Virus record (IMG/VR): IMGVR_UViG_2974791771_000001
Location: 12,822-76,821 of that record
Origin: a virus
Taxonomy: Duplodnaviria > Caudoviricetes
Direction: 5' to 3' (one strand)
DNA length: 64,000 nucleotides
In this document: positions 1 to 64,000 of the stretch, piece by piece
Layout: each line of letters starts with the position of its first letter
Position numbering within the stretch: position 1 is the first letter of the stretch
Made by a program: the position numbers and the translations under genes
Notes under the pieces: generated by a model
The model's database searches: none
Told to the model about the DNA's origin: nothing
The model's input: only the letters and a program-made list of their open reading frames with translations

Positions 1-1
1 C

Positions 2-559
2 CCCACCAAGTTGACTGGTGTTGGTGGCAGCCTGATTACGTTGCCGACCAACTGGCTGTCCTTCGGTGAGTTGGATCAGCAGGCCGGTATCACGATCACC
101 CCCGATCAGTCGACTGCGGATGTCCGTGGCTACGGCTCGATGGGTCCGCGTCGTGTTGTGAAGACTGAAGAGTCGGTGACCCTTGGGTTCTCGCCTCAGG
201 AGTCGCGCAATCTCGCCGTGTCGGCCTTCTGGGGCCTGGATATGGAAGACCTGGTTGCTGACGCCAATGGCGAATGGCAGGCGAAGAAGAGCTACGCGTC
301 GAGCCTTCAGTACTGGTCGCTGATTCTGCTCTCGGCTGACGAGAACAAGTACGGCGATGTCTACAACTACTGGATCTTCCCGAAGGTCTCGGTTACGCAG
401 ACTGACGCGATCTCGCTGGCGACCGATTCGGCGATGGTTTACCCGCTGACCTTCACCGCGTTTGAGGATGCCGAGTACGGCGGATTCATGGCGATGGGTG
501 CGGGTGGTCCGGGCCAGGCGGCTGTCAATGTCGCGGCTGGGTTCGCTGAGGGTTCTTGA
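2..559 (+). CDS. Major tail protein (5'-truncated by window edge)
   Basis: Frame is open from base 2. Position upstream of the tail chaperone and tape measure genes; sequence style of actinophage tail tube proteins (W..FGEL...GITIT, YPLTFTAF). Confidence 0.8.
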   Translation, partial: PTKLTGVGGSLITLPTNWLSFGELDQQAGITITPDQSTADVRGYGSMGPRRVVKTEESVTLGFSPQESRNLAVSAFWGLDMEDLVADANGEWQAKKSYASSLQYWSLILLSADENKYGDVYNYWIFPKVSVTQTDAISLATDSAMVYPLTFTAFEDAEYGGFMAMGAGGPGQAAVNVAAGFAEGS

Positions 560-628
560 TGACCACGGTGCCGGGGGACTTCTTGTTCCCCGGCACCTCC
601 GTCTACCCGGCTTAATGGAGGTTGATTG

Positions 629-1867
629 ATGGCACGCTATAACCCCAATGCTTGGGTGAACGGTCGGCAGGGTGGCACACCAATCACTGCCGAGAAGTTG
701 AATCGGCTGGAAGAGGCTGTTGCAGATGCCTCGTTCAATCCAAAGCCGATCGTCATCTCTACACGATCCAAGACTGGCAACCTACGCCAGGCCACATCCT
801 CTGCGGCGTCACTGTCTGCGGGCACCACTACCGCGCATAGCACCCGCCTTCGGCACTTCGCGACCGCGAACGCCCACTCAATCCAGATTGTCTACGGCAA
901 CATTGCAATGGGCGAGCCTGGGCCAAACCCGATCACAGTCAAGTCCGCATTCGAATATGCGGCTGGCGCTGTCGTTCCTGCGTTCTTCAACGGCGCTCGC
1001 ACGGCCACCGATCAACCGGGCGGAATCCTCGTCACGGACGCGATCCCCGCCGAGGTTGCACCAGGGACATTCTTCCGCACGCGGCAGATGGTCTCGGTGT
1101 CGACGGTAGGCGAGAAGTGGCCGATTGGTGCACTCATAAACACTTCGGTTGGTGATGGCGGCGCGGCCACGGATACCGTTGATGGCGGGAACATGCCTGA
1201 CAACAACGGCGCAGGCGTCTTCTGTCCGACTGCGGTCATTGGTGTCCCCTATGAGCCCACTGCGGCGCTTTACATCCTGGGTGATTCGATCATGCAGGGT
1301 GTGGGCGACACGGGCGGCGAGCCAGCCACGGACGCGGGTTGGGTGTGCCGCGCCCTGAATAGCCAGTACGGCTACATCAACGCATCGCGGGCGGGCGAGA
1401 CTGCCGAACAGTTTGCCCCTGGCAATGCGCGGCGTCTTGGACGATTGCAGCTTGCCCAGTACTGCACCCACGCACTAGTGGGTCACGGAGTGAACGACAT
1501 CAAGGCGGATGTCACTCTCGCGCAGCTTCAGGCTCGTTTGCTGTCGATGTGGAACACACTAGATCGCATGGGCTTGAAGGTTTATCAGTCCACGATCACG
1601 CCTGTCACGACTGGAACCTTCTCCACGCCGGAGGGTCAGGTTAAGCAGTCTGCTGCGCGCGAGGCGGTGCGCCTTGGCATTAATGACTGGATTCGCTCTA
1701 CCCCTGGCCCACTTTCGGGCTATGTGGAGGCTGCGGATTCGGTGGAGACCGCTCGCGGTTCCGGCACTTGGAAGAACGATTTGACAGCGGACGGTACACA
1801 TCCGAACGCTGCGGGTGCAGCCGCTATGGCAGCGGGCTGGAACCCATCTGTAACACTCGCGCTCTGA
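629..1867 (+). CDS. SGNH/GDSL hydrolase with N-terminal virion-anchor-like segment
   Basis: Blocks GDSIMQG, NASRAG, GHGVND, DGTHPN. N-terminus W.NG..GGTPITAEKLNRLE resembles minor tail protein starts. GGAGG RBS at 617-621. Confidence 0.8.
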   Translation: MARYNPNAWVNGRQGGTPITAEKLNRLEEAVADASFNPKPIVISTRSKTGNLRQATSSAASLSAGTTTAHSTRLRHFATANAHSIQIVYGNIAMGEPGPNPITVKSAFEYAAGAVVPAFFNGARTATDQPGGILVTDAIPAEVAPGTFFRTRQMVSVSTVGEKWPIGALINTSVGDGGAATDTVDGGNMPDNNGAGVFCPTAVIGVPYEPTAALYILGDSIMQGVGDTGGEPATDAGWVCRALNSQYGYINASRAGETAEQFAPGNARRLGRLQLAQYCTHALVGHGVNDIKADVTLAQLQARLLSMWNTLDRMGLKVYQSTITPVTTGTFSTPEGQVKQSAAREAVRLGINDWIRSTPGPLSGYVEAADSVETARGSGTWKNDLTADGTHPNAAGAAAMAAGWNPSVTLAL

Positions 1868-1963
1868 TTGGCGCGAATCAAAAGCAAGCAACCATCTAGG
1901 AGTAGCACTCTCACGACGTTACTCCTGGGTGGTTGCTTTCTATCTATAGGAGCATTCCCTCTC

Positions 1964-2263
1964 ATGGCTACCGCAAAGAAGCCGACCGGGATCTTTTACG
2001 ACCTCAAGTCTGAGGTCTCGATTCCCGACGACATCCAAGTCACCCCGACCATCGCGCTCACGTTCCCAACGAAGAAGCAGATGGATGAATATCGGGACGC
2101 GACAACCCCTGACGACGCGCACGCTGCACTGTTTGGTGCTGAGACGTTCGCGAAGCTCAAAGAACTGTTCGATGGAGAGCCGCCCCAGTTGTGGCTTGGT
2201 TTCGTCAAGCACGTGAACGAGCACTGGTTCGGCAAGGGGGCCGATGAAGTAGAGGGAAAATAG
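1964..2263 (+). CDS. Tail assembly chaperone (gpG-like)
   Basis: Lies before the tape measure gene and ends in the slippery heptamer GGGAAAA directly before TAG. Confidence 0.9.
   Translation: MATAKKPTGIFYDLKSEVSIPDDIQVTPTIALTFPTKKQMDEYRDATTPDDAHAALFGAETFAKLKELFDGEPPQLWLGFVKHVNEHWFGKGADEVEGK
2254..2260 (+). other. -1 programmed ribosomal frameshift site G GGA AAA
   Basis: X XXY YYZ heptamer. The -1 frame (ATA GCG GGC CTT CTT ACC ATG) is open and in frame with ORF 2278..2751. Confidence 0.92.
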
Positions 2264-2751
2264 CGGGCCTTCTTACCATGATCGACAAGCATTGGGGCGA
2301 GCTTGAGTGGGACTTTCAAACCATTCTCAACTTGCGCGCAATGGACTGGATCGAGGGTAAGAAGGATTGGCGTGAGTTTTACCGCCTGAAGTCGCGGCTC
2401 GGTATGGGGACCGAGTATTTCTCCGCAGTTGTCAATGATCCCGAAATTGCTCAGGTGATGGCCGATCAGCTAGAGGCTGACCCGGAACGCCGTAAGGGGC
2501 CGACGAATCCGCCGGCCGCTGGCTGGTTCCCGTGGAAAGACGATATGGCTGACATCAAGGATCACCTGATTGCTCTCCGTGCTGTGACTGCGGGGGCTAA
2601 GTCGCACGAGGTGCAGTTTACGAAGCGCCCCGTGTTTGAGGTTGAACGTATTCGACGGCAGAAGGCCGTCAAGCGGCTCCGTAAAGCAACGTCGATGTTG
2701 CTGCCGCATCAGAACATCAACGTATTCGATTTTGAGAAGAAGGATAAGTAA
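2260..2751 (+). CDS. Tail assembly chaperone frameshift extension (gpT part of the G-T fusion 1964..2751)
   Basis: Reached by the -1 frameshift; W.LE.DFQ..L motif typical of actinophage gpT. Confidence 0.88.
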   Translation: MAGLLTMIDKHWGELEWDFQTILNLRAMDWIEGKKDWREFYRLKSRLGMGTEYFSAVVNDPEIAQVMADQLEADPERRKGPTNPPAAGWFPWKDDMADIKDHLIALRAVTAGAKSHEVQFTKRPVFEVERIRRQKAVKRLRKATSMLLPHQNINVFDFEKKDK

Positions 2752-2756
2752 TCCAA

Positions 2757-3125
2757 ATGGCTACCAAGAACACCGCTCCCCTGTCGCTCGTTGAGAAGCT
2801 TCGTGAGGATTCGCCGGAACTGTTCGGTGGTGTGCAGTTCACGCCTGAGATTTTCATCCCGTACCCGACTAAGAAGGTTTGCCAGCAGATTGTTGACGCC
2901 AAGTCGGATGAAGAGATTGCTGAGCTGATGCTTGGCGATCAGATTGACGCGATTGACGAAGTGTTGGCTGAGCTGCCGATTGGGGCGGCTGTGAATGCGT
3001 TGGCCGCGCTGATTGTGGCTTTGAAGGCAGGGATCCCGGATGTCGAAGGTTCGTTCAAGAACGCGGGCATCTCGGATGAGGACTTGGAGGCGATGTTCGC
3101 CGACAAGCTTTCTACCAAGGAATGA
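2757..3125 (+). CDS. Second tail-assembly-chaperone-like protein (paralog of 1964..2263)
   Basis: VQFTPEIFIPYPTKK...DAKSDEEIAELMLG aligns by eye with IQVTPTIALTFPTKK...DATTPDDAHAALFG. Confidence 0.6.
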   Translation: MATKNTAPLSLVEKLREDSPELFGGVQFTPEIFIPYPTKKVCQQIVDAKSDEEIAELMLGDQIDAIDEVLAELPIGAAVNALAALIVALKAGIPDVEGSFKNAGISDEDLEAMFADKLSTKE

Positions 3126-3148
3126 TGTGAAGGATGGGGTGATCCCGA

Positions 3149-6100
3149 ATGGCTGCTAACGCTCGGAAGGTTATTGGCGATGCGCTTCTGCGGATCTCCC
3201 CGTCCACCCTTCAGTTCAAGGAAAAAGCTGAAGCTGCGCTTGAGAAGATTCAGATCACGAAAGAGGTCACTCTTCTCGTTGATACGAAGGTTTTCAAGGC
3301 GCGTGTCAAAGAGGCTTTGCGTGAGGTCGATAAGGAACTCACGGTTGATCTGGGTGTGCGTACTTCTGCCGCGACTTCGCGGATCCGGGAGTGGCGTGAG
3401 CGCCAAGAGGCTGCTGACATCCAGATTGATGTCGACGCCGATACAGCTAAGGGTAAGGCTGAGATCACTCAGCTCCGCGAGTCTGAAGAGCACAACGACA
3501 TTGAGATTGGTGTCGATGCTGATACTCGCAAGGCCCGCAATGAGATCGATGATCTGAAGTACCAGTTCCGTGTCGTCCAGGGCTTCTCTGGCATGACGCT
3601 GTTCAATCTGGCGAATATCTCGATGGCCGCTACTGGCATCGCTGGCATCGTCGGGTTGTTGGGTGGCGTGGTTGCTGGTGCTGCTGCTGCCGCTACGGCT
3701 TTGGGCGCTATGGGTGGCGCTGTCGCTATCGGTAGCTCGGGCATCTTCAATGTGTTCTCTGAGTTGCAGGCCGATAAGAAGGCTGCGGCGACTCAGGATC
3801 CGTCGAAGGATGCGAAGAAGGTCACGGATGCCCTTCGTGAGCAGCGTGAGGCGTATCAGCGTGTTGCTGATGCTCAGCAGAATTTGCGGAACGCGTCTGA
3901 GGATTTGGCGTCCGATCAGGACAGGTTGCGTGAGGCGACTCGGGATGCGACTCGTGAGATTCGCGATCAGCGTTTGGAGTTGGAAGAGACGGGCCAGTCT
4001 CAGGAGCGTGCGGCGATCTCGGTTGCTCGTGCTCGTGAGCGCCTGTCTCAGGTCCGTTACGACTATTCGGTGGGCAAGGCGTCCCGGCTGGATGTGCAGG
4101 ATGCTGCTCTATCGGTTCGGGAGTCGGAGACTCGGCTCGCGGCGGCGCAGAATCGTAACGATGATGTGCGCGAGCAGGCCAATCAGGTTTATGCGAATGG
4201 CGTGCAGAAGAACCCGCGTGTGGTTGAGGCTCGCCGGGATGTGCAGCGTAGTCGGCAGAATGTGGGGCGTGCTCAGCGTGAGTTGAGTGACGCGAACACT
4301 GATGCGAAGGCTGTGCAGGCGAATGCTGGTGCGGCGGCGGATAAGACTTCTCGTTTCGATGAGGCGATGAAGAAGCTTTCCCCGAATGCTCAGCAGTTTG
4401 TGCGGGATGTGCGGTCGCTGGGTGGTGCGTGGCGTGAGCTTCGCATGTCGGTGCAGGACACGTTGTTTGATGGCTTGGGGTCGAGCGTTAAGACGTTGGC
4501 CGACAATCAGTTGCCTGGCCTTCGGGCCGGAATGCTGTTGACGGCGGGTGTCGCTAACAATCAGCTCAAGAAGTCGATGGATGTTCTGGATTCGACTTTC
4601 AGCGAGTTCCAGGCTGATGGTACGGCGGGACGTTTCTGGTCTTCGATCGAGTCTCAGTTCCGCAACTTCGCGCCTGCGGTTGATGGTGTTACTCGGGCTC
4701 TGACGACTTTGAGCATCGAGTCCGGCGAGGGCGTTGGTACGTTCTTCGGCGATCTGGGTGTGTTCCTGCGTGATGGTGCGCAGATGTGGGGCGAGTTCGG
4801 CGGCCAGGCGATGGAGTCGCTTGGCAATCTGCTGCACCTGTTCAATCGTTTCTCTGAGACGATGATGCCTACGTTCCAGGCTGCGTTGCCTGCTATCGAG
4901 CAGGTTTTCGGTGCCCTGAACAAGGTGTTGGGCGATAACTCGGGCCGTCTGGCTGAGTTCATGTCGTCTATCGGTAATGCGCTGTCGCAGCTCATCATTG
5001 CTGCCGCGCCGCTGATCGTGATGATTGTCGAGCCGTTGACGATGATCCTGAATGGGATCGCAGGTCTGCCGACTCCGCTTGTCGCTGTGGGTATTGCGAC
5101 TCTACTAATCACTCGCTCACTGTTGCAGGTTGTGATCGGTTTCGGCAACCTGATCGGACGCGTTGTGGCTGCCGGTCAGAGCTTCCGTAACTTGCAGACT
5201 GCGAGTCAGCGTTTCAGTCAGGGTATGCGCAATGACGTGACCCGTGCTGGTGATGGCGCGAACACTGCGATGTTCAAGTTCGGTCGGCAGTACCAGCGGA
5301 TTATGACTGGGGTCCAGGAGACTTCGGTTCGTTCGTGGGGCGCTTTCCAGCGCCACGCCCAGAACGCAGCTTTGGGGGCATCCAGGGCGGTCGGTAACGT
5401 CCGAACTGGTGTTGCTCAGCTCATCACTACGACTGATCGTGCTACGCAGGCTCAGACGCGTTTGGGCCGCGCTATGGAGGCTGCGGGACGTATGTCTCCG
5501 TGGGCTCGCATTCTGTCGATCCTGACGGTTATCGCGACGATCGCTGGCACTGTCATGATGCTGTTCGGAATGGGTGATGCTTCGGCTCAGTCCATGACGG
5601 GCACCACGACTGATGGTGTGGAGCAGATGTCTTCGGGCATCGGCAGTGCGACCGACAAAATGATGATCTTCATGTCAGTGGTCACGCTGCTGCCGATGTT
5701 GATGATGAGTGCTACGACTCGGGCTGCGATGGCTACGGCTGCCACGAACTTGTGGGCTGCGTCGGGTCGCGCTTTGGCTGCGTCGATGGCGTTCCTGGGG
5801 GCCTTGCCTGGCCGGATTGTTGCTGCGACTGTGGCGATGAAGGGTGCTGCTGCTGCGTCGAGGGCGTGGGCTGTTGTCCAGGCTGCGCTCAATGTTGTGA
5901 TGTCGATGAACCCAATCGGGTTGGTGGTCATCGCGATTGCCGCTTTGGTGGCCGGCGTCATCTGGGCGTGGAACAAGTTTGAGGGCTTCCGCAATGCGGT
6001 GAAGTTCTTGTGGGAACTGTTCCTGGATACGAATCCTATTGCGCTGCTGGTCAAGGGCATCAAGTGGGTGGTCGAGAACTTCGACAAGCTGCTCGGTGTG

Positions 6101-9100
6101 TTCTCGGGGCTCGGCAAAGCCTGGGACAAGGTGTGGGGCTGGATCAAAAAGGGCGCAGAGAACATGGGTTCTCTGTTCAAGCGTATCGCTGAGGGCATCT
6201 CAAAGGCGTTCTCGGGCATCGCGAATGTACTGAAGACTCCGATCCACCTGGTCGGCAAGCTGCTGTCCGCGATGGGCAATCTGAAGATTCTGGGCAAGAA
6301 CTTGCCTGGGTCTGATGGGTTGCGTTCTGTTGGTGACCGCCTTCAGAAGTTGCGTGTCGGTGGTGAGGTTCCTGCGGGTGTTGACGCTCAGGGCTGGTTG
6401 TTTGGTCCGGGTGGCTCTCGCGAGGATCAGGTGTTGGGTATCGACCCGGCTACGGGCCGTCCTACTGCGTTCGTGTCGCCGGAAGAGTTTGTGGTCAATG
6501 CTCATTCGGCTGCGAAGTATGCGCCGTTGGTGGAGGCTATCAACCGGGATGATCCGCGTTTGTCGGCGTTGGCTCGGCTGGATACTGGTGGCCGTCCTGA
6601 CGGTAAGGCTATGTCGCGCGACCAGTTCGATACGGCTTGGCACAACTACTTTGGTCGTTACGCGAACATCTCGCGCGAGGATGCCGCAACCGGGCTGAAC
6701 AAAGAAGAGTTGAGGCCGCTAGCTCCGAGTGAGATCGCGGTGTCCGGTAACGAGGGTTACGTTCGTGAGAACTACCTGGGCAACAATCCGGACATCAACC
6801 GGCTGTACCGCACTGGGCAGATGCCGCCTTCGTTCGCTGAGCGTGATCACACGTTGGCGTGGAAGGATTATCTGTCTCGTGTTGCGCCGCGTGATCTGCG
6901 TCCGCATGACCGGCGCGTGTATGACGGCGGCTACGCCCCGTACACCGATGAGCAGCGTGACGCCTGGTTCAACAAGTATCCGGGCATCAAGGGGATGCGT
7001 GACCGTGGGCAGATGCCTCCGAGTCCCGCTGATGTTGCTCGGCAGGTTGGCCGCGAGGACAAGTTCAATCAGGAGTGGGATCGGTACCTGAATACTCGGA
7101 TGCTGAATGGCGGCGAGCAGCGTAACCGTGACGTGTTCTGGGCGAACAACCCTGAGTTGTTGAAGCGGTACAAGTCTGGTGGTTTGCCTCCGGATCGCGA
7201 TCAGGACTGGCGTCTTGATCCGACATGGAAGCCTCCTGCTGAAGAGGGCGGCGAAATCAACCTCGACACGTCGGGTGGCGATTTCGAGATGCCTGAGAGC
7301 GGTAGCCCAAGTGGTGGCGGCGATTTCAGTGGCGGCAACTACGGCGGCTCTGGTGAGTGGAACCTGAACGATCCTGCGGGGTCGAATCCGGCGAACGAGA
7401 AGTCTGAGCTTCAGAAGGCTGCGGATGCGGCGGTTGCCGCCGGCCAGGCCAAGGGTATCGATGTTGCGGTTGCGATTTCGGACCCGAAGACTGGCGAGAG
7501 CTACACGGTCAATGCTGAGAAGTCGATGCCTTCAGCGTCGGAGATCAAGCTGGCTGTGGCGTTGGCTGCGGCGAAGAAGGTTGATGCCGGTGAGCTGAGT
7601 ATGGATGAGGTTCGGGGTGACCTGAATCCGATGATCTCCAACTCGGACAACGAGGCCACGAACCGTCTGATCGACAAGGTTGGCGGTGTCGAAGCGGTGA
7701 ATGCCGCGATGGCGGAGATGGGTGTTTCGTCTTCGGATGTTCGACTCGGGCGCAAGCTTGGGGTTGAGGTCGCGGGCGAGGATCCGAACCGGATGACGGT
7801 CACGGGCGCTAACGCGTTGCTGGGCATCATCTATCAGTCCGCTAATGGCTCGGGCAAGGTGTCGCAGAAGTCGGCGAAGTCGATCGTGGATGCGATGCGG
7901 GCTCAGACGGTTGACACCAAGTTTGGTGCGGTGTTGCCGAACGATCAGATCGCGCATAAGACGGGTGAGCTTGGCGGCTCGTCGCACGATATGGGTTACA
8001 TCTTCGATGGCGATAAGTGGCTGGCTGTCAGCATCATGACGAACAAGTCTGGTGCGTCTAGCCAGGCTGACAACAATGCGATCATTCAGCAGTTCGCGAA
8101 GGACGTGTACAACAACCGTCAGGGCCAGATTGGGCAGCCTCAGGGCCAGCCGTCGGGCATGGGTGGTTCTGGCTCGGACCTGAACATTGCTGGCGCTACC
8201 GAGTTCGCTCGGTCGATGGATGGCGTGCCGTATCAGATGGGTGGGTTCTCTCGGGATTCCATCGACTGCTCGGGCATGGTGTCTGCGGTTGTCAACGTCG
8301 CGAAGAACCTTGATCCGTTCGATTCTCGGATGAGCACGGTCACTGAGGGTGACTGGTTGAAGCAGAAGGGTGCGCTGGAAGGTCAGGGCTCGTCGGGCGA
8401 TCTTCGGATCGGCTGGTGGGACCAGGGCGGTGGGGCTAATGGTCACACTGCGGGCACTTTCCCGGATGGCACGAACTTCGAATCGACTGGTCCGAAGGTG
8501 CGTATTGGTGGGCCTGTCGGCTACAACGACAAGCAGTTCACCGATCACATGTACTTCCCTGGTGGCGGCGCTACGGGCTTGAACACGACTGGCACTCCTG
8601 GTGCTACTCCGGACGGCAATTACAACGCTCCGGGTGGTGGTGAGGATCCGTGGAATACGGGCGGTCCTGATGATTCGGAAACCTACACGCCGGAAGAGTG
8701 GGCGTTGGTTCCGTGGCAGGACAAGTTGTTCCCGAAGACGGGCCAGAAGAAGGCTCCGGATGGCGAGAGCGACAAGCTGTCCATTCCGGGCTATGCGGGT
8801 CGTGCTGGTGAGATTCTGGCGCAGGGTGCGTTGGACTTCTTTGGTTTGGGAAGCTCGGTTCTGTCTGACGACAACGAGTGGAATCGTGCGTTCAATGACA
8901 CCTACGAGTGGTGGGGCGATCAGGAACGTAAGAAGAATCTGAAGAAGAACAAGAAGGATGCGCCTCCTGCGGGCACTGGGGCTCGGAATGATCCGACGAC
9001 TCAGCAGTTGCTTCCGGGTTCGAATCCGGGCACTACGCCTCCGGGTCAGCAGACTCCTGCTCCCGCGCCGGCCGATCCGTCTAAGACGGGTACGGCTAAG

Positions 9101-9835
9101 GACCGGGTGATGCACGCGCTGAAGGACTTCGGCTGGAATGTCGGTCCTGAGTGGACATCCACGGAGAAGATCAAGTTCAAGGAATCCGGGCCGGATTGGG
9201 ACACTGGGCGTACTGCCAAGAATCCGAATTCGTCTGCGTACGGCAACTTCCAGTTCTTGGATCAGACGTGGGGCACGGTCGGGATGTCGAAGACGGATGA
9301 TCCGTTCCTTCAGGGTGTCGCGTTTGGTAAGTACATTCGCGGCACTGAGAAGTACGGCACTCCGTCGAAGGCGTTGGCGCATCACGAGGCTCAGGGCTGG
9401 TATGCCGATGGTGGTTGGGTTGCGGGTCCTGGTGGTCCGCGCGATGACCGCATTCGGGCGATGTTGTCGAACAAAGAGTTCGTGGTGAATGCCAAGTCGG
9501 CTGCCGCTGCGGGTGGTTTGTTGGACGTCATCAATGCTGATCCTGTTGCTGCCGGGAATCTGTCTTCGATGGTTGCGGCTGGTGCTCGCACTGGGACTGA
9601 GTTCTTGTCCAGTATCGAGATGTCTCGTTTGCAGGGTATGGAATCACTGGGTGGCTCTGTTCATCAGGCACCTTTGAATACAAGGGCTCCGGCATCTGCT
9701 GGGGCATCCCATGTCGATAACCGTTCGACGTATGGGCATATTTACGCGCTGTCGGCGCGTGAGTTCGAGAAGGTCATCGAGAAGAACGCTGCGAATAAGG
9801 CGTTCTCGCATATCGGTTTGAAGACCGTGCGCTGA
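3149..9835 (+). CDS. Tape measure protein with C-terminal PBP/beta-lactamase-like, NlpC/P60-like and lysozyme/SLT-like domains
   Basis: 2228 aa, Ala/Gly-rich helical and hydrophobic N-terminal half. SEIK, SDN and KTG motifs; DCSG..GH motif; KES...[10 protein letters not shown] motif. Confidence 0.95.
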
Positions 9836-9875
9836 TCGTTTCCTTCAATTTGTCGATTGTTTGGGGAGTAGAAGT

Positions 9876-10790
9876 ATGCCTGAATCCGATCTGTCTATCG
9901 AATGGCGCGGGCCTGATGGTTCCGTTTGGAACGTGTCTGGTCGAGACGCAGAACGGCAGGGTGTGCTTCTGCTCCCCAAGCCGACGAAGCTTTATGACGC
10001 CCCAACTGTGACGTATTGGTCGCAGTCTGCGTGGAAGCATGTGTATCAGGGTTTCCGGCTTGAACGCCGCGAGCCTGTGATTGGTTTCCAGATTTGGGGT
10101 GGCCTTGGCGGGGATGCCCGCGACTGGCGGGACATCGATTCCGAGTTCTCGTTGTCGTGGGAGTTTGAACGCGAAGGCGAGTTGGTGTTCATCACTGATG
10201 ATGGTGAACGTTCTCTTGGGTTGCGCAAGCTGTCTGATCCCGTCTGCTATGAGGGCGAGATTGAGAATGGCCGCGACCCGCACTTGTTGGCCGATGCCAC
10301 TGTGGTTATCAATGCGGCTGGCGAGAACCCGTTGTGGAAGGGCGAGTTGGTCACGACTGACCCGTTTGTGTGCCCGACTACTTCTGGGTCTACGACTTTC
10401 ACTGTTGCTAATGACGGCAACACGGATTTGTGGTTGCGCTGGACGGCCTCTGCTACGCCCGCTGGCGCTCGTTTCACGTTCCCGGACTACTCGTTCGGGA
10501 ACGACGAGTATGGGCGCGCACAGGCCGATTCAGGGCGAACCTGGACCACTCCTGTCCTGCTGGCTGGCGAACACATTGATGTGAACGCCGATCCGGACGA
10601 AGAGTTGTTCCTGTCCTCGAAGGGCACCAATCCGTGGAATCGCTGCGAGGGCAACGGTCTCATGTATCCGATCCCGCCTCACACGCCTCCCACTGAGCTG
10701 ACTGTCTCGTGGACGGGTGTGGCTGCTGGCGACTCAATTGGCTTGCAGTACCAGCGTATGTACACCAGGCCGTGGGGGGTTTCTCGATGA
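9876..10790 (+). CDS. Minor tail protein (distal tail/Dit-like)
   Basis: First gene after the tape measure gene; W.GPDGS.W motif of actinophage Dit proteins. Confidence 0.85.
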   Translation: MPESDLSIEWRGPDGSVWNVSGRDAERQGVLLLPKPTKLYDAPTVTYWSQSAWKHVYQGFRLERREPVIGFQIWGGLGGDARDWRDIDSEFSLSWEFEREGELVFITDDGERSLGLRKLSDPVCYEGEIENGRDPHLLADATVVINAAGENPLWKGELVTTDPFVCPTTSGSTTFTVANDGNTDLWLRWTASATPAGARFTFPDYSFGNDEYGRAQADSGRTWTTPVLLAGEHIDVNADPDEELFLSSKGTNPWNRCEGNGLMYPIPPHTPPTELTVSWTGVAAGDSIGLQYQRMYTRPWGVSR

Positions 10791-12532
10791 CTACGCCTCT
10801 GGTTGATCTGTTTGAGGTGCGTGACGCGTGTGACGCTACCCGGCAGGCGCACAAGGCTATGGCGAAGCGTGCACCGTGGATTCGCCTGTGGGCCAACCCG
10901 CCTTCGGGCGAAGAGGACCGTGGGCTGGTCCTGCGCGGTGTCGTACACGACTCGATCGCGGGCCAGTTTCCATTCACGATCAAGGATCCAGCGCAGGGCA
11001 CGTTGCGTCTGCGCTTGGATCACTTTCTGGCGAAGTGGTTGATCTCGATTCCGGACGATCCGGAAGCCAAGAAGAACGTGGTGATCTCGGTCGATCACAT
11101 GGGGCGCGGCAAGGACTGCAAGCTGCGTTGGTCGGGCATCCTGCATCACTGGCAGGTCACCAAGGACGGCCAGGGTGTCTACTACCTGGAAGCTGTGTTT
11201 GTTGATGACCGGCAGATGATTTCGTTCCTGCTCGGTCCCCCGAACCCGGCGTTGCCGATCCCGATCTTCCAATTCCCGCGTGTGCTACCACTTTTCGGAC
11301 CTGCGCGCTGGATCGTGAGCTTTCTCATCCTCATAAACATCATGCGAGTAGAGGCTTCGTGGTGGACGCTCCCGGATGACCCGTTCACGTCGAATGGCTG
11401 GATGTCGAAGATCGATTCGTCTAGGTGGCAGGCGCACATCAAGTGCGGAAGCCTGCTGAATGATGATTCGTTGTGGGCGTTGCTCGCCACCCGTATGCAG
11501 GCCATCGATACGGTCATTAGTGATGTGCTGGATGACGCGAAACTCGTTCTCACCTATCGGCGTTACTTCACGGTTGATGGCGAGACGGTCGAGGACACTG
11601 GCCTTGATCTGCCGAGCATCCGTAACGGCGCTGTGGTTTTCGAGGTTGTTGACAAGTCGGGTTACCACAATCCTGAGGGTACGTGGTTCAACGGCGGCGG
11701 CATCGTGGGCGGCTTGGGCCGGTCGGCGGTCGAGTTCCTGGATGGCTTCATTGAGTCGATCCTGACCCCGATCACTGACGATCAGACGATTTGGCCGGAC
11801 GCCTACTACGAAGAGGGCTTCTTTCAGCAGCTACCGAACCATCCGTGGATAGTGTTGCGGGATTCGAAGTGGTCTCAGATAGAGACCTCAAACTTGGCTT
11901 GGAATCCCGCTGGCCCTGTCTCGGTCGTGGTTGGTGGTGCGAACCCGTACGCGGACCAGTTGGCAGAGTTGACCATTCAGATGGTCGGCAACATCCTGGG
12001 TTATTTCGCTTTGGCGGGGTTCTCGTCTGCGGGTGATATTGCGGCGTCGGTGATTATGCCGTTCTTGCAGGGCACGATCCTTGCGTGGCAGCGGTTCACG
12101 AACCATTCGCGTGCACACAATCTCGGTTGGGTTCACCTGTGGGAGATTTACCAGCAGGGCGGCGACTCGAATGCGTGGTCGCTTGCCGCGTTGGGTGCTC
12201 TGCGTGAGGGTTTCGAGGCTACAGAGTCTCAGACTACGCATGAGTTCACGATGGGCATTGGCCCAATCTATCCGGGCATTCACTTCATGCCTGGTGATCG
12301 TTTGGGTTCGACTGCGGAGAAGATCATCCCGAACAAGGTGTTTGTGGATGCGGTGCAGGAGATCACGCTTACGTGGGACTTCTCGTCGGGTGGTTCTGAT
12401 GGGCCGATGTATCAATACACGGTTCGGGTTGGCACGAATACGGCTGCCATGTCTATTGCTGAGCGTCAGGCTCGGTTGATTTCGAAGGCTTTGGAGACGC
12501 TTCAGGAGTTGGGCGTCCGAATGATTAGTTGA
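10787..12532 (+). CDS. Minor tail protein (baseplate hub/Tal-like)
   Basis: Synteny, ATGA overlap, FP..LPLFGPARW motif seen in actinophage hub proteins. Confidence 0.8.
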   Translation: MTTPLVDLFEVRDACDATRQAHKAMAKRAPWIRLWANPPSGEEDRGLVLRGVVHDSIAGQFPFTIKDPAQGTLRLRLDHFLAKWLISIPDDPEAKKNVVISVDHMGRGKDCKLRWSGILHHWQVTKDGQGVYYLEAVFVDDRQMISFLLGPPNPALPIPIFQFPRVLPLFGPARWIVSFLILINIMRVEASWWTLPDDPFTSNGWMSKIDSSRWQAHIKCGSLLNDDSLWALLATRMQAIDTVISDVLDDAKLVLTYRRYFTVDGETVEDTGLDLPSIRNGAVVFEVVDKSGYHNPEGTWFNGGGIVGGLGRSAVEFLDGFIESILTPITDDQTIWPDAYYEEGFFQQLPNHPWIVLRDSKWSQIETSNLAWNPAGPVSVVVGGANPYADQLAELTIQMVGNILGYFALAGFSSAGDIAASVIMPFLQGTILAWQRFTNHSRAHNLGWVHLWEIYQQGGDSNAWSLAALGALREGFEATESQTTHEFTMGIGPIYPGIHFMPGDRLGSTAEKIIPNKVFVDAVQEITLTWDFSSGGSDGPMYQYTVRVGTNTAAMSIAERQARLISKALETLQELGVRMIS

Positions 12533-13011
12533 TTGAGGGTATTTCAGTGGATGACCAGGCTCGCCAGTTCGTTGAGGACGTTACCGATTGGGACGATCCT
12601 CGCCAGCATTTGGCTCCGTTCCTGTCGGCTTGGCCGGCGTTCGGGAAGATGCAGGCGATGCCAACTCCGTTGGCGTTGGTGCCTTTCCAGTCGGATTTGC
12701 TGTATCGCATGGGTGTCCGGTTTCATCCGGAACTTGCTGAGGTGGTGAAGGTTCAGGATTCGGAGGGTGTCACCCAGTGGGTGTCGCCGGAAGAGGCCGA
12801 GCAGATGCGTGAGGCTGGCAAGTTGTCGTCAGACGAGGCGCTGGACTTGCTGGCGAAAATCAGCCCTGAGCGTGCTGAGGCGATCAAGCAAATGTCGGAT
12901 GAAGAACGGGCTGCCCAGTTTGAAGAGTCGGCACCTGATCTCGCGGAGGCTTTGAAGGAATTGACGAAGCTCCGTCAGGCGTTGGAGGTGGCTAATGCCG
13001 GTAGTGCCTAA
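12529..13011 (+). CDS. Minor tail-region protein (mycobacteriophage gp29/DUF2744-like)
   Basis: DWDDPRQH..PFL and G.RFHPELA motifs; synteny. Confidence 0.65.
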   Translation: MIEGISVDDQARQFVEDVTDWDDPRQHLAPFLSAWPAFGKMQAMPTPLALVPFQSDLLYRMGVRFHPELAEVVKVQDSEGVTQWVSPEEAEQMREAGKLSSDEALDLLAKISPERAEAIKQMSDEERAAQFEESAPDLAEALKELTKLRQALEVANAGSA

Positions 13012-14581
13012 TGGTTATAGCGGTTTGACGCTGAACAACAAGTCGTTTGCGGTGGGCGCTGGTGGCGCTCAGCGGGTCTCGTTTGAGGGTCGTACGCAGG
13101 GCGCTGTTGAGACCCTTCTGAAGGCTGACAACAAGACGGTTGTTGATGAGAACTTCGAGGATTTCAATTCGGGGTTTGCGAGCACGCTTCTCCGGATGTT
13201 GACGGGATCCGGTTCGGGGCCTTTGTCTTCGGGCCTGGCGTTCATCCGCGATCTGTTCAAGATTCGTTGGGATCAGGCTGATGAGACTGCGGAGTCTGTG
13301 GTGTCGGTTGGCACGCAGGTTCACTATGTGCAGGAGATCATCTCGCTTCAGTCGGGCATGGGTGTGTGGGAGACGGGGCCGGATCGTACTGGCACTGTGT
13401 CGTTCCCGTTCGGCTTGCTGAACCTTCATGCGCACACGCAAGACTTGTATTTCGACAGCGACCCGAGCCAGTTTGGTGTCCAGCGCCAGGATGTGTTGGG
13501 CACTATCGGCATGACTGTGCCGACGGTCAATGCAACTTCTACGTATGCGCCGTGGGCGAACGTGATCTTCAAGTCCGCTGCGGAGCGGAAGGTTGTGACG
13601 TTCCTGGCGAACAGGACTGGCACGGTTTCGACGTTCCATATCGACATCTACAAGTTGGAGGCCGACGGCTCGTCCACGCTGGTGCACTCGTCTGCGAATC
13701 TGGCGGGCAACCTGACGACCACCCTTTCGTGGCAGCAGTATTTGATGCCGACAGGGATTCAGGCCGACCTTGGCGATTCCTACGATGTGCAGTTCCGAAT
13801 GACTGGTTCGGGCACGGTCGTGATGGCGGGTGTGAATTTCCCGAATCCGATTCCGTTGCCGGGGTTCCGTCCGTATGCGTCGGGTTCTGGGCGTAATCCG
13901 TCTACGACTCCTGCGCCGGCCACGATCCCGACATCGACTCGCGACACCATGTATGTGGGTCCGACTCCGTTCGTCTCGTTGGGTATTGATGTGGGGCAGA
14001 CGGTGATTCCGCGCTTCACGTTCGATGACTTCAACCGCACTTCGCTTGGCTCGCGCTGGACAACGTATGGGTCGATTGGCATTTCGAGCAACCGGGTGCA
14101 GCACACGGGTGGCGCGTTGGCGAACAACTCTGCTGCCGCAATGTCTGCTACCCCAATGTCTTCGGATGCGATTGAGGTGGCCGCTGACCTGTTTGTGGAT
14201 ACTCACGCGGTTGGTGTCGGCTTGTGCATGGCTCAGGGCATGACTGGCGGTGCCTGGTTGACGATCGAGAACAATGACAGCGAGTTCAGTGGCCTGCGAA
14301 TCATGACGGGCCACTACGACTCCCGGACTGCCCGCGCAACCTTGCCGGGTCAGATCGAGTCGGGCCGGTACACGTTGCGGTACACGCCTTCAGACAACAC
14401 CTATCGGGCGTACTTCGGAAGCATGGACGACAATCCGACGCCGATCCTTCAGTGGGTGGATTCCGGAAACGTTGTGCAGCACGGCATTGGCCGTCGCTGG
14501 GTTGGTGTTGTGGCGCGTCGTGCGTTCACGTTCGCCTCTGGCCGTTTGGACAACTTCACCGCTGCTGACGTGGCGGCTTAA
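12995..14581 (+). CDS. Minor tail protein
   Basis: Beta-rich; C-terminal DDFNRTSLG..W lectin-like domain; synteny. Confidence 0.75.
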   Translation: MPVVPNGYSGLTLNNKSFAVGAGGAQRVSFEGRTQGAVETLLKADNKTVVDENFEDFNSGFASTLLRMLTGSGSGPLSSGLAFIRDLFKIRWDQADETAESVVSVGTQVHYVQEIISLQSGMGVWETGPDRTGTVSFPFGLLNLHAHTQDLYFDSDPSQFGVQRQDVLGTIGMTVPTVNATSTYAPWANVIFKSAAERKVVTFLANRTGTVSTFHIDIYKLEADGSSTLVHSSANLAGNLTTTLSWQQYLMPTGIQADLGDSYDVQFRMTGSGTVVMAGVNFPNPIPLPGFRPYASGSGRNPSTTPAPATIPTSTRDTMYVGPTPFVSLGIDVGQTVIPRFTFDDFNRTSLGSRWTTYGSIGISSNRVQHTGGALANNSAAAMSATPMSSDAIEVAADLFVDTHAVGVGLCMAQGMTGGAWLTIENNDSEFSGLRIMTGHYDSRTARATLPGQIESGRYTLRYTPSDNTYRAYFGSMDDNPTPILQWVDSGNVVQHGIGRRWVGVVARRAFTFASGRLDNFTAADVAA

Positions 14582-14600
14582 CACGTTTGGAGGTGCTGCG

Positions 14601-14906
14601 ATGGCAGACCTTGGTTACCGGCCCTTGAAGGGTCGTTTGATTTTGACTGATGGTGCCGACTGGGTGTGCACGCTCTCTACGGGGGATGTGTGGCCTGAGG
14701 GCACTACGGTTTGGGCGAAGGTCGGCAATCTGCCGCAGTGGGATGCGCAGGTGGTTGAGGAGACCGGGACGGCGACTTTTGTTGTGCAGGCTGCGACCAC
14801 GGACACTGTTGCGGACAACACTCCGTACATCATCTATCTGCGGCACCCTGGCAGTCCGACTACCGAGTTTGCCTGGTTCCAGGACAAGGTTTCGAGGACG
14901 AAATGA
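14601..14906 (+). CDS. Small minor tail protein
   Basis: GGAGG RBS; LGYRP...L.L..GADW motif found before actinophage tail fibre genes. Confidence 0.65.
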
Positions 14907-16408
14907 GTGGGCTGAAGGGTGTTGTGTATGTGACTTCACCTGGTGCGCCTGCAACTAAGGCTCAGTCTCCTGCTGGCGCTTCGGTTGATGTTGCTCCGGG
15001 TGTTCCTGGGCCTGCTGGCCCTCCGGGTCCTGCGGGTCCGACTGGGCCTCCGGGGCCTGAGGGTGATCCGGGGCCGCAGGGTGATCCTGGCCCTCAGGGG
15101 CCTCCGGGTCCGGCTGGCGGGGTTCCGTTGGTGTCGGGCAATAACCGCGTTTACACGAACGATGGCAACGGTGCTACGTCCCATCTGCCGTACACTTCTG
15201 CCGCTACCGCTTCATCGATTGCGTTCCGGACTGCGGGTGGCGTGAGTAGCTTTGGCGAGCCCACGGCTGCATCGCACGCGGCAACAAAGAACTATGTGGA
15301 CACGGGCCTTGCGGGCAAGGTGGATTCGTCTGACGCTCGCCTAACTGATGCCCGACCGTTGAAGATGATCGACGTTACGACCGCGACGGCTACGGGCACC
15401 GCTGCGAAGGCGGTGACTGGAACTACTCCTGTTTCTGGCGATTTCGTTCTCCTGAGGGTTACCAATGGAAGTACGGTTGCCTCCCCCACGTTGGCGTTCA
15501 ATGGTGGTACGCCGTATCCGATTCGGCCTGGCAACCAGGCGAGCCCGGTGTCTACGTCGATGGCGATCACCGCTGGCGGTTTGATGCTGTTGTACTTCGA
15601 TGGTGCCGCGTACCAGTTGGTGAGCGAGACTACACCTCCGACTGAGATTCCGGATGCGGAGATCACGGCGGGCACCGCTACGGCGAACCGATTCATCACT
15701 GGCCGGCGGGTGACCACGATCGTGAACAAGGCTCGCGAGACGATGGAAGCGACCGCGAACAAGGGTGTGGCGAATGGCTACGCCTCGCTGGATTCTGGTG
15801 GCAAGGTTCCGGTTTCGCAGCTTCCGTCTTCGATCATGGAGTATCTGGGCGTTTGGAACGCGAGCACGAACAGCCCCGCCCTGGCTGATGGCACGGGCAA
15901 TGTGGGCGACGTGTGGCGCGTGAGTGTTGCTGGTACAAGGAATCTGGGTTCCGGGAACATCGAGTTCGCGGTTGGTGATTACTGCATCTACAACGGCTCG
16001 ACGTGGGAGAAGTCTGACACCACGGATGCTGTTGCGAGCGTGGCGGGCAAGACTGGTGTGGTCACTTTGGTGAAGGGTGATGTCGGCTTGGGGAACGTGG
16101 ACAACACGTCTGACGCGAACAAGCCGGTGAGTACTGCGACTCAGACTGCGTTGAACGGCAAGGTCGATACGATCCCTGCGCCGTGGAAGATTTACTCCAC
16201 GAGCGACACTGGCCTGCACGGTTTGGACTTCTCTGGCAATGACGCTACGGCGTGGACGATTGTTCAGCGCGGTGATGGCGGTGTGGTGAAGGTTGGCACA
16301 CCCCTCGTGGCAAACGATGCTGCGCCGAAGTCGTATGTGGATGGGAAGATTGTGTTTGGCGCTCTGCCTGCTACGGGCCAGACTGGCGTGTTGTATGTGG
16401 TGCCCTGA
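14903..16408 (+). CDS. Collagen-repeat tail fibre / minor tail protein
   Basis: G-X-Y repeats at about 14995-15120; [13 protein letters not shown] and [18 protein letters not shown] fibre motifs. Confidence 0.85.
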
Positions 16409-17097
16409 TGGCTTTGAAGCACTGGAACGGTACGGCTTTCGCTGATCCGTCCCAGGTTCGGGTGTGGAATGGTTCGGCTTTTGTTGCACCTCAGGGTGTC
16501 TACGAGTGGGACGGCACGCAGTTTGTGAAGCGTTGGCCGGTCGTGTCTGGTCCTGCTTTCGTGCAGGCCGTGGGCGTGGCGGGCTCGAATCAGGCTCCGT
16601 CGGTGAACATGACCACGAGTTCGGGAACGAAGCTCATCATTGGCACGACATCGAACTCGACTGGGCTTGGTGTCACGATGGACGGGGTTGCCCTGACGCC
16701 TTACGGGCAGGTGACCAGCACTCGTATCCATCAGCTCTATGTGGTGAATGCGACTGCCGGGGCGCACACTTTCGTCTGCGATGGTGGCGGTTCGTGGGAG
16801 ACCATGATTGTCGCTGAGTACCAGGGTGTTACGACGGTCGGCTCGTATACGTCGAAGGTTTCTAGCTCTGCGGTGGCGACTCACACGCCTGATGGTTCGG
16901 GCGCGTTGGCTGTTGCGGTGGTCGCGGGCACTGTGGCATCGACCGCATCGCCCAGCTATGTGGGAACCCCAAGGTTCCGGCAGATCGGCAATGGAAGTAA
17001 CAACCAGTCCATCGCACTCATTGACTCCCCAACCGCGCCTCTCGGCATCAATGCCAGCGGTTCTGCCATGTCTGTGGGCTGTGTCTGGCTGAGCTAA
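16408..17097 (+). CDS. Minor tail protein / fibre-associated protein
   Basis: Repeated WNG.AF motifs; position at the end of the tail module. Confidence 0.65.
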   Translation: MALKHWNGTAFADPSQVRVWNGSAFVAPQGVYEWDGTQFVKRWPVVSGPAFVQAVGVAGSNQAPSVNMTTSSGTKLIIGTTSNSTGLGVTMDGVALTPYGQVTSTRIHQLYVVNATAGAHTFVCDGGGSWETMIVAEYQGVTTVGSYTSKVSSSAVATHTPDGSGALAVAVVAGTVASTASPSYVGTPRFRQIGNGSNNQSIALIDSPTAPLGINASGSAMSVGCVWLS

Positions 17098-17110
17098 TTT
17101 GGAGGTAAAG

Positions 17111-17848
17111 ATGCGGAAGACTTTGAAGTTTGTTCCGTCGATCATCACGCAGGACACCTATTACTGGTGTGGTCCTGCAACGGTGCAGAACATCTGCTCG
17201 TCTCGCAAGTTCATTGGTGAGCGCGAGCTGGCGAAAGAAATGGGCACAACTGTCAACGGCACCAACCACATTGGGTTGTTGGCGAAGGCCCTGCACAAGC
17301 ATCTCGGGGTGCTGTATGCCACGGTTCTGATCGGTGGCGCTGATGCCACGAAGAAGCAACAGGACAAGCTTTGGGCCGACCTTCAGGCATCGGTGGATGC
17401 CGGGTATGGCGTTGCAGCGAACTGGATTGCGCCCGTGGGTGGCTACCCGAAGGGTCAGCTTGGTTCCAAGTCTCCATCGTATGGCGGCGGGGATGTCTAT
17501 CACTATGTGGCACTGATGGGTTACGCGGTCGTGGACGGCAAGCGGTATGTGCTCGTCGCTGATTCTGGGTTCTCCCCGTACCAGTACTGGGTGACGTTGG
17601 AGCAGTGTGCGACGTTGATTGCTGGCAAGGGTTACGCGTATGCGGTTGTGCCGGTTGAGGTTGAGGCTGATCCGGTGATTGCTGCTGTGCGTGAGGTGTT
17701 CGCACCGTTGGGCTTGTTGGTGAAGGATGTTCGGGCGCAGTTGACTGGCAGTCGCACCGCCGGCCAATTTGCTGGCTGGCCCCAGTTGGGTAAGAAGACT
17801 GTGGTTGATGCGTTGGCTGAGGTTCGTCGGGCGGTGTCTCGTGGTTGA
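17111..17848 (+). CDS. Lysin A, peptidase C39-like subunit
   Basis: QDTYYWCGPAT catalytic Cys motif, HYV His, ADSG Asp; GGAGG RBS. Confidence 0.85.
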   Translation: MRKTLKFVPSIITQDTYYWCGPATVQNICSSRKFIGERELAKEMGTTVNGTNHIGLLAKALHKHLGVLYATVLIGGADATKKQQDKLWADLQASVDAGYGVAANWIAPVGGYPKGQLGSKSPSYGGGDVYHYVALMGYAVVDGKRYVLVADSGFSPYQYWVTLEQCATLIAGKGYAYAVVPVEVEADPVIAAVREVFAPLGLLVKDVRAQLTGSRTAGQFAGWPQLGKKTVVDALAEVRRAVSRG

Positions 17849-18653
17849 GAATCCGATTACGCGGCATCAGATTTCGCCGAACAAGCATTCTGGTGGCCGT
17901 GATGTTGACTGGGTTGTGATCCACACTCAGGAGGGCAATGGGCGGGCGAAGGACATCATCCCGTTCCTGTGCAATCCGGCGTCTCAGGTGTCGTACAACG
18001 CGGTGGTGGATGACGTGGAGTCGGTGTTGGTGGTCCCGTGGGATCAGAACCCGTGGTCTGCGTCGAACGCGAACACTCGGGGCGATCACCTGCTGTCGGC
18101 TGGATCGTTCGCACGCTGGACGACTGCGAAGTGGGTTGAGACTGATGCCCGCGACGGCAAGAACGAGAACGCGCAGATGGATCGACTGGCGAAGCTGACG
18201 GCCTGGCGTTGCAAGGTGCGTGGCATCCCCCCGATCTATGTGGGCGGCAAGGGTATGCCGAAGACGCCCGGTATCTGCGGGCATGTCGATTTCGGGGCGT
18301 GGGGCGGCGGTCACACGGATCCCGGCAAGCACTTTCCCTGGGCCGAGTTCATTCGGCGGGTCCAGGAGCACTACTACGGAGAGGAACTGAACGTGGCCGC
18401 TAAGGACGAGATTATCGCCTTCATCAAGGCGTACGTGGGTCCGATTGTTTCGGACGTTAAGGACATCCGCCAGCAGTTGACTGGTGGACGAGATGCGGGC
18501 GAGTACCCCGGCTGGGCTCAGTTGGGCCAGGACGAGAAGGGGAAGAACCTCACGGTTGTGGATTCCCTGGGTGACGTGCGCAAAAAGGTGGTCGGGCTGG
18601 TTGATGCCATCAAGAGCTTGGATGCTCGGGTGGCTCGTTTGGAGGCAAAGTGA
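17841..18653 (+). CDS. Lysin A, N-acetylmuramoyl-L-alanine amidase subunit
   Basis: VIHTQEG, SYN, GH.DF, HTDPG..FPW Amidase_2 motifs. Confidence 0.9.
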   Translation: MVENPITRHQISPNKHSGGRDVDWVVIHTQEGNGRAKDIIPFLCNPASQVSYNAVVDDVESVLVVPWDQNPWSASNANTRGDHLLSAGSFARWTTAKWVETDARDGKNENAQMDRLAKLTAWRCKVRGIPPIYVGGKGMPKTPGICGHVDFGAWGGGHTDPGKHFPWAEFIRRVQEHYYGEELNVAAKDEIIAFIKAYVGPIVSDVKDIRQQLTGGRDAGEYPGWAQLGQDEKGKNLTVVDSLGDVRKKVVGLVDAIKSLDARVARLEAK

Positions 18654-18868
18654 GCGATGAGACGCGGCGAACTGTCCGCACGGTTTTTCAGGCTGCTGTG
18701 GCTGTTGCTGCGGCACTCCCGCTGATTGTTGTGGCGTCGGGTATCCCGGCGACTGCGGCTGGTGTGGGCGTGGCGTTGGCGGTGGCTGGCGGTGTGACTC
18801 GGGTGATGGCGCTCCCCGTTGTGGACGAGCTGTTGCACACCTATGTGCCGTGGCTGGCTAAGGACTGA
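18650..18868 (+). CDS. Holin
   Basis: Small two-TM protein after the lysins; RRTVRTVFQAAV motif. Confidence 0.8.
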   Translation: MSDETRRTVRTVFQAAVAVAAALPLIVVASGIPATAAGVGVALAVAGGVTRVMALPVVDELLHTYVPWLAKD

Positions 18869-18873
18869 CTTTC

Positions 18874-19257
18874 GTGACAACCGTGCCTCCGGATGCGGTT
18901 GACCTTGTTGGTGGCGGCTGGCCTGCGATCATCCTTGGATTGGGATTGTTCGCGGCTGCCGCTGCTACAGGGTTTATCCGGTATTTGATGAAGAAGACGA
19001 ACCAGCTTCAGGCTGACTATGTGACTCTGCGCCAAGAGTTCGAAGCCCTGAAAGAGGAGTCGCGCAAGCAGGAGGAACGTCACCGGCAGGACCGGGAGCG
19101 TGACTACCTGTTGATTACTGCTTTGCAGAATAAGTTGGTGGCGTTGCAGGTGTACATCGCAACGCTGCGTGGGATGCTCGCTGAGCGTGGCATTGTGTCT
19201 CCGGACCCGCCCACGTTCCGGGATGACGATCCAGACATCACTAAGATTTCGACCTGA
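18874..19257 (+). CDS. Membrane-anchored coiled-coil lysis-cassette protein
   Basis: One N-terminal TM segment followed by a coiled coil. Confidence 0.6.
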   Translation: MTTVPPDAVDLVGGGWPAIILGLGLFAAAAATGFIRYLMKKTNQLQADYVTLRQEFEALKEESRKQEERHRQDRERDYLLITALQNKLVALQVYIATLRGMLAERGIVSPDPPTFRDDDPDITKIST

Positions 19258-19262
19258 TACAA

Positions 19263-19307
19263 GACACCCCCTAGGTGGCCCTGAGTGGCTGCCTAGGGGG
19301 TGTTTTT
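19263..19307 (+). terminator. Intrinsic terminator ending the late operon
   Basis: ACACCCCCTAGG...CCTAGGGGGTGT stem followed by a T-run. Confidence 0.9.
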
Positions 19308-19405
19308 GTCGTTTCTGGGTATAGATATGGGTAGGCCCCCAACCCTGGGTGGAACGGAGAGTAACGCCCCAAGGTTGAGGGCCTGGCTAGTGTAGCAGAA
19401 GTGGG

Positions 19406-19756
19406 CTACCCGACTGCCGCCTCGAAGGCTTCACGGATCTCAGCAGGGACGCGACCCTTATCGGACACTTCGTACCCGTTGTCTCGTGCCCAGTTGCGGA
19501 TCTCGGCCAGCTCGGCAGACTTGGCGGCTTTCGTGGGGGCGACGGCCTTTGCGCGGCGCTTGCGTCGACCGCCGACCTTCTGGGCCTTGTCGGTCCACTT
19601 GGTCATGTCCTTCTGGAACTTGGTGACGTTGCTGGGACGCAAGTCGAGCTGGTATTGCTCGCCCTCGACGGAGAACTCCATGACGATGGGCTCTTCGTTC
19701 TCGATGGGCTGACCGTCGTAGTCGTCGATGACTCGGATGACTTCTTGGCGTGACAT
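19406..19756 (-). CDS. lsr2: Lsr2-like nucleoid-associated protein
   Basis: DDYDG, F.VEG..YQLDL, IRNWARDNGYEVSDKGRVP motifs. Confidence 0.93.
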   Translation of the reverse strand: MSRQEVIRVIDDYDGQPIENEEPIVMEFSVEGEQYQLDLRPSNVTKFQKDMTKWTDKAQKVGGRRKRRAKAVAPTKAAKSAELAEIRNWARDNGYEVSDKGRVPAEIREAFEAAVG

Positions 19757-19840
19757 GTGCGTCCCTCTCTTGGTGCTTATCGGATAAGGCCGTTGGCTTG
19801 ACGATTTGGATCGTAACAGCCTTATCGATAAGTCCGCTAC

Positions 19841-20629
19841 CTATTCGGCTAGCGCGTCGTCTGATCCTGTCGAGTTTGTGTCTCTTGGGGGCCAGCAGTC
19901 GGGGATTACTAGCGGCTTTGTCACTTGACGAAAGGACACGGTTGCGGCGATCCCTAAGGCGGCAATTGCGGCGGCTCTTACCGTGTAGTCGATGGCTAGG
20001 CTCGCTTCGGGGAGGCGATGATCCGTGTTGATCAGCAGGTTGATGATGCGGGAGCTTCCAACGAGGACGCCTCCGTACGCGGCTATGCGGTACCAGCACG
20101 CTATGCGTCGCAGGCTGCTCCCCTCTTCGGCGAGTCTGATGATGGTGTTGGCGTAGCCAATGCACAGGGTGCATACGAAGATGAGCCAGATGCAGAAGAT
20201 TCCCCAGAAGAAGTTTCTGCCGAGTGCGGGGAATTCACCCGTGTAGGGGTTGTCGTCCAAGCCGCCGATGAAGAACCCGATCCAGAGCGCCACGATGAAG
20301 CCGGTCAGGACGGTGCTCGCGGTTTGGGCCATCTGTTCGTCAAGAAGGGAAAGAGTGTCGGCTAGGTGCAGGATCAGCATGTGCACGCCGAGCATGATGA
20401 GGCTGAGGCCGAGTAGGAGGTCTGCTCGCCAGATGTCCGTGAGGTGCCCGGACAGGTCGCCTATGAAGTTGTGGGTGGGTGAGATGAGTAGGCATCCGAG
20501 GGCTATGGATGCGAGTCCGTAGTTTGCTGCCGCGAATCCGCGATGCCGCCAGAATCGGCGGCGTTGGTAGCAGGCGAGTCCGAGGAACGCGGTCGGGAGC
20601 AAGGTCACCAGGTTTAGGGGGGTAGACAT
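19841..20629 (-). CDS. Multi-pass membrane protein of unknown function
   Basis: About 6-7 hydrophobic segments; downstream of the repressor-like gene. Confidence 0.75.
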   Translation of the reverse strand: MSTPLNLVTLLPTAFLGLACYQRRRFWRHRGFAAANYGLASIALGCLLISPTHNFIGDLSGHLTDIWRADLLLGLSLIMLGVHMLILHLADTLSLLDEQMAQTASTVLTGFIVALWIGFFIGGLDDNPYTGEFPALGRNFFWGIFCIWLIFVCTLCIGYANTIIRLAEEGSSLRRIACWYRIAAYGGVLVGSSRIINLLINTDHRLPEASLAIDYTVRAAAIAALGIAATVSFRQVTKPLVIPDCWPPRDTNSTGSDDALAE

Positions 20630-20654
20630 GGTGTCGGTGAAGCTTTCTGCGCAT

Positions 20655-20692
20655 GAAAAAGGGACGCGGGATCTATCGCTCCGCGCCCCTTC
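20655..20692 (-). terminator. Intrinsic terminator after the repressor-like gene
   Basis: GC stem (GGGACGCGG/CCGCGCCCC) with AAAAA on the + strand, i.e. a U-tract on the - strand. Confidence 0.7.
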
Positions 20693-20712
20693 TACTTGGG
20701 GGATGTCAAGTT

Positions 20713-21057
20713 TTACAGCTGTACTGCGGGGTTGAGCTTGGGTTGTCCTCTCGTTCGTGCACGGGTGATGCGGCTAGCCTTCCGGGTCGCCACCAATGTA
20801 AAACCCGGCATCTGCTCGATGTACTCGTTGGTGGCGTCGGTATCGATGAAACCGAGGTCAAGTAGTGCCTGGACTTCGTTGAAACCGTAGTGGCGGGCCA
20901 CGGCGATTACGTCATCAGCCCCGACCTTGTTGGCCTTGCGTCGGTTGACGTAGGTGCCGCGCGATACGCCGAGGACTCCTGCGATGTCCTCGTGCAAGAC
21001 CTGCGCCCCTGTCTGGACTGTCGCATACGCGGCTAGGTCGATCCTGCGGTTTGTCAT
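20713..21057 (-). CDS. Immunity-repressor-like HTH protein (start could be 21078)
   Basis: EDIAGVLGVSRGTYVNR HTH and ADDVIAVARHYGFNEVQALLDLGFI resemble mycobacteriophage repressors; divergent from a Cro-like gene. Confidence 0.75.
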   Translation of the reverse strand: MTNRRIDLAAYATVQTGAQVLHEDIAGVLGVSRGTYVNRRKANKVGADDVIAVARHYGFNEVQALLDLGFIDTDATNEYIEQMPGFTLVATRKASRITRARTRGQPKLNPAVQL

Positions 21058-21094
21058 GTTTCTCAGTCTACGTGTCACGTACGACAGCCGTCCA

Positions 21095-21110
21095 GTCCAA
21101 CTTTTTGGAC
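21095..21110. promoter_or_regulatory. Palindromic operator O1, GTCCAA-CTTT-TTGGAC
   Basis: Perfect 6-4-6 inverted repeat in the divergent intergenic region. Confidence 0.75.
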
Positions 21111-21173
21111 AAGCTGTGATCTCGGTTACCGCTGGTCAGGGGCATCGCGTGGGACCAAAGACCCTAACGTCGT

Positions 21174-21189
21174 GTCCAAGTTCTTGGAC
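21174..21189. promoter_or_regulatory. Palindromic operator O2, GTCCAA-GTTC-TTGGAC
   Basis: Second copy of the same 6-4-6 palindrome, just upstream of the rightward promoter. Confidence 0.75.
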
Positions 21190-21196
21190 GTCACGC

Positions 21197-21224
21197 TTGT
21201 AATTCGATCCACGTCGGCTAGTGT
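21197..21224 (+). promoter_or_regulatory. Putative rightward SigA-type promoter (TTGTAA-16-TAGTGT), probably leaderless
   Basis: The -10 element ends 7 nt before the GTG at 21232. Confidence 0.5.
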
Positions 21225-21231
21225 CTTCAAC

Positions 21232-21570
21232 GTGATCGAGACCGCAGCGAAAGTAGCTCGCAGCAGACAGACCCCCTCGCCCATCTACCCCCGCAGTACG
21301 CCGGCCAAACGCCAGACAGCCACAAAGAAGACTTCGGCAAGGCGCACAACTGAATGGCAGTTCCGGCTCAATATGCCGATGCTGTGGAGGCTGATGAACG
21401 ATCAGGGTTTCTCGGGAGCAACTGACCTAGCGGTTCACTGCAAGGTGTCCCGCGACACGATGTCTCGGGCCTTCCGGGGAGACGCCATCACCGCCTCTCT
21501 GGCTTGCAAGGTCGCTACGGCCTTGGGTGTCCATCCGAGTGAGGTTTCACGTTTCCAGGATGTGCCATGA
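21232..21570 (+). CDS. Cro-like XRE HTH protein
   Basis: GATDLAVHCKVSRDTMSRAFRG HTH; divergent from the repressor; start inferred from the promoter. Confidence 0.7.
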   Translation: MIETAAKVARSRQTPSPIYPRSTPAKRQTATKKTSARRTTEWQFRLNMPMLWRLMNDQGFSGATDLAVHCKVSRDTMSRAFRGDAITASLACKVATALGVHPSEVSRFQDVP

Positions 21571-21758
21571 CGGTCAGGTACCTGACGACCGAGCAGGTTG
21601 CCGAAGCGACAGGGTTCACGCCGAAGACGATTCGGGAGAAGGCCGTGCAGCATGTTCGGACGAATGGCCGGAAGGGGTTGCGTGGGTTCCAGACGGGGCC
21701 TAACACTCCGTGGCGGTTTCGCCCTCGTGACGTGGAGGCGTTCATAGAAGGTAGCTAG
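21567..21758 (+). CDS. Excisionase-like HTH (HTH_17/MerR-like) protein
   Basis: YLTTEQVAEATGFTPKTIR...WRFRPRDVEAF. Confidence 0.8.
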   Translation: MTVRYLTTEQVAEATGFTPKTIREKAVQHVRTNGRKGLRGFQTGPNTPWRFRPRDVEAFIEGS

Positions 21759-21763
21759 TTTTC

Positions 21764-21806
21764 GCCTGACTGGCAGACACGTGGGGTTCGAGTCCCCCGA
21801 CAGGCA
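21764..21806 (+). ncRNA. Mini tRNA-like element (D-loop-like segment plus T-arm, no anticodon arm)
   Basis: GCCTG/CAGGC closing stem, ACTGGCAGAC, GGGG-TTCGAGT-CCCC. Confidence 0.45.
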
Positions 21807-22451
21807 CGACGGAACGTACATAGCCTGACGACAACTTGCGTGCGTTCCCTCATTCTTTCTCTCTCTCAACACCCACGGTCACCGTGCGCTCTGTTTGGCG
21901 TGCGCCCGTGATGGTGTGTGTCCTTTCAGAACTCCATAGTGCTCCTGTGCTGCCCGTTGAACGGCCAGACGAAACGAGACCTGCCCCAGGTAAGTGGGGT
22001 GAAGTGGGTGGACGGTTGACGTGTCCCTGAAGCCCTAAGGTGCTGTGTTTGGTGTCGACTTCTGTGGCGGTACAGAAGAACCCTTATTGGGTTTGATTTT
22101 CATTAAGTACTTCGATGTTCACCGAAGATACGACTGGTGTCGGGATCCCTGGGCGGGGACTCTCTTCACCTGCATCACCGCTTCCCCAAGCTTTTGGTGA
22201 TGTGTGCCGCGACCACCATCCTAGCGCGGCGAGTCTAGGCGTGTACCGCCACCTATGCCCGAGTCCATCAGATGTGGATTCGGGAGGGGTACGAACCAGG
22301 CCGGGATGGGCCTGGGTGCGGAAGCCGCTCGTTTCAGTGAATGTCGGTGGGGGTTCGCCGACCAACGTTGGCCCGTTGAGGCAGGTTCGATCCTGGTTCC
22401 CTTGCTGAATGTCCAGTTCTTTCAATTGTTTCCACAGATTTGAGGTGTGTC

Positions 22452-22847
22452 ATGTCCACTGGTACCGCCATGCACGAAACCTTCGAGAAGTTTGTTGCCG
22501 AAGTGCGCCGGCTCGCCAACGAAAACCCCGAGTTCATTTACAAGCCCCGAAATGTTCCGGGCCAGAACATCACCTGCCACTACGTGAACGAGGACCGCAC
22601 AGGCGGGGATTGCCTGATCGGCCAGGCGCTCTTCAACACGGGGATGCGCACAATTGAGCAACTGGATGAGGTTGAGGGCCGGGGTGCAGCCACGGTACTT
22701 CGTCGATACTTCGACGCGCCCAGTGCGCTACAGCGTTGGGCCACAGAGGTGCAGGGCGCTCAGGACGATGGTGTGCCCTGGGGTGAGGCCGTCAGGCGCA
22801 CCGACGCTCGTCACGCTGAGCTGGGTGGCGTAGGTGCCATCCAGTGA
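22452..22847 (+). CDS. Hypothetical protein (paralog of 25077..25472)
   Basis: Shared C..Y, C.IG and W...VQ..QD.G..WGEA motifs. Confidence 0.75.
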   Translation: MSTGTAMHETFEKFVAEVRRLANENPEFIYKPRNVPGQNITCHYVNEDRTGGDCLIGQALFNTGMRTIEQLDEVEGRGAATVLRRYFDAPSALQRWATEVQGAQDDGVPWGEAVRRTDARHAELGGVGAIQ

Positions 22848-22932
22848 AGGGCAAGCTTGAAGTCGTTTTCGCTTACCTGTGCGGTGTCTGCATCTTCGGC
22901 ATCGCTTTCTACTCACTGATCGGAGGGGCCGC

Positions 22933-23499
22933 ATGATTGGCCGCGAATTGATCCGCCAAGCACCGCCCTACGACTTGCCCCCGGCCCCGAAAGGTGCGGA
23001 CGGCGAACCTGTCTACCCGTACGACATGCCCCACTACGTGGACTGTGGCACCGACCCCACCTACCTGAAGATGGCCGCTGAGCATTGCTTGGCTGGCATC
23101 GACTTCGACACCGTTGTGGGCATCGGGGTTTCGGGTGCGGTCGCGTTGCCTGTCACCTCGTTGGCGACCGGGAAGCGCATGTTGGTGCTCCGCAAGCCTG
23201 GTGTGTCTGCTCACAGCACTTCCCATACGGGTTCGTTGGGTCGGTCGTGGGTGTTCGTGGATGACTTCATTGGCGGGGGCAGCACTTTCGAGAATGTGCG
23301 CGCTCAGGTGGAGGATCTTGCGCGGAGGCACAAGTTCACGACGTCTTTCGTCGGGGCGTTTCTGTACGGCTACTACCCGAACTACGAGCAGATCGCGCAT
23401 GGCGCAAAGGATCATCGTGCCGCTACGTTCTTGTCTGCTGCGTCGTTCTTCGACAGGTACTCCCATCTCGCGCGTTACCAGGACTCCGACAATGACTGA
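22933..23499 (+). CDS. Type I phosphoribosyltransferase-family protein
   Basis: PRPP loop VFVDDFIGGGST; VVGIGVSG; GGAGG RBS. Confidence 0.85.
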   Translation: MIGRELIRQAPPYDLPPAPKGADGEPVYPYDMPHYVDCGTDPTYLKMAAEHCLAGIDFDTVVGIGVSGAVALPVTSLATGKRMLVLRKPGVSAHSTSHTGSLGRSWVFVDDFIGGGSTFENVRAQVEDLARRHKFTTSFVGAFLYGYYPNYEQIAHGAKDHRAATFLSAASFFDRYSHLARYQDSDND

Positions 23500-23761
23500 C
23501 CGCAAGCCGGACCCGCCGCTGGTGGAGATCGCAGGCAGCGTGCTCGCCGCCAAGCCGGACGAGATGCCTGCTGTGCTCGCCGAACTGGAAAATCAGTTTG
23601 TGGTGATGTCGCGCAGGGATTTCAACTCGATGATGGCGACAGTTGCCATGCATCAGGCCGAGTACAAGAAAGAGAATTCGACGCTGCGTCAGCTTTTGAA
23701 TCTTCCGGATTTGGATGCTGTTGACCAGGCCGAGCATTTCGCCACGGAGAGTGACCTCTGA
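23492..23761 (+). CDS. Hypothetical protein
   Basis: Coupled by overlapping stop/start codons. Confidence 0.65.
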   Translation: MTDRKPDPPLVEIAGSVLAAKPDEMPAVLAELENQFVVMSRRDFNSMMATVAMHQAEYKKENSTLRQLLNLPDLDAVDQAEHFATESDL

Positions 23762-24192
23762 TGTACAACTACGACCACTACTACAACATGCCTCCCGAGC
23801 TGCGTGAGGCGAAAGCCCTTGTCGATGCGTGGGATACAATCGTCGCTTCGAAGACGGACCTGACGACCGCCAAGGCGCTGGTTGACAACGCCAGCAACAT
23901 CCAAGCGTGGCTTGATGCTGAGAAGCGTTGGCAGAACAACGTCCGTCTGTGGCTTCAGGCCGAGAAGCGTTGGGAGTATTCGCAAACGAAGATGAGCAAG
24001 ACTTCGTATGCGGCTGCCAAGCGAGGCTGGGATGAGATCAAGAAGTATGTCCCGAACTTCGACGGGTACAGCACTTTCGAGCAGCTACCGGAGTCCCTTC
24101 AGTTCCGGTATGCGGCGTTTGCTGCTGCGGCACTTGAGATTGAGGTTCCGCCCGAGGTGAAGTCGGGTGTTCAGAATCAGGTGGTCTTGTGA
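23761..24192 (+). CDS. Hypothetical protein
   Basis: TGATG overlap; host-like codon usage. Confidence 0.7.
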   Translation: MYNYDHYYNMPPELREAKALVDAWDTIVASKTDLTTAKALVDNASNIQAWLDAEKRWQNNVRLWLQAEKRWEYSQTKMSKTSYAAAKRGWDEIKKYVPNFDGYSTFEQLPESLQFRYAAFAAAALEIEVPPEVKSGVQNQVVL

Positions 24193-24476
24193 CCGCGCCA
24201 ACCCTGAAGGCATCGGACTTCGAGTTCTCCCCGCACGCCATCGACCGAATGCTCGACATGGCAGTGGACGCGACAGAAGTCATCCGGGCGATGCAGGGCA
24301 CGAAGATCAAAGACCCGCAGGGGGTTCGCTGGATCGGTGAACGGGTCACAGTGTTCGCGGTCTGGGATCCCCGATTGCAGAAGCATGTCGTCACCACCGT
24401 TGTGTGGAAATACGAAGACCTGTGGCGCAAGGACATGTCCATTGCCCCGTGCCACGGTCGGAAAGTGAAACCCTGA
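24189..24476 (+). CDS. DUF4258-like (RelE/BrnT-fold) small protein
   Basis: FSPHAIDRM and VVTTV motifs. Confidence 0.55.
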   Translation: MTAPTLKASDFEFSPHAIDRMLDMAVDATEVIRAMQGTKIKDPQGVRWIGERVTVFAVWDPRLQKHVVTTVVWKYEDLWRKDMSIAPCHGRKVKP

Positions 24477-24838
24477 TGCCCGAATCGAGCGAGACGCGCT
24501 CGCAGGCTGAGTATGCGGCAGACTCCTGGTCTGCACTCATCCGCGAAAACCACAGGCTGCGAGCCGAGAACCGCCGCCTCCGCGAAGAGGCCGACGATCC
24601 CGTGCACTCCGTCTACGAGGTGGCAACACACCTCGAAGGTCACGGCTTCCACGATGCACGGGACTGGACGTACCGGATCCTCGAAGAGTGGGTTCGCGGC
24701 TACAACGATTGGTGGAAGGGCGCTTTCATCACCCCGGAGGGCCGGAAGCATGTGCGGTTGACGCGCAGCGGGTTCATGTTCACACCGGCTGGTGTGCGTG
24801 CGGCTGAGCTTCAGTTCCTTGGGGAGGCGGTGTCGTGA
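24476..24838 (+). CDS. Hypothetical protein
   Basis: TGATG overlap. Confidence 0.65.
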   Translation: MPESSETRSQAEYAADSWSALIRENHRLRAENRRLREEADDPVHSVYEVATHLEGHGFHDARDWTYRILEEWVRGYNDWWKGAFITPEGRKHVRLTRSGFMFTPAGVRAAELQFLGEAVS

Positions 24839-25086
24839 CGATCGCGTTGTTGGACATTCCGGATCATATCGATGTGGGCGAGTTTGGTTTCGTCCCTGTG
24901 ATTCCGGAGGGGCATCTGATTGTTGATGACCCTGTGCTTGATCCGGAGACGGGTGAGCCTGTGGTTGAGGTGGATCAAATGGTTTTGGACCGGGATGGCT
25001 CGCCGTGGGCGTGGTCGGGTTCCGGCTGGATGGCTGCTGGCGATTGGCGTTCACAGCCGTGGGAGAAGGTCAAGCAATGGTTCTGA
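24835..25086 (+). CDS. Hypothetical protein
   Basis: GTGA overlap with RBS. Confidence 0.6.
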   Translation: MTIALLDIPDHIDVGEFGFVPVIPEGHLIVDDPVLDPETGEPVVEVDQMVLDRDGSPWAWSGSGWMAAGDWRSQPWEKVKQWF

Positions 25087-25472
25087 TCGGCAAGACGGAG
25101 TTCGAAGAGTTCACTCCGCAGGTGGAGGCGTCTCTTGTGGCTGCGGTCGTGGAGATCGCGACGGAGAAGCCGGATTTCAAGTATCGCCCGCCGTTCGAGC
25201 ATGACGATGCGTGTTACTACGAGGTTGCCGGTCAGCCGTCGTGCATCATCGGGCGCGGGTTCTCGAAGATTGGCTTCACTGGCCGCGAGCTGAAGGCGTT
25301 CGATGACTGTGGGCAGTCCAACGCGGAGTCGATTCTGCTCGCCCTGGGAGCTTCGGAGCATGTGGCCCGGTGGGCGCAGGCAGTCCAGGAGATGCAGGAT
25401 TGCGGGAAGCTCTGGGGTGAGGCTCTATTCACCGCCGACCAGACGCACGGTCGCCCGGAGGTGAAGGCGTGA
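25077..25472 (+). CDS. Hypothetical protein (paralog of 22452..22847)
   Basis: Same motifs as the paralog. Confidence 0.75.
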   Translation: MVLIGKTEFEEFTPQVEASLVAAVVEIATEKPDFKYRPPFEHDDACYYEVAGQPSCIIGRGFSKIGFTGRELKAFDDCGQSNAESILLALGASEHVARWAQAVQEMQDCGKLWGEALFTADQTHGRPEVKA

Positions 25473-25960
25473 GTATCGCACAAGCACAAGCTGACGTAGC
25501 CCATTTCATGCGTGGTGGCGGGCAGGAGGTTCGCTACTTCCCCACCATTCCGACGCGTGAAGGAACCGCATACGACGAGGGGCACCGCGACGAGTTCGTG
25601 TTCGCCACGATCGTCCAGGGCCTTGCAAACGGCATCAAAGACTCGGCGAACATCCACAAGTCCGAGCAGCTTCTTTCGATGGCCCTGCTGCTCGAAGAGG
25701 TGGGTGAACTGTTCCAGGGCATCGCAAACAACGATCCGGTCGAGATTGCGGACGGCTCAACGGACGTGAAGGTCATCGTCCTGGGCATCGACAACCGTTT
25801 CGGCCTGCCCGCGCAGGAGTTGTTTGACGAGGTTCATCGTTCGAACATGTCGAAGTTCGTTGACGGCAAAGCTGTCCGGGACGCAGCCGGGAAGATTCAG
25901 AAGGGTCCGAACTACTCTCCCCCGCAACTCGAAAGGATCCTGTACCCCAATGAAGATTAG
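25469..25960 (+). CDS. MazG-like / PRA-PH-like nucleotide pyrophosphohydrolase
   Basis: EEVGEL, EIADG..D, EVHRSNMSK, GKIQKGPNY. Confidence 0.88.
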   Translation: MSIAQAQADVAHFMRGGGQEVRYFPTIPTREGTAYDEGHRDEFVFATIVQGLANGIKDSANIHKSEQLLSMALLLEEVGELFQGIANNDPVEIADGSTDVKVIVLGIDNRFGLPAQELFDEVHRSNMSKFVDGKAVRDAAGKIQKGPNYSPPQLERILYPNED

Positions 25961-26144
25961 GGACCACGAGGGGCAACTACTCGCCGAAGCAAGACGCTCC
26001 CCCGGTGGTGGGTTCATCGTTCTGTCCGTTCCGGTGTACAGCCCACGTTCGGCTGATGCGCCCGCTCGCACATGGCTGACAGTGGCCGAGTCCAAGAAGC
26101 TCCGCAAGGCGCTGAAGAAAGCCGAGAAGAAGGTCAAACCCTAG
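25950..26144 (+). CDS. Hypothetical protein
   Basis: Fills the gap in the operon. Confidence 0.5.
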   Translation: MKIRDHEGQLLAEARRSPGGGFIVLSVPVYSPRSADAPARTWLTVAESKKLRKALKKAEKKVKP

Positions 26145-26152
26145 GAGAGCAC

Positions 26153-27076
26153 ATCACAGACCACACAATTCAACGCGACTACAACGACCGACCGTGGGTC
26201 ATGCCGCCAGGTGCAGGCCCACTCACCGGAGAACCCAAGACGGGCAAAGCCCGCAACGGCAAACCGAAGACCTGGTGGATTTCCAGGGACGCAACCCCGT
26301 ACGCCCGCATGTCGGGCATCGCCAAGCCACTGGACAGCAAAGAGGGCCTTGTGGATTGGGCGGCAGCTCAGGCCGCTGTTGGTGTCATGCTCGACGAGGC
26401 CGCAAGGTCGAAGATCGTCACGCTCATCAACGAATACGATGCCGACCCGTGGAACAACGGGGACGACGGATCATTCAAGTCCGGCAAGTCTCGGCTGAAA
26501 GAGGCTGTCGAGCAGGCCCGTACGACCGCCGGCCAGAACGTTGCCTCTGCTGCCGGTACCGAGTTCCACACCCTGGGTGAGCTTCACAACCGTGGGAAGA
26601 CGCCACGCATTGTGCAGGAACACCTTGTGCCGCTGTATGAGCACTACAAGGAACGGGTTGCCCCGCTGAAGTTCCTCAACCAAGAGTTGTTTGTGGTGAA
26701 TGATGAGCTTCAGTTGGCTGGTTCGCTGGACTATCTGATCGAGTTGCCCGATGGCCGTGTGGTTGTCGGGGACTTGAAGACTGGCAAGTGGGATTTCAAG
26801 TATCCGATGTCGTGCACGACGCAGATCGCTGGATATGCGAATTCGGTTGTGTATGACCAGGCGACGGGCATTCGGACGCCGATTCATCCGGACTTGGATA
26901 CGTCGGTGGGTTTGTTGGTGCACTTCCCGATTAAGACGAAGAATCCGAAGGTTCGTTTCTATGAGCTGGATTTGGAGTTGGGGATGCGTGCTGCCCGGAT
27001 TGCTGGTGAGTTGTCGGAGTTGCAGCGAGAGTTCAAACGTAAGGGCGCTGAGCCGCGTCCGATCGAGTTTGTCTAG
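26153..27076 (+). CDS. PD-(D/E)XK exonuclease (Cas4/RecE-like); start uncertain
   Basis: GTEFH, QELFVV, AGSLD, GDLKTG, QIAGY motifs; adjacent to an ERF recombinase. Confidence 0.85.
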   Translation: MTDHTIQRDYNDRPWVMPPGAGPLTGEPKTGKARNGKPKTWWISRDATPYARMSGIAKPLDSKEGLVDWAAAQAAVGVMLDEAARSKIVTLINEYDADPWNNGDDGSFKSGKSRLKEAVEQARTTAGQNVASAAGTEFHTLGELHNRGKTPRIVQEHLVPLYEHYKERVAPLKFLNQELFVVNDELQLAGSLDYLIELPDGRVVVGDLKTGKWDFKYPMSCTTQIAGYANSVVYDQATGIRTPIHPDLDTSVGLLVHFPIKTKNPKVRFYELDLELGMRAARIAGELSELQREFKRKGAEPRPIEFV

Positions 27077-27088
27077 GAGGCAGACCTT

Positions 27089-27607
27089 TTGAGTTACAAG
27101 TATTACGTGGACGATGACGGCGAGTTCTATGCAACGGACCTTGAGGGCGATCTCAACGAGTACGATCGTGACAGCTCTGGCGATCTCGACTGGCAGGGTG
27201 TTGCCGATGTTCCGGTGGGCGAGCTGACCGAGCTGCTGCCTGCCGATCAGGTGGACACCGGATTCCAGCTTCCCGAGACGACGGTGTACACGAACGATTC
27301 GGGCAGTCTCGTCATCGGGAAGGTCGAAGGCGACCCCGTGGGGTTGCGGTCCATTCTCGCCAACACGCCGGTTTCTGATCTGGATGAGAAGGTTCGCAAG
27401 CTCACCAACGAGCTGGCCGTGTACATCCATCTGCGGGACTACCAGGCCAATGTCGCGAAGGTGGACGACGAGCTGATTCGGAAGATGGGTGACGCGTACC
27501 TGTCTGCTGCGAGCGCAGTTCCGGGAACTGTGGCGGGCATGAACGGACCGATCGCTGAGAAGTTCCTGGCGGGCATCCGAGCAGCATTGGAGGTTGCCCG
27601 TGGGTGA
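27089..27607 (+). CDS. Hypothetical protein
   Basis: AGGAGG RBS and TTG start. Confidence 0.7.
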   Translation: MSYKYYVDDDGEFYATDLEGDLNEYDRDSSGDLDWQGVADVPVGELTELLPADQVDTGFQLPETTVYTNDSGSLVIGKVEGDPVGLRSILANTPVSDLDEKVRKLTNELAVYIHLRDYQANVAKVDDELIRKMGDAYLSAASAVPGTVAGMNGPIAEKFLAGIRAALEVARG

Positions 27608-28271
27608 CATCATCTCCAAGCTCTCCCAGATTCAGGCCGAACTCAACGCCCCGAAGAACCAGCGCAACAACTTCGGCAACTACAACTACCGTTCCGCCGA
27701 GGACATCACCGAGGCTGTCAAGCCGCACCTCGCCAAGCATGGTGTGGCCCTGGTCCTGGGTGACGAGATCGTGGAGGTTGGTGGCCGGGTCTACGTGCAG
27801 GCCACCGCAACCCTGATCGACGCGGACGGCAACCGTATCGAGGCGTCTGGTTGGGCTCGCGAGGCTGATTCGAAGAAGGGCATGGATGACGCTCAGGTCA
27901 CCGGCTCGACCTCTTCGTATGCTCGCAAGTACGCCATGAACGGCTTGTTTGCGATCGATGATTCGAAGGATGCCGACACCAACGAGCACGCCCGTCAGGC
28001 TGGCCGGGGTGAGGTTCCGAAGAAGAGTCAGGGCAAGCCTGCTGTGAAGAAGGCTGCTCCCGCGAAGAAGGCCGCACCCTCGAACGACGCGCCCGCCGGC
28101 CTGGACGCCAAAAAGGCGGAAGCCCTTGGCCTGCTGAAAGAGAAGAAGATTCCCGGCGGTGAGTTCAAGCTCTACCTGATGACCTTGGGTGAATGGGACG
28201 GCGTTCCGGACATCGACTCCGAAGAGGCCCTGGACAACCTGATCGCTTGGGCCAACGCCTACGGTGAGTGA
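27600..28271 (+). CDS. erf: ERF-family single-strand annealing protein
   Basis: APKNQRNNFGNYNYRSAEDI; QVTGSTSSYARKYAMNGLF. Confidence 0.92.
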   Translation: MGDIISKLSQIQAELNAPKNQRNNFGNYNYRSAEDITEAVKPHLAKHGVALVLGDEIVEVGGRVYVQATATLIDADGNRIEASGWAREADSKKGMDDAQVTGSTSSYARKYAMNGLFAIDDSKDADTNEHARQAGRGEVPKKSQGKPAVKKAAPAKKAAPSNDAPAGLDAKKAEALGLLKEKKIPGGEFKLYLMTLGEWDGVPDIDSEEALDNLIAWANAYGE

Positions 28272-28644
28272 CGCCGGGGTTGACCGGGCAAAGGTTGCAC
28301 GTCGCCTGTGGGTTCTCTCGGAGATGTGCCAGCAGCTCCCCGACAACTCGGAGCACCCGTTCACCCGGTTCCGGGTAGCGAAGACGGCACTGTCCCGAGC
28401 GAAGGCACAGGCACTCTTGAAGGCTCCGATCCGGGATCCCCAAGACGAGACCCGGAAGATGACCGGCGATGACCGCGAAGCATGGACACTCGCTCAGCCC
28501 GAGGTGATTGCAGCCGAAGATGAGCTGGTTGTTGCAGAGGCAGCCTGGAACTACTACCAGGAACAGACGTGGGCTCGCAAAGACGAAGCCGAGTACCTAC
28601 GCACCCTGTCTGCTGATGCTCGCGCAGATATGGCTCTCCTGTGA
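28264..28644 (+). CDS. Hypothetical helical protein in the recombination module
   Basis: Operon coupling. Confidence 0.65.
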   Translation: MSDAGVDRAKVARRLWVLSEMCQQLPDNSEHPFTRFRVAKTALSRAKAQALLKAPIRDPQDETRKMTGDDREAWTLAQPEVIAAEDELVVAEAAWNYYQEQTWARKDEAEYLRTLSADARADMALL

Positions 28645-28922
28645 GTGCCTGGTGGTTGCGGGCGAAGTGCCGCGACATGGACCCGGAACTGTTCGCGGTC
28701 AGCAACCTGACGCCCGGACGAGAGAATGTTGAAGCGACCGCGCTGTGTGCCGGTTGCACGGTGATACCTGAATGCGCAGGAGATGCCCTTGCGGGTGTGA
28801 ATGTGTCTCAGGTGTTGCGTGGCCCGTTGAAGACCACCCTGGCTGAGGCTGACGATGTTGTGCCTCAGTCGGGTGTGGTGCGGGCAGGCATGGTGATACC
28901 CGAGATTGAGGTGTTTCCCTGA
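28641..28922 (+). CDS. WhiB-family transcription factor
   Basis: AKCRDMDPELF, LCAGCTVIPEC, GVVRAG. Confidence 0.8.
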   Translation: MSAWWLRAKCRDMDPELFAVSNLTPGRENVEATALCAGCTVIPECAGDALAGVNVSQVLRGPLKTTLAEADDVVPQSGVVRAGMVIPEIEVFP

Positions 28923-29476
28923 TGGACTGGGATGATGACCCGGCAGACGAGTTTGACGAGCAAAGGTATGAGCCCTGGCGTGCAGTTGCGGGGAATGAGG
29001 CCGTCAATGAATTCGCTGGCGGGCCAAACTGCGGGGCAAGCCAGCGATCGTGGGCTGGCGGCGGCAAGTGCGCGACCGAGGATCCCCGGTTCTGGGACAT
29101 GGACTTTTACAAGGATGTCAACGAAGACTTTCGGCCGAAGTTGGGCACTGCCATGATGGTGGACCCCAACTTCTCGCTTGCCGCCTCAATCCGGGGTGAG
29201 GCTGCACCGCTCGTGCGGGACACTCATGGGACCAACATGGAGAACATGGCCGAGAGACTTTGCCGAGGATGCCCGGTGCTGAGCCGGTGCGCGGCGAACG
29301 CCCTTGAGCCTATGTACTTCACGTCCCCAAAGGGGAACGCGGTCTTCCAGTCCGGGGTGATTCGTGCCGGGGTGCCGATGGCTACAGAGCGAGATCGTTC
29401 CACATCGCCCCTGAGTCGGCGAACAATCGAGCGCCTAACCAAGGCTTCCGACACGGGCGTGTCCGGAGGGTGGTGA
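28922..29476 (+). CDS. Extended WhiB-like protein
   Basis: KCATEDPRFW, LCRGCPVLSRC, GVIRAG, with long inserts. Confidence 0.65.
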   Translation: MDWDDDPADEFDEQRYEPWRAVAGNEAVNEFAGGPNCGASQRSWAGGGKCATEDPRFWDMDFYKDVNEDFRPKLGTAMMVDPNFSLAASIRGEAAPLVRDTHGTNMENMAERLCRGCPVLSRCAANALEPMYFTSPKGNAVFQSGVIRAGVPMATERDRSTSPLSRRTIERLTKASDTGVSGGW

Positions 29477-29763
29477 CCGGCGCGTCGCACTTGCGGTCGA
29501 ACATCCATTCGGACTAAATAGAGAACCTACCCGCCAAGGCAGCGAGAGCGTATCTGTACTGCCCGCCCACGAGATCGAAGCCGTGGGTGACCCCCGTCAG
29601 ATGGGGAGGGTTCCTCATGCCCTCTGGATGGTCCCGATGTAAACGACCTGATGTTCCTGAGGGTCCGGTTGAGCACGTTCGTGACGGTCAAGGCAGACCC
29701 GGCGTCACATTCTTGTGGACAGTGCTCGTTTCTCTTTATGCATGGCGTCCTGCTCTATAGGCC

Positions 29764-29964
29764 GTGCCGTACCTAGATGAGGTGAAAGCTATGGGTTGGG
29801 TCCAGACTGAAGTCAAGTTCGTTGAGCCGAATGGTGTAGACAGACTGACAGTCGATGTCGTAAGCCACTATGTTCGGTTCCAGGTGAACGGCGGTCCGAC
29901 GGTCATCATTCCAAGGAATGATCTGGACACTCTCATCGCTTTGCTCAACAACGCGAAGGGTTGA
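29764..29964 (+). CDS. Hypothetical protein
   Basis: Small ORF; start could be 29788. Confidence 0.5.
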   Translation: MPYLDEVKAMGWVQTEVKFVEPNGVDRLTVDVVSHYVRFQVNGGPTVIIPRNDLDTLIALLNNAKG

Positions 29965-30158
29965 AATTGGGCTGGAAAACGAGAACTGAGAACCTACCGA
30001 CTATTGTGGAAGCCTCGTATGACGACGGCGATGTACTCAGAGCTGAAGCCAGTGATGATGATATCGGCTTCTCGATCGAAGATTCCGCGACCGTCTTCGT
30101 TCCGAAGACTGAGCTGCGTGCACTGATCGAATTTCTCGAATCGCAAGCAAAAGGGTGA
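29961..30158 (+). CDS. Hypothetical protein (weakly similar to the preceding ORF)
   Basis: Both end in V.(I/V)P..(D/E)L..LI..L...AKG. Confidence 0.55.
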   Translation: MKLGWKTRTENLPTIVEASYDDGDVLRAEASDDDIGFSIEDSATVFVPKTELRALIEFLESQAKG

Positions 30159-30245
30159 ACCTCGTCGGAATCGTGCTCGCAGGAGGGTGGATGGCAGCCA
30201 TCTTCTTATGCATCAACCCCCACTACTGCCCCGGATGGATGCTGA

Positions 30246-30497
30246 ATGCAGCATATCGACTATCCGGTTCTTGAGTCCGTCGATTCCCTGAACAAGGAAC
30301 TCGTTGGCACTGTCATTCGGTCGAGCACTCATGTGTTTGTGAAGGCTACGAAGCGTCAGTGGATTCAGCCTGGTTCGACTGTGTTGAGGGATACTGCGGA
30401 ACTGTTCATTTTGGATGATCGCGGCATGTTCGATGTGTTGTGGCGTCCTGAGAAGTCCAAGCGGGTCGATGACGACGATTATCTGACTCTGCTGTAG
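30246..30497 (+). CDS. Hypothetical protein
   Basis: ORF with host-like codons. Confidence 0.55.
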   Translation: MQHIDYPVLESVDSLNKELVGTVIRSSTHVFVKATKRQWIQPGSTVLRDTAELFILDDRGMFDVLWRPEKSKRVDDDDYLTLL

Positions 30498-30515
30498 CGA
30501 AGAGAGACTGATGCA

Positions 30516-30758
30516 ATGAGTCCACGGGATCCTCTCTGGGAGGTTCGGGACGAAATCGAGTATGTGCGCAGTCAGAACGGCTGGCTCAAATCTGTCTCCG
30601 TTCCTGTCGGCCTGGCGGAGATCCTGATTGCGGAACACGACCAGCTTTCGAATCTTCTGAATTACGACACTTCGTGTGTTCGTTGCGCGGAATGGCTTGA
30701 CGATCAGGTTGAGATGGACGAGCACGAATACGCAATGTTCGAATGGGGTTGGCAATGA
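30516..30758 (+). CDS. Hypothetical protein
   Basis: ORF coupled to the MTase gene. Confidence 0.55.
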   Translation: MSPRDPLWEVRDEIEYVRSQNGWLKSVSVPVGLAEILIAEHDQLSNLLNYDTSCVRCAEWLDDQVEMDEHEYAMFEWGWQ

Positions 30759-31264
30759 GTAACGGGTTTACGAATTCCCACAACCCGAGCAAGGGTGGCG
30801 GGCAGCGAGAAACACGGTGGCTGACTCCACGGGAGATCGTTGAACCCCTTGGAGAGTTCGACCTGGATCCTGCGGGCGCTCCTGGACATCAGCTAGCAGC
30901 TTTCACGTTCATGCCTGAGAACGGCTTGGATGGTTTGGAAGAGGATTGGTTGCGGTTCCGTGTGTGGCTGAATCCGCCGTATGGGAAAGAGCTTGTCCCG
31001 TTCATGCGGAAGATGGCCGAGCACAACTATGGCACCGCGTTGGTGTTTGCCAGGACTGAGACTGAGTGGTTCAGGAATTACGTGTGGGGTGCTGCTACGG
31101 CTTTGTTGTTTCTGTCGAATCGGTTGCATTTCCTTGAGCCGGATGGGACTCGTGCGAAACATAATGCCGGCGCTCCGTCCGTGCTGGTTGCGTATGGGGC
31201 TGAGGATGCGCAGATGCTTGCTGAGTCGGGTTTGGATGGTTTCTATGTGAGGATTCGGGAATGA
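30755..31264 (+). CDS. Phage DNA N6-adenine methyltransferase
   Basis: WLTP, FDLDPA, VWLNPPYG, LVFARTET. Confidence 0.9.
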   Translation: MSNGFTNSHNPSKGGGQRETRWLTPREIVEPLGEFDLDPAGAPGHQLAAFTFMPENGLDGLEEDWLRFRVWLNPPYGKELVPFMRKMAEHNYGTALVFARTETEWFRNYVWGAATALLFLSNRLHFLEPDGTRAKHNAGAPSVLVAYGAEDAQMLAESGLDGFYVRIRE

Positions 31265-31494
31265 CGAAACGAACTTTCAGAAGGCTGGCATACATGGTCG
31301 AAACGCTGGTGGGCATCGTGGCCTCATCGTGGTTTGCGGCAGTCCTCATCGAATATCCGTCTGCCGAGGAACCGCCCGCCCTGGTTCTGGTGACTTGGCT
31401 TGTTGCCGGGGTTGCTGCGGGGCTCGTCATTATCCACGGGGTGCTCTCTGGCCTCTCTGCCGCGAGTCGCCTGTACGACAGCCTTCCGGAGTGA
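31261..31494 (+). CDS. Two-TM membrane protein
   Basis: Two hydrophobic stretches. Confidence 0.6.
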   Translation: MTKRTFRRLAYMVETLVGIVASSWFAAVLIEYPSAEEPPALVLVTWLVAGVAAGLVIIHGVLSGLSAASRLYDSLPE

Positions 31495-31769
31495 CGATGA
31501 CGTGCACGACTATTCCTACGTCGTGGCTCACCCTGCACAACGTGCATGAGCCGAATGAGCATTGCGAGACGGCGTGTGTGATTCACAACCCTTCCGAGCA
31601 TCACATGCGGTTGTGGCGTCTGCATTGGCGTCAGGATCGTGGAATCTTCGAGCGGATTTGTCCGCAACATGGTGTTGGTCATCCTGATCCGGATCAGTTT
31701 CCGTATTGGATGGCGGTTGGTCAGGGTTCTCAGGCATTGCATGGTTGTTGTGGCTGCTGCGCGGGGTAA
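31491..31769 (+). CDS. Cys/His-rich putative metal-binding protein
   Basis: H..C...C.IHNPS.HH, ERIC..HGVGHPDPD, HGCCGCC. Confidence 0.65.
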   Translation: MTMTCTTIPTSWLTLHNVHEPNEHCETACVIHNPSEHHMRLWRLHWRQDRGIFERICPQHGVGHPDPDQFPYWMAVGQGSQALHGCCGCCAG

Positions 31770-32097
31770 CGAGAAGGAATGCCGCCGCATCGTCTACGAG
31801 CGCTCAGAAGGCGTCTGTGAGATTTGCTGCATGGCCCCGGCTCAGTCAGTCCACCATCGCCGGAAACGCAGCCACGGAGGACCCTGGACGGCAGCAAACT
31901 GCATCCACATCTGCGGGGACGGTACGCGGGGCTGTCACGGCTGGATAGAAGCCCATCCGAAAGAAGCTCACGACCGAGGCTATTGGGTGTGGTCGTGGGA
32001 AGACGAACGGGCGATGCCCATTTTCTTGTGGGGCGACTGGGTGTTGCTGCAAGAGGATGGTTCGAAGATCAAGACGACTGAACGGGAGTTTGAGTGA
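31741..32097 (+). CDS. HNH endonuclease
   Basis: CEIC, HHRRKRSHGG, NCIHIC...CHGWI. Confidence 0.88.
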   Translation: MVVVAAARGNEKECRRIVYERSEGVCEICCMAPAQSVHHRRKRSHGGPWTAANCIHICGDGTRGCHGWIEAHPKEAHDRGYWVWSWEDERAMPIFLWGDWVLLQEDGSKIKTTEREFE

Positions 32098-32303
32098 AGA
32101 AACTGGTGACGCTGGCCGTCGCGGGCATTGCCGGGGTGGCAATACTCACCGGCTGCGGTGGAGGGAACTTCGGCCACGCCAGTCCTGAGGATTACGACGT
32201 GTACGAAGTCGAGCCGCGCGACAACCGCGAACTGACCTGCCTGGTGTTCAACCCGGACACCGACACCGAGTCATTCTCCTGCGACTGGGCGAATGCGAAA
32301 TGA
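32094..32303 (+). CDS. Lipoprotein
   Basis: Signal peptide with lipobox ILTGC. Confidence 0.7.
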   Translation: MKKLVTLAVAGIAGVAILTGCGGGNFGHASPEDYDVYEVEPRDNRELTCLVFNPDTDTESFSCDWANAK

Positions 32304-32313
32304 GGGAGACTGA

Positions 32314-33612
32314 TTGGTTGACGTACTCAAACAAGCACTAGAAACAACCGTCCGATCCACCGACGAACGAATCCTGATCGCAGGACTCACCAACCTAGGT
32401 ATGCGGGACACCATGCCCCAATACCTCGACAAGCTCGACGGTGAGGATTTCCACTTCAAGGACCACGGGTCCATCTGGCAGGCCGCACAGAAACTCGCCG
32501 CCGACTCGCGCACCATCTCTCCCGAGAATCTGAAGATGAAGCTGCGTACACAGACGCAGAAGAACATCGTTGATGATCTCGCTGGGCAGTCTGTCCGGGA
32601 GATTGAGATTCAGCGTGGTATCGAGATTGTGCGGGCAGCGTCGAAGCGTCGCAATCTGATTCGGACTTTGCGGGAGGTCGCAGAGTTCATCACCGAGACG
32701 GAAGAGTTCGCGCCGGCCTTGGACTTTGCGCATTCGAAGTTGCGGAACCTGGATGCCGCCGAGGTTGAGGACAGCAGCTCCGATCTCGTGGATTCGCTCG
32801 ACAACTTCTGGAACGAGGTCGACGCGGAACCCGAAGAGCGTGAGGATGTGTGGCCCACCCAGTATGCCAGCCTGAATAAGAAGCTGAACGGCGGTATCCG
32901 TCGTGGCCGAATGTATCTGGTGGGTGGCCGACCCGGCGAAGGTAAGTCGCTGCTGCTGACGAACATCGCTGGCGAGTTCGCAAAGCCCGCACTGAATCTG
33001 AAGCAACTGGTCTTCTCGGCCGAGATGTCTCGGCGCGAGGTGATGAACAGGCTGATGGCGGCGGGCGCGTACGCGGACTACGGGGCACTGGAACGTGGCG
33101 AGGTATCCGAAGAGGATCGTGCAGCGTTGCAGAAGTACTCCGACGAGATTCGGAATGCTTCGCTGGCCGTGGTGGACAAGCCTTCGATCTCGGTGCGTGA
33201 TATTCGGGCGCAGGCCACGGCAATGAAACGCCAGGGCGGGCTTGATGTGATCTATGTGGACTATCTACAGATCATCAACCCGGATGATCGGAGTCTCCGC
33301 AAGGATATTCAGATCGGTGACATGTCGGAGTCGCTAAAGAAGTTGGCTCGCGAGTTGGATGTTGCGATCTTCGTGGCTGTGCAGCTCAATCGTTCTCAGT
33401 ACGACAAGGGCGATAAGCGGATGCCAACTCTGACGGACATTCGGGATTCGGACAAACCGGCGCAGGACGCCGATGTGGTGTTCCTGATCCATCACCCCAA
33501 GGGGCATCACACAGTTGGTGGTGATGTCCAGCTCTGTATGCCTAAGAACCGTACGGGCGGGGTGGCAATTGAAACGCGTGCTTGGCGAGCTGACCAAGCG
33601 CGCATCGCTTAA
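32314..33612 (+). CDS. dnaB: DnaB-like replicative helicase
   Basis: GGRPGEGKS, FSAEM, VDYLQ, QLNR, DIRDS...QDAD, KNRTG. Confidence 0.95.
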   Translation: MVDVLKQALETTVRSTDERILIAGLTNLGMRDTMPQYLDKLDGEDFHFKDHGSIWQAAQKLAADSRTISPENLKMKLRTQTQKNIVDDLAGQSVREIEIQRGIEIVRAASKRRNLIRTLREVAEFITETEEFAPALDFAHSKLRNLDAAEVEDSSSDLVDSLDNFWNEVDAEPEEREDVWPTQYASLNKKLNGGIRRGRMYLVGGRPGEGKSLLLTNIAGEFAKPALNLKQLVFSAEMSRREVMNRLMAAGAYADYGALERGEVSEEDRAALQKYSDEIRNASLAVVDKPSISVRDIRAQATAMKRQGGLDVIYVDYLQIINPDDRSLRKDIQIGDMSESLKKLARELDVAIFVAVQLNRSQYDKGDKRMPTLTDIRDSDKPAQDADVVFLIHHPKGHHTVGGDVQLCMPKNRTGGVAIETRAWRADQARIA

Positions 33613-33632
33613 CAGAAAGAGACACAACACAT

Positions 33633-33983
33633 ATGGCAATGCCTACCATCACCGGCCAGGGAATGATCTTCGCGGGCAAGGACGACGAGTTCGCGTTCGG
33701 TTACGGCCAGTCCGGGAAGGCGTGGCTGAAGGCCACCATCGGCGTTTCGGCGAAGCGCAAGAACGACTACGGCGAGTACGAGACCGTCAAGCAGGCCAAC
33801 ATCGACGTGTCGGCGTTCGGTTCCCTCGCGGAGCAGATTCAGGAGTCAATCAGGCACAAGGACATCGTGAACTTCACGGCCCGCCTCGACGGCACCGACA
33901 CCTTCGAGAAGAAGGACGGCACCACCAACGTCAAGCTGACGGCCACCCTCGATTCCATCGGCAAGGTTGACCCGCGCGACTGA
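33633..33983 (+). CDS. ssb: Single-stranded DNA-binding protein
   Basis: OB-fold pattern of actinophage SSBs; follows the helicase. Confidence 0.75.
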   Translation: MAMPTITGQGMIFAGKDDEFAFGYGQSGKAWLKATIGVSAKRKNDYGEYETVKQANIDVSAFGSLAEQIQESIRHKDIVNFTARLDGTDTFEKKDGTTNVKLTATLDSIGKVDPRD

Positions 33984-34038
33984 TGAATTCTGTTGGGGAG
34001 GGGCCTGATCGGTCCCTCCCCTTCACGTGGAGGGATGT

Positions 34039-34290
34039 ATGGCTACAGCAACTATTGATGATGTTCAGGTGGACGTGAGTTTGCCTGAGGTGGACTTCGC
34101 CCCTCCGTGTGAGGTGCAGGAGTCGGCGCATGGGATTGAACCGTGGGAAGACTGCGAAGAGGTCGCCACCCACGAGATCGTGTTCACAACGAGCAGAGAC
34201 ACGGTGCTTCGCAAGTTCGCCTGCGGTAACTGCCTGCTCGAAATCTGGTCGCTGGGGCGGATGCTTTCGGCCACCAAGTTGGGAGGCTGA
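34039..34290 (+). CDS. Hypothetical protein (possible Zn-binding)
   Basis: C...C and CGNC motifs. Confidence 0.55.
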   Translation: MATATIDDVQVDVSLPEVDFAPPCEVQESAHGIEPWEDCEEVATHEIVFTTSRDTVLRKFACGNCLLEIWSLGRMLSATKLGG

Positions 34291-34818
34291 ATGTCAGACC
34301 TGTTGAAAGAGGCGGATCACATCGTGTCCGGTGACCGTGCAGGCGATTACGGGGAGAACAGTCTCCCGGCGATTGCCCGGTTGTGGTCGGAGCATGTGGG
34401 TTCGGAGATCACGGCGCGGGATGTGGCGTGGATGATGGTTCTGCTGAAGTCGGTTCGTGACCGGCATAAAGAGAAGCGGGACAACCTGGTTGATGCGATC
34501 GGGTATATCCAGTTGGCTGAGGTGAACACGACTCCTGAGCCGGTGAAGGTTCAGGGTGAGATGATTATCCCTGCCGCTGAGGCCCTGTCGCCGAACGGGC
34601 AGAATCTTCTCAAGGCGATCAACGAGGCGGAACCGGCCTCGCGCGATGGGTTCAAGGTTGGCGACCGCGTGAAGGTCGTTGCGGGGTTCAAGTCCAAGAT
34701 TGGGCGCACGGGCGAAGTCCTGGACATCGACGGCGCTTTCATCGAAGTATCGGATGCAAACGACTCCGATGGGAGCTTCCCGTACACTGCCCGCGAGCTG
34801 GCGCACGTAACCGAGTGA
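34291..34818 (+). CDS. DUF6378-like protein with C-terminal KOW-like domain
   Basis: DRAGDYG, IARLWS, MMVLLK..R, DNLVDAIGY; FKVGDRVKV. Confidence 0.7.
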   Translation: MSDLLKEADHIVSGDRAGDYGENSLPAIARLWSEHVGSEITARDVAWMMVLLKSVRDRHKEKRDNLVDAIGYIQLAEVNTTPEPVKVQGEMIIPAAEALSPNGQNLLKAINEAEPASRDGFKVGDRVKVVAGFKSKIGRTGEVLDIDGAFIEVSDANDSDGSFPYTARELAHVTE

Positions 34819-35678
34819 AGGTCGGCTCAATCTGCTCAGGAATCGGAGGGCTCGACCTCGCAGTAGAAACCTTCTTCGGGGCCGAACTCGCCTGGTACGC
34901 AGAGAATGCCGAAGCGCCAGCCAGAGTCATGGCCGAGCATTGGCCGGGGATCCCGAACCTGGGAGACATCACCACCAAACGCTGGTGGGATGTGCCGCAT
35001 GTCGACATCCTGTGCGGCGGCTACCCGTGCCAGCCGTTCTCCCAAGCCGGAAAGAAGAAGGGCGTCAATGACGAACGACACCTGTGGCCGCACATCCGGC
35101 AAGCAATTCGCTGGATTCGACCGACGTTCACGATCCTGGAAAACGTATCCGGGCACCGGAAAACAGGATTCGACACGGTTCTCGGGGACCTGGCCGAGGA
35201 TGGGATGTACGCGAGATGGGTTAGCGTACGAGCTTCAGACATCGGCGCTCCACACGGACGAGACCGTGTATTTCTCGTCGCCGCAACCGAAGGTGCATGG
35301 GCGGCCCAAGCTGTTCCCGACACCAAGGTCAGCGGACGCTATAGCTGGCCCGGACTTCTCCCGCGCCAACAGGCCGAACAGCGGAGGCGACGATCTGGTT
35401 ACGGTGATAGCTCGACTGTCGATTGGGGAGTTTACGAACCCGCAATAAGACATTGGGAGTCGTGGCATGGTCCCGCCCCAATGCCAGGCGAACCCGGCAA
35501 GGGCAACCGTCCGCGCCTCATCCCGCAGTTCGAAGAGTGGATGATGGGCTTCCCTCCCGGCTGGGTGACCGGCATGAACATTGGGCGTCCTGATGCGTTG
35601 CGCGCGTTCGGGAATGCTGTGTGCCCTCCGCAGGCTGTGCACGCCTTGCATCTGCTGTTCAGTGAGGGGTGGCCGTGA
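34815..35678 (+). CDS. DNA cytosine-5 methyltransferase
   Basis: SICSGIGG, GYPCQPFS, ENV, RDRVF, MGFP, FGNAV. Confidence 0.92.
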   Translation: MKVGSICSGIGGLDLAVETFFGAELAWYAENAEAPARVMAEHWPGIPNLGDITTKRWWDVPHVDILCGGYPCQPFSQAGKKKGVNDERHLWPHIRQAIRWIRPTFTILENVSGHRKTGFDTVLGDLAEDGMYARWVSVRASDIGAPHGRDRVFLVAATEGAWAAQAVPDTKVSGRYSWPGLLPRQQAEQRRRRSGYGDSSTVDWGVYEPAIRHWESWHGPAPMPGEPGKGNRPRLIPQFEEWMMGFPPGWVTGMNIGRPDALRAFGNAVCPPQAVHALHLLFSEGWP

Positions 35679-36175
35679 GCGAAGTGTTCGTGGCCGGTGA
35701 ACCGGCACCGCAGGGCAGCAAGCAAGCCTACGTGCGGGGTGGTCGAGCAGTCCTTGTCGAAGCGTCAAAGAAGCTGATGCCGTGGCGGAAACATGTTGCG
35801 ACGGTGTTCGGCGAGTTCTGGGATCGAGGCCCGATTGAGGGTGGCGTGCGAGCAGACATTGAGTTTGTGATGCCGCGCCCGAAGTCGTTGCCGAAGACGA
35901 AGCCCACTCCCCCTGCCATCAAGAGACCGGATGTTGACAAGCTGGTCCGCGCGATCTTCGACGCCATCACTGGCCGTGCGTTTCTTGATGATTCGCAGGT
36001 GGTGGATATGCGGGTGTTGAAGCGTGTTGCGGAGCTGGATGAACCGTCTGGTGTCTTCATAGAAGTGAAGGAAACTGGTGCAGTACCGCGACGGGCACGA
36101 CCCGTATCAAGCTCCGGACGGGATGCCTCTGCGCTTGTCGCATTGGAATCTGGTTCAGCTCTGGGAGTCTCGTAG
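35675..36175 (+). CDS. rusA: RusA-like Holliday junction resolvase
   Basis: PAPQGSK, PDVDKL.RAIFDA, DDSQVV. Confidence 0.88.
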   Translation: MSEVFVAGEPAPQGSKQAYVRGGRAVLVEASKKLMPWRKHVATVFGEFWDRGPIEGGVRADIEFVMPRPKSLPKTKPTPPAIKRPDVDKLVRAIFDAITGRAFLDDSQVVDMRVLKRVAELDEPSGVFIEVKETGAVPRRARPVSSSGRDASALVALESGSALGVS

Positions 36176-36773
36176 GAAACACCGCGAGAAGATCACCGAC
36201 TGGATGACGCACAAGCCAGCGGTTGACGAGATCGAACTACCCGAAGATGTCACCGAGAAACTGACCAGGCTCGCCGCACAGAACTCCCGCCGGCCTGACG
36301 CCGTGGAGCTGATCCGGCAAGTCCCGTATGTCATTGCGTGGCTGAGGGAATCGATGGTGACGGGTTCGCATCCGGGCGGCGAAGAGGACATCAAGTCCAC
36401 GTCGGGGCCTTCTTCTCGACCGCCGTTCCGGGTGGCGTTCATGTCTGCTGCTGACCGTGAGGCTGCTGCTCTCGTGCACTGGTGTTACGAGTGCGGGGTT
36501 GAGGTCCGCAATCCCTTGTACATGGTTGCCGGGTCGATTCGTGGTGTGTCGCCACGTGATCCAGCTTCCCCGGTGATGGTGATGGCCGAAGAGTTGGCCG
36601 ACGCTATCGCGAGGTGGGGTGCCCCTGAGGGTATCTACACCGATCCTGAGTTCGGCTTGTGGGCGATTAGGTCTGCCCACTATGGCATTTGGCCTGAGCT
36701 GGGCTCTCTGTTCACGAAGGAACCGGACGTTCCGGATCCTGATGTTGAGGTTGAACCGGAAGGCTTGTTCTGA
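36078..36773 (+). CDS. Hypothetical protein
   Basis: Long ORF overlapping the rusA 3' end; start uncertain. Confidence 0.65.
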   Translation: MQYRDGHDPYQAPDGMPLRLSHWNLVQLWESRRKHREKITDWMTHKPAVDEIELPEDVTEKLTRLAAQNSRRPDAVELIRQVPYVIAWLRESMVTGSHPGGEEDIKSTSGPSSRPPFRVAFMSAADREAAALVHWCYECGVEVRNPLYMVAGSIRGVSPRDPASPVMVMAEELADAIARWGAPEGIYTDPEFGLWAIRSAHYGIWPELGSLFTKEPDVPDPDVEVEPEGLF

Positions 36774-37210
36774 TGAAGAAAACTGTTGCGGCGGTGTTGA
36801 TTGCTGCGGTGGCCGGGTTGGGCTTGACGGCCTGCCACAGTGACGATGATTACGAGGATGTGAGCGCGGTCTGCGTCGATCCCGCCACGAACGTCCGTCT
36901 CGATGATGACGAGTGTGACGACGATGATGGCCCTTCGGTGTGGTGGTACTACGGTGCCGGTGCTGCTGTTCCGGCTGTCGGGTATGCGGTGGCGAAGAAC
37001 TCGGGGTCGTTCAAAAAACCTGCTCGTGCTCACATCCGGAAGGTGCCGCGCGTGGGTCAGGCGAAGCCTTCGGTGGTGAAGCCGCGTACGGCGTCGGCTC
37101 CGAAGCCCACGCAGAACAACAAGTCGTGGTTCGGTTCCAAGTCTTCGGGTTCGGGTTCGAAGTCGTCTTCTTCGGGTTCTCGGTCGGGAGGGTTCTCGCG
37201 TGGCCGCTGA
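36773..37210 (+). CDS. Lipoprotein with Ser/Gly/Lys-rich disordered tail
   Basis: Lipobox GLTAC; SSGSGSKSSSSGSRSGG tail. Confidence 0.7.
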   Translation: MKKTVAAVLIAAVAGLGLTACHSDDDYEDVSAVCVDPATNVRLDDDECDDDDGPSVWWYYGAGAAVPAVGYAVAKNSGSFKKPARAHIRKVPRVGQAKPSVVKPRTASAPKPTQNNKSWFGSKSSGSGSKSSSSGSRSGGFSRGR

Positions 37211-38120
37211 GCTAGTTGCCATGCGGGGCCTCCCCGCGTCAGGGAAGACCACCCGTGCACGGCAGATCGCGAAAGAGACCGGCGCTGTTGTTGTGGGCCG
37301 GGACTTCGAACGCTTCCAGATGTTCGGCGAGTGGTGGACGGGCAAGCCTGAGCATGAGGATGCTGTCACGGTCGCCCTGAATGCCAAGGTGCGAGCCTTG
37401 CTGAAGGCGAATCAATCTGTGGTGGTTGACAACACGCACATTCAGGTCAGGTACCTGAAGGATTGGGCGAAGGTCGCTTCGGAGTGCGGGGCCACGTTCC
37501 GGATCGAAGATGTGAAGACTCCGCAGGATGTGTGCGAGGAACGCGACTTCTGGCGGGAGGGCGCGGGTGAACGGTTCGTCGGCCCTGAGGTGATTGCCCG
37601 GATGGCGAAGCAGATCAACTGGGGAATACCGAAGCCGGTAGCGCCCATCGTCGTTGAGCCCGTTGACCACAAGGTTGCCGAAGAGCTGATGCTTCCCGGC
37701 GCGATCATCGTGGACATCGACGGCACGCTCGCGCACATGACTGGCCGTAGCCCGTACGACTACAGCCGCGTCGGCGAAGATCGGGTTGACCCCACCATCG
37801 CCAGAATGGTCCGGGAGTACGAACAACTCGGCTACGACATCATCGCGTGCTCGGGCCGGGACGACGAGTGCCGCACCATGACTGTCGCATGGCTGCTCGC
37901 CAACGACATCCCGTTCCACAAGCTGCTCATGCGGCCCACCGACGCCAAGGATGCCAACGGCAACAAACTGCCCGACTGGATCGTCAAGTACAACCTGTTC
38001 AACGAGAATGTGCGCGGCAAGTACGACGTGGAATTCGTTCTCGATGACCGCAACCAGGTTGTGGACATGTGGCGCAAGCTCGGCCTGAAGTGCTTGCAGG
38101 TTGCTCCCGGCGACTTCTGA
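37200..38120 (+). CDS. Polynucleotide 5'-kinase/3'-phosphatase (T4 PseT-like)
   Basis: GLPASGKT P-loop, VDNTH, HAD motifs DIDGT, SGR, DDR. Confidence 0.93.
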   Translation: MAAELVAMRGLPASGKTTRARQIAKETGAVVVGRDFERFQMFGEWWTGKPEHEDAVTVALNAKVRALLKANQSVVVDNTHIQVRYLKDWAKVASECGATFRIEDVKTPQDVCEERDFWREGAGERFVGPEVIARMAKQINWGIPKPVAPIVVEPVDHKVAEELMLPGAIIVDIDGTLAHMTGRSPYDYSRVGEDRVDPTIARMVREYEQLGYDIIACSGRDDECRTMTVAWLLANDIPFHKLLMRPTDAKDANGNKLPDWIVKYNLFNENVRGKYDVEFVLDDRNQVVDMWRKLGLKCLQVAPGDF

Positions 38121-38290
38121 TGTACGTCCCACCTGATCGTCCAGCACTCGAATGCCAAGCGTGCGGAACGGTATTGCAAGCCCTCACAGATGAGCAGGCC
38201 GCTGATGTCGCGCTCAATCCGTACAACTACATCGCCTTCTGTGCTCCGTGTAAGCGCAAGGGCTATCACATAGAACCAGGATTTCAATGA
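38120..38290 (+). CDS. Small Zn-finger protein
   Basis: CQAC and CAPC. Confidence 0.55.
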   Translation: MYVPPDRPALECQACGTVLQALTDEQAADVALNPYNYIAFCAPCKRKGYHIEPGFQ

Positions 38291-39606
38291 CCAACAGTCT
38301 CTCTGTTGTCGGCAGCAGCAACTACGCCGCACAGATCGTCCGCGTCCCCGCCACCTACCCGCTCGAAGGTCTCGACAACCTCGTGGGCATCAAGGTTTTC
38401 AACAGCCAAATCCTCACGCAGAAGAACGAAGTCGAAGCGGGAGACCTCCGCATCTACTTCCCCGCAGAGGTTCGACTCTCCGACAAGTACCTGTCGGTCA
38501 ACAACCTGTTCCGGGATCCGTTGCTCAACCGGGACAGCAAGGCCGCACCCGGCTACTTCGAAACCAACGGTCGAGTCAAGGCGATCAAGCTGCGCGGGCA
38601 CCGTTCCGACGGCCTGCTGATGCCGCTCGATTCCCTGCTCGCATTCGGCGTTCGCAGTGAGGATTTGGTTGAGGGTGCCGTGTTCGACACGGTGAACGGG
38701 ATTGAGATTTCCCGCAAGTATGAGGTGAAGACCTCGACGCCGGCCGACCCTTCCGCGAAGAAGGTGAAGAAGGCGTTCAAGCGGGTCACCACGAAGGTGT
38801 TCCCTGAGCACATCGACACCGATAACTTCTTCCGCAACCAGCATTTGCTTGACCCGTCGCGCGAGGTCATCATCACCCAGAAGCTTCACGGCACGAGCAT
38901 TCGTGTGGGTCGAGTCCCGGTGCTGCGGGAGATCGGTCTGGTGGAGCGCATCTTCAACAAGGTGGGTGGCCTGTTCGGCATCTCCACGCCGACTCACGCC
39001 TACGAGGTGGTGTGCGGTTCGCGGAAGGTCATCAAGGATGTGACGAACCCTCGTAGCCAGCACTACTACGGCACGGACATCTGGTCGCAGTACGGCATTC
39101 AGATCGGTGACCTGATCCCTGAGGGCTTCATTGTGTACGGCGAGCTGGTCGGTTGGACGCCGGACGGCAAGCCGATCCAGAAGAACTACACCTACGATCT
39201 GCCGGTTGGTAAGCGCGAGCTGTACGTGTACCGGGTGGCTCGTGTGGATGTGAATGGCACGATGACTGATCTGTCGTGGGATGCGGTGCGCGAGTTCTGC
39301 GTTGAGCGCGGCCTGAAGCATGTGCCTGAGCTGTACCGGATCATCGAAGAGGATGAACTGTTCGGCGACAAGCTCGAAGACCACGTGACGGCCCTGATGG
39401 ACATTGCGTTCACCGACTACGCGGAAGACAACGTGCATCGGGATCCGCTGGTGCCGCTGTCCGATCCGAACACGGTCGATGAGGGTGTCTGCATCCGCCA
39501 GGAACGTTCCGTTCCGACGATCCTCAAGGCGAAGTCGCCTGCGTTCCTTGAGCACGAAACCAAGCAGCTCGACACGGGCGAGGCCGACCTCGAAAGCGCA
39601 GCCTGA
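38287..39606 (+). CDS. ATP-dependent RNA ligase (Rnl2/DRB0094-like) with N-terminal OB-like domain
   Basis: Motif I TQKLHGT, III VYGEL, IV EGVCIR, V LKAKS. Confidence 0.88.
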   Translation: MTNSLSVVGSSNYAAQIVRVPATYPLEGLDNLVGIKVFNSQILTQKNEVEAGDLRIYFPAEVRLSDKYLSVNNLFRDPLLNRDSKAAPGYFETNGRVKAIKLRGHRSDGLLMPLDSLLAFGVRSEDLVEGAVFDTVNGIEISRKYEVKTSTPADPSAKKVKKAFKRVTTKVFPEHIDTDNFFRNQHLLDPSREVIITQKLHGTSIRVGRVPVLREIGLVERIFNKVGGLFGISTPTHAYEVVCGSRKVIKDVTNPRSQHYYGTDIWSQYGIQIGDLIPEGFIVYGELVGWTPDGKPIQKNYTYDLPVGKRELYVYRVARVDVNGTMTDLSWDAVREFCVERGLKHVPELYRIIEEDELFGDKLEDHVTALMDIAFTDYAEDNVHRDPLVPLSDPNTVDEGVCIRQERSVPTILKAKSPAFLEHETKQLDTGEADLESAA

Positions 39607-39798
39607 ATGCAGAACGGACAATCCCAGTGTTACGTCGCTTTCCCTAGCGAGCACTTCGATGTGGAGTCCTTGCGCTTCGCGTATGACCAGCTCATTGGCA
39701 TGGGCGTCCCCAGAACCCGGAAGCTCACCATCGAATCTGTACCCAAGGTGGGCGATGAGATGTGTGACGGAATCGCATTTGTGGAGGTAGTTCCATGA
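39607..39798 (+). CDS. Hypothetical protein
   Basis: Operon coupling. Confidence 0.45.
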   Translation: MQNGQSQCYVAFPSEHFDVESLRFAYDQLIGMGVPRTRKLTIESVPKVGDEMCDGIAFVEVVP

Positions 39799-40646
39799 CA
39801 GTTCATCTCTATGCAGCCGACCTCACCGACAGGTCGAAACCACTCATCAACGTGCAACGCTTCCAGTTCCCTGGCGGCGAACAGCACCTCCACATGCCCG
39901 CGCTCATCGACGGCCACAACTACGAATGGGTGGCCGTAGTCCGGGGTGCCGACGCCAACGAGCTGGTGGCCGCTGGCCTGCTCTCGGACATCGCCTACCA
40001 GCGCGGCGAACCCTCATCTCTCCTGTTGCCGTATCTTCCGGCTGCACGAGCTGATCGGGGCCAGCCGTTCGCGCTCGACACCTACGCGAATGTCATTGGT
40101 GCGCTGAACTTCGATGTGGTCACCACGCTCGACGTGCACAGTCAGGTCGGCATTGACATCGAGTTCGGGGACTCGTATCACGTGCACCTGTCGGCCACTC
40201 CCCTCGTTCTTGCGGCGGTGGAGCATCAGGACAAGTTTGATGCGGTGATCGCGCCGGACGCTGGCGCTCTTGACCGTGCGCGGTCTGTGGCCCTGGCCCT
40301 GCGGGTGCCCGTGTACAGCGGCGTGAAGGAACGGGACTTCGCGACCGGGAAGCTCACCAGCTTCTACTACTCGGGTCCGACCAACGGCAATTTCCTTGTG
40401 GTCGATGACATCTGTGATGGCGGCGGCACGTTCGCCGGTTTCGCTGCGGTGTCGGGGATCCCTCGCGAGAACCTGTCGTTGTGGATCACGCATGGCATCT
40501 TCTCGAAGGGGTCTGCGTCGAATCTGTTCCGCAATTACAAGGCTGTGTATACGACGGATTCGCATCCGGGTTCGGCGAATCTTCATGCGACTGTTCGTGT
40601 GCCGGTTGTGCCGCACATGTGGAAGCACGTAGCAGGAGGTCTGTGA
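39795..40646 (+). CDS. PRPP-synthetase-like protein (probable ADPR-PP synthetase, Adps)
   Basis: FPGGE, PYLPAARADR, LDVHS, APDAGA, VVDDICDGGGTF, THGIFS. Confidence 0.85.
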   Translation: MTVHLYAADLTDRSKPLINVQRFQFPGGEQHLHMPALIDGHNYEWVAVVRGADANELVAAGLLSDIAYQRGEPSSLLLPYLPAARADRGQPFALDTYANVIGALNFDVVTTLDVHSQVGIDIEFGDSYHVHLSATPLVLAAVEHQDKFDAVIAPDAGALDRARSVALALRVPVYSGVKERDFATGKLTSFYYSGPTNGNFLVVDDICDGGGTFAGFAAVSGIPRENLSLWITHGIFSKGSASNLFRNYKAVYTTDSHPGSANLHATVRVPVVPHMWKHVAGGL

Positions 40647-40864
40647 TGGGTCGGATGCAAGTCAAGGATGCGGAGTCCACCAAGCGCGTTCTTTCTATGG
40701 CCGACGATCAGTCGAAGTTGATCCTAACGGAAACGCTGGGATCTGGCGTTGCGGTCATAGAGGTTGCCGGTAGTTCCTACAGTGCGTACGCCAGCATTGT
40801 GCTCGACAAAGAGTCCGCAGTCATTCTCGGTGAACGCCTCATCGAATTCGGAAGCCAACCCTGA
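40646..40864 (+). CDS. Hypothetical protein
   Basis: TGATG overlap, RBS AGGAGG. Confidence 0.55.
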   Translation: MGRMQVKDAESTKRVLSMADDQSKLILTETLGSGVAVIEVAGSSYSAYASIVLDKESAVILGERLIEFGSQP

Positions 40865-40872
40865 AAGGGACC

Positions 40873-42348
40873 ATGACCAAGTTTGCGCCCGTAGCGGCAC
40901 TCTTCCAAACCGACGCCTACAAGCTCGGCCACATCCAGCAATACCAGCTCGCCGGAAACGTCACCCGCGTCTACAGCAACTACACCAACCGCAAGAGCCG
41001 CATCCCCGGCGTCGACAACGTGGTGCACTTCGGCCTTCAGGCGTTCATCCAGAAGAACCTCATGGAAGCGTTTGAGCCGTTCTTTGAGTCCGATGAGGAT
41101 GTTGTTGCCGAACTGTACGAAGAGCGCGTAGCGAGCATCCTGGGGCCGAACACGATCGGTTCCGATCACATCCGCGCCCTGCACCGACTCGGCTACCTGC
41201 CGCTGCGGTTCTGCGCGGTCCCGGAAGGCACCCTCGTGCCCATCCGGATCCCCACATTCACGGTGGAAAACACTCTGCCTGAGTTCTTCTGGCTGACCAA
41301 CTACATCGAGACCGCGTTGTCGGCTGGCGTGTGGCAGGCGAGCACGTCCGCAACCATCGCCCGCGAGTACCGACAGATCCTCGACGTTGCGGCATGGGAG
41401 ACGGGCAGCAGTTTCGATGCTGTCGACTTCCAGGTCCACGACTTCAGCTACCGGGGGATGAGTTCGAATGAGTCTGCCCAGGTTTCGGGTGCGGCGCACC
41501 TTCTTTCGTTCTCCGGGACAGACTCTCTCGTCGCTCTCGATTGGATTGACCGCTACTACGGAGGTTCGGATTACGTTGCGGCGTCGGTCCCCGCGACAGA
41601 GCACAGTGTCATGTGCACCGGCATTGCCAAGCTCGGTGAACAGGATATGTTCGCCAAGCTTCTCGACCTGTATCCGACCGGCATTGTGTCCATCGTCTCG
41701 GACACCTTCGACCTGTGGCGGGTACTGACTGAGTACCTTCCCGCGCTGAAGGACAAGGTTCTCGCCCGCGACGGCAAGCTGGTGATCCGTCCGGACTCGG
41801 GCGACCCGCAGAAGATCATCTGTGGCGACCCGGACGCCCCTGAGGGCAGCAACGAGTACCTGGGCGTGATCGGTCTGCTGGATCGCGTGTTCGGCTCCAC
41901 CCCGAACAAGCTGGGCTACTACGAGCTGGACTCGCACGTCGGCATCATTTACGGCGATTCGATCACAACGGAGCGCGCTCAGGCCATCGTTGACGATCTC
42001 GCTTCGCAGAACTACGCCAGCACCAACGTGGTGTTCGGCGTGGGCAGCTTCACTTACCAGTACAACACCCGCGACACCTTCGGCTCGGCGCTGAAGGCTA
42101 CGTGGGCTGAGGTGGACGGTGAGGGCGTGAACCTGCTCAAGGACCCCATCACTGACGACGGCACGAAGAAGTCGGCTACGGGCCGTCTGGCGGTCGATTT
42201 GGATGGTGATGGTGAGTGGACGCTGATTGAGAAGGCCAGCCAGGACGAAGAGGCACTGAGCCTGCTTCAGCCTGTGTGGGAGAACGGCGAGTTCGTCACG
42301 CGTCAGACCTTCCAGGACGTGAGGGAAACGCTCGCACTCTGGGGGTGA
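40873..42348 (+). CDS. Nicotinamide phosphoribosyltransferase-like protein (NadV/Nampt; probable Namat)
   Basis: TDAYKLGH, HDFSYRG, VPATEHSVM, SIVSDTFD, IRPDSGDP, IYGDSIT, FGVGS. Confidence 0.93.
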   Translation: MTKFAPVAALFQTDAYKLGHIQQYQLAGNVTRVYSNYTNRKSRIPGVDNVVHFGLQAFIQKNLMEAFEPFFESDEDVVAELYEERVASILGPNTIGSDHIRALHRLGYLPLRFCAVPEGTLVPIRIPTFTVENTLPEFFWLTNYIETALSAGVWQASTSATIAREYRQILDVAAWETGSSFDAVDFQVHDFSYRGMSSNESAQVSGAAHLLSFSGTDSLVALDWIDRYYGGSDYVAASVPATEHSVMCTGIAKLGEQDMFAKLLDLYPTGIVSIVSDTFDLWRVLTEYLPALKDKVLARDGKLVIRPDSGDPQKIICGDPDAPEGSNEYLGVIGLLDRVFGSTPNKLGYYELDSHVGIIYGDSITTERAQAIVDDLASQNYASTNVVFGVGSFTYQYNTRDTFGSALKATWAEVDGEGVNLLKDPITDDGTKKSATGRLAVDLDGDGEWTLIEKASQDEEALSLLQPVWENGEFVTRQTFQDVRETLALWG

Positions 42349-42353
42349 CCTGA

Positions 42354-42740
42354 TTGGCGATCGACTACACCAAACCTGAGCGCACGAAAATCTCGTACAA
42401 GAAGATTCGTGTGCCGAACAGGTCGATGGCCCCACGCTTCGAGGCAATCAAGCCGTGCCCGAAGTGTGGGGCCTGGCGGGTCCACTGGATGCGTGAACCC
42501 AACCCGGATGTGCCCAACCTCGTCAACTTCTACGGCGAGTTTGTGTGCAGGGCCGACGATCCCGACGCTGAACGCATCATCAAAGAGAACCGTCTTGAAC
42601 GAGAGATAGTCGGGTGGGGAATGGTGCGCACAGTCCGCACAGTCTATGACGAGTCAGTCCGACCCGATCGTGACGACGAACGCGGCTTCGAGGTGATCCG
42701 CCAATGCGTTGACTGCAAACACGAATGGGGAGAAATCTGA
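42354..42740 (+). CDS. Hypothetical protein (possible Zn ribbon)
   Basis: CPKC and CVDC. Confidence 0.6.
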   Translation: MAIDYTKPERTKISYKKIRVPNRSMAPRFEAIKPCPKCGAWRVHWMREPNPDVPNLVNFYGEFVCRADDPDAERIIKENRLEREIVGWGMVRTVRTVYDESVRPDRDDERGFEVIRQCVDCKHEWGEI

Positions 42741-43570
42741 ACACAACCAGACAGATCGCATACGACAACCTGATGATGCTCGGCGTAGCCGGATCGCAGC
42801 TCTACGGCACCAACCTGGACAACGGCGACAACGACCAGATGGGCGTCTGCCTAGAGCCACCCGCCTACGTGACCGGCCTGTTCACCTTCGAGCAGTACCA
42901 GTACCATTCCGCCGGCAAGGATACTCGTTCCGGCGCAGACGATCTCGACCTCACTATCTACAGTCTGCGCAAGTGGGCGCGACTCGCAGCAGCAGGCAAT
43001 CCCACGGTACTCCTGCTGGGTTTCACGCCGAAGCGACTCCTGCTGCACGACAGCGTGGATGGCCGAATCCTTCGAAACCACATGGACAAGTTCATGTCCC
43101 GCCAAGCCGCAGGCAAGTTCTATGGCTACCTGGAATCGCAGCGCAAACAGATGCTCGGTCTCACCGGACGCAAGCACAGCAATCGTCCAGAACTCATCGA
43201 GCAGTACGGCTTCGACACCAAGTTCGCCTACCACGCAGTGCGACTCGGAATGCAAGGCGTCGAGTATCTGACCACCGGGCACATGACGCTGCCGATGCGC
43301 GACGAGGAACGCAACTACCTCATCGACATCCGGCAAGGCCGCGAGTCCTTCGAAGATGTGGTGACCGTCATCAACCTGTACCAAGGGTTGCTGCTCAAAC
43401 TGATGCGCTCCACTGATCTGCCGCCGCGTGCGGACTACGACTGGATCAACTCGTGGCTCACCGACACCTACATTACTCACTGGGAACGCGAGGGGGTGGG
43501 TACTGACCTCTTGGCTAGACGAAGCTTCGGCAAGTCGATTCATAGGGCGTCACATCCGAACCCTGCGTAG
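42725..43570 (+). CDS. DNA-polymerase-beta superfamily nucleotidyltransferase (RlaP-like)
   Basis: GSQLYGT...GDNDQMG, GNPT.L, DTKFAYHAVRL. Confidence 0.82.
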   Translation: MGRNLNTTRQIAYDNLMMLGVAGSQLYGTNLDNGDNDQMGVCLEPPAYVTGLFTFEQYQYHSAGKDTRSGADDLDLTIYSLRKWARLAAAGNPTVLLLGFTPKRLLLHDSVDGRILRNHMDKFMSRQAAGKFYGYLESQRKQMLGLTGRKHSNRPELIEQYGFDTKFAYHAVRLGMQGVEYLTTGHMTLPMRDEERNYLIDIRQGRESFEDVVTVINLYQGLLLKLMRSTDLPPRADYDWINSWLTDTYITHWEREGVGTDLLARRSFGKSIHRASHPNPA

Positions 43571-43751
43571 ATGGCGGCAAGCACGGATCGTCGTGGCCCG
43601 CCACACCAAGTACGGCTACGAGTACGACAAGCAATCACTCCGTGCGGCGAAACTCCGCATGGCTCAACGCCGACTGATCGAGAAGGAAAACAACGGTGGA
43701 CGACCATTCAAGTACGCCCCCAAGCCCGGAGACATGGATCCCCTCTTCTGA
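43428..43751 (+). CDS. HTH DNA-binding protein (start uncertain, about 43500)
   Basis: LDEASASRFIGRHIRTLRRWRQ. Confidence 0.6.
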   Translation: MRTTTGSTRGSPTPTLLTGNARGWVLTSWLDEASASRFIGRHIRTLRRWRQARIVVARHTKYGYEYDKQSLRAAKLRMAQRRLIEKENNGGRPFKYAPKPGDMDPLF

Positions 43752-43959
43752 CTACGACCGTGCAGTGCACATTGTGGCCGAATCGGTCGCGGGTCGAGAG
43801 CCCACGGCCGACGATCTGAACCGGGCTGAGAAGCTGATCGCAGTGTTCTACAGTCTGGTGGAATCGCGGCTAATACCGTGTCCCCCCGGGGAGTAATGTT
43901 GTAAGTGAATCGGGGTTGAGAGAGCGCCCAAGACATTGAACGGCGTTCTTCACCCTGGA

Positions 43960-44026
43960 CTGATCGTCAGATGGGACATCTGCAGAGGTTTTGTAGGGTG
44001 CGCGGGTTCGAGTCCCGCCGATCAGA
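43960..44026 (+). ncRNA. Aberrant tRNA-like RNA
   Basis: Acceptor CTGATCG/CGATCAG and T-arm GCGGG-TTCGAGT-CCCGC; no canonical D or anticodon loop. Confidence 0.55.
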
Positions 44027-44028
44027 CG

Positions 44029-44145
44029 GGCGCAGATGCGTAGATTGTGGTTACTTCACTAATTGGATATGCAGGTTCAAGTCCTGCCGTCGGGGTGTAA
44101 AGTTACCCGACGTTTGTTCCACGATCGACCAAGTTCACTCGCGCC
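44029..44145 (+). ncRNA. Y-RNA-like unit 1 (carries a T-arm)
   Basis: GATGCGTA..GTTACTTC at 5', AAGTTC at 3', nested stems, GCAGG-TTCAAGT-CCTGC. Confidence 0.7.
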
Positions 44146-44153
44146 AACAACCA

Positions 44154-44226
44154 CCCCAGATGCGAAGGCTGCACAGTTACTTCAATTGGATGAAACGCAC
44201 ACTGTGTGCCATCCAGTTCCCTGGGG
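44154..44226 (+). ncRNA. Y-RNA-like unit 2 (minimal)
   Basis: CCCCAG/CTGGGG outer stem, GATGCGAA, GCACAG/CTGTGT inner stem, TTACTTC, CAGTTCC. Confidence 0.65.
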
Positions 44227-44237
44227 TTACATCTTCA

Positions 44238-44432
44238 CGTTCAGATGCGTAGAGACGTTGGTTACTTCCATTTTAAGGACGAGGTTGCGGGTTCGAATCC
44301 CGCCTGCGCTATGTTTACCCGAAGGTAGGGCCTGGCATAAAGGCCAGTGGTGGGGTTCGAATCCCCGGCTGTGACGGTAGCTCAATTGGCAGAGCGCGTA
44401 AAAACACCAACACTCGGCAAGTTCCCTGAACG
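44238..44432 (+). ncRNA. Y-RNA-like unit 3 (YrlA-type permuted tRNA domain with two T-arms)
   Basis: CGTTCAG/CTGAACG outer stem; T-arms precede the D-arm AGCTCAATTGGCAGAGC. Confidence 0.75.
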
Positions 44433-44444
44433 ATCAAACATTCC

Positions 44445-44523
44445 GCCGTGATGCGAAGCAAGAACGTTACTTCAACTGCTGATAGATGAAACCCACACGT
44501 TCATGCGCCACAGTTCACACGGC
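44445..44523 (+). ncRNA. Y-RNA-like unit 4 (minimal)
   Basis: GCCGTG/CACGGC outer stem, GATGCGAA, GAACG/CGTTC inner stem, TTACTTC, CAGTTCA. Confidence 0.65.
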
Positions 44524-44550
44524 ACAATTCAACACACAGGAGCAGAAGGA

Positions 44551-46149
44551 ATGTCGCGCTACAACACCGCCACCAAGGCCCGACCCGCACAAAAGTCGAG
44601 CGCCATCAAGGCAGGTACGAAGCCCAAAACCAACCCACAGGGTGGAACCGGATTCAAGCGCGGCGACGCCAAGTCCGAACTGTTCCTTTCCGCTGCAACC
44701 TCATTCATGCAGCCCAAATTCTACGAAACCGAGAACGATCTCCGCACGCGACAGCGCAAGCTCATCGCCAAGGTGGCCGTCTCCGACCCGGAGTGGACCT
44801 TCGAGTTCCTGACATGGCTCCGCACCGAAGGCAACCTGCGCACCGGGTCGCTCACCCTGGCCGCTGACGCCGTTTATGAGCGCCTGAAGGCGGGTAGGTA
44901 CGAGCACGGCTGGAACCGTGCGATCATCTCCACGGTCCTGCGCCGGCCGGACGAGCCTGGCGAAATGCTTGCCTACTGGACCAGCAACTACGGTCGCAAC
45001 GTGCCGATCTCGGTCAAGCGTGGCATCGCGGATGTCATCGAGGGACAGTACAACGAGCGCAACTTTCTGAAGTACGACAGTGCCTCTCGCGCCTTCCGGT
45101 TCGGTGATGTGATCGAGCTGACCCATCCGAAGATGACGGGCAGCCGGGGTGATCTCGCCTCGTATGCGATCACTGTGGGTAAGGGCCGTGACGCCGAGAT
45201 TCCTGATTCTCTGCCGATGATTCGAGAGAATCGCTCACTCCGCGCCACGGGCCTGAGCCCGAAGGTTCGCAAGTTGATCGCGGATCGAGGTGGCGACCTC
45301 TCCCAGGTTCTTGCTGCTGCTGGTATGACGTGGGAAGACATCCCCTCACTCGTCAACGGCCCCTGGACCCCCGAACTGTGGGAAGCCGCCATCCCCAACA
45401 TGGGAGTCATGGCGCTCATGCGCAACCTCCGCAACTTCGACCAGGTCGGCATCTCCAAGCAAGCCGCAAAGATGGTCCGAGACAAACTGTCCGACCGTGA
45501 AGCCGTCCTCAAGTCCCGCATCCTTCCCCTCCGCGCACTCAGCGCCTACAAGGCCGTCAGCAACTCCCGCTGGCACGGCGCACTCGAAGACGCGGTGGAC
45601 ATCACCCTGGACAACGTTCCCGCCCTGAAGGGCCGCACGCTGATCCTCGTGGACTGCTCGGGATCGATGTTCTTCAGCAACGGCACCGACCTGAGCTACG
45701 CGGAGTCGGCAGCCGTGTTCGGCACCGCGCTCGCCGCCAAGGCTGACAATGCGACTCTCGTGCACTACGGGTCGAACTCGCGTGAGGTCAAGGTGCCTCG
45801 TGGAGCTTCGGTGTTGGAGATGGCCCGCTCGGTGCACAGCATGGGTGGTACGGCCACCGCAGAGGCGATCCAGGCCCACTACAACGGCCACGATCGAGTG
45901 ATCCTGCTGACCGACGAGCAGCACAATGGTGGAGGCTACGGATGGGGCTCACGCTACGTGTCGGCGAGCCCTGGCGACTATGTGCCCAAGCACATCCCGC
46001 TCATCACCTTCAACCTCGCCGGATACAAACTCGGCGGCGTCAAAGACGAACCCAACCGGCTCACCTTCTCGTCCCTCTCGGACAGTGCATGGAAGCTGGT
46101 CGACATGTTCGGCAACGGCGCAACCGGATGGCCCTGGGAGGCTAAGTGA
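44551..46149 (+). CDS. Ro60/TROVE-domain RNA-binding protein with C-terminal vWA domain
   Basis: SELF, W.RTEGNLR, RPDEPGE.LAYW, MALMRNLRNF, vWA MIDAS DCSGSM, TDEQ. Confidence 0.93.
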   Translation: MSRYNTATKARPAQKSSAIKAGTKPKTNPQGGTGFKRGDAKSELFLSAATSFMQPKFYETENDLRTRQRKLIAKVAVSDPEWTFEFLTWLRTEGNLRTGSLTLAADAVYERLKAGRYEHGWNRAIISTVLRRPDEPGEMLAYWTSNYGRNVPISVKRGIADVIEGQYNERNFLKYDSASRAFRFGDVIELTHPKMTGSRGDLASYAITVGKGRDAEIPDSLPMIRENRSLRATGLSPKVRKLIADRGGDLSQVLAAAGMTWEDIPSLVNGPWTPELWEAAIPNMGVMALMRNLRNFDQVGISKQAAKMVRDKLSDREAVLKSRILPLRALSAYKAVSNSRWHGALEDAVDITLDNVPALKGRTLILVDCSGSMFFSNGTDLSYAESAAVFGTALAAKADNATLVHYGSNSREVKVPRGASVLEMARSVHSMGGTATAEAIQAHYNGHDRVILLTDEQHNGGGYGWGSRYVSASPGDYVPKHIPLITFNLAGYKLGGVKDEPNRLTFSSLSDSAWKLVDMFGNGATGWPWEAK

Positions 46150-46224
46150 TCGCAGCACTCATCGCATGGAACATCATCGCAGCCATCGTCGTAATCGGCG
46201 GCGCACTCACCCTCGCAAAAGTCT

Positions 46225-46941
46225 TTGAGTGAGCTGCACGATGCCGCGCTGAACTACCTGTACGAAGGATTCAAAGTCTTCCCGCTATGGCCTGGCGGGA
46301 AAACACCACTCATCAAACACGGCCTGCTCGAAGCGACGGACGACCCGGCCATTGTGGACGAATGGTGGGGACGCTGCCCGCAGGCAAACATTGGGGTGAG
46401 GGTGCCGGAACGAGTTGTAGTCATCGACATAGACCCCCGCTCTGGGGGCACACTCGACCAGCTCGGACCAATCCCACGAACACGCACAGCAGCAACAGGT
46501 GGCGGCGGATGGCATCTCCTATTCAGGCATGTTGGACGAGCACGAGGAAAGCTAGATGATGCCCGTGGTATCGACATCAAAACTAACAGCGGCTATATCG
46601 TTGGTGCGCCAAGCGTTCACGAGTCTGGCCGACGCTATCGCTGGACTGATCGAGGCCCTATCGCGGACCTTCCGGCATCCTTGCTCCGTCGGGTATCCCC
46701 TGCTCCCCCGCAGGTGGTGTGGGACGACCCTGGTGTGGGATCCACCAAGGGATTGGTTGCCACTGTCGCGGATGCGGTTGAGGGCGAACGGAACCACAAA
46801 TTCTTCTGGGCTGCGTGTCGGGCCTATCAAGAGGGGGCTGATGCTGAGTTGATGGGCGCGTTGGTAAATGCTGCTCGTTCGATTGGGTTGACTGAGCGTG
46901 AGATTGGGTTGTCTCTGCGTTCCGCTCAGGCCCGCGTATGA
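46225..46941 (+). CDS. Bifunctional DNA primase/polymerase (prim-pol N-terminal plus PriCT-like)
   Basis: VFPL.PGGK.P, NIGV, IDID, GGWHL, GIDIK, PSVH, GERN. Confidence 0.9.
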   Translation: MSELHDAALNYLYEGFKVFPLWPGGKTPLIKHGLLEATDDPAIVDEWWGRCPQANIGVRVPERVVVIDIDPRSGGTLDQLGPIPRTRTAATGGGGWHLLFRHVGRARGKLDDARGIDIKTNSGYIVGAPSVHESGRRYRWTDRGPIADLPASLLRRVSPAPPQVVWDDPGVGSTKGLVATVADAVEGERNHKFFWAACRAYQEGADAELMGALVNAARSIGLTEREIGLSLRSAQARV

Positions 46942-47160
46942 GCCTCGCGATCCATCGCGGTTTCCTCGTCACCTACAGTGACGGCTCTCAGGCTTTCGCT
47001 CTAAATGCCGAGCGAGTGCATGATCGTCTCCACGCCGGGTGGGAGCTTACCGAGATGGTTTTCGATATAGCAGACCCTCCACTGCCGTTGCTCATGTAAG
47101 ACTGAGTAGAAGTTTCGGCTCCGTTTAATAGACACTCCAACGTCACTCAAACGGGCGCAA

Positions 47161-47296
47161 CGGCTGATAGTCCAATGGAGCGGTCCTCACATATCGAACT
47201 AGCGGGCGTGCACGCCGACGGCTAGCGAATTTCTGTGAAGGGTCCAGGACGCCCCAAATGGTGGAGGAAATGCGGGTTCGAATCCCGCGAGGCCGA
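47161..47296 (+). ncRNA. tRNA-like RNA with about 75 nt inserted at the anticodon position
   Basis: T-arm GCGGG-TTCGAAT-CCCGC; TCCTC/GAGGA stem enclosing extra hairpins. Confidence 0.5.
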
Positions 47297-47375
47297 CCGT
47301 GCCCGACTGTGCACGTAAACAGTCCGCAGACGACAATCGGCAGGAACACTGCGGTATCAAAAGTTCCCACCCCAT

Positions 47376-47445
47376 GTAGCGTTGGTGTAGAGAGCACACT
47401 GGTGTGCAAAGCCAGAGGCGTGGGTGCAATTCCTGCACGTGTACT
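47376..47445 (+). tRNA. Degenerate tRNA-Cys(GCA)
   Basis: CTGGT-GTGCAAA-GCCAG anticodon arm; atypical T-loop (TGCAAT) and imperfect acceptor stem. Confidence 0.5.
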
Positions 47446-47446
47446 T

Positions 47447-47519
47447 GCCTTAGAAACCGAATTGGCTAGGTGCCTGACTTCCAATCAGGATTTTGCGGGT
47501 TCGAGTCCCGTCTAAGGCT
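47447..47519 (+). tRNA. tRNA-Gly(TCC)
   Basis: Full cloverleaf; CCTGA-CTTCCAA-TCAGG. Confidence 0.92.
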
Positions 47520-47617
47520 CAATGGGACGCCAGAGATAAACACTGGTGCGGTCGAAGCTGACCCGATTCAGAAACCCGCCGATTCCCGATCACAGGCCGA
47601 CTGTATAACCGGATCCT

Positions 47618-47688
47618 AGGGTGGTAGCTCAGTGGTAGAGCGGTGGTCTCCAAAACCACGTGCCGGGGTTCGATTCCCCGTCACCTTG
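47618..47688 (+). tRNA. tRNA-Trp(CCA)
   Basis: Full cloverleaf; GTGGT-CTCCAAA-ACCAC. Confidence 0.93.
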
Positions 47689-47730
47689 CGGTGTTCAGTA
47701 TCCTTGCAGTTCAACCGGATTGAACGTTCA

Positions 47731-47804
47731 CTCTCCGTAGCTCAGATGGTCAGAGCAGGGCACTCTTAATGCTCGGGTCGCAGGTTCGAATCCTGCCGGG
47801 GAGA
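47731..47804 (+). tRNA. tRNA-Lys(CTT)
   Basis: Full cloverleaf; GGGCA-CTCTTAA-TGCTC. Confidence 0.93.
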
Positions 47805-47878
47805 CGGCCCTCCTGTTGGGGTTATACGTCAGATCGCTACTGACACAACAGGCCATCAGGTCGGCCTACCTGATGGAA

Positions 47879-47948
47879 AGTCGCATAGTTTAACTGGTGA
47901 GAACAGCTTCCCTGTGGGGCGAGTGTCGGTTCGAATCCGGCTGCGACG
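47879..47948 (+). tRNA. tRNA-like gene with aberrant anticodon loop (possibly Gln CTG)
   Basis: Good D-arm and T-arm, 6-bp acceptor; anticodon arm GCTTC-CCTGT-GGGGC lacks U33 and purine 37. Confidence 0.55.
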
Positions 47949-48191
47949 CGATGGGGTGGTATTCCCAGTTTGCACAACCAGTCGACGGTCCGTGCTTGAA
48001 AAATGACCAGGGCGGCATTGCAGTGCCAAGTAACCATGACGGACTAAGCCCGATGAAGGCCGTCTAACCCCTCGCTGGTCAAGCCCTGCAAGGTACGGGC
48101 CGGGGACAATTTGGAGCCGTGGTCAAGCGGGACGCGGACTGTCACGAGAAGTGACCCTCACGGCAATGGGGAGGCCATCTCATTGTCCTTC

Positions 48192-48274
48192 CCCCACTTG
48201 GCGAAATGGGAAACGCGCGGCACTCAAAATGCCGTACCCGAAAGGGTTTGTGAGTTCGACTCTCACAGTGGGGA
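48192..48274 (+). tRNA. tRNA-Leu(CAA)
   Basis: Cloverleaf with long variable arm; CGGCA-CTCAAAA-TGCCG. Confidence 0.92.
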
Positions 48275-48651
48275 CATGACACGCATGATGCGCAAGAACT
48301 TCAAACTCATAGGCCGCTGCCACCCCTGGTGCGGAACTATGGACTACCTCGTTGGTCGCGCGAAAGAGAAACGGGACTGGCAGAAAGAAGCCAATGGCGC
48401 TCAATCCACCGCAACTCGCGGACCCAAACGCAATCGATGACCTCCCGCACTTAGAAGCACTGCGCCGCCTGTCGGCAATCTCCGCATACACATTCGCCAA
48501 CGCCACACAGGCCGACTCGGATGTGAACTCAATGGCAACGAAGGGCTGTTGGGCACCACCAATCGAGCACGGTACCTACAAGCCGGGTCACACACCTTCG
48601 GGTGCGTATGCCCGCCTGATCGGTCTGCTCACCAAGGGAAAGAAGTGACAC

Positions 48652-48840
48652 ATGGCATTTGGTCGTAAGAAGAAGCGCGCTGAGGACACCTACCGCCCGA
48701 ACACTTACAGCGGCAGTAGCTACAACGCCCCGTACGGCGGCTACAGCAACAGCGGCTACGACGGTGGTTCGTACACGTCGTCGTGTGACAACTCTTCGTC
48801 CTCGTCGTCCTCGTGCGACAGTGGCGGCGGCGGGTTCTGA
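48652..48840 (+). CDS. Small Ser/Gly/Tyr-rich protein
   Basis: Low-complexity ORF. Confidence 0.5.
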   Translation: MAFGRKKKRAEDTYRPNTYSGSSYNAPYGGYSNSGYDGGSYTSSCDNSSSSSSSCDSGGGGF

Positions 48841-49130
48841 TGGGAACCGCGCTAGTGATCGCGGGCATCTTCGGGGGCGCGCTCTTGATTGGAGCTGCGG
48901 TTGCCCTCGTCGCGAAAGCTGTGCTCGACTCGCCCCTGTCGCAGGGAAGCTCAACCTACAAGGGCGGGTTTGACCTCAGTCACCCCACGGGGGTTGCACT
49001 ACTGGTGGCGGCAACCTGATGGGGATCCTTGAAATCATCGGCGCGGCAGCGGTAGTTACAGCTATCGGCTACGTCGCGTACGTGGTTGGGCTGGCTGTCG
49101 CATTCCATCGCGGCTGGCTGTAGGCCACAT

Positions 49131-49201
49131 TCCCTGATCGTCTAACGGCAGGACGCCACGCTCTGGACGTGGAGATCGAGGTTCGAATCCTTGTCGGGGA
49201 G
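49131..49201 (+). tRNA. tRNA-Gln(CTG)
   Basis: Full cloverleaf; CCACG-CTCTGGA-CGTGG. Confidence 0.92.
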
Positions 49202-49257
49202 CTTGCCCTTGGGATGGGGTGCGGTCGACCGTAACCGCTACACAAATACGGTCACTA

Positions 49258-49340
49258 CTGGGTGCCGCCTACCCTGGTTTGGCAGCGGCCTGTAAAGCCG
49301 TCGCGGAAACGCATTGGGAGTTCAAATCTCTCCACCCAGA
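49258..49340 (+). tRNA. tRNA-Tyr(GTA)
   Basis: Cloverleaf with variable arm; GCGGC-CTGTAAA-GCCGT. Confidence 0.88.
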
Positions 49341-49515
49341 CTCAACAGACTAAACGCCAGCAGACATTCACGTGCCTGCTGGCGTCTTTTGTTGTCTAAG
49401 AAAGGTAATCGCTTGGCACTCACTGATGGTCGCTGTGACCGATCAGACCTTCTTCCCGAAGCCTGTTGGTGCCGGGATCACCGCAACCTTGAACATGTGG
49501 AGGTTCACGAACTCG

Positions 49516-49737
49516 ATGGCTAGCTACTACCAGATCGCGGAGAACGACAAGGATTTCGAGGATGCGGAATGGACTCGCATTCGAATGCTCAATGAGGTTC
49601 TCAAGACTGTTGAGGGACTTGAACCTGACGGTATTGAGTTCAAATTCCAGACCGGATACTTCGTGAATGGCCGCTTCAAGGTGGCGGACGATCCGAATTC
49701 CGCGTACGTGCTCGTGGAGGCCATCCCCGTTGACTGA
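49516..49737 (+). CDS. Hypothetical protein
   Basis: ORF coupled to thyX. Confidence 0.55.
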   Translation: MASYYQIAENDKDFEDAEWTRIRMLNEVLKTVEGLEPDGIEFKFQTGYFVNGRFKVADDPNSAYVLVEAIPVD

Positions 49738-50434
49738 CATCCAGTTCCGATCCGACATGGGCGTCCAACTCGTCGGACACATGGGCGACGACAGTGCAGT
49801 AGCCGCCGCTGCACGCGTCTCAACCGTTGGCGCACAGTCACTCACGGACACCAGTGATTCCGCCGGCCTCATCAATTTCCTTATGAAGAACCGGCACGGC
49901 AGCCCCTTCGAGCATGTGCAGATGACGTTCCTGATCGAGTGTCCGATCTTCGTGGCACGCGAGTTCATGCGGCATCGGATCGCCTCGTACAACGAGGAAT
50001 CGGGCAGGTACAAGCAGCTCGCCCCGGTGTTCTACTACCCCAACGGGAACCGTCCGCTCGTCCAGGTCGGCAAGGCTGGGGCCTACACCTTTGAGCAGGG
50101 GTCCGATCAGCAGGTGGTGCTCACCAGGGGAACCCTCTACAACGCAGCAACACAGGCGTACCGGGACTACCAGTACCTCCTGGATCAGGGTATCGCCCGC
50201 GAGGTTGCCCGGATGCTTCTGCCGCTCAACATCTACACCAGCTTCTACGTCACCATGAACACGCGCGGACTGATGAACTTTCTGTCCCTCCGCACCAAAC
50301 GCGAAGGCTCACACTTCCCCTCGTTCCCGCAACAGGAAATCGAGATGGTTGCTGAGCAGATGGAAGAGTACTTCGCTGGGATTCTTCCGTTGACGTACAA
50401 GGCTTTCAACACGAACGGGAGGGTCGCTCCGTGA
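49730..50434 (+). CDS. thyX: Flavin-dependent thymidylate synthase
   Basis: HGSPFEH, REFMRHRIASYNEESGRY, AREVARMLLP. Confidence 0.96.
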   Translation: MTDIQFRSDMGVQLVGHMGDDSAVAAAARVSTVGAQSLTDTSDSAGLINFLMKNRHGSPFEHVQMTFLIECPIFVAREFMRHRIASYNEESGRYKQLAPVFYYPNGNRPLVQVGKAGAYTFEQGSDQQVVLTRGTLYNAATQAYRDYQYLLDQGIAREVARMLLPLNIYTSFYVTMNTRGLMNFLSLRTKREGSHFPSFPQQEIEMVAEQMEEYFAGILPLTYKAFNTNGRVAP

Positions 50435-50560
50435 CATCGATTCAGGCTTTGCATGAGCAGCAGGTCGAAGAGGCCCGCAGGGAAGCGTACGACGAAGGTT
50501 ACGACACCGGCTACGCGTTGGGGTACGACGCAGGCTTTGAGGATGGAAGCGAGGCCCCGC

Positions 50561-50875
50561 TTGCCTGACACTGATCGGCTGCAAAACTGGCTGGGGCAAT
50601 ACTTCTCAGTCGGCAACCGGGTCTGCCGGGGTGCACGAGACGGCAACACGTCCAGCTTCAAGGTTGGCATCGTCGAGGGTGTCAACGCCGAGAAGCGCAA
50701 TGTCCGCGTGCATTGGGTTGCTACACCGGCAGGCTGGCGCGACGAGCACACCTACCGGATCATCAACTCGCACAGCACCTGCAATGTGGACACCCTGTTC
50801 CGCCTTGCGGACACGCATCTGAGTGAGGTTGTGGACTACGCGCTCACCGACGTGGCAATGGGGGTCCGTCCTTGA
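50561..50875 (+). CDS. Hypothetical protein (SH3-like pattern)
   Basis: TTG start; VGNRV..GAR...GIV pattern. Confidence 0.55.
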   Translation: MPDTDRLQNWLGQYFSVGNRVCRGARDGNTSSFKVGIVEGVNAEKRNVRVHWVATPAGWRDEHTYRIINSHSTCNVDTLFRLADTHLSEVVDYALTDVAMGVRP

Positions 50876-51192
50876 CGTTCCTAACGGCACACAGCGAACA
50901 GTTGGTGTCTAGCGCTTGCCGTGACGGCTTCGCCGAAGGCTACGACATGGGTCGCATTGAGGGCTACGGCGAGGGTTGGCGTAAAGGATTCGACGCCGGC
51001 CACGAGGCGCAGGGCGAGGGCACCTACACCGAAAACCAGATTCAGCAGGCCGTGTACGACGTGCTCGACAGCAACCAGTTTTCCCTATGGCTGCCCAAGC
51101 CCTCCAAATCCTCTACCCCGCACGGGAATATCCACCCCGAAGACATCGGCCACATCGGGCGCTGGGTCATCGAGAAACTGAGAGGACAGTAG
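50872..51192 (+). CDS. Hypothetical protein with GxxxG repeats
   Basis: GFAEGYDMGRIEGYGEGWRKG. Confidence 0.55.
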   Translation: MTFLTAHSEQLVSSACRDGFAEGYDMGRIEGYGEGWRKGFDAGHEAQGEGTYTENQIQQAVYDVLDSNQFSLWLPKPSKSSTPHGNIHPEDIGHIGRWVIEKLRGQ

Positions 51193-52143
<951 letters not shown>

Positions 52144-52157
52144 TTGGAAGGCAACAC

Positions 52158-52400
52158 ATGATTGATGACAAGCCGACACTGCTCAGCCAGCCCGGTTGTG
52201 GGTCGTGCATTTTCGTGAAGAAGGCATTCGACAAGGACGGGGTTCTGTTGGATGTGGTGAACATCCGCGAGGACGATCTGTGGTGGGAGTGGATGGCCGA
52301 CAAAGAGCTGAAGTCCACGCCCGTGCTCGTGTTCTCGGATAGCACCTACACGCAGAACGTGCAGGAGATGTACGACTACGCGAAAGCTCAAGCCGAGTGA
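52158..52400 (+). CDS. nrdH: NrdH-like glutaredoxin
   Basis: CGSC active site; STPV. Confidence 0.85.
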   Translation: MIDDKPTLLSQPGCGSCIFVKKAFDKDGVLLDVVNIREDDLWWEWMADKELKSTPVLVFSDSTYTQNVQEMYDYAKAQAE

Positions 52401-52580
52401 AGTGCATTGTCGCACAGAAGCTCGACAGTGAGGACTTGGAAGCCCTACCGGCACTGGCGGGCACGTTCAAGCGTGTGTACCTGTACGGCGAAATTAGACG
52501 GCTCTACGGGCCTTTGTTCGGGTTGACCGCGTTGAAGGATCACCTGAACAAACGCTGCGTGTGCACGAAAGCGAGGACCG

Positions 52581-53708
52581 ATGGGTGAACTAGCAAAGCT
52601 GCTCACACAACCAACAGCCGTAGAACCAGAGAACCGGGAAACCACGTTCGATGGTGACGGCAACTACACCCAAGCGTGTGTCATGGAGCGGCAGCCCCAA
52701 ACACCGCACGAACTATTGGAGCACTTCGGCCATGACCCGAAAGCATTTGCCGTTGAGGGCAGTATCACTGTTGGTCATCGCGAGCTTGTTGACGGTCGCG
52801 TCCTTTCCCGTTACGCCTACAAGCTCCGACCCGCCCCCGAACAGGTTGACCTTGACGACCTCCTAACACAGGTCGAGAAGGCGGAACCGGCAGAAACCCT
52901 GCACGCGAGCGGGTCTGGTGCCTGGTTTGTGTTCCAGGCCGGCGACCTGCAACTCGGTAAGCGTGCGCGCGATGGAGGCACCGAAGAGATCATTCGGGCG
53001 TTCAAATTGTCGGTGGACAACGCGGTCGAAGAGCTGCTGTTCGCGCAGGACTATACCCACATTGATGGTGTGCAGCTCGCTTTCGTGGGTGACTGCATGG
53101 AAGGTGTTGTGTCTCAGGGTGGCAAGAACCTGTGGCTCACTTCCGAGACGATCACCGAGCAGACCCGCATCTTCCGACGCCTCCTGTTGTGGACTGTCGA
53201 TCAGTTCCGGCACCACGTACCGAAGGTGTACCTGGATGTCGTGAACGGCAATCACGATGAGGCGCAGCGCATGATGAACACGAAGCCTGGCGATGGCTGG
53301 GCTACCGAGTGTGCGATTGCGGTTGATGACGCCATGTCGTTGAACCTGGACGCCTACAGCACCGTGGAAGTCCGTGTGCCGAATGAGTGGTCCGGCAACA
53401 TGACCGTCCCCGTGGGAGATTCACTCGTCACGCTGGCTCACGGACATCAGTGGCGGCGCGGCAAGGGCATGACGTGGTGGGCCGAGCAGTCGTTGAACAA
53501 ACAGCCTGCCGCCCATTCGAGTGTCCTTCAGCACGGGCACGTGCACACGTATGAGATTGAGACGACACGTGATCGGACTCGCATCTCGTCTCCGACGTTT
53601 GATCCCGGTTCGGATTGGTTCCGGGAGGCTCATGGTGGTGACGCGAAGGTTGGCGGTCTGACGTATCTGTTGTTGGGCGGCGAGATTTCGAGAGTGAGTT
53701 TGGTGTGA
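52581..53708 (+). CDS. Calcineurin-like metallophosphoesterase
   Basis: GDLQLG, GDCME, GNHDE, HGH, HGHVH. Confidence 0.85.
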   Translation: MGELAKLLTQPTAVEPENRETTFDGDGNYTQACVMERQPQTPHELLEHFGHDPKAFAVEGSITVGHRELVDGRVLSRYAYKLRPAPEQVDLDDLLTQVEKAEPAETLHASGSGAWFVFQAGDLQLGKRARDGGTEEIIRAFKLSVDNAVEELLFAQDYTHIDGVQLAFVGDCMEGVVSQGGKNLWLTSETITEQTRIFRRLLLWTVDQFRHHVPKVYLDVVNGNHDEAQRMMNTKPGDGWATECAIAVDDAMSLNLDAYSTVEVRVPNEWSGNMTVPVGDSLVTLAHGHQWRRGKGMTWWAEQSLNKQPAAHSSVLQHGHVHTYEIETTRDRTRISSPTFDPGSDWFREAHGGDAKVGGLTYLLLGGEISRVSLV

Positions 53709-53953
53709 GTGCTAGGTACGGGAGTTTCGGTGAGCTTGCCGCGAAGGTCGACTATGAGGGTGGCCTCATGGAAGCCATGCTCGGCTACGGCCTGGGGTCC
53801 GCAGACGTCAATCAGGCCGATGACCCGGAGCTGTGGGAGAAGTTCGCCCGGTTGGAGATGGCCCTCACTGGGCTTGCGCCGCTGATCGATGAGGTATCCC
53901 AGGGGCTTCATTTGCACCTGGAAGAGTACGAACGCGAGTTTGAAGATGACTGA
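53705..53953 (+). CDS. Hypothetical protein
   Basis: Operon coupling. Confidence 0.6.
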   Translation: MSARYGSFGELAAKVDYEGGLMEAMLGYGLGSADVNQADDPELWEKFARLEMALTGLAPLIDEVSQGLHLHLEEYEREFEDD

Positions 53954-54117
53954 CACCCGTGAACATCTCGTGCAGAAGATCCGCGACGGCTGGGGAGGCG
54001 GAACCTACTACCTCCCCGCCCGTGGCGGGCTCATCCAAGTCCCCGAAGTTCGCGACGGTGGCACCACTGCCGCCCTAATCGATTACGCGGTAGATGTGTG
54101 CCTTCAGGAGTTGACGC

Positions 54118-54843
54118 ATGGTTGACACGATCGTCTGTGCTCGCGGCATCGGTGAACCCATCGAGTCTCCGATCCTCATGGCTGTTGTCCGCGAGGTCCA
54201 ACGACTGCGGGGCAAGCCAGTCAGGGTGATCCACCTGCCGTGGAGTGCATCGTACGGCCCTGTGCCGCAACCGTTCGGCGAGTCTTTCAGCCAGTCCCTC
54301 AGGCGCGGCTTTGAGATGCTGGACAACGCGCTCCTAGCGCCCGCTGTCGGTCTCGGCTTCTCGGGCGGTGCCAAGCTCATGGGAGATGCGGCAGCCCAGG
54401 GTCACCGCAACCTGAAAGCCGTGGGCCTGATTGCGGATCCGGCTATGCCGATGGGTGTTGTCCGGCAACGCACACGCGCATGGGGTATCACCGGCCAACG
54501 GAAGATTGAACGCACGCCCGTGTTGTGGAAGGCCGACCCGAAAGATGGCATCTGCCTCTGCCCCCCTAACAGCCCTCTTCGCACCCTTGCGGATCAGTCT
54601 GAAGCTTTCAGCCTGGGCGATCCGGCAGCTTGGGGAGAGAGCATGTTCACCAAGCTCCGACGCGGACAGTTCCAGCAAGTCGATCCCCTGCGACAGTTCA
54701 CGATGGGTGAATGGCTGGAAGCCATCAAGCTCTTCCGTGGATACAAGGGCGGCGACCACACCAGCTACGCCACACGCAAGGAACACAACGGGAAAACCTA
54801 CACCCAGAACCTTGCCGCTTGGCTCAACCAGCAGATGGGGTGA
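54118..54843 (+). CDS. Cutinase / lysin B-like alpha-beta hydrolase
   Basis: RGIGE, SYGP, GFSGGA (GxSxG), LIADP, DGIC, HTSY. Confidence 0.75.
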   Translation: MVDTIVCARGIGEPIESPILMAVVREVQRLRGKPVRVIHLPWSASYGPVPQPFGESFSQSLRRGFEMLDNALLAPAVGLGFSGGAKLMGDAAAQGHRNLKAVGLIADPAMPMGVVRQRTRAWGITGQRKIERTPVLWKADPKDGICLCPPNSPLRTLADQSEAFSLGDPAAWGESMFTKLRRGQFQQVDPLRQFTMGEWLEAIKLFRGYKGGDHTSYATRKEHNGKTYTQNLAAWLNQQMG

Positions 54844-54844
54844 G

Positions 54845-55171
54845 ATGAAGACTCCCAAAGAGAAGATTGAAGCCGCCAGAAAGAAACTGGACGACGCAAT
54901 CGCAGAACTGGTGCAAACCATTGCCCGCGAGGGTGAGGGCAGCGTGCAGAATGCGATCCCGGTCGGCTGGGTGCTGTCGGTCGATCACAAGTTCTACGAC
55001 GGCGACTTGGGGTTCATGGGTGGCCTGGTGTCGTCTTATCACAAGCCTGAGCAGGCCCACTATCACGGGAAGATGATCCTTGAGCGCGCGTATGAGGCTG
55101 CGCTGGAACGGGATGCGCCTTCTTACGAGTGTGATCGTGAGCATGTGGATGAGGTGGATGAGGATGGGTAG
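54845..55171 (+). CDS. Hypothetical protein
   Basis: Operon coupling. Confidence 0.6.
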   Translation: MKTPKEKIEAARKKLDDAIAELVQTIAREGEGSVQNAIPVGWVLSVDHKFYDGDLGFMGGLVSSYHKPEQAHYHGKMILERAYEAALERDAPSYECDREHVDEVDEDG

Positions 55172-55610
55172 ACACAGTAAGCCCCTCCCGACGGATCGGC
55201 CCGATACGGCACTCATTCAGATCATCGGCGATCGGCAATCGGGTAAGACTGAGATGGTGGTTCGCTACTTGGCGGCAGAGTTGCTTGAGGGCCGGTTTGC
55301 GCTGTACTTCGGTCGCACGTTGGCTCAGAGTGGCACGGTGTTTCATCGCCTGGCTAGCGTGCTGTGGGAGCAGACAGGCGGCCACGACCTCATGCACAAG
55401 CTTTCTCCCCCCGCTGAGATATACAGCAAGTCCGGCTACGGGCGTGTTGTGTTCAGGTCAATCAACACTTCGGGGCGAGGCTATTCGGCTGACACCGTGG
55501 TTTTGGATGACTACGACCCGCTTAAAGATCGTGGTCTCATTACCGAGCTATCTCCGATCATTAATGCCTCCCCGAATCTCCCGAAGATGGTGGTCGCCTC
55601 ATGCGGCTGA
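55164..55610 (+). CDS. Stand-alone P-loop protein resembling the terminase large-subunit ATPase N-terminal region
   Basis: RQSGKT Walker A; GRGYSADTVVLDD Walker B. Confidence 0.65.
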   Translation: MGRHSKPLPTDRPDTALIQIIGDRQSGKTEMVVRYLAAELLEGRFALYFGRTLAQSGTVFHRLASVLWEQTGGHDLMHKLSPPAEIYSKSGYGRVVFRSINTSGRGYSADTVVLDDYDPLKDRGLITELSPIINASPNLPKMVVASCG

Positions 55611-56215
55611 TAGTGGGCACTTATCGCAAACGCGACTACATCGAACGAGCACTCGCATCAGTCGATAAGCATTTGGCCGGCGTCAGCGACATCGTGTTCG
55701 TGGACGATTCCGGAGACACTGAACACTCGGCCTGGCTGCGCCAATACGGTCACGTTGTGGAAGTTGGGGGCCAGGGTTACGGCAAGGCCATGACAGCCGT
55801 TTGTGAGGCCGCTCAGGGCCAGGAATGCATGTTCCTGGAAGAGGACTTCACATTCATTGAAGACGTGAGCCTGCCACAACTGTCCGAGATCCTGTACTAC
55901 CGGCCCTATCTCGCACAGATTGCGCTACTACGCGGCCCCCACTTCCCCATCGAGCACGAGCACGGCGGGCTGATCGAAGCGCTGGAACACAAGGGTCACA
56001 AGTTCACAGAAGTCAATGGGGTACTTGAGCAGACGGCCACGTTCACCTGTAATCCGTCGGTGTGGCGGGGTTCGGTGTTTGCGTCGGGTTGGCCTTCGTG
56101 CAAGTGGAGTGAGGATCGGAAGCGCGATGAGTTGTTGAGGCAGGGTTACAGGTTCGGGTATCTACCGGGCATCAAGGTTGAGCACGACGGAGTTCGAACC
56201 GGGCATGGCTACTGA
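55601..56215 (+). CDS. Glycosyltransferase (GT-A fold, family 2-like)
   Basis: FVDDSG, FLEEDF, TCNPSVW. Confidence 0.8.
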   Translation: MRLIVGTYRKRDYIERALASVDKHLAGVSDIVFVDDSGDTEHSAWLRQYGHVVEVGGQGYGKAMTAVCEAAQGQECMFLEEDFTFIEDVSLPQLSEILYYRPYLAQIALLRGPHFPIEHEHGGLIEALEHKGHKFTEVNGVLEQTATFTCNPSVWRGSVFASGWPSCKWSEDRKRDELLRQGYRFGYLPGIKVEHDGVRTGHGY

Positions 56216-56329
56216 CTGTGGCTACAGGTGCGTCGACGGTGAAGATGTCGGCGCACCTGAATGGTCATGGAGCTACCTAGCTGCAACCGATCCAGATTGC
56301 CCCATTCATCATGAAACATCAGGAGACAA

Positions 56330-57109
56330 GTGAGTATCTTTACCCGTTCCAAGCCGGTCACCACCGCAGAGCTGGCGACACAGACAGCGCCGGTTCGCAG
56401 CGTCCAGCTCGTCAAAGGCATTGGTGCCGCAAACGATCGCGTGGACATCACAAAACGTGGTGCCTCACCCGATTTGGTCAAGCGATTCGACAAGTCGGGG
56501 ATCTCGCTGTCGAAGCGTGGACTTGACGGCATCCGCGCCGAAGCCGTAATGCTGCTCGACCATTCCCTGTCGATGGAATACGACTACGAGAACGGTTCAG
56601 TGCAGGCCATCGTGGAACGGGCTCTCGGGTTCGCGTTGCAGATCGATGTCGACGGCACTATCCCCGTCATCAAGTTCGACAACCGTGCCCACAAGCCGGT
56701 CGATGTCAACCTGACCAACTACCAGGCCGTGGTGCGCAACAGCCTGTACAGCCGCAGAAACATGGGGTCCACCAACCTCACTGCGGCACTGGCTGAGCTG
56801 AAGGCCATCAGCCGCCAGTCGGATTCGCCGATCTTCGCCATTGTGGTGACCGATGGTGAACCGAATGACACTGTGTCGTCGGAGGCTTTGGTGCGCGAGC
56901 TTGAGGGCTATCCGGTGTTCCTCAAGTTCCTGTCGGTGCGCCCGGTTGAGTTCCTGGACAAGCTTGACGATATGTCCCGCGCTCTGATCGATAACGCTGA
57001 TGCGAAGTCGATCACGGGTACTGAGTCTGACCTTGAGTTCGCCGACAAAATGGTGGACGAGTGGGACACCTGGATTGCTGCGGCGCAGCGGGTTGGGGTG
57101 CTGCGTTGA
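56330..57109 (+). CDS. vWA domain protein (TerF-associated vWA-like)
   Basis: LDHSLSM, GSTN, VTDGEP, FLKF, LDDM, DNAD. Confidence 0.85.
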   Translation: MSIFTRSKPVTTAELATQTAPVRSVQLVKGIGAANDRVDITKRGASPDLVKRFDKSGISLSKRGLDGIRAEAVMLLDHSLSMEYDYENGSVQAIVERALGFALQIDVDGTIPVIKFDNRAHKPVDVNLTNYQAVVRNSLYSRRNMGSTNLTAALAELKAISRQSDSPIFAIVVTDGEPNDTVSSEALVRELEGYPVFLKFLSVRPVEFLDKLDDMSRALIDNADAKSITGTESDLEFADKMVDEWDTWIAAAQRVGVLR

Positions 57110-57266
57110 GTGACGCCGACCTGAAGGAATTTAAGGTGCGGGTGGTGGCGTCGGCTTACATCGACTACACGTTCCTTGCTGAAACCCAGCAGGAGGCTGA
57201 GCAGAAGGCGCTCGACAACGCCTACGACTGCCCGTTCCCCGACGAGTTCGGAGCATGGGAGGTCGT

Positions 57267-57482
57267 GTGGTGAGCGTTGAGGATGGCACCAAGTATCTGC
57301 TCGTGCGCTACCGAAACGGCAAGCCGAGTGTCCATATGGGTCGCGGCGGTCAAGCCCGCATCTACGAAACACTGAAGATGGCTCGCAGGTACGCGCCTGC
57401 GTTTGGGGCAAAGATTGTTGCGCTGGAACTAGACCAGCCCAACCTGCACATCCGCGAGGTTGAGGATGACGACGACCGCTGA
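57267..57482 (+). CDS. Hypothetical protein
   Basis: Small ORF between accessory genes. Confidence 0.5.
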   Translation: MVSVEDGTKYLLVRYRNGKPSVHMGRGGQARIYETLKMARRYAPAFGAKIVALELDQPNLHIREVEDDDDR

Positions 57483-58104
57483 CATTTGCATCCCCTGGCG
57501 AGCACAACCGGACAGGATCCCCGCACATGAACGTGTCATCAACTTTTGGAAACACCACGGCTTCAATCCAATCGAAGGTGACAGCGATGGCCGGCGCAAA
57601 GCTTTCTCAATCTGTGAAGCTCGCAACCGTGCTGTGCGACAGTCCAAAGCTGATGTTGTCGTACTGTCTGACGCCGATACCATCCCTGATATTGCCCGCG
57701 TACTTGAGGCAATTGAATCCGTGGGAAGCGATGAGGTGATCTACCCGTTCACCTACTACCGGCACATCCCCGGAGAGTACGTGAACGCTTCCGATCTTCA
57801 CGCCGCACCGATCGACAAAGAGTATCGGGGCTCAGTGGGCGGCACGATGGTGATCCGCCGAGACACCTACTGGGCATGGGGCGGCATGGACGAACGTTTC
57901 GAGCCTCGTTGGGGCTATGACGATTCGGCGTTCAAGGTGGTGGCTTCCACGTTGGGCAAGGTGACTCGAATGCCTGGCGTGATCTACAGCTTCAACCATT
58001 CCGCTGACCGGGATATGTCGATTGAGAATCCGAATCGTTGGCGGTTCGATTTATACAAGCTGTGCGCGAGTAGGCCACAGTTGATGAGGGAGTTGATTAA
58101 GTGA
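57466..58104 (+). CDS. Glycosyltransferase (GT2/GT7 galactosyltransferase-like)
   Basis: ARNRAV, SDAD, GGMDERF...WGYDD. Confidence 0.85.
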   Translation: MTTTADICIPWRAQPDRIPAHERVINFWKHHGFNPIEGDSDGRRKAFSICEARNRAVRQSKADVVVLSDADTIPDIARVLEAIESVGSDEVIYPFTYYRHIPGEYVNASDLHAAPIDKEYRGSVGGTMVIRRDTYWAWGGMDERFEPRWGYDDSAFKVVASTLGKVTRMPGVIYSFNHSADRDMSIENPNRWRFDLYKLCASRPQLMRELIK

Positions 58105-58307
58105 GTGACTTGTATGTGGCGTTGAACGCTGAAGGTGAGTCAAAGTTCGTGGCACACCCGGAGTGGAGTAACGGCAAGCCGCGCATCTATGCGTATGAGA
58201 CTCGCGGTCCTGCTCGTGCGATTGCGAACAAGGTGGGTGGTTCGGTTGTGCGTATCCGGCTGGGCCAGTTGAGTTCGGCTGGGGTGGTGGAAGCCGAGAT
58301 CGTATGA
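58101..58307 (+). CDS. Hypothetical protein
   Basis: Loosely similar to 57267..57482 (NGKP, YET, AR). Confidence 0.5.
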   Translation: MSDLYVALNAEGESKFVAHPEWSNGKPRIYAYETRGPARAIANKVGGSVVRIRLGQLSSAGVVEAEIV

Positions 58308-59083
58308 AGCTGACCATCCTGACTGTGCCGTCGCGCCTAGGGATGGCTACTAAGCTCGCCGCCGAGTTGTACTACTCGCCCGTGTTCGTTGACTACGACC
58401 TGAATCCCACACTCGCCCACGCTCACGCATGGGAAAGCGGCTACCACGATCGCGACCATGACGATGAGTGGGTGGGGGTTATCGAAGACGATGCGATCCT
58501 CGCGGACACCCCCTGGGTGGGGGGTAGTTGGGGAGACGGCAGGAAATTCATACCCCCCGGAGGGGGTGCCTTGGAGCGAATGCTGTCCGATGCACCCACG
58601 GACATTGTTTCCGGCTACTTGGGCACAGGTCGACCGCAGTCCAACCAAGAGGACATAGCGATCACCCTGCACATGGACCCGGATCCTGTGTGGCTCATCC
58701 ACCATCGAGTGCGGCACCACGTTGCGGTGTTCATGCGCGCCAAGCTCGTGCCACGGGCTGTCGAGCACATGAGGCGCAACCCGAACATCCCGTGTGATGA
58801 GGCGTTGTCGATTTGGGCGCAGCAAGCGTTCCAGCCGGTCTCGTATTGCTTCCCGTGCATGTTCGATCACGACGATGGCGTACTGCCCGCCGTTCAGAAA
58901 GAGCAGAGGCGGATCACGGTTGATGACTTCACGCCTCGCAGGGCTTGGGAGGTTGGTGTCCGCGAAGAGTACCCGGCAAGCAATGCCAGGTTCCTGGACC
59001 CAATTACCGACAAACTGTATGGGAGACGCCTTGGGAAAGTACAAAGGTCGTTCCGGACGGCCCTATCGCACAGCACGGGCTAG
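58304..59083 (+). CDS. Glycosyltransferase (GT25-like)
   Basis: H..AW, VIEDDAIL, SGYLG, P.D, DH motifs. Confidence 0.7.
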   Translation: MKLTILTVPSRLGMATKLAAELYYSPVFVDYDLNPTLAHAHAWESGYHDRDHDDEWVGVIEDDAILADTPWVGGSWGDGRKFIPPGGGALERMLSDAPTDIVSGYLGTGRPQSNQEDIAITLHMDPDPVWLIHHRVRHHVAVFMRAKLVPRAVEHMRRNPNIPCDEALSIWAQQAFQPVSYCFPCMFDHDDGVLPAVQKEQRRITVDDFTPRRAWEVGVREEYPASNARFLDPITDKLYGRRLGKVQRSFRTALSHSTG

Positions 59084-59360
59084 ATTCCGCCGAGAGTGCG
59101 AACGAGACAAAGCGCCGTGTGTGCATTGCGGCAACGACATCGACTACTCGCTCACAGGCAAACAGGATTGGGCATGGTCGTTGGATCACATCATTCCTGT
59201 GTCTGTGTTGAAGGCCGAGGATCCGAATCATCGGCTACTTGAGGCGAGGTCGAACTTTCAGGCTGCGCATTTCATCTGCAATTTGAGGCGTCAGGCTGGT
59301 GGCTATAAAGAGAAGGCTACTGGGCCTGCCCCGAATGCTTCGTCGGGTGATTGGTTGTGA
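59019..59360 (+). CDS. HNH endonuclease (packaging-associated type)
   Basis: CVHCG, SLDHIIP, NFQAAHFICN; last late-type gene before a terminator. Confidence 0.88.
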   Translation: MGDALGKYKGRSGRPYRTARARFRRECERDKAPCVHCGNDIDYSLTGKQDWAWSLDHIIPVSVLKAEDPNHRLLEARSNFQAAHFICNLRRQAGGYKEKATGPAPNASSGDWL

Positions 59361-59575
59361 GGGCTGTGCACGCGTGGGGCGTGTTGATGGGTGCTGTGAT
59401 CGTGTATGAGGTGCTGGCTGATGAGGGTGAGCTTCTGTCTGAGGGTGTTGATCGGGCGTTGCTGTCTCATAAGTGGTTGACGGTTGGTGCTGTGTTGGTG
59501 ACGGCGGCGCATTTGTTGAATGTGTTGCCTACTTGGTGTGATCCGTATGCGCAGTTGGCGCGGATACGGTTGTGA
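59351..59575 (+). CDS. Small membrane protein
   Basis: Hydrophobic; GELLSEGVDR and HLLN...DP motif common in actinophages. Confidence 0.65.
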   Translation: MVVRAVHAWGVLMGAVIVYEVLADEGELLSEGVDRALLSHKWLTVGAVLVTAAHLLNVLPTWCDPYAQLARIRL

Positions 59576-59578
59576 TTG

Positions 59579-59622
59579 AGCGGGACATCCTGGGCTTCGG
59601 TCTGGGGTGTCCCGCTTTTTTG
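59579..59622 (+). terminator. Intrinsic terminator
   Basis: AGCGGGACA...TGTCCCGCT stem followed by a T-run. Confidence 0.9.
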
Positions 59623-59638
59623 CGTTTCGGCCCAATTT

Positions 59639-59706
59639 AATTGCCTACTAGGGCCTGATATAATTCCCTACTAGGCGAAAAGTTGCCCATTAAATTGCCT
59701 ACTAGG
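59639..59706 (+). repeat. Three 14-bp direct repeats AATT(G/C)CCTACTAGG
   Basis: Copies at 59639, 59662 and 59693. Confidence 0.85.
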
Positions 59707-59750
59707 GGCCGGCGCGGCGCGTTCGAACAGATGTTCGATTGGCGATATTG

Positions 59751-59852
59751 GATCGTGAATTCAGGATCGTGAAGATTTCGGATCGTGGATCCCGAATTTG
59801 CTATAGTGAATCCCGGATGGTGGGATTCAGTTTGGTGTGTCGAATCGTGAAT
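59751..59852 (+). repeat. Four (G/A)ATCGTG(A/G)A repeats
   Basis: Copies at 59751, 59765, 59781 and 59843. Confidence 0.7.
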
Positions 59853-60101
59853 TTGAGATGGTGAAATGGCCGGCGGGTCTCGTTTGGCCGGCGGTGTGTC
59901 TGACATGCGCATATCCCGGTAATGGCGCCTCATTCGCCCGTAGCGGCCCGTGACCTAGGTTGGGCCACCCGATAGTCGAGGTCCGCCCGTTGGCCCGTGT
60001 GTGTCGATTCTGGACGGTCTAGCGGTCCGGTTGCGTCCAGTTCGTGTGTCACGGTTGCGGCTGGACGTTTTCGCTGGACGGGTGGAGCGTGGACGGGCAC
60101 A

Positions 60102-60139
60102 CAAAAAACCCCGGCAAACCGTGTTGGCTTGCCGGGGTT
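60102..60139 (-). terminator. Intrinsic terminator of the leftward block
   Basis: AAAAAA-CCCCGGCAA...TTGCCGGGG. Confidence 0.85.
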
Positions 60140-60150
60140 GTCCCGTGTGT

Positions 60151-60495
60151 TCAGTTGTCGAGTAGGTCAGTCCACGGTCGGGGTTCGTCGTCCGTGTCGT
60201 CGTCCGGTTCGGGTTCGTCTCCGTCCAGTTCGTCCGTGTCGTCGTCCGTGGGTTCGTCGTCCGGTTCGGGTTCGGGTTGGTCATCCAGCCACGTGGCCCA
60301 TAGCGACCGTTCTTGTTCCATCCCTTGCCGGAACGCTTCACGGGTCACAGTCTCAACCGTCCGCCCGTGTTGTTCGATCAGTTGGGATCCGATGACCGAA
60401 CGTTCTGGATGTTTTTCTAGGTGTCGTCCGTAGATGACCAGTGCTGAGAAAACGGCGATTGCGACCGCTAGGCCAACCCATAGGTAGTCACTCAT
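60151..60495 (-). CDS. Membrane-anchored protein with acidic PEPDD repeats
   Basis: N-terminal TM segment; repetitive acidic tail. Confidence 0.7.
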   Translation of the reverse strand: MSDYLWVGLAVAIAVFSALVIYGRHLEKHPERSVIGSQLIEQHGRTVETVTREAFRQGMEQERSLWATWLDDQPEPEPDDEPTDDDTDELDGDEPEPDDDTDDEPRPWTDLLDN

Positions 60496-60655
60496 TGGCG
60501 CACCACCGATTGAGGGTGGACCGTGCAACCCCGGTCAGTTCGTGAACCCGTGACTTGGACATGCCGCCCGCTATTGCGTCCAGTGTGAGTGTCCGTAACC
60601 GTTCGGTTGCCGCGTCCAGTTCTTCCCGTGCCCGTGTGAGTTCGTCATCCATCAC
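60488..60655 (-). CDS. Small HTH protein
   Basis: GMSKSRVHELTGVARSTLNRW. Confidence 0.75.
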   Translation of the reverse strand: MMDDELTRAREELDAATERLRTLTLDAIAGGMSKSRVHELTGVARSTLNRWCANE

Positions 60656-61410
60656 ATTGCCCGTCCGTATTTGGTGAACGTGGCCCGGTCGACCATGATT
60701 GCGTCGTGACGATCTCCCGCTAGCCGCGTCCCACAAACCCCGCATTCCGAATCCGAGAACGTTGTTTCTGCGCAATCGCAATCATCCGCACATGATTCGT
60801 TTTCGTGGTAGCAATTCTTATCGGCCCACGGGCCAATATGGACGTGGCCCATTGTGATGTCGAATCGGGCCATATTCCGGTTTGCGGTATCTTCCCGTTC
60901 TTGGGTCCAGTCGGGGTTATCGCTATCGCCAATCGTGGGCCAATCCGCGTTGACAACCCCAAACATGCAATCTTGGCAGATCGACGCGGCCACGAATTCG
61001 CCCGTTGTGTTCAGCACGTGACCGAACACGTTGAATGATCCACCCGTGTGAGTTGTGTGCGCGTATCCCAACGTGGCCTGATCTTCTTCCCAATCGTGGA
61101 GCATCAATGCCGAACCGAGCGATTCGGTTTGAATGGCAAACCAATGGGCCAACGGGTGATCTGTGGGCAAAATGGTGTCCCACATGCCAGCGGTTTGCCC
61201 GTCCGTGACTATCCGCATGAACCCGTCATTCAAGTCATGCCACGAATCCCGGTAGCGCACGAACCGTGGCGTCCACGTGTCGTCGGCGTCCACGTAGTCG
61301 AATTCGTCGCGTGCGTCCGCGTCTAGTTCCGTCCACGGGACGACCGCGCAACGCTCCACATTGCCCACGGTCCACGTTTCGAACGGTTGCCCGTCATTCT
61401 GTTCAGTCAT
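60652..61410 (-). CDS. Hypothetical protein with C-terminal Cys cluster
   Basis: ACGGAG RBS; CQDC, C..CDC, CGVCG. Confidence 0.75.
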   Translation of the reverse strand: MTEQNDGQPFETWTVGNVERCAVVPWTELDADARDEFDYVDADDTWTPRFVRYRDSWHDLNDGFMRIVTDGQTAGMWDTILPTDHPLAHWFAIQTESLGSALMLHDWEEDQATLGYAHTTHTGGSFNVFGHVLNTTGEFVAASICQDCMFGVVNADWPTIGDSDNPDWTQEREDTANRNMARFDITMGHVHIGPWADKNCYHENESCADDCDCAETTFSDSECGVCGTRLAGDRHDAIMVDRATFTKYGRAM

Positions 61411-61488
61411 CCCAGTTTCTCCGTTCTCCGTTGGTTCTAGCGGCCAACACGACACACGGACGGTTGCCCGTGCATCATGCAAACCCCG

Positions 61489-61815
61489 CTAGAGTCCGGC
61501 GGTCCGTTCGCGTCCATCCTGGATGTTCAGTTCTTCCAATTCGTCCGTGATCAGTTCTCGGAAGTCCACCCCGGACAAATCCGCGTCACGGATCTCGCCG
61601 AATTCCGGCAAATCCTGATCGGCCCGTGCCTGAATCTCCGCCACGTAATCGCGCAACTGAGACGCGGCCTTATCAATGTCATTCCACGTGTTGTCATCGT
61701 CGTCCCACCACGCCACGCGAACGATGCGCATCGTTTCGAGGTAGGTCCCGTGATCGTTCATCAGGTCCAGTCGAACCGCGCTGGTGTCGCCGTGGGCAAT
61801 ATTGTATCCGGTCAT
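61489..61815 (-). CDS. Hypothetical acidic protein
   Basis: ACGGAG RBS. Confidence 0.7.
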   Translation of the reverse strand: MTGYNIAHGDTSAVRLDLMNDHGTYLETMRIVRVAWWDDDDNTWNDIDKAASQLRDYVAEIQARADQDLPEFGEIRDADLSGVDFRELITDELEELNIQDGRERTAGL

Positions 61816-61866
61816 TTTCTTGTCTCCGTTCTAGGGTTTGCTTGGGCTGGTTGGCGTGGAGCTGGA

Positions 61867-62088
61867 CTAGTGGCCGCTGATCGACTTCCACCCGTCGTGG
61901 AAACCGCTCACGTAATCGTGTGCCTCGTGACTCCACCCGTCCGATGCTTTGCCCCGTGGCGTGTTGCTCAGGTATTCGGTGGGCACGGACGCGGCATGTG
62001 GTGCAGGCTTGCCCCGGTTGTGATCCAGTGACCCGTTTTTCTTGCCTAGGGCAAATCCTTTTTCGTATGGGGTTGGTGCTATTTCCAT
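61867..62088 (-). CDS. Hypothetical protein
   Basis: ACGGAG RBS; GxxxG motifs. Confidence 0.6.
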   Translation of the reverse strand: MEIAPTPYEKGFALGKKNGSLDHNRGKPAPHAASVPTEYLSNTPRGKASDGWSHEAHDYVSGFHDGWKSISGH

Positions 62089-62280
62089 TGTCCTGATCTC
62101 CGTTCGCTAGTGGTGTGACGCGGGGGAGCTTGAATGGACTCCCCCGCGTCGGGTTGGTCAGTTCGGGATGATTGAGGATCCGGCCCGTTCGGGGTGCGTC
62201 AGTTGGGCCGCGCGCGCGTCCTCATAGGTTGCGTAGGTGGTCTCGGTGGTTGCGGTTGCGAGTGTGTATGTCATGCCATG

Positions 62281-62311
62281 ACTGTAGCACGCGCTACAGC
62301 CCTAGTGTCAA
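62281..62311 (-). promoter_or_regulatory. Leftward promoter TTGACA-19-TACAGT (extended -10) overlapped by palindrome CTGTAGC-4-GCTACAG
   Basis: Precedes a probably leaderless 38-codon ORF at 62158..62274. Confidence 0.55.
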
Positions 62312-63741
62312 TTCCGACGGTCCGTAATGTTGTAACCCGGTTCGTTGTCATTCGGAATCCAGTCCAAATCAGCGGCCCGGTAAATGTTCGGCCCGTCATC
62401 CCAAACCACAACCAAACCGTATTGTGCGCGTAGGACCGTTTCCTCAATCTCTTGAATGAGTTCCGACGGTTCGATGTCGGGTTCGTCTCCGTTGTCCATC
62501 TGGACGTAAACCCGGTCCACGTACGGTTGCCAGTACGGGCCGGAATTCCCGCACGCGTCCGCATAGGCCGCAACAAACAAGTCATTCGACCGTTGCCCGT
62601 GGACGTCCAGTTGGTAGGCCACGGATTCGGGCATGTCGAGACTCTTGTGTGCGATTGCCCAACCCGTGGGTTCGTCATCGTCCGGATCATCTCCGTTGAC
62701 CACGATTGCCACGTAGTGACCGGGGTTCGTCAGAATGTGTGCGGCCAACCGTCCGCCAATGAATTCAGACGGATGCATAACCGGCCCGTTGTAACCGTAT
62801 TGCCCCGTCCAGTTTCGGAGCAATTCCCAACCCTGTTCTTCCCAACCCTCAACGTGCACGAATTCGTGTTCGTCGTCCGAACCGTCATACGCGGATTCCG
62901 GAGCGTCCACGCCGAACCGTGAAGCGTCGAAAACACGTCCGTCCGGCAGAACCGTAATCGGGTGGCCGAATTCCATAACGTCAGTCAACGCGCGGGGCCG
63001 GGCAAGGTTCATTTTTTCCCAATCGTCAGATTCATTATTCGGGGTTGTCTCCACCGGGGCCATAGGCTCCACAGTCTCCACCGTGTAGCGCGCCAACCCG
63101 TGCCATGCCGGATCATTCGGGTTGTTCCGTAGCGCCCTGTAGACATTCAATGCGGCCCGCTCGGAATAGGCGTAGTACGGCGACTTGGATAGCAGGGATG
63201 AAACGTCCGCATAGGACACGCGTCCTGTAACCGTGTTCTCTAGCGGGATCCGAATGTCCGAATGGAAGTCGCCGTGATTGATGGTCTCGACTAGGAATCG
63301 ACGCGTCAGGTCGTCCGTGCCTGTAGTGGCGTCCAGTTGCCCCGTAGCCGCGTTTGCAGCGTCACGTGTAGGGAATGGCCCGCCAACCGTGTCGCGCGTC
63401 TCCGTGTTGATTGCGTAGTAATCCACGTGATCCTGATCCACCTGACAAGCGATGACATGTGTCGGCTCGGGGTTCGTGTTCTCCACCGTGGCCGGTTCGG
63501 CGTCCACCGTGTCCGTGTCCAGCTCCACCGACTCGGACAACCAGCCCGCGACAATCTCACGCTTGCCCCGTGGGCCAATCACAACCCCATTGCGTGACCC
63601 GCCGAGAACCGTGCCCCGTGCCCCGTAGTAGACGCTCAGCTCCACCGTGCCCCGTGTGTAGGCAACCAACCCGCTAGCGCTATCGGCAACCGTCCAGCCC
63701 CGTTGCGTGGCAATCGCGTTCAGTTCGTCACGTGCGTTCAT
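62308..63741 (-). CDS. Multi-segment hypothetical protein (477 aa)
   Basis: ACGGAG RBS; acidic; no recognisable family. Confidence 0.8.
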   Translation of the reverse strand: MNARDELNAIATQRGWTVADSASGLVAYTRGTVELSVYYGARGTVLGGSRNGVVIGPRGKREIVAGWLSESVELDTDTVDAEPATVENTNPEPTHVIACQVDQDHVDYYAINTETRDTVGGPFPTRDAANAATGQLDATTGTDDLTRRFLVETINHGDFHSDIRIPLENTVTGRVSYADVSSLLSKSPYYAYSERAALNVYRALRNNPNDPAWHGLARYTVETVEPMAPVETTPNNESDDWEKMNLARPRALTDVMEFGHPITVLPDGRVFDASRFGVDAPESAYDGSDDEHEFVHVEGWEEQGWELLRNWTGQYGYNGPVMHPSEFIGGRLAAHILTNPGHYVAIVVNGDDPDDDEPTGWAIAHKSLDMPESVAYQLDVHGQRSNDLFVAAYADACGNSGPYWQPYVDRVYVQMDNGDEPDIEPSELIQEIEETVLRAQYGLVVVWDDGPNIYRAADLDWIPNDNEPGYNITDRRN

Positions 63742-63908
63742 TCGAGGGTTCTCCGTTCCCTAGTGGCCCGCCGTTCGGACCAATGGACACGACTGTAGCA
63801 GACGCTCCACCCCTTCCCGTGCCACCCGACACACAGCCCGCCAAACCCGCGACCAACCCCCCGGGCCACAAAAGCGCCGGCCCAACCATCTGACCAGCGG
63901 AAACACTC

Positions 63909-63937
63909 GCCGTATCACACGCCGCCGGCAGAGTCAA
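63909..63937 (-). promoter_or_regulatory. Leftward promoter TTGACT-17-TACGGC with TG extension
   Basis: Upstream of the leftward block; its -35 lies in palindrome GTCAA-CCCC-TTGAC. Confidence 0.5.
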
Positions 63938-64000
63938 CCCCTTGACAAGCGGGGGTGGGGGGTATCTCCCCAGGTCGCGAGGGGTCCATATCTGCCTCAC

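What the first reader, a model, noticed from the sequence alone, without database searches (positions are those of the whole stretch)
43900..46149. Tandem array of four modular Y-RNA-like ncRNAs directly upstream of a phage Ro60/TROVE gene
Seen: the roughly 650-nt gap before the Ro60 gene contains four units (44029-44145, 44154-44226, 44238-44432, 44445-44523). Each has the same architecture: outer stem, GATGCG(T/A)A, inner stem, TTACTTC, a variable domain, the inner-stem complement, AGTTC(A/C), and the outer-stem complement. Stem sequences differ between units but pairing is kept, so structure rather than sequence is conserved. The variable domains differ: one T-arm plus hairpin (unit 1), short loops sharing GATGAAAC.CACA (units 2 and 4), and two T-arms plus a D-arm (unit 3). 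Established: Ro60 binds Y RNAs, bacterial YrlA RNAs mimic tRNA, and some phages carry Ro60/Y RNA. Unit 2 (GAUGCGAAGG...GUUACUUCAAUUG) resembles my recollection of the human Y1 5' segment. Inference: one Ro60 is loaded with a set of interchangeable adaptor RNAs that recruit, decoy or block different host RNA enzymes such as anticodon nucleases, PNPase or ligases. I am not aware of a four-unit modular array being described, but I could not search for it.
Basis: partly seen in the sequence, partly recalled or inferred. Interest (0 to 1): 0.9.

Follow-up and report, generated by a model that had tools for sequence, protein, structure and literature searches.

The report
Phage Ro60 gene with four Y RNAs
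A Gordonia-type phage carries, just upstream of its Ro60 RNA-binding-protein gene, four small structured RNAs that share one Ro60-type "handle" but carry different heads; this is the known Ro60/Y-RNA partnership in an unannotated four-copy form that also occurs in many related phages and bacteria.

Summary
All share outer stem / (G)AUGCG(A/U)A / inner stem / UUACUUC / variable domain / inner stem' / AGUUC(A/C) / outer stem'.

A covariance model trained only on short units finds exactly these four in the 64-kb window, and nothing else scores below E 0.8. The two stems covary strongly in 22 units from named phages and in 67 units from uncultured viral contigs: 91-94% of cells paired against 37-47% in slid controls.

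Unit 3 is a YrlA-type permuted tRNA mimic. It scores below Rfam's threshold, but so does the published phage ET08 YrlA.

The array is not unusual. Three to five such units precede Ro60 in Gordonia, Streptomyces and Mycobacterium phages, in about 30 viral contigs and in Mycobacteriales genomes.

Streptomyces phages have a real tRNA-Asn at that position.

This is a new, unannotated member of the known Ro60-Y RNA kind. In Trax and Neville the region is annotated as small ORFs. Expression, Ro60 binding and the "interchangeable adaptor" role remain untested. This scan has noted similar multi-RNA Ro60 arrays on other phage DNA.

The parts
43960..44026 (+). tRNA-like minihelix: 7-bp acceptor-like stem (43960-43966 with 44019-44025), an internal hairpin, a T-arm (44001-44018) and discriminator A. 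Neither ARAGORN nor the Rfam tRNA model calls it a tRNA. It is the likely RNase P / 3'-processing signal that sets the 5' end of the array.
   Evidence: Fold. T-arm match and mascRNA-like match. There are two compensatory base-pair changes in the acceptor stem against Trax (CUGAUCG/CGAUCAG versus CUGACUG/CAGUCAG). A genuine tRNA-Asn occupies the same position 1-4 nt before unit 1 in GiJojo, BRock and LuckySocke.
44029..44145 (+). Y-like unit 1. Outer stem GGCGC/GCGCC, AGAUGCGUA, inner stem GAUUGUGG/CCACGAUC, UUACUUC. Head: ACUAAUUGG, a T-arm-like hairpin (44071-44087) and a hairpin (44089-44111). 3' loop GACCAAGUUCA.
   Evidence: R2 hit of 30.5 bits, E 8e-5; this unit was not in the training set. 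Head fold.
44153..44227 (+). Y-like unit 2 (short type). Outer stem ACCCCAG/CUGGGGU, AUGCGAA, inner stem GGC-U-GCACAG/CUGUGUGCC. Its 25-nt head UUACUUCAAUUGGAUGAAACGCACA is conserved in other phages, including Forza.
44238..44432 (+). Y-like unit 3 (YrlA type). Same handle plus a permuted tRNA-like head: T-arm 44287-44303, D-arm 44380-44395. A 68-nt insertion lies between them, in the acceptor-like position, and carries two hairpins and a second T-arm (44352-44366).
   Evidence: Rfam YrlA RF02553 at 31.5 bits, E 8e-5, below the gathering score of 69. R2 at 26.5 bits, E 7e-4. Trax lacks the insertion and scores 44.1 bits for YrlA.
44445..44523 (+). Y-like unit 4 (short type). Outer stem GCCGUG/CACGGC, AUGCGAA, inner stem GCAAGAACG/CGUUCAUGC. 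Head contains GAUGAAACCCACA.
   Evidence: R1 at 33.7 bits, E 2.5e-6 (the model was built from unit 2 only). R2 at 69.3 bits.
44551..46149 (+). Ro60 homologue (532 aa; TROVE ring plus vWA), preceded by a purine-rich Shine-Dalgarno-like stretch at 44538-44550.
   Evidence: Pfam TROVE 3.4e-16 and VWA_2 9e-5. Nearest solved structures are Thermus phage phiLo Ro60 9KOP (2e-21) and D. radiodurans Rsr 2NVO (3e-5). 90.5% identical to the Ro-like protein of Trax and Neville.
37200..43570 (+). Context: an upstream RNA-repair / NAD-salvage cassette on the same strand. It holds polynucleotide kinase-phosphatase (37200-38120), RNA ligase (38287-39606), a phosphoribosyltransferase (39795-40646), NAPRTase/NAMPT (40873-42348) and an RlaP nucleotidyltransferase (42725-43570).
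   Evidence: Pfam matches. The Trax annotation shows the same gene order.
47380..49340 (+). Context: a downstream tRNA cluster on the same strand (8 Rfam tRNA matches, 6 ARAGORN calls).

Best explanation
The gap encodes a polycistronic array of four Y RNAs (about 75-195 nt each), the non-coding partners of the Ro60 protein encoded just downstream.

Each RNA is closed by the same handle. It consists of a terminal helix; an asymmetric internal loop with (G)AUGCG(A/U)A on the 5' strand and AGUUC on the 3' strand, in which G-N-A can pair with UUC; a second helix; and the invariant G-UUACUUC. I infer that this handle is the Ro60 docking site.

The heads differ: a T-arm plus hairpin (unit 1), a conserved A-rich loop (units 2 and 4), and a YrlA-type permuted tRNA mimic (unit 3). 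I infer that the heads tether Ro60 to different host RNA enzymes, for example PNPase or enzymes that recognise tRNA.

The array is probably transcribed with the flanking same-strand genes and cut out like tRNAs. The 5' tRNA-like minihelix would provide an RNase P / 3'-processing site 3 nt before unit 1, and the short G-poor spacers would separate the units.

Given the adjacent polynucleotide kinase-phosphatase, RNA ligase, RlaP and tRNA genes, the particle most likely acts in surveillance or repair of structured RNA and tRNA during infection.

Shown here: the architecture, the covariation, the genomic linkage to Ro60 and the recurrence in relatives. Inferred: transcription, processing, Ro60 binding, the partners and the biological role.
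For: - All four units are found by a structure model trained on other sequences, and nothing else in the window or genome is.
- Covariation in 22 units of named phages: 90.9% of cells paired against 37-42% slid, 14 of 16 pairs with changes on both sides, 0 of 500 shuffles as high.
- Covariation in 67 units of uncultured viral contigs: 93.9% against 37-47%, 15 of 16 pairs.
- The invariant single-stranded motifs (GAUGCG.AG, GUUACUUC, GUUC) sit next to freely varying stems.
- Against Trax, which is 80% identical over the region, the handles are almost identical. The heads differ by substitutions and by indels of lengths that are not multiples of three.
- The 5' motif matches the published Ro-binding GNCGAAN0-1G core CGAAG (PMC4201824).
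- Unit 3 and one or more units in every related array hit Rfam YrlA at 32-47 bits. The published phage ET08 YrlA scores 37.4 bits in the same search.
- Of 80 viral-contig loci picked by the RNA motif alone, 30 have a Ro60 gene directly downstream on the same strand, with 3-5 motif anchors each.
- Mycobacteriales TROVE loci carry up to 4-5 units.
- Precedents: M. smegmatis YrlA and YrlB are cut from one precursor upstream of rsr and immunoprecipitate with Rsr (PMC4201824). Phage phiLo Ro60 binds two upstream Yrl RNAs and host PNPase in vitro (PMC12135203).
- tRNA-punctuated placement: tRNA-Asn abuts the first unit in Streptomyces phages, and a Forza unit fills the gap between tRNA-Ile and tRNA-Met.
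Against: - There is no direct evidence of transcription, discrete RNA ends or Ro60 binding for this phage.
- No sigma-70-like promoter or convincing terminator flanks the array, so the transcription unit is unknown.
- Only units 2 and 4 carry CGAAG. Units 1 and 3 have CGUAG, and the first G of the published motif is U here.
- Rfam YrlA is below its gathering score for unit 3 and absent for units 1, 2 and 4. Rfam Y_RNA does not match.
- The covariation alignments were fitted to the model's structure, which inflates pair counts somewhat.
- The 5' flank of unit 4 can pair with the Ro60 start codon, which leaves room for a cis-regulatory role.
Confidence: 0.8

Rival explanations
1. The units are not released. 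They act in cis as a structured leader of the Ro60 mRNA, for example as autoregulatory Ro60-binding sites or as a switch that hides the ribosome-binding site.
For: Unit 4 ends only 27 nt before the start codon. The sequence ACAUUCC (44438-44444), just 5' of unit 4, is complementary to GGAAUGU (44548-44554), which includes the AUG; this helix appears in the minimum-energy fold of unit 4 plus leader. No promoter or terminator separates the array from Ro60.
Against: - Units with the same handle occur away from the Ro60 5' end: between tRNA-Ile and tRNA-Met downstream of Ro60 in Forza, and about 3 kb upstream among tRNAs in contig L040.
- In Kela an RNA ligase gene lies between the array and Ro60.
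- In M. smegmatis the homologous RNAs accumulate as discrete Rsr-bound species (PMC4201824).
- The start-codon pairing is identical in Trax, so there is no covariation to support it.
- This rival could coexist with the main explanation.
Confidence: 0.1
2. The region is a graveyard of decayed tRNA genes, left from the phage's tRNA cluster and without function of its own.
For: There are four T-arm-like hairpins and one D-arm in 600 nt. The tRNA cluster lies 1 kb downstream. YrlA-type RNAs are thought to derive from dimeric tRNA transcripts (10.1101/312249).
Against: Decay would not keep two non-tRNA helices paired through compensatory changes across dozens of phages and bacteria. It would not keep the GAUGCG and GUUACUUC motifs invariant. 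Units 2 and 4 contain no tRNA-like element at all.
Confidence: 0.04
3. The region encodes small proteins, as annotated in Gordonia phages Trax (gp91-93) and Neville.
For: The GenBank records annotate three 43-50-aa hypothetical proteins here. The window has a 93-aa ORF at 43971-44252.
Against: The ORF structure is not conserved. A 14-nt indel and larger indels relative to Trax shift the frames, so three ORFs in Trax correspond to one differently framed ORF here. The conservation pattern is identical stems and motifs with divergent heads, not third-codon-position variation. The base-pair covariation is unrelated to any reading frame.
Confidence: 0.02

Closest known systems
Actinobacterial and mycobacteriophage Y RNAs YrlA/YrlB with Rsr (Ro60): M. 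smegmatis, phage ET08 (Chen et al. 2014, PMC4201824; Rfam RF02553)
   Same: - They are encoded directly upstream of Ro60 on the same strand.
- The terminal stem carries a CGAA-type motif on its 5' strand.
- One RNA has a permuted tRNA-like head with the T-arm 5' of the D-arm.
- A sister RNA has a T-arm or a simple head.
- In M. smegmatis they are made from one precursor.
- The UUAC..CUUC element is visible in the published M. smegmatis probe sequences, and the ET08 units have GGUUACCUC.
   Different: - There are four units here, against the two described for M. smegmatis.
- Two copies of a short A-rich-loop class are, as far as I could find, not described.
- The acceptor-like position of unit 3 holds a 68-nt insert with a second T-arm.
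- A tRNA-like minihelix precedes the array.
- The Rfam YrlA score is below threshold.
Thermus phage phiLo Ro60 with Yrl1 and Yrl2 (PMC12135203; PDB 9KOP, 9L5Y)
   Same: A phage Ro60 with several Y-like RNAs directly upstream, each a stem / large internal loop with CGAA / stem. Its Ro60 is the nearest solved relative of the window's protein. Binding to Ro60 and to host PNPase was shown there in vitro.
   Different: phiLo has two RNAs, not four, and no tRNA-like head is reported. The host phylum is different. Nothing has been tested for the window's phage.
Metazoan Y RNAs (human RNY1, 3, 4, 5; Rfam RF00019)
   Same: Several paralogous Y RNAs serve one Ro60. The design is modular, with a Ro-binding stem plus a variable loop. 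Unit 2 shares CGAAGG and GUUAYYUCAA with the first 30 nt of RNY1 at nearly the same spacing (RNY1 sequence from PMC6052916).
   Different: There is no covariance-model match, and the pairwise score is within window background. Metazoan Y RNAs are separate polymerase III genes, not a tandem co-oriented array. They have no tRNA-like heads.
S. Typhimurium rsr-yrlBA-rtcBA RNA-repair operon and D. radiodurans Rsr/Yrn1/PNPase (RYPER)
   Same: Ro60 and Y RNAs are linked to RNA-repair enzymes. Here the neighbours are polynucleotide kinase-phosphatase, an Rnl-type RNA ligase and RlaP. 10.1101/312249 notes that Rsr and YrlA sometimes sit next to other RNA ligase families.
   Different: The ligase here is not RtcB, and no RtcR regulator is present. 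The setting is a lytic-phage genome with its own tRNA set.

Membership tests
Bacterial/phage Y RNA (Ro60-associated ncRNA; Chen et al. 2014) | Encoded within a few kb of a Ro60/TROVE gene, on the same strand | tested here: met
   Units lie at 44029-44523 and the Ro60 gene at 44551-46149, both on the + strand. The same linkage appears in 30 viral contigs picked by the RNA motif alone.
Bacterial/phage Y RNA (Ro60-associated ncRNA; Chen et al. 2014) | 5' and 3' ends pair into a stem | tested here: met
   The stem and an internal loop are present in all four units and the stems covary.
Bacterial/phage Y RNA (Ro60-associated ncRNA; Chen et al. 2014) | The 5' strand of the terminal stem carries the Ro-binding motif GNCGAAN0-1G | tested here: inconclusive
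   The motif here is (A)UGCG(A/U)AG. Units 2 and 4 have CGAAG; units 1 and 3 have CGUAG. The first G of the published motif is U.
Bacterial/phage Y RNA (Ro60-associated ncRNA; Chen et al. 2014) | Physically bound by Ro60 and stabilised by it | not testable with these tools
   This needs immunoprecipitation or gel-shift experiments. No RNA sequencing run is listed for this phage.
YrlA (Rfam RF02553) | Covariance-model score at or above the gathering score (69 bits) | tested here: not met
   Unit 3 scores 31.5 bits, E 8e-5 in a 751-nt search. The published phage ET08 YrlA scores only 37.4 bits and Trax unit 3 scores 44.1 bits in the same kind of search, so the threshold excludes accepted actinophage members too.
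YrlA (Rfam RF02553) | Permuted tRNA-like head: T-arm, then a closed acceptor-like stem-loop, then a D-arm, all enclosed by the Ro-binding stem | tested here: met
   In unit 3 the T-arm (44287-44303) and D-arm (44380-44395) align to the model consensus with posterior probabilities near 1. The acceptor-like position holds a 68-nt insertion. Units 1, 2 and 4 do not have this head.
YrlA (Rfam RF02553) | tRNA-type modifications, or recognition by tRNA enzymes (RNase P, CCA-adding enzyme, TruB, DusA) | not testable with these tools
   These are biochemical assays.
Metazoan Y RNA (Rfam RF00019) | Match to the family covariance model | tested here: not met
   No Y_RNA match at E<=10 in the 751-nt or the 85-nt search.
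tRNA (for 43960-44026) | Cloverleaf with D, anticodon and T arms, recognised by ARAGORN or the Rfam tRNA model | tested here: not met
   ARAGORN and the Rfam gathering search do not call it. Only the acceptor stem and T-arm are tRNA-like.

The most novel reading that the evidence does not exclude
Many tailed phages, and Actinobacteria, run a 'multi-adaptor' Ro60 particle. One Ro60 ring is programmed by a tRNA-operon-embedded array of 3-9 Y RNAs. These share an invariant handle (GAUGCG.AG / GUUACUUC / GUUC) but carry fast-evolving, swappable heads. Each head recruits or decoys a different host RNA enzyme. Together with the phage's polynucleotide kinase-phosphatase, RNA ligase, RlaP and tRNA set, this would counter tRNA- or RNA-cleaving host defences. 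The GUUAYYUC element shared with human Y1 would then be an ancient, so far unrecognised part of the Ro60-Y RNA interface.
Probability: 0.2. Interest if true: 0.75.

Novelty: new member of a known kind. Interest (0 to 1): 0.42.

Why it matters
Ro60-Y RNA particles are conserved from bacteria to humans and are a lupus autoantigen. What the variable Y RNA heads recruit remains largely unknown, and the role of phage Ro60 is unknown.

This locus offers a compact natural set of four heads on one handle. It sits in a phage group whose members (Trax, Neville) and host (Gordonia terrae) are culturable. Unit-by-unit deletion, pull-down and binding tests are therefore ordinary experiments.

There is also a practical point. 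The region is mis-annotated as small ORFs in Trax and Neville, and as odd tRNAs in several Streptomyces and Gordonia phages. The handle model built here would allow systematic annotation. The finding extends a known system rather than revealing a new one.

Tried and rejected
- Rfam gathering-threshold scan of the window: only tRNAs, no Y RNA family.
- Rfam Y_RNA (metazoan): no hit, even at E<=10 on 85 nt.
- Human Y1 likeness: a local alignment of the first 30 nt of RNY1 (from PMC6052916) scores 7-9 against the units. About 1.5% of 45-nt windows of the 64 kb score 9 or more, and the best chance hit scores 13. It is a motif-level resemblance only.
- RNAalifold on a plain MAFFT alignment of 13 short units gave no structure, because the 3' halves were misaligned. 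I replaced this with a hand-seeded covariance model and iteration.
- My first heuristic helix finder mis-assigned several units and crashed. I did not use it.
- Pseudoknot idea: the head AAUUGGAUG (unit 2) or AACUG (unit 4) pairing with the 3' loop CAUCCAGUU or CAGUU. The complementarity is there in units 2 and 4, but I found no consistent equivalent in units 1 and 3 or in the Streptomyces-phage units. It is left as unproven.
- UUACUUC pairing with the 3' loop: no conserved complementarity.
- Promoter and terminator scan of 42500-47500: no promoter-like site, and terminator-like sites at the chance level.
- Sequencing runs: no RNA holder listed.
- Whole-genome search of the Tsukamurella genome with R2: nothing at E<=0.1, because the units score too low for a 5.6-Mb search. 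They are found in the local search.
- The viral-contig pattern scan gave 87 stretches. By my own estimate that is close to the number expected by chance for single matches. I therefore counted only loci with a Ro60 gene or several anchors.
- The Annual Review on bacterial Ro60 (Sim et al. 2020) and the supplement of Chen et al. 2014 are not held. I could not check whether larger arrays are mentioned there.
Full report
**What is there**

The window belongs to a complete 76.8-kb virus record. Its nearest named relatives are Gordonia phages Trax and Neville (Deeyouvirinae), at 80% nucleotide identity over 43900-44560 and 90.5% identity for the Ro60 protein. The ORF at 44551-46149 is a Ro60 homologue: Pfam TROVE 3.4e-16 plus vWA. 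Its nearest solved relatives are the Thermus phage phiLo Ro60 and D. radiodurans Rsr. The last upstream ORF ends at 43896, which leaves a 654-nt gap.

**Checking the observation**

The four units are exactly as described. GTTACTTC and GATGCGWAG each occur four times on the + strand inside the gap, at constant spacing, against 0.8 and 1.25 expected in the whole window.

I seeded a covariance model from unit 2 with a hand-drawn structure (R1). It found unit 4 (E 2.5e-6) and short units in six other phages. I rebuilt the model from those ten short units (R2).

R2, run on all 64 kb with filters off, returns four hits and no others below E 0.8: 44030-44144, 44153-44227, 44238-44432 and 44444-44524, all on the + strand. 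Units 1 and 3 were not in the training set. No further copies exist in the genome.

**Is the structure real?**

- On 22 units from the window and nine related loci, 90.9% of cells in the two helices form standard pairs, against 37-42% when the 3' partner is slid. Fourteen of 16 pairs show changes on both sides, and no shuffle out of 500 reaches the observed values.
- On 67 units from uncultured viral contigs, none used for training, the figures are 93.9% against 37-47%, and 15 of 16 pairs.
- These alignments are fitted to the model, which favours the structure somewhat, but the margin is large.
- Between the helices the single-stranded motifs are nearly invariant: G-AUGCG-N-AG on the 5' side, G-UUACUUC after the inner helix, and GUUC on the 3' side.
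- G-N-A of the 5' motif can pair with UUC of the 3' motif. That gives a bulged mini-helix like the Ro-binding site of known Y RNAs. This last point is inference.

**Comparison with Trax**

The handles are almost identical in the two phages. The heads differ by substitutions and by indels whose lengths are not multiples of three: a 14-nt indel in unit 1, the 68-nt insertion present only in the window's unit 3, and a rewritten loop in unit 4. This pattern fits an RNA with a constant docking module and fast-evolving heads. It does not fit the three small proteins annotated there in Trax and Neville.

**Identity of the units**

- Unit 3 matches Rfam YrlA through its T-arm and D-arm (31.5 bits, E 8e-5). 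That is below the gathering score of 69. The published mycobacteriophage ET08 YrlA (Chen et al. 2014, PMC4201824, Fig. 1D) scores only 37.4 bits in the same kind of search. Every related array has at least one unit at 32-47 bits. The threshold is therefore not a fair test for this clade.
- Unit 1 has a T-arm-like hairpin plus a second hairpin, like the 'possible T-arm' described for M. smegmatis YrlB.
- Units 2 and 4 share an A-rich head (UUACUUC-AA(U/C)UG...GAUGAAAC.CACA). A near-identical head occurs in a unit of the distant Gordonia phage Forza and, less closely, in Streptomyces phages.

**A fifth element**

Positions 43960-44026 fold into a 7-bp acceptor-like stem, one hairpin and a canonical T-arm. 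Against Trax the acceptor stem has two compensatory changes, while the interior is rewritten. Neither ARAGORN nor Rfam calls it a tRNA.

It ends 3 nt before unit 1. In GiJojo, BRock and LuckySocke a genuine tRNA-Asn ends 1-4 nt before the first unit. In Forza a unit fills the space between tRNA-Ile and tRNA-Met.

I infer that the array is cut out by the tRNA-processing machinery. For comparison, M. smegmatis YrlA and YrlB are processed from a single precursor, and YrlA is an RNase P substrate (PMC4201824).

**How common are such arrays?**

- Named phages: Trax has 4 units; GiJojo and LuckySocke 4-5; BRock 4; Frankenweenie, Kela and Satis 3; VanLee 4 anchors with a divergent 5' motif. ET08 has 3 by eye, with motif GCCGA..GGUUACCUC. 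A Tsukamurella soli locus has 3.
- Viral contigs: a motif scan gave 87 stretches, about what chance predicts for single matches by my own estimate. Thirty of the 80 loci examined have a Ro60 gene directly downstream on the same strand, with 3-5 anchors each.
- Bacteria: in a sample of 201 genomes of the Tsukamurella order, 19 have a TROVE gene. R2 finds up to 4-5 tandem units upstream.

The four-unit array is therefore typical of this clade, not exceptional.

**Literature**

- Chen et al. 2014 report YrlA-type RNAs next to Ro60 in 254 bacteria and 22 phages. They report at least two Y RNAs in each of three species studied, and suggest that extra Y RNAs widen the range of Ro60 partners.
- The phiLo paper (PMC12135203) shows that two upstream Yrl RNAs bind the phage Ro60 and host PNPase in vitro.
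- I found no paper in the searchable library that describes arrays of three or more Y RNAs in actinophages. The 2014 supplement and the 2020 review are not held.
- Earlier notes of this scan record similar multi-RNA arrays beside Ro60-like genes in other phages, and first-reader notes on Trax. I treated these as leads only.

**Human Y1 resemblance**

The first 30 nt of RNY1, as printed in PMC6052916, share CGAAGG and GUUAYYUCAA with unit 2 at nearly equal spacing. The local alignment score (8) lies within the background of the window, and Rfam's Y_RNA model gives no hit. It is a lead, not evidence of membership.

**Context and mechanism**

Upstream on the same strand lie a polynucleotide kinase-phosphatase, an RNA ligase, two phosphoribosyltransferases (NAD salvage) and an RlaP nucleotidyltransferase. 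Downstream lie a primase-polymerase and a tRNA cluster. Rsr and YrlA are known to sit beside RNA ligases (10.1101/312249).

My best explanation, at confidence 0.8 for 'Ro60-bound Y RNAs', is this. A co-transcribed array is processed into four Y RNAs that dock on Ro60 through the shared handle. Their heads tether the ring to different RNA enzymes, in the service of RNA surveillance or repair during infection. The role in defence or counter-defence is plausible but untested.

A cis-regulatory role is a minor rival and could coexist with this. ACAUUCC at 44438-44444 can pair with GGAAUGU at 44548-44554, which covers the start codon.

**Verdict**

This is a new, unannotated member of a known kind and of moderate interest.

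Noticed in passing
window 43880-43946: The stretch from the end of the upstream ORF to just before the tRNA-like element differs from Trax at a single base (one C/T change, near its start). The array's heads and the tRNA-like interior diverge. It could be a promoter or another conserved signal; the sigma-70 consensus scan found nothing.
   Followed up: partly
window 44438-44444 and 44548-44554: ACAUUCC, just 5' of unit 4, is complementary to GGAAUGU, which covers the Ro60 start codon. The helix appears in the minimum-energy fold of unit 4 plus leader (about -9.5 kcal/mol for the duplex). It may couple Y RNA processing to Ro60 translation. The sequence is identical in Trax, so there is no covariation.
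   Followed up: partly
window 44304-44379 (inside unit 3): The 68-nt insertion that Trax lacks contains a UACC-CGAA-GGUA hairpin (ACCCGAAGGUAG, which echoes the Ro-binding CGAAGG motif), a CUGGC/GCCAG hairpin and a second T-arm. It looks like the 3' part of another tRNA captured in the acceptor-like position. That would fit the proposed origin of YrlA from multimeric tRNA transcripts.
   Followed up: partly
window 37200-43570: An RNA-repair and NAD-salvage cassette lies on the same strand as the array: polynucleotide kinase-phosphatase, Rnl-type RNA ligase, a phosphoribosyltransferase, NAPRTase/NAMPT and an RlaP nucleotidyltransferase.
   Followed up: partly
L003 2769-2843 (GiJojo), L008 1274-1347 (LuckySocke), L002 2704-2775 (VanLee), L005 2745-2835 (Frankenweenie): GenBank and ARAGORN call tRNAs here (Arg-cct, Ser-gct, Arg-tct, and a 91-nt Pro-tgg). 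These overlap, and in three of the four lie inside, units found by the handle model or YrlA-like hits. They are probably Y RNA modules, or tRNA-Y chimeras, rather than decoding tRNAs.
   Followed up: partly
L013 4902-4973 (Gordonia phage Forza): A short-type unit (GGCCGAAG ... GGUUACUACUCAAUUGGAUGAAUAACAC) fills the gap between tRNA-Ile and tRNA-Met in the tRNA cluster about 1.3 kb downstream of Ro60. Units therefore need not lie in the Ro60 leader.
   Followed up: partly
L057 (IMGVR_UViG_3300012231_000050), 797-1537: Nine G(U/A)UAC(U/C)UC anchors fall within 750 nt of a 1.65-kb fetched stretch. Three of them are confirmed by R2. This may be a much longer array.
   Followed up: no
L004 5079-5242 (BRock) and L008 3467-3699 (LuckySocke): Near-threshold matches to the manA RNA motif (49.7 and 47.8 bits; gathering score 55.2) lie among the tRNA-Lys genes downstream of Ro60. 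In BRock the match lies under an annotated 'collagen triple helix' CDS.
   Followed up: no
window 47380-47439 and 49258-49340: Two weak tRNA-model matches (31.7 and 39.4 bits) are not called by ARAGORN. They may be degenerate or unusual tRNAs in the phage's tRNA cluster.
   Followed up: no

Follow-up and report, generated by a model that had tools for sequence, protein, structure and literature searches.

A YrlA-type Y RNA unit with a second T-arm upstream of a phage Ro60 ortholog

Positions 44238–44432 of the window, a stretch of 64,000 nt that forms part of a 76,821-bp IMG/VR virus record, carry a unit in which two consensus T-arms precede the D-arm. The evidence described below supports the conclusion that this unit, the third among four in an array (unit 3), encodes a YrlA-type Y RNA. 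In the reading that we prefer, at a probability of roughly 0.6, the RNA keeps the ancestral elbow of T-arm 1 and the D-arm, and its acceptor-like stem-loop (AS) has been replaced by a locally folding insert with an extra T-loop hairpin. The permuted order of T before D is already known from published YrlA; the new part is the doubled T-arm.

An earlier note on this DNA had described T-arm 1, two short hairpins, T-arm 2, and a D-arm in that order, and each of these elements was located at the positions listed in Table 1. In the DNA form, the D-arm reads GCTC-AATTGGCA-GAGC (44380–44395), preceded by TA at 44378–44379. The 13-mer GGGTTCGAATCCC occurs three times in the window and was absent from 100 shuffles. 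The note had also held that there is no anticodon loop. This is not quite right, because two hairpins are able to present anticodon-size 7-nt loops, TCC-ATTTTAA-GGA (44267–44279) and GGCCT-GGCATAA-AGGCC (44329–44345); for the latter, hairpin 2, RNAfold chooses the CUGGC-AUAAAG-GCCAG register.

Table 1. Features of unit 3 and the adjacent Ro gene (positions are those of the window)
Feature	Position	Strand	Remarks
Outer stem, 5' strand CGUUCA	44238–44243	+	Pairs with 44427–44432 (TGAACG); in MFE; bounds the unit
5' Y-RNA motif GAUGCGUAG	44244–44252	+	Resembles the published GNCGAAN0-1G Ro-contact motif, no exact match
Inner stem, 5' strand GUUGGU, then conserved UUACUUC	44257–44268	+	GUUGGU pairs with ACCAAC 44406–44411
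V hairpin UCC-AUUUUAA-GGA	44267–44279	+	7-nt loop; MFE; V-arm equivalent in alignment A3
T-arm 1 GCGGG UUCGAAU CCCGC	44287–44303	+	Same in Trax and Neville; U44286 at the nucleotide-48 position
AS-replacing segment, 74 nt	44304–44377	+	Rfam alignment (68-nt insertion); 26 nt in Trax/Neville
Hairpin 1 / D'-like arm	44316–44330	+	Registers UACC-CGAA-GGUA (44316–44327) or CCC-GAAGGUA-GGG (44318–44330, loop keeps GGUA)
Hairpin 2	44329–44347	+	Registers GGCCU-GGCAUAA-AGGCC (5 bp, 7-nt loop) or CUGGC-AUAAAG-GCCAG (5 bp, 6-nt loop)
T-arm 2 UGGGG UUCGAAU CCCCG	44351–44367	+	G44350 at the nucleotide-48 position; absent in Trax and Neville
U8-A9, then D-arm GCUC AAUUGGCA GAGC	44378–44395	+	A14, A15, G18, G19, A21
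3' strands	44406–44432	+	ACCAAC inner stem; AAGUUCCC motif 44419–44426; UGAACG outer stem
Ro60/Rsr ortholog (TROVE + vWA)	44551–46149	+	Pfam TROVE 59.9 bits; presumed protein partner

Published YrlA RNAs run from the T-arm through the AS to the D-arm, with the Ro-binding stem at the anticodon position (PMC4201824; bioRxiv 10.1101/312249). A crystal structure of the tRNA-like domain of S. Typhimurium YrlA is available (bioRxiv 10.1101/312249), and the sizes of AS, AC, and VL vary among YrlA RNAs while the elbow is conserved (10.1101/312249). The V, T, AS, and D layout of unit 3 fitted this design. The proposal of the earlier note that the unit is a YrlA-type permuted tRNA mimic was supported by the alignment to Rfam RF02553 (YrlA), by the canonical ortholog in phage Trax, and by the TROVE gene 119 nt downstream. 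RF02553 aligned with 44263–44426 over its full length (31.5 bits, E = 1.2e-4, in a permissive local search of 1.1 kb), and the alignment placed a 68-nt insertion exactly at the AS. At the Rfam gathering thresholds, no family was reached at unit 3 (31.5 bits for YrlA against a cut-off of 69 bits). The Trax ortholog scored 44.1 bits and the loci of phages VanLee, GiJojo, BRock, and Frankenweenie scored 30–47 bits, so that this cut-off excludes all five related phage loci scanned. Neither ARAGORN nor the Rfam tRNA model (RF00005) found a tRNA within 44238–44432. The insert follows tRNA numbering from U8 to position 65, and an RF00005 cloverleaf, with its paired acceptor stem and a 7-nt anticodon loop carrying U33, was considered and rejected; the flanks of the insert are unpaired, a paired acceptor stem is absent, and the loop is GGCAUAA.

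We aligned 65 non-redundant T-to-D units that neighbour Ro genes (alignment A3); their sources were phages, viral contigs, and a single Tsukamurella genome. RNAalifold recovered the T-arm, a flush 6-bp AS, and the D-arm from this alignment, and these elements are backed by many compensatory pairs (9 of the 15 pairs show compensatory changes). The D-stem GCUC/GAGC is invariant in all 65 units, and UACUUC is near-invariant across them. In unit 3, T-arm 1 (44287–44303), with a T-loop of the UUCRANY type, precedes the D-arm (44380–44395), with G18G19 in its loop, and the UA linker (U44378, A44379) falls in a near-invariant column of A3. The AS helix has six covarying pairs in the family but only three in unit 3 (CUG 44304–44306/CGG 44375–44377), which lead into the branched 68-nt insert, so a single closed AS between T and D is absent. 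A covariance model built from the 65-unit alignment (R1) matched unit 3 and unit 1 (T-arm and AS, without a D-arm) in the window; the only other comparable matches were tRNA junctions.

Like the RF02553 members, unit 3 lies beside Ro60/Rsr on the same strand, and the two share the succession of 5' stem, V, T-arm, AS, U8-A9, D-arm, and 3' stem, the T-loop and D-loop consensus, the Levitt-type A15–U48 pair, and a Ro-binding stem that replaces the anticodon arm. Unit 3 differs from them in its 74-nt AS, which has three closing pairs and holds two hairpins and a second consensus T-arm (the AS is usually 14–26 nt among 86 Ro-linked units), in its 5' motif, GCGUAG instead of CGAA, and in its score under the Rfam cut-off. 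The 5' motif, GAUGCGUAG in unit 3 and GAUGCGAAG in units 2 and 4, is akin but not identical to GNCGAAN0-1G, the published Ro-contact motif (PMC4201824). Related 5' forms, G[GA]UGCG[ACU]AG, were found at other Ro loci. The YrlA/YrlB RNAs of M. smegmatis share with unit 3 the actinobacterial lineage and a UUAC(C)ACUUC 5' element; as in this array, several Y RNAs lie upstream of rsr, there derived from one precursor.

Unit 3 belongs to a Gordonia phage whose closest relatives, Trax and Neville (Nevillevirus, Deeyouvirinae), share 81% nucleotide identity with it over 43800–44560. The open reading frame of the TROVE/vWA protein starts at 44551 on the same strand as unit 3, well within the distance of about 4 kb from a Ro60/TROVE gene that is used as a proximity criterion for YrlA. 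Between its product and the "Ro-like RNA binding protein" of Trax, the identity is 90.5%; the VWA_2 match of the product, at 23.4 bits (E = 9.3e-5), is under the Pfam cut-off of 27 bits. An RlaP-family nucleotidyltransferase gene and a Nampt-like gene lie upstream, and a primase-polymerase gene and a tRNA cluster lie downstream. A Logan contig from a public run (76,851 bp, depth 365, probably from the source sample) showed no difference over 43900–44600, indicating that the duplicated T-arm is not merely an error of the deposited assembly. Among public runs, sequence of this stretch was recovered only as that DNA contig and as small pieces from a soil run; no RNA run was listed for it. Scanning 43500–44700 yielded no promoter-like site, and the three terminator-like sites found there, against about one in shuffles, were not convincing.

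The 600 bases 5' of the Ro gene contain a tRNA-like minihelix (43960–44026) followed by four Y-RNA-like units, all co-oriented with the Ro60 gene. Each of the four units has GATGCG(T/A)AG at its start, TTACTTC inside, and an AGTTC(A/C)C-type 3' strand at its end. T-arms are present in units 1 and 3, and units 2 and 4 are plain hairpins. Comparable arrays were found in phage VanLee and in many uncultured relatives. The minihelix combines a T-arm with a 7-bp acceptor-type stem, CTGATCG/CGATCAG; the counterpart in Trax, CTGACTG/CAGTCAG, differs from it by compensatory changes, and the interior (43962–44001) is unrelated to Trax in sequence and length. In the records of the two relatives, the array is annotated as three small hypothetical proteins (Trax genes 91–93, L001 2678–3088; Neville genes 88–90, L002). 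Elsewhere, tRNAs are annotated just upstream of Ro genes: tRNA-Arg(tct) at 1204–1275 of L012, tRNA-Arg(cct) at 1269–1343 of L013, and a 91-nt tRNA-Pro(tgg) at 1245–1335 of L015. They overlap with the TTACTTC motif, V hairpin, and T-arm of Y-RNA units and look like false tRNA calls.

The Trax and Neville ortholog of unit 3, at the orthologous position in a four-unit array, has a single T-arm and, instead of the long insert, a 26-nt AS that forms an irregular hairpin with a GCAA loop. The near-identical flanks run up to ...CCCGCC and from GGTAGCTCAAT... onward. The Ro-side scaffold, V hairpin, T-arm 1, U8-A9 linker, and D-arm of unit 3 are orthologous to those of the canonical single-T-arm YrlA of these two phages. 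The identity of the scaffold to Trax was 97% over 44002–44091, 97% over 44106–44303, 93% over 44377–44479, and 95% over 44495–44560. These values exceed the nucleotide-level identities of the Ro and RlaP coding sequences (87.5% and 84.8%, respectively), which argues for purifying selection on the RNA. Four apical segments (43962–44001, 44092–44105, 44304–44376, and 44480–44494) are wholly replaced compared to Trax and Neville and differ in length, with indels of 10–48 nt relative to Trax. A soil-metagenome contig (run X2, record 2) shares 45 nt with 44260–44304, covering the V hairpin and T-arm 1, and continues with a different short AS and then TAGCTCAACG, giving a third AS variant on the scaffold. 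Judging from this outright replacement on a conserved scaffold and from the third variant, the AS behaves like a module that can be exchanged, or is quickly replaced, within a scaffold under strong constraint.

Searches for the origin of the insert returned no donor. When 44300–44390 was compared by BLAST with the genome of the phage itself and with 50,697 phage records, only T-arm cores and a tRNA-like 5' end matched, and a pattern with the exact flanks of the insert had no matches in IMG/VR. Apart from Trax (90%), scans with the Ro protein over IMG/VR, metagenomes, and GTDB genomes found no relative with more than 53% identity. A recent internal duplication was rejected as the source, because the V-like hairpin, T-arm, and D-like hairpin of the insert are too unlike their neighbours.

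The earlier note had called the extra T-arm unusual, and the survey agrees. Among 86 T-to-D units in 69 Ro-linked loci, a second T-arm within the unit was found in the window only (0 of the other 85); in four other Ro-linked cases, two T-arms also lie no more than 140 nt apart, but there an upstream tRNA or a distinct unit accounts for them. The double-T YrlA is a singleton in the data reached. A degenerate T-T-D pattern gave one match in 401 Actinomycetes genomes, located within a 17-tRNA array and not in a Y RNA. In IMG/VR, the pattern occurred in more than 120 places, in which the arms came either from two tRNAs and a T-arm-bearing spacer between them or from a tRNA with a YrlA-like module behind it. 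The dimeric tRNAs and minihelices of phage arrays share the T...T...D order with unit 3, but their arms come from separate tRNAs or spacers, whereas all arms of unit 3 lie inside one stem-enclosed Y RNA.

Three contigs of viral or proviral origin each carry a compact tandem RNA, T-AS-D-(17 nt)-T-AS-D, whose arms are canonical and which has a terminator-like hairpin: L142 (7312–7440), L140 (645–771, minus strand), and L155 (1733–1834). R1 gave two adjacent matches in L142 and one in L140, and the tandem order in both was read from the sequence. These RNAs resemble unit 3 in having two T-arms and two D-type arms in a short unit, with 17–20 nt from the first D to the second T. They differ from it in that both D-arms and both AS hairpins are canonical and that a TROVE gene and an enclosing Y-RNA stem of the window's type are absent; a search for TROVE in five viral records with YrlA-like or tandem modules, including L142 and L140/L155, found none. 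Doubled permuted modules thus exist elsewhere, though not in the form of unit 3.

The Levitt pair joins position 15 of the D-loop to the base 5' of the T-stem, and 78 of 85 comparison units have G-C or A-U there. A15 in the D-arm of unit 3 fits the base that precedes T-arm 1 (U44286, U48) but does not fit the G48 that precedes T-arm 2. By this rule, T-arm 1 is therefore still the matched partner of a D-type loop, and T-arm 2 is unmatched to either D-type loop. In a nested fold, T-arm 1, the three flush AS pairs, U8-A9, and the D-arm would keep the YrlA core. The insert, in tRNA numbering, would consist of UU at 8–9, a D-like hairpin (4 bp, CGAA loop), G26, another hairpin (5 bp, 7-nt loop GGCAUAA), a 5-nt variable region, and T-arm 2, that is, an acceptor-less tRNA core inside the AS. 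A tandem double head, V1-T1-AS1-D' followed by hairpin 2-T2-AS2-D with two elbows on one Ro-binding stem, would instead pair T-arm 1 with a degenerate D' (CCC-GAAGGUA-GGG) and T-arm 2 with the canonical D-arm. R1 does split unit 3 into two adjacent matches, 44253–44346 (43.7 bits) and 44351–44407 (30.1 bits), the first of which aligns UA-CCC-GAAGGUA-GGG to U8-A9 and the D-arm. Each T-arm is then followed by 10–12 nt, UA, and a hairpin with GG-N-A in its loop, and the RNAs of L142 and L140/L155 are true examples of such an order. We nevertheless consider a double head of this kind unlikely, because the D' stem has just 3 bp and lacks the GCUC/GAGC stem found in 65 of 65 units, neither AS1 nor AS2 yields a hairpin, and the pairing of T-arm 2 with the D-arm gives G48–A15. 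In addition, V2, T2, and D' differ too much from V1, T1, and D to have arisen by a recent duplication, while the flanks are near-identical to Trax. A further alternative, also unlikely in our estimate, arises from the palindromic UUCGAA, owing to which the sequences of T-arms 1 and 2 can form a 16-bp helix. Pairing of the two T-arms would then give a helix some 21 bp long, with two small hairpins as its cap, and the tRNA-like head would be abolished or would toggle between two states. The ViennaRNA MFE of −75.4 kcal/mol, compared to −59.4 kcal/mol for the best fold that keeps T-arm 1, T-arm 2, the D-arm, and the AS pairs, favours this duplex, and in the ensemble its probability is about 1.0 and that of either T hairpin is 0. 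Prefix folding keeps the hairpin of T-arm 1 up to 44350 and loses it once T-arm 2 is transcribed; the barrier between the folds was estimated with findpath at about 12.7 kcal/mol. Two control tRNA pairs from the same window kept their T hairpins or formed no T:T duplex, and the predicted duplex is therefore no trivial artefact. However, nearest-neighbour models take no account of tertiary contacts between T-loop and D-loop, of Mg2+ and modifications, or of proteins on the RNA. Moreover, T-arm 2 has T-arm polarity and is not the reverse complement of T-arm 1, and the duplex requires a register shifted by 1 nt with three G-U pairs. This polarity and the shifted G-U register suggest that T-arm 2 looks like a T-arm by descent, and not like a strand selected for pairing with T-arm 1. 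The proposal of the earlier note that the extra T-arm may form a second elbow or a bivalent decoy for elbow-binding enzymes gained no support here, and the predicted duplex is a serious thermodynamic rival to it; the A15 of the only D-arm with a full consensus fits T-arm 1.

If RNase P, RNase Z, or a different enzyme cut the RNA in the AS region, the insert or the two halves would act separately. There is some precedent, since the YrlA of M. smegmatis is an RNase P substrate and is CCA-tailed (PMC4201824); in addition, the array is headed by the minihelix with its 7-bp acceptor and T-arm, a typical processing signal, and the RlaP nucleotidyltransferase is encoded upstream. We give such processing little probability, because the published RNase P case needed a 7-bp stem, the 7-bp AS of the cleaved and CCA-tailed M. 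smegmatis YrlA. No 7-bp acceptor-like helix is found on either T-arm of unit 3, where three pairs follow T-arm 1 and none is flush with T-arm 2. It is scarcely credible that there is no RNA feature at all and that the region is an assembly artefact or a set of small protein-coding genes. The hypothetical proteins annotated over the array in Trax and Neville would agree with the latter, but RNA covariance models match the region, the scaffold is more conserved than the neighbouring coding sequences with the indels confined to the apical modules, and the independent Logan assembly, although likely from the same sample, has the same sequence.

By homology, the RNA should be bound by the phage Ro60, with its tRNA-like head open to a partner that binds tRNA. 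In bacteria, Y RNAs act as tethers between Ro60 and PNPase, and YrlA is modified by TruB and DusA; the Ro60 of a Thermus phage binds two phage Y-like RNAs and the host PNPase (PMC12135203). In the mechanism that we propose, the phage Ro60 would bind the RNA through the stem and the 5' motif, and the tRNA-like head would be presented to a tRNA- or elbow-binding host partner. The ancestral T1/D elbow would be retained, as suggested by the match of A15 with U48 of T-arm 1 and by the three remaining flush AS pairs. The insert would fold locally as an expansion of the hypervariable AS and display the extra T-loop hairpin. Our best guess is that this hairpin is a tolerated, possibly partner-modulating, lineage-specific expansion. 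Isolated T stem-loops suffice as TruB substrates, and a folded T-arm 2 would thus be a second recognition site. A bolder and quite doubtful extension is that unit 3 is a double-headed Y RNA, in which one Ro60-binding stem carries two tRNA-like modules (either two elbows, or one elbow and a tRNA core that has no acceptor and whose loops resemble anticodon loops). In that case, the whole array would hold exchangeable apical cassettes, which would redirect the phage Ro60 to different host tRNA-binding enzymes or act as decoys for tRNA-directed defence nucleases.

Y RNAs are thought to be modular tethers, in which a conserved stem holds Ro60 and a variable head picks the partner. Between the related phages compared here, the stems are conserved beyond the neighbouring genes and the heads of all four units have been exchanged; one head has gained a further T-arm, in the proportions of a tRNA core. 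Should this arm fold and be recognised, unit 3 would be the first Y RNA to offer two tRNA-like surfaces for recognition, and the window phage and Trax would be a natural pair for testing the role of the head. If it does not fold in this way, it shows how well the acceptor-like loop of YrlA tolerates insertion. On the practical side, related phage records at present label such arrays as small proteins or as false tRNAs.

Some further elements were noted in the window. At 47271–47368, between the primase-polymerase gene and the first tRNA, a T-arm the same as T-arm 1 (GCGGGTTCGAATCCCGC) is followed after about 75 nt by AAGTTCCC, which the Y units carry as their 3' motif. A fifth Y-like element may lie here. 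The Rfam tRNA model matched 49258–49340 (39.4 bits) and 47380–47439 (31.7 bits), neither of which is called by ARAGORN. T-arm-like 17-mers at about 9013 and 21781 lie within a 2228-aa open reading frame and under a 145-aa minus-strand open reading frame, respectively. In other viral records, L132 has seven YrlA-model matches in series (4701–8890), and a Ro-like gene lies downstream of them at about 9470. The highest-scoring match, 67 bits at 6188–6290, shares the flank ...UAAGGACGAGGUCGCGGG... with the window. A YrlA-like T-AS-D module lies directly 3' of a tRNA in L115, L124, L162, and L108, which are phage records without a Ro gene, and the records of L115 and L124 are rated complete. Among the IMG/VR loci L105–L184, many phage tRNA arrays have T-arm-bearing spacers between the tRNAs that ARAGORN does not call. 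The T-to-T spacing there falls into two classes, about 36–46 nt (minihelix size) and about 60–66 nt; the distance between T-arms 1 and 2 in the window is 64 nt.
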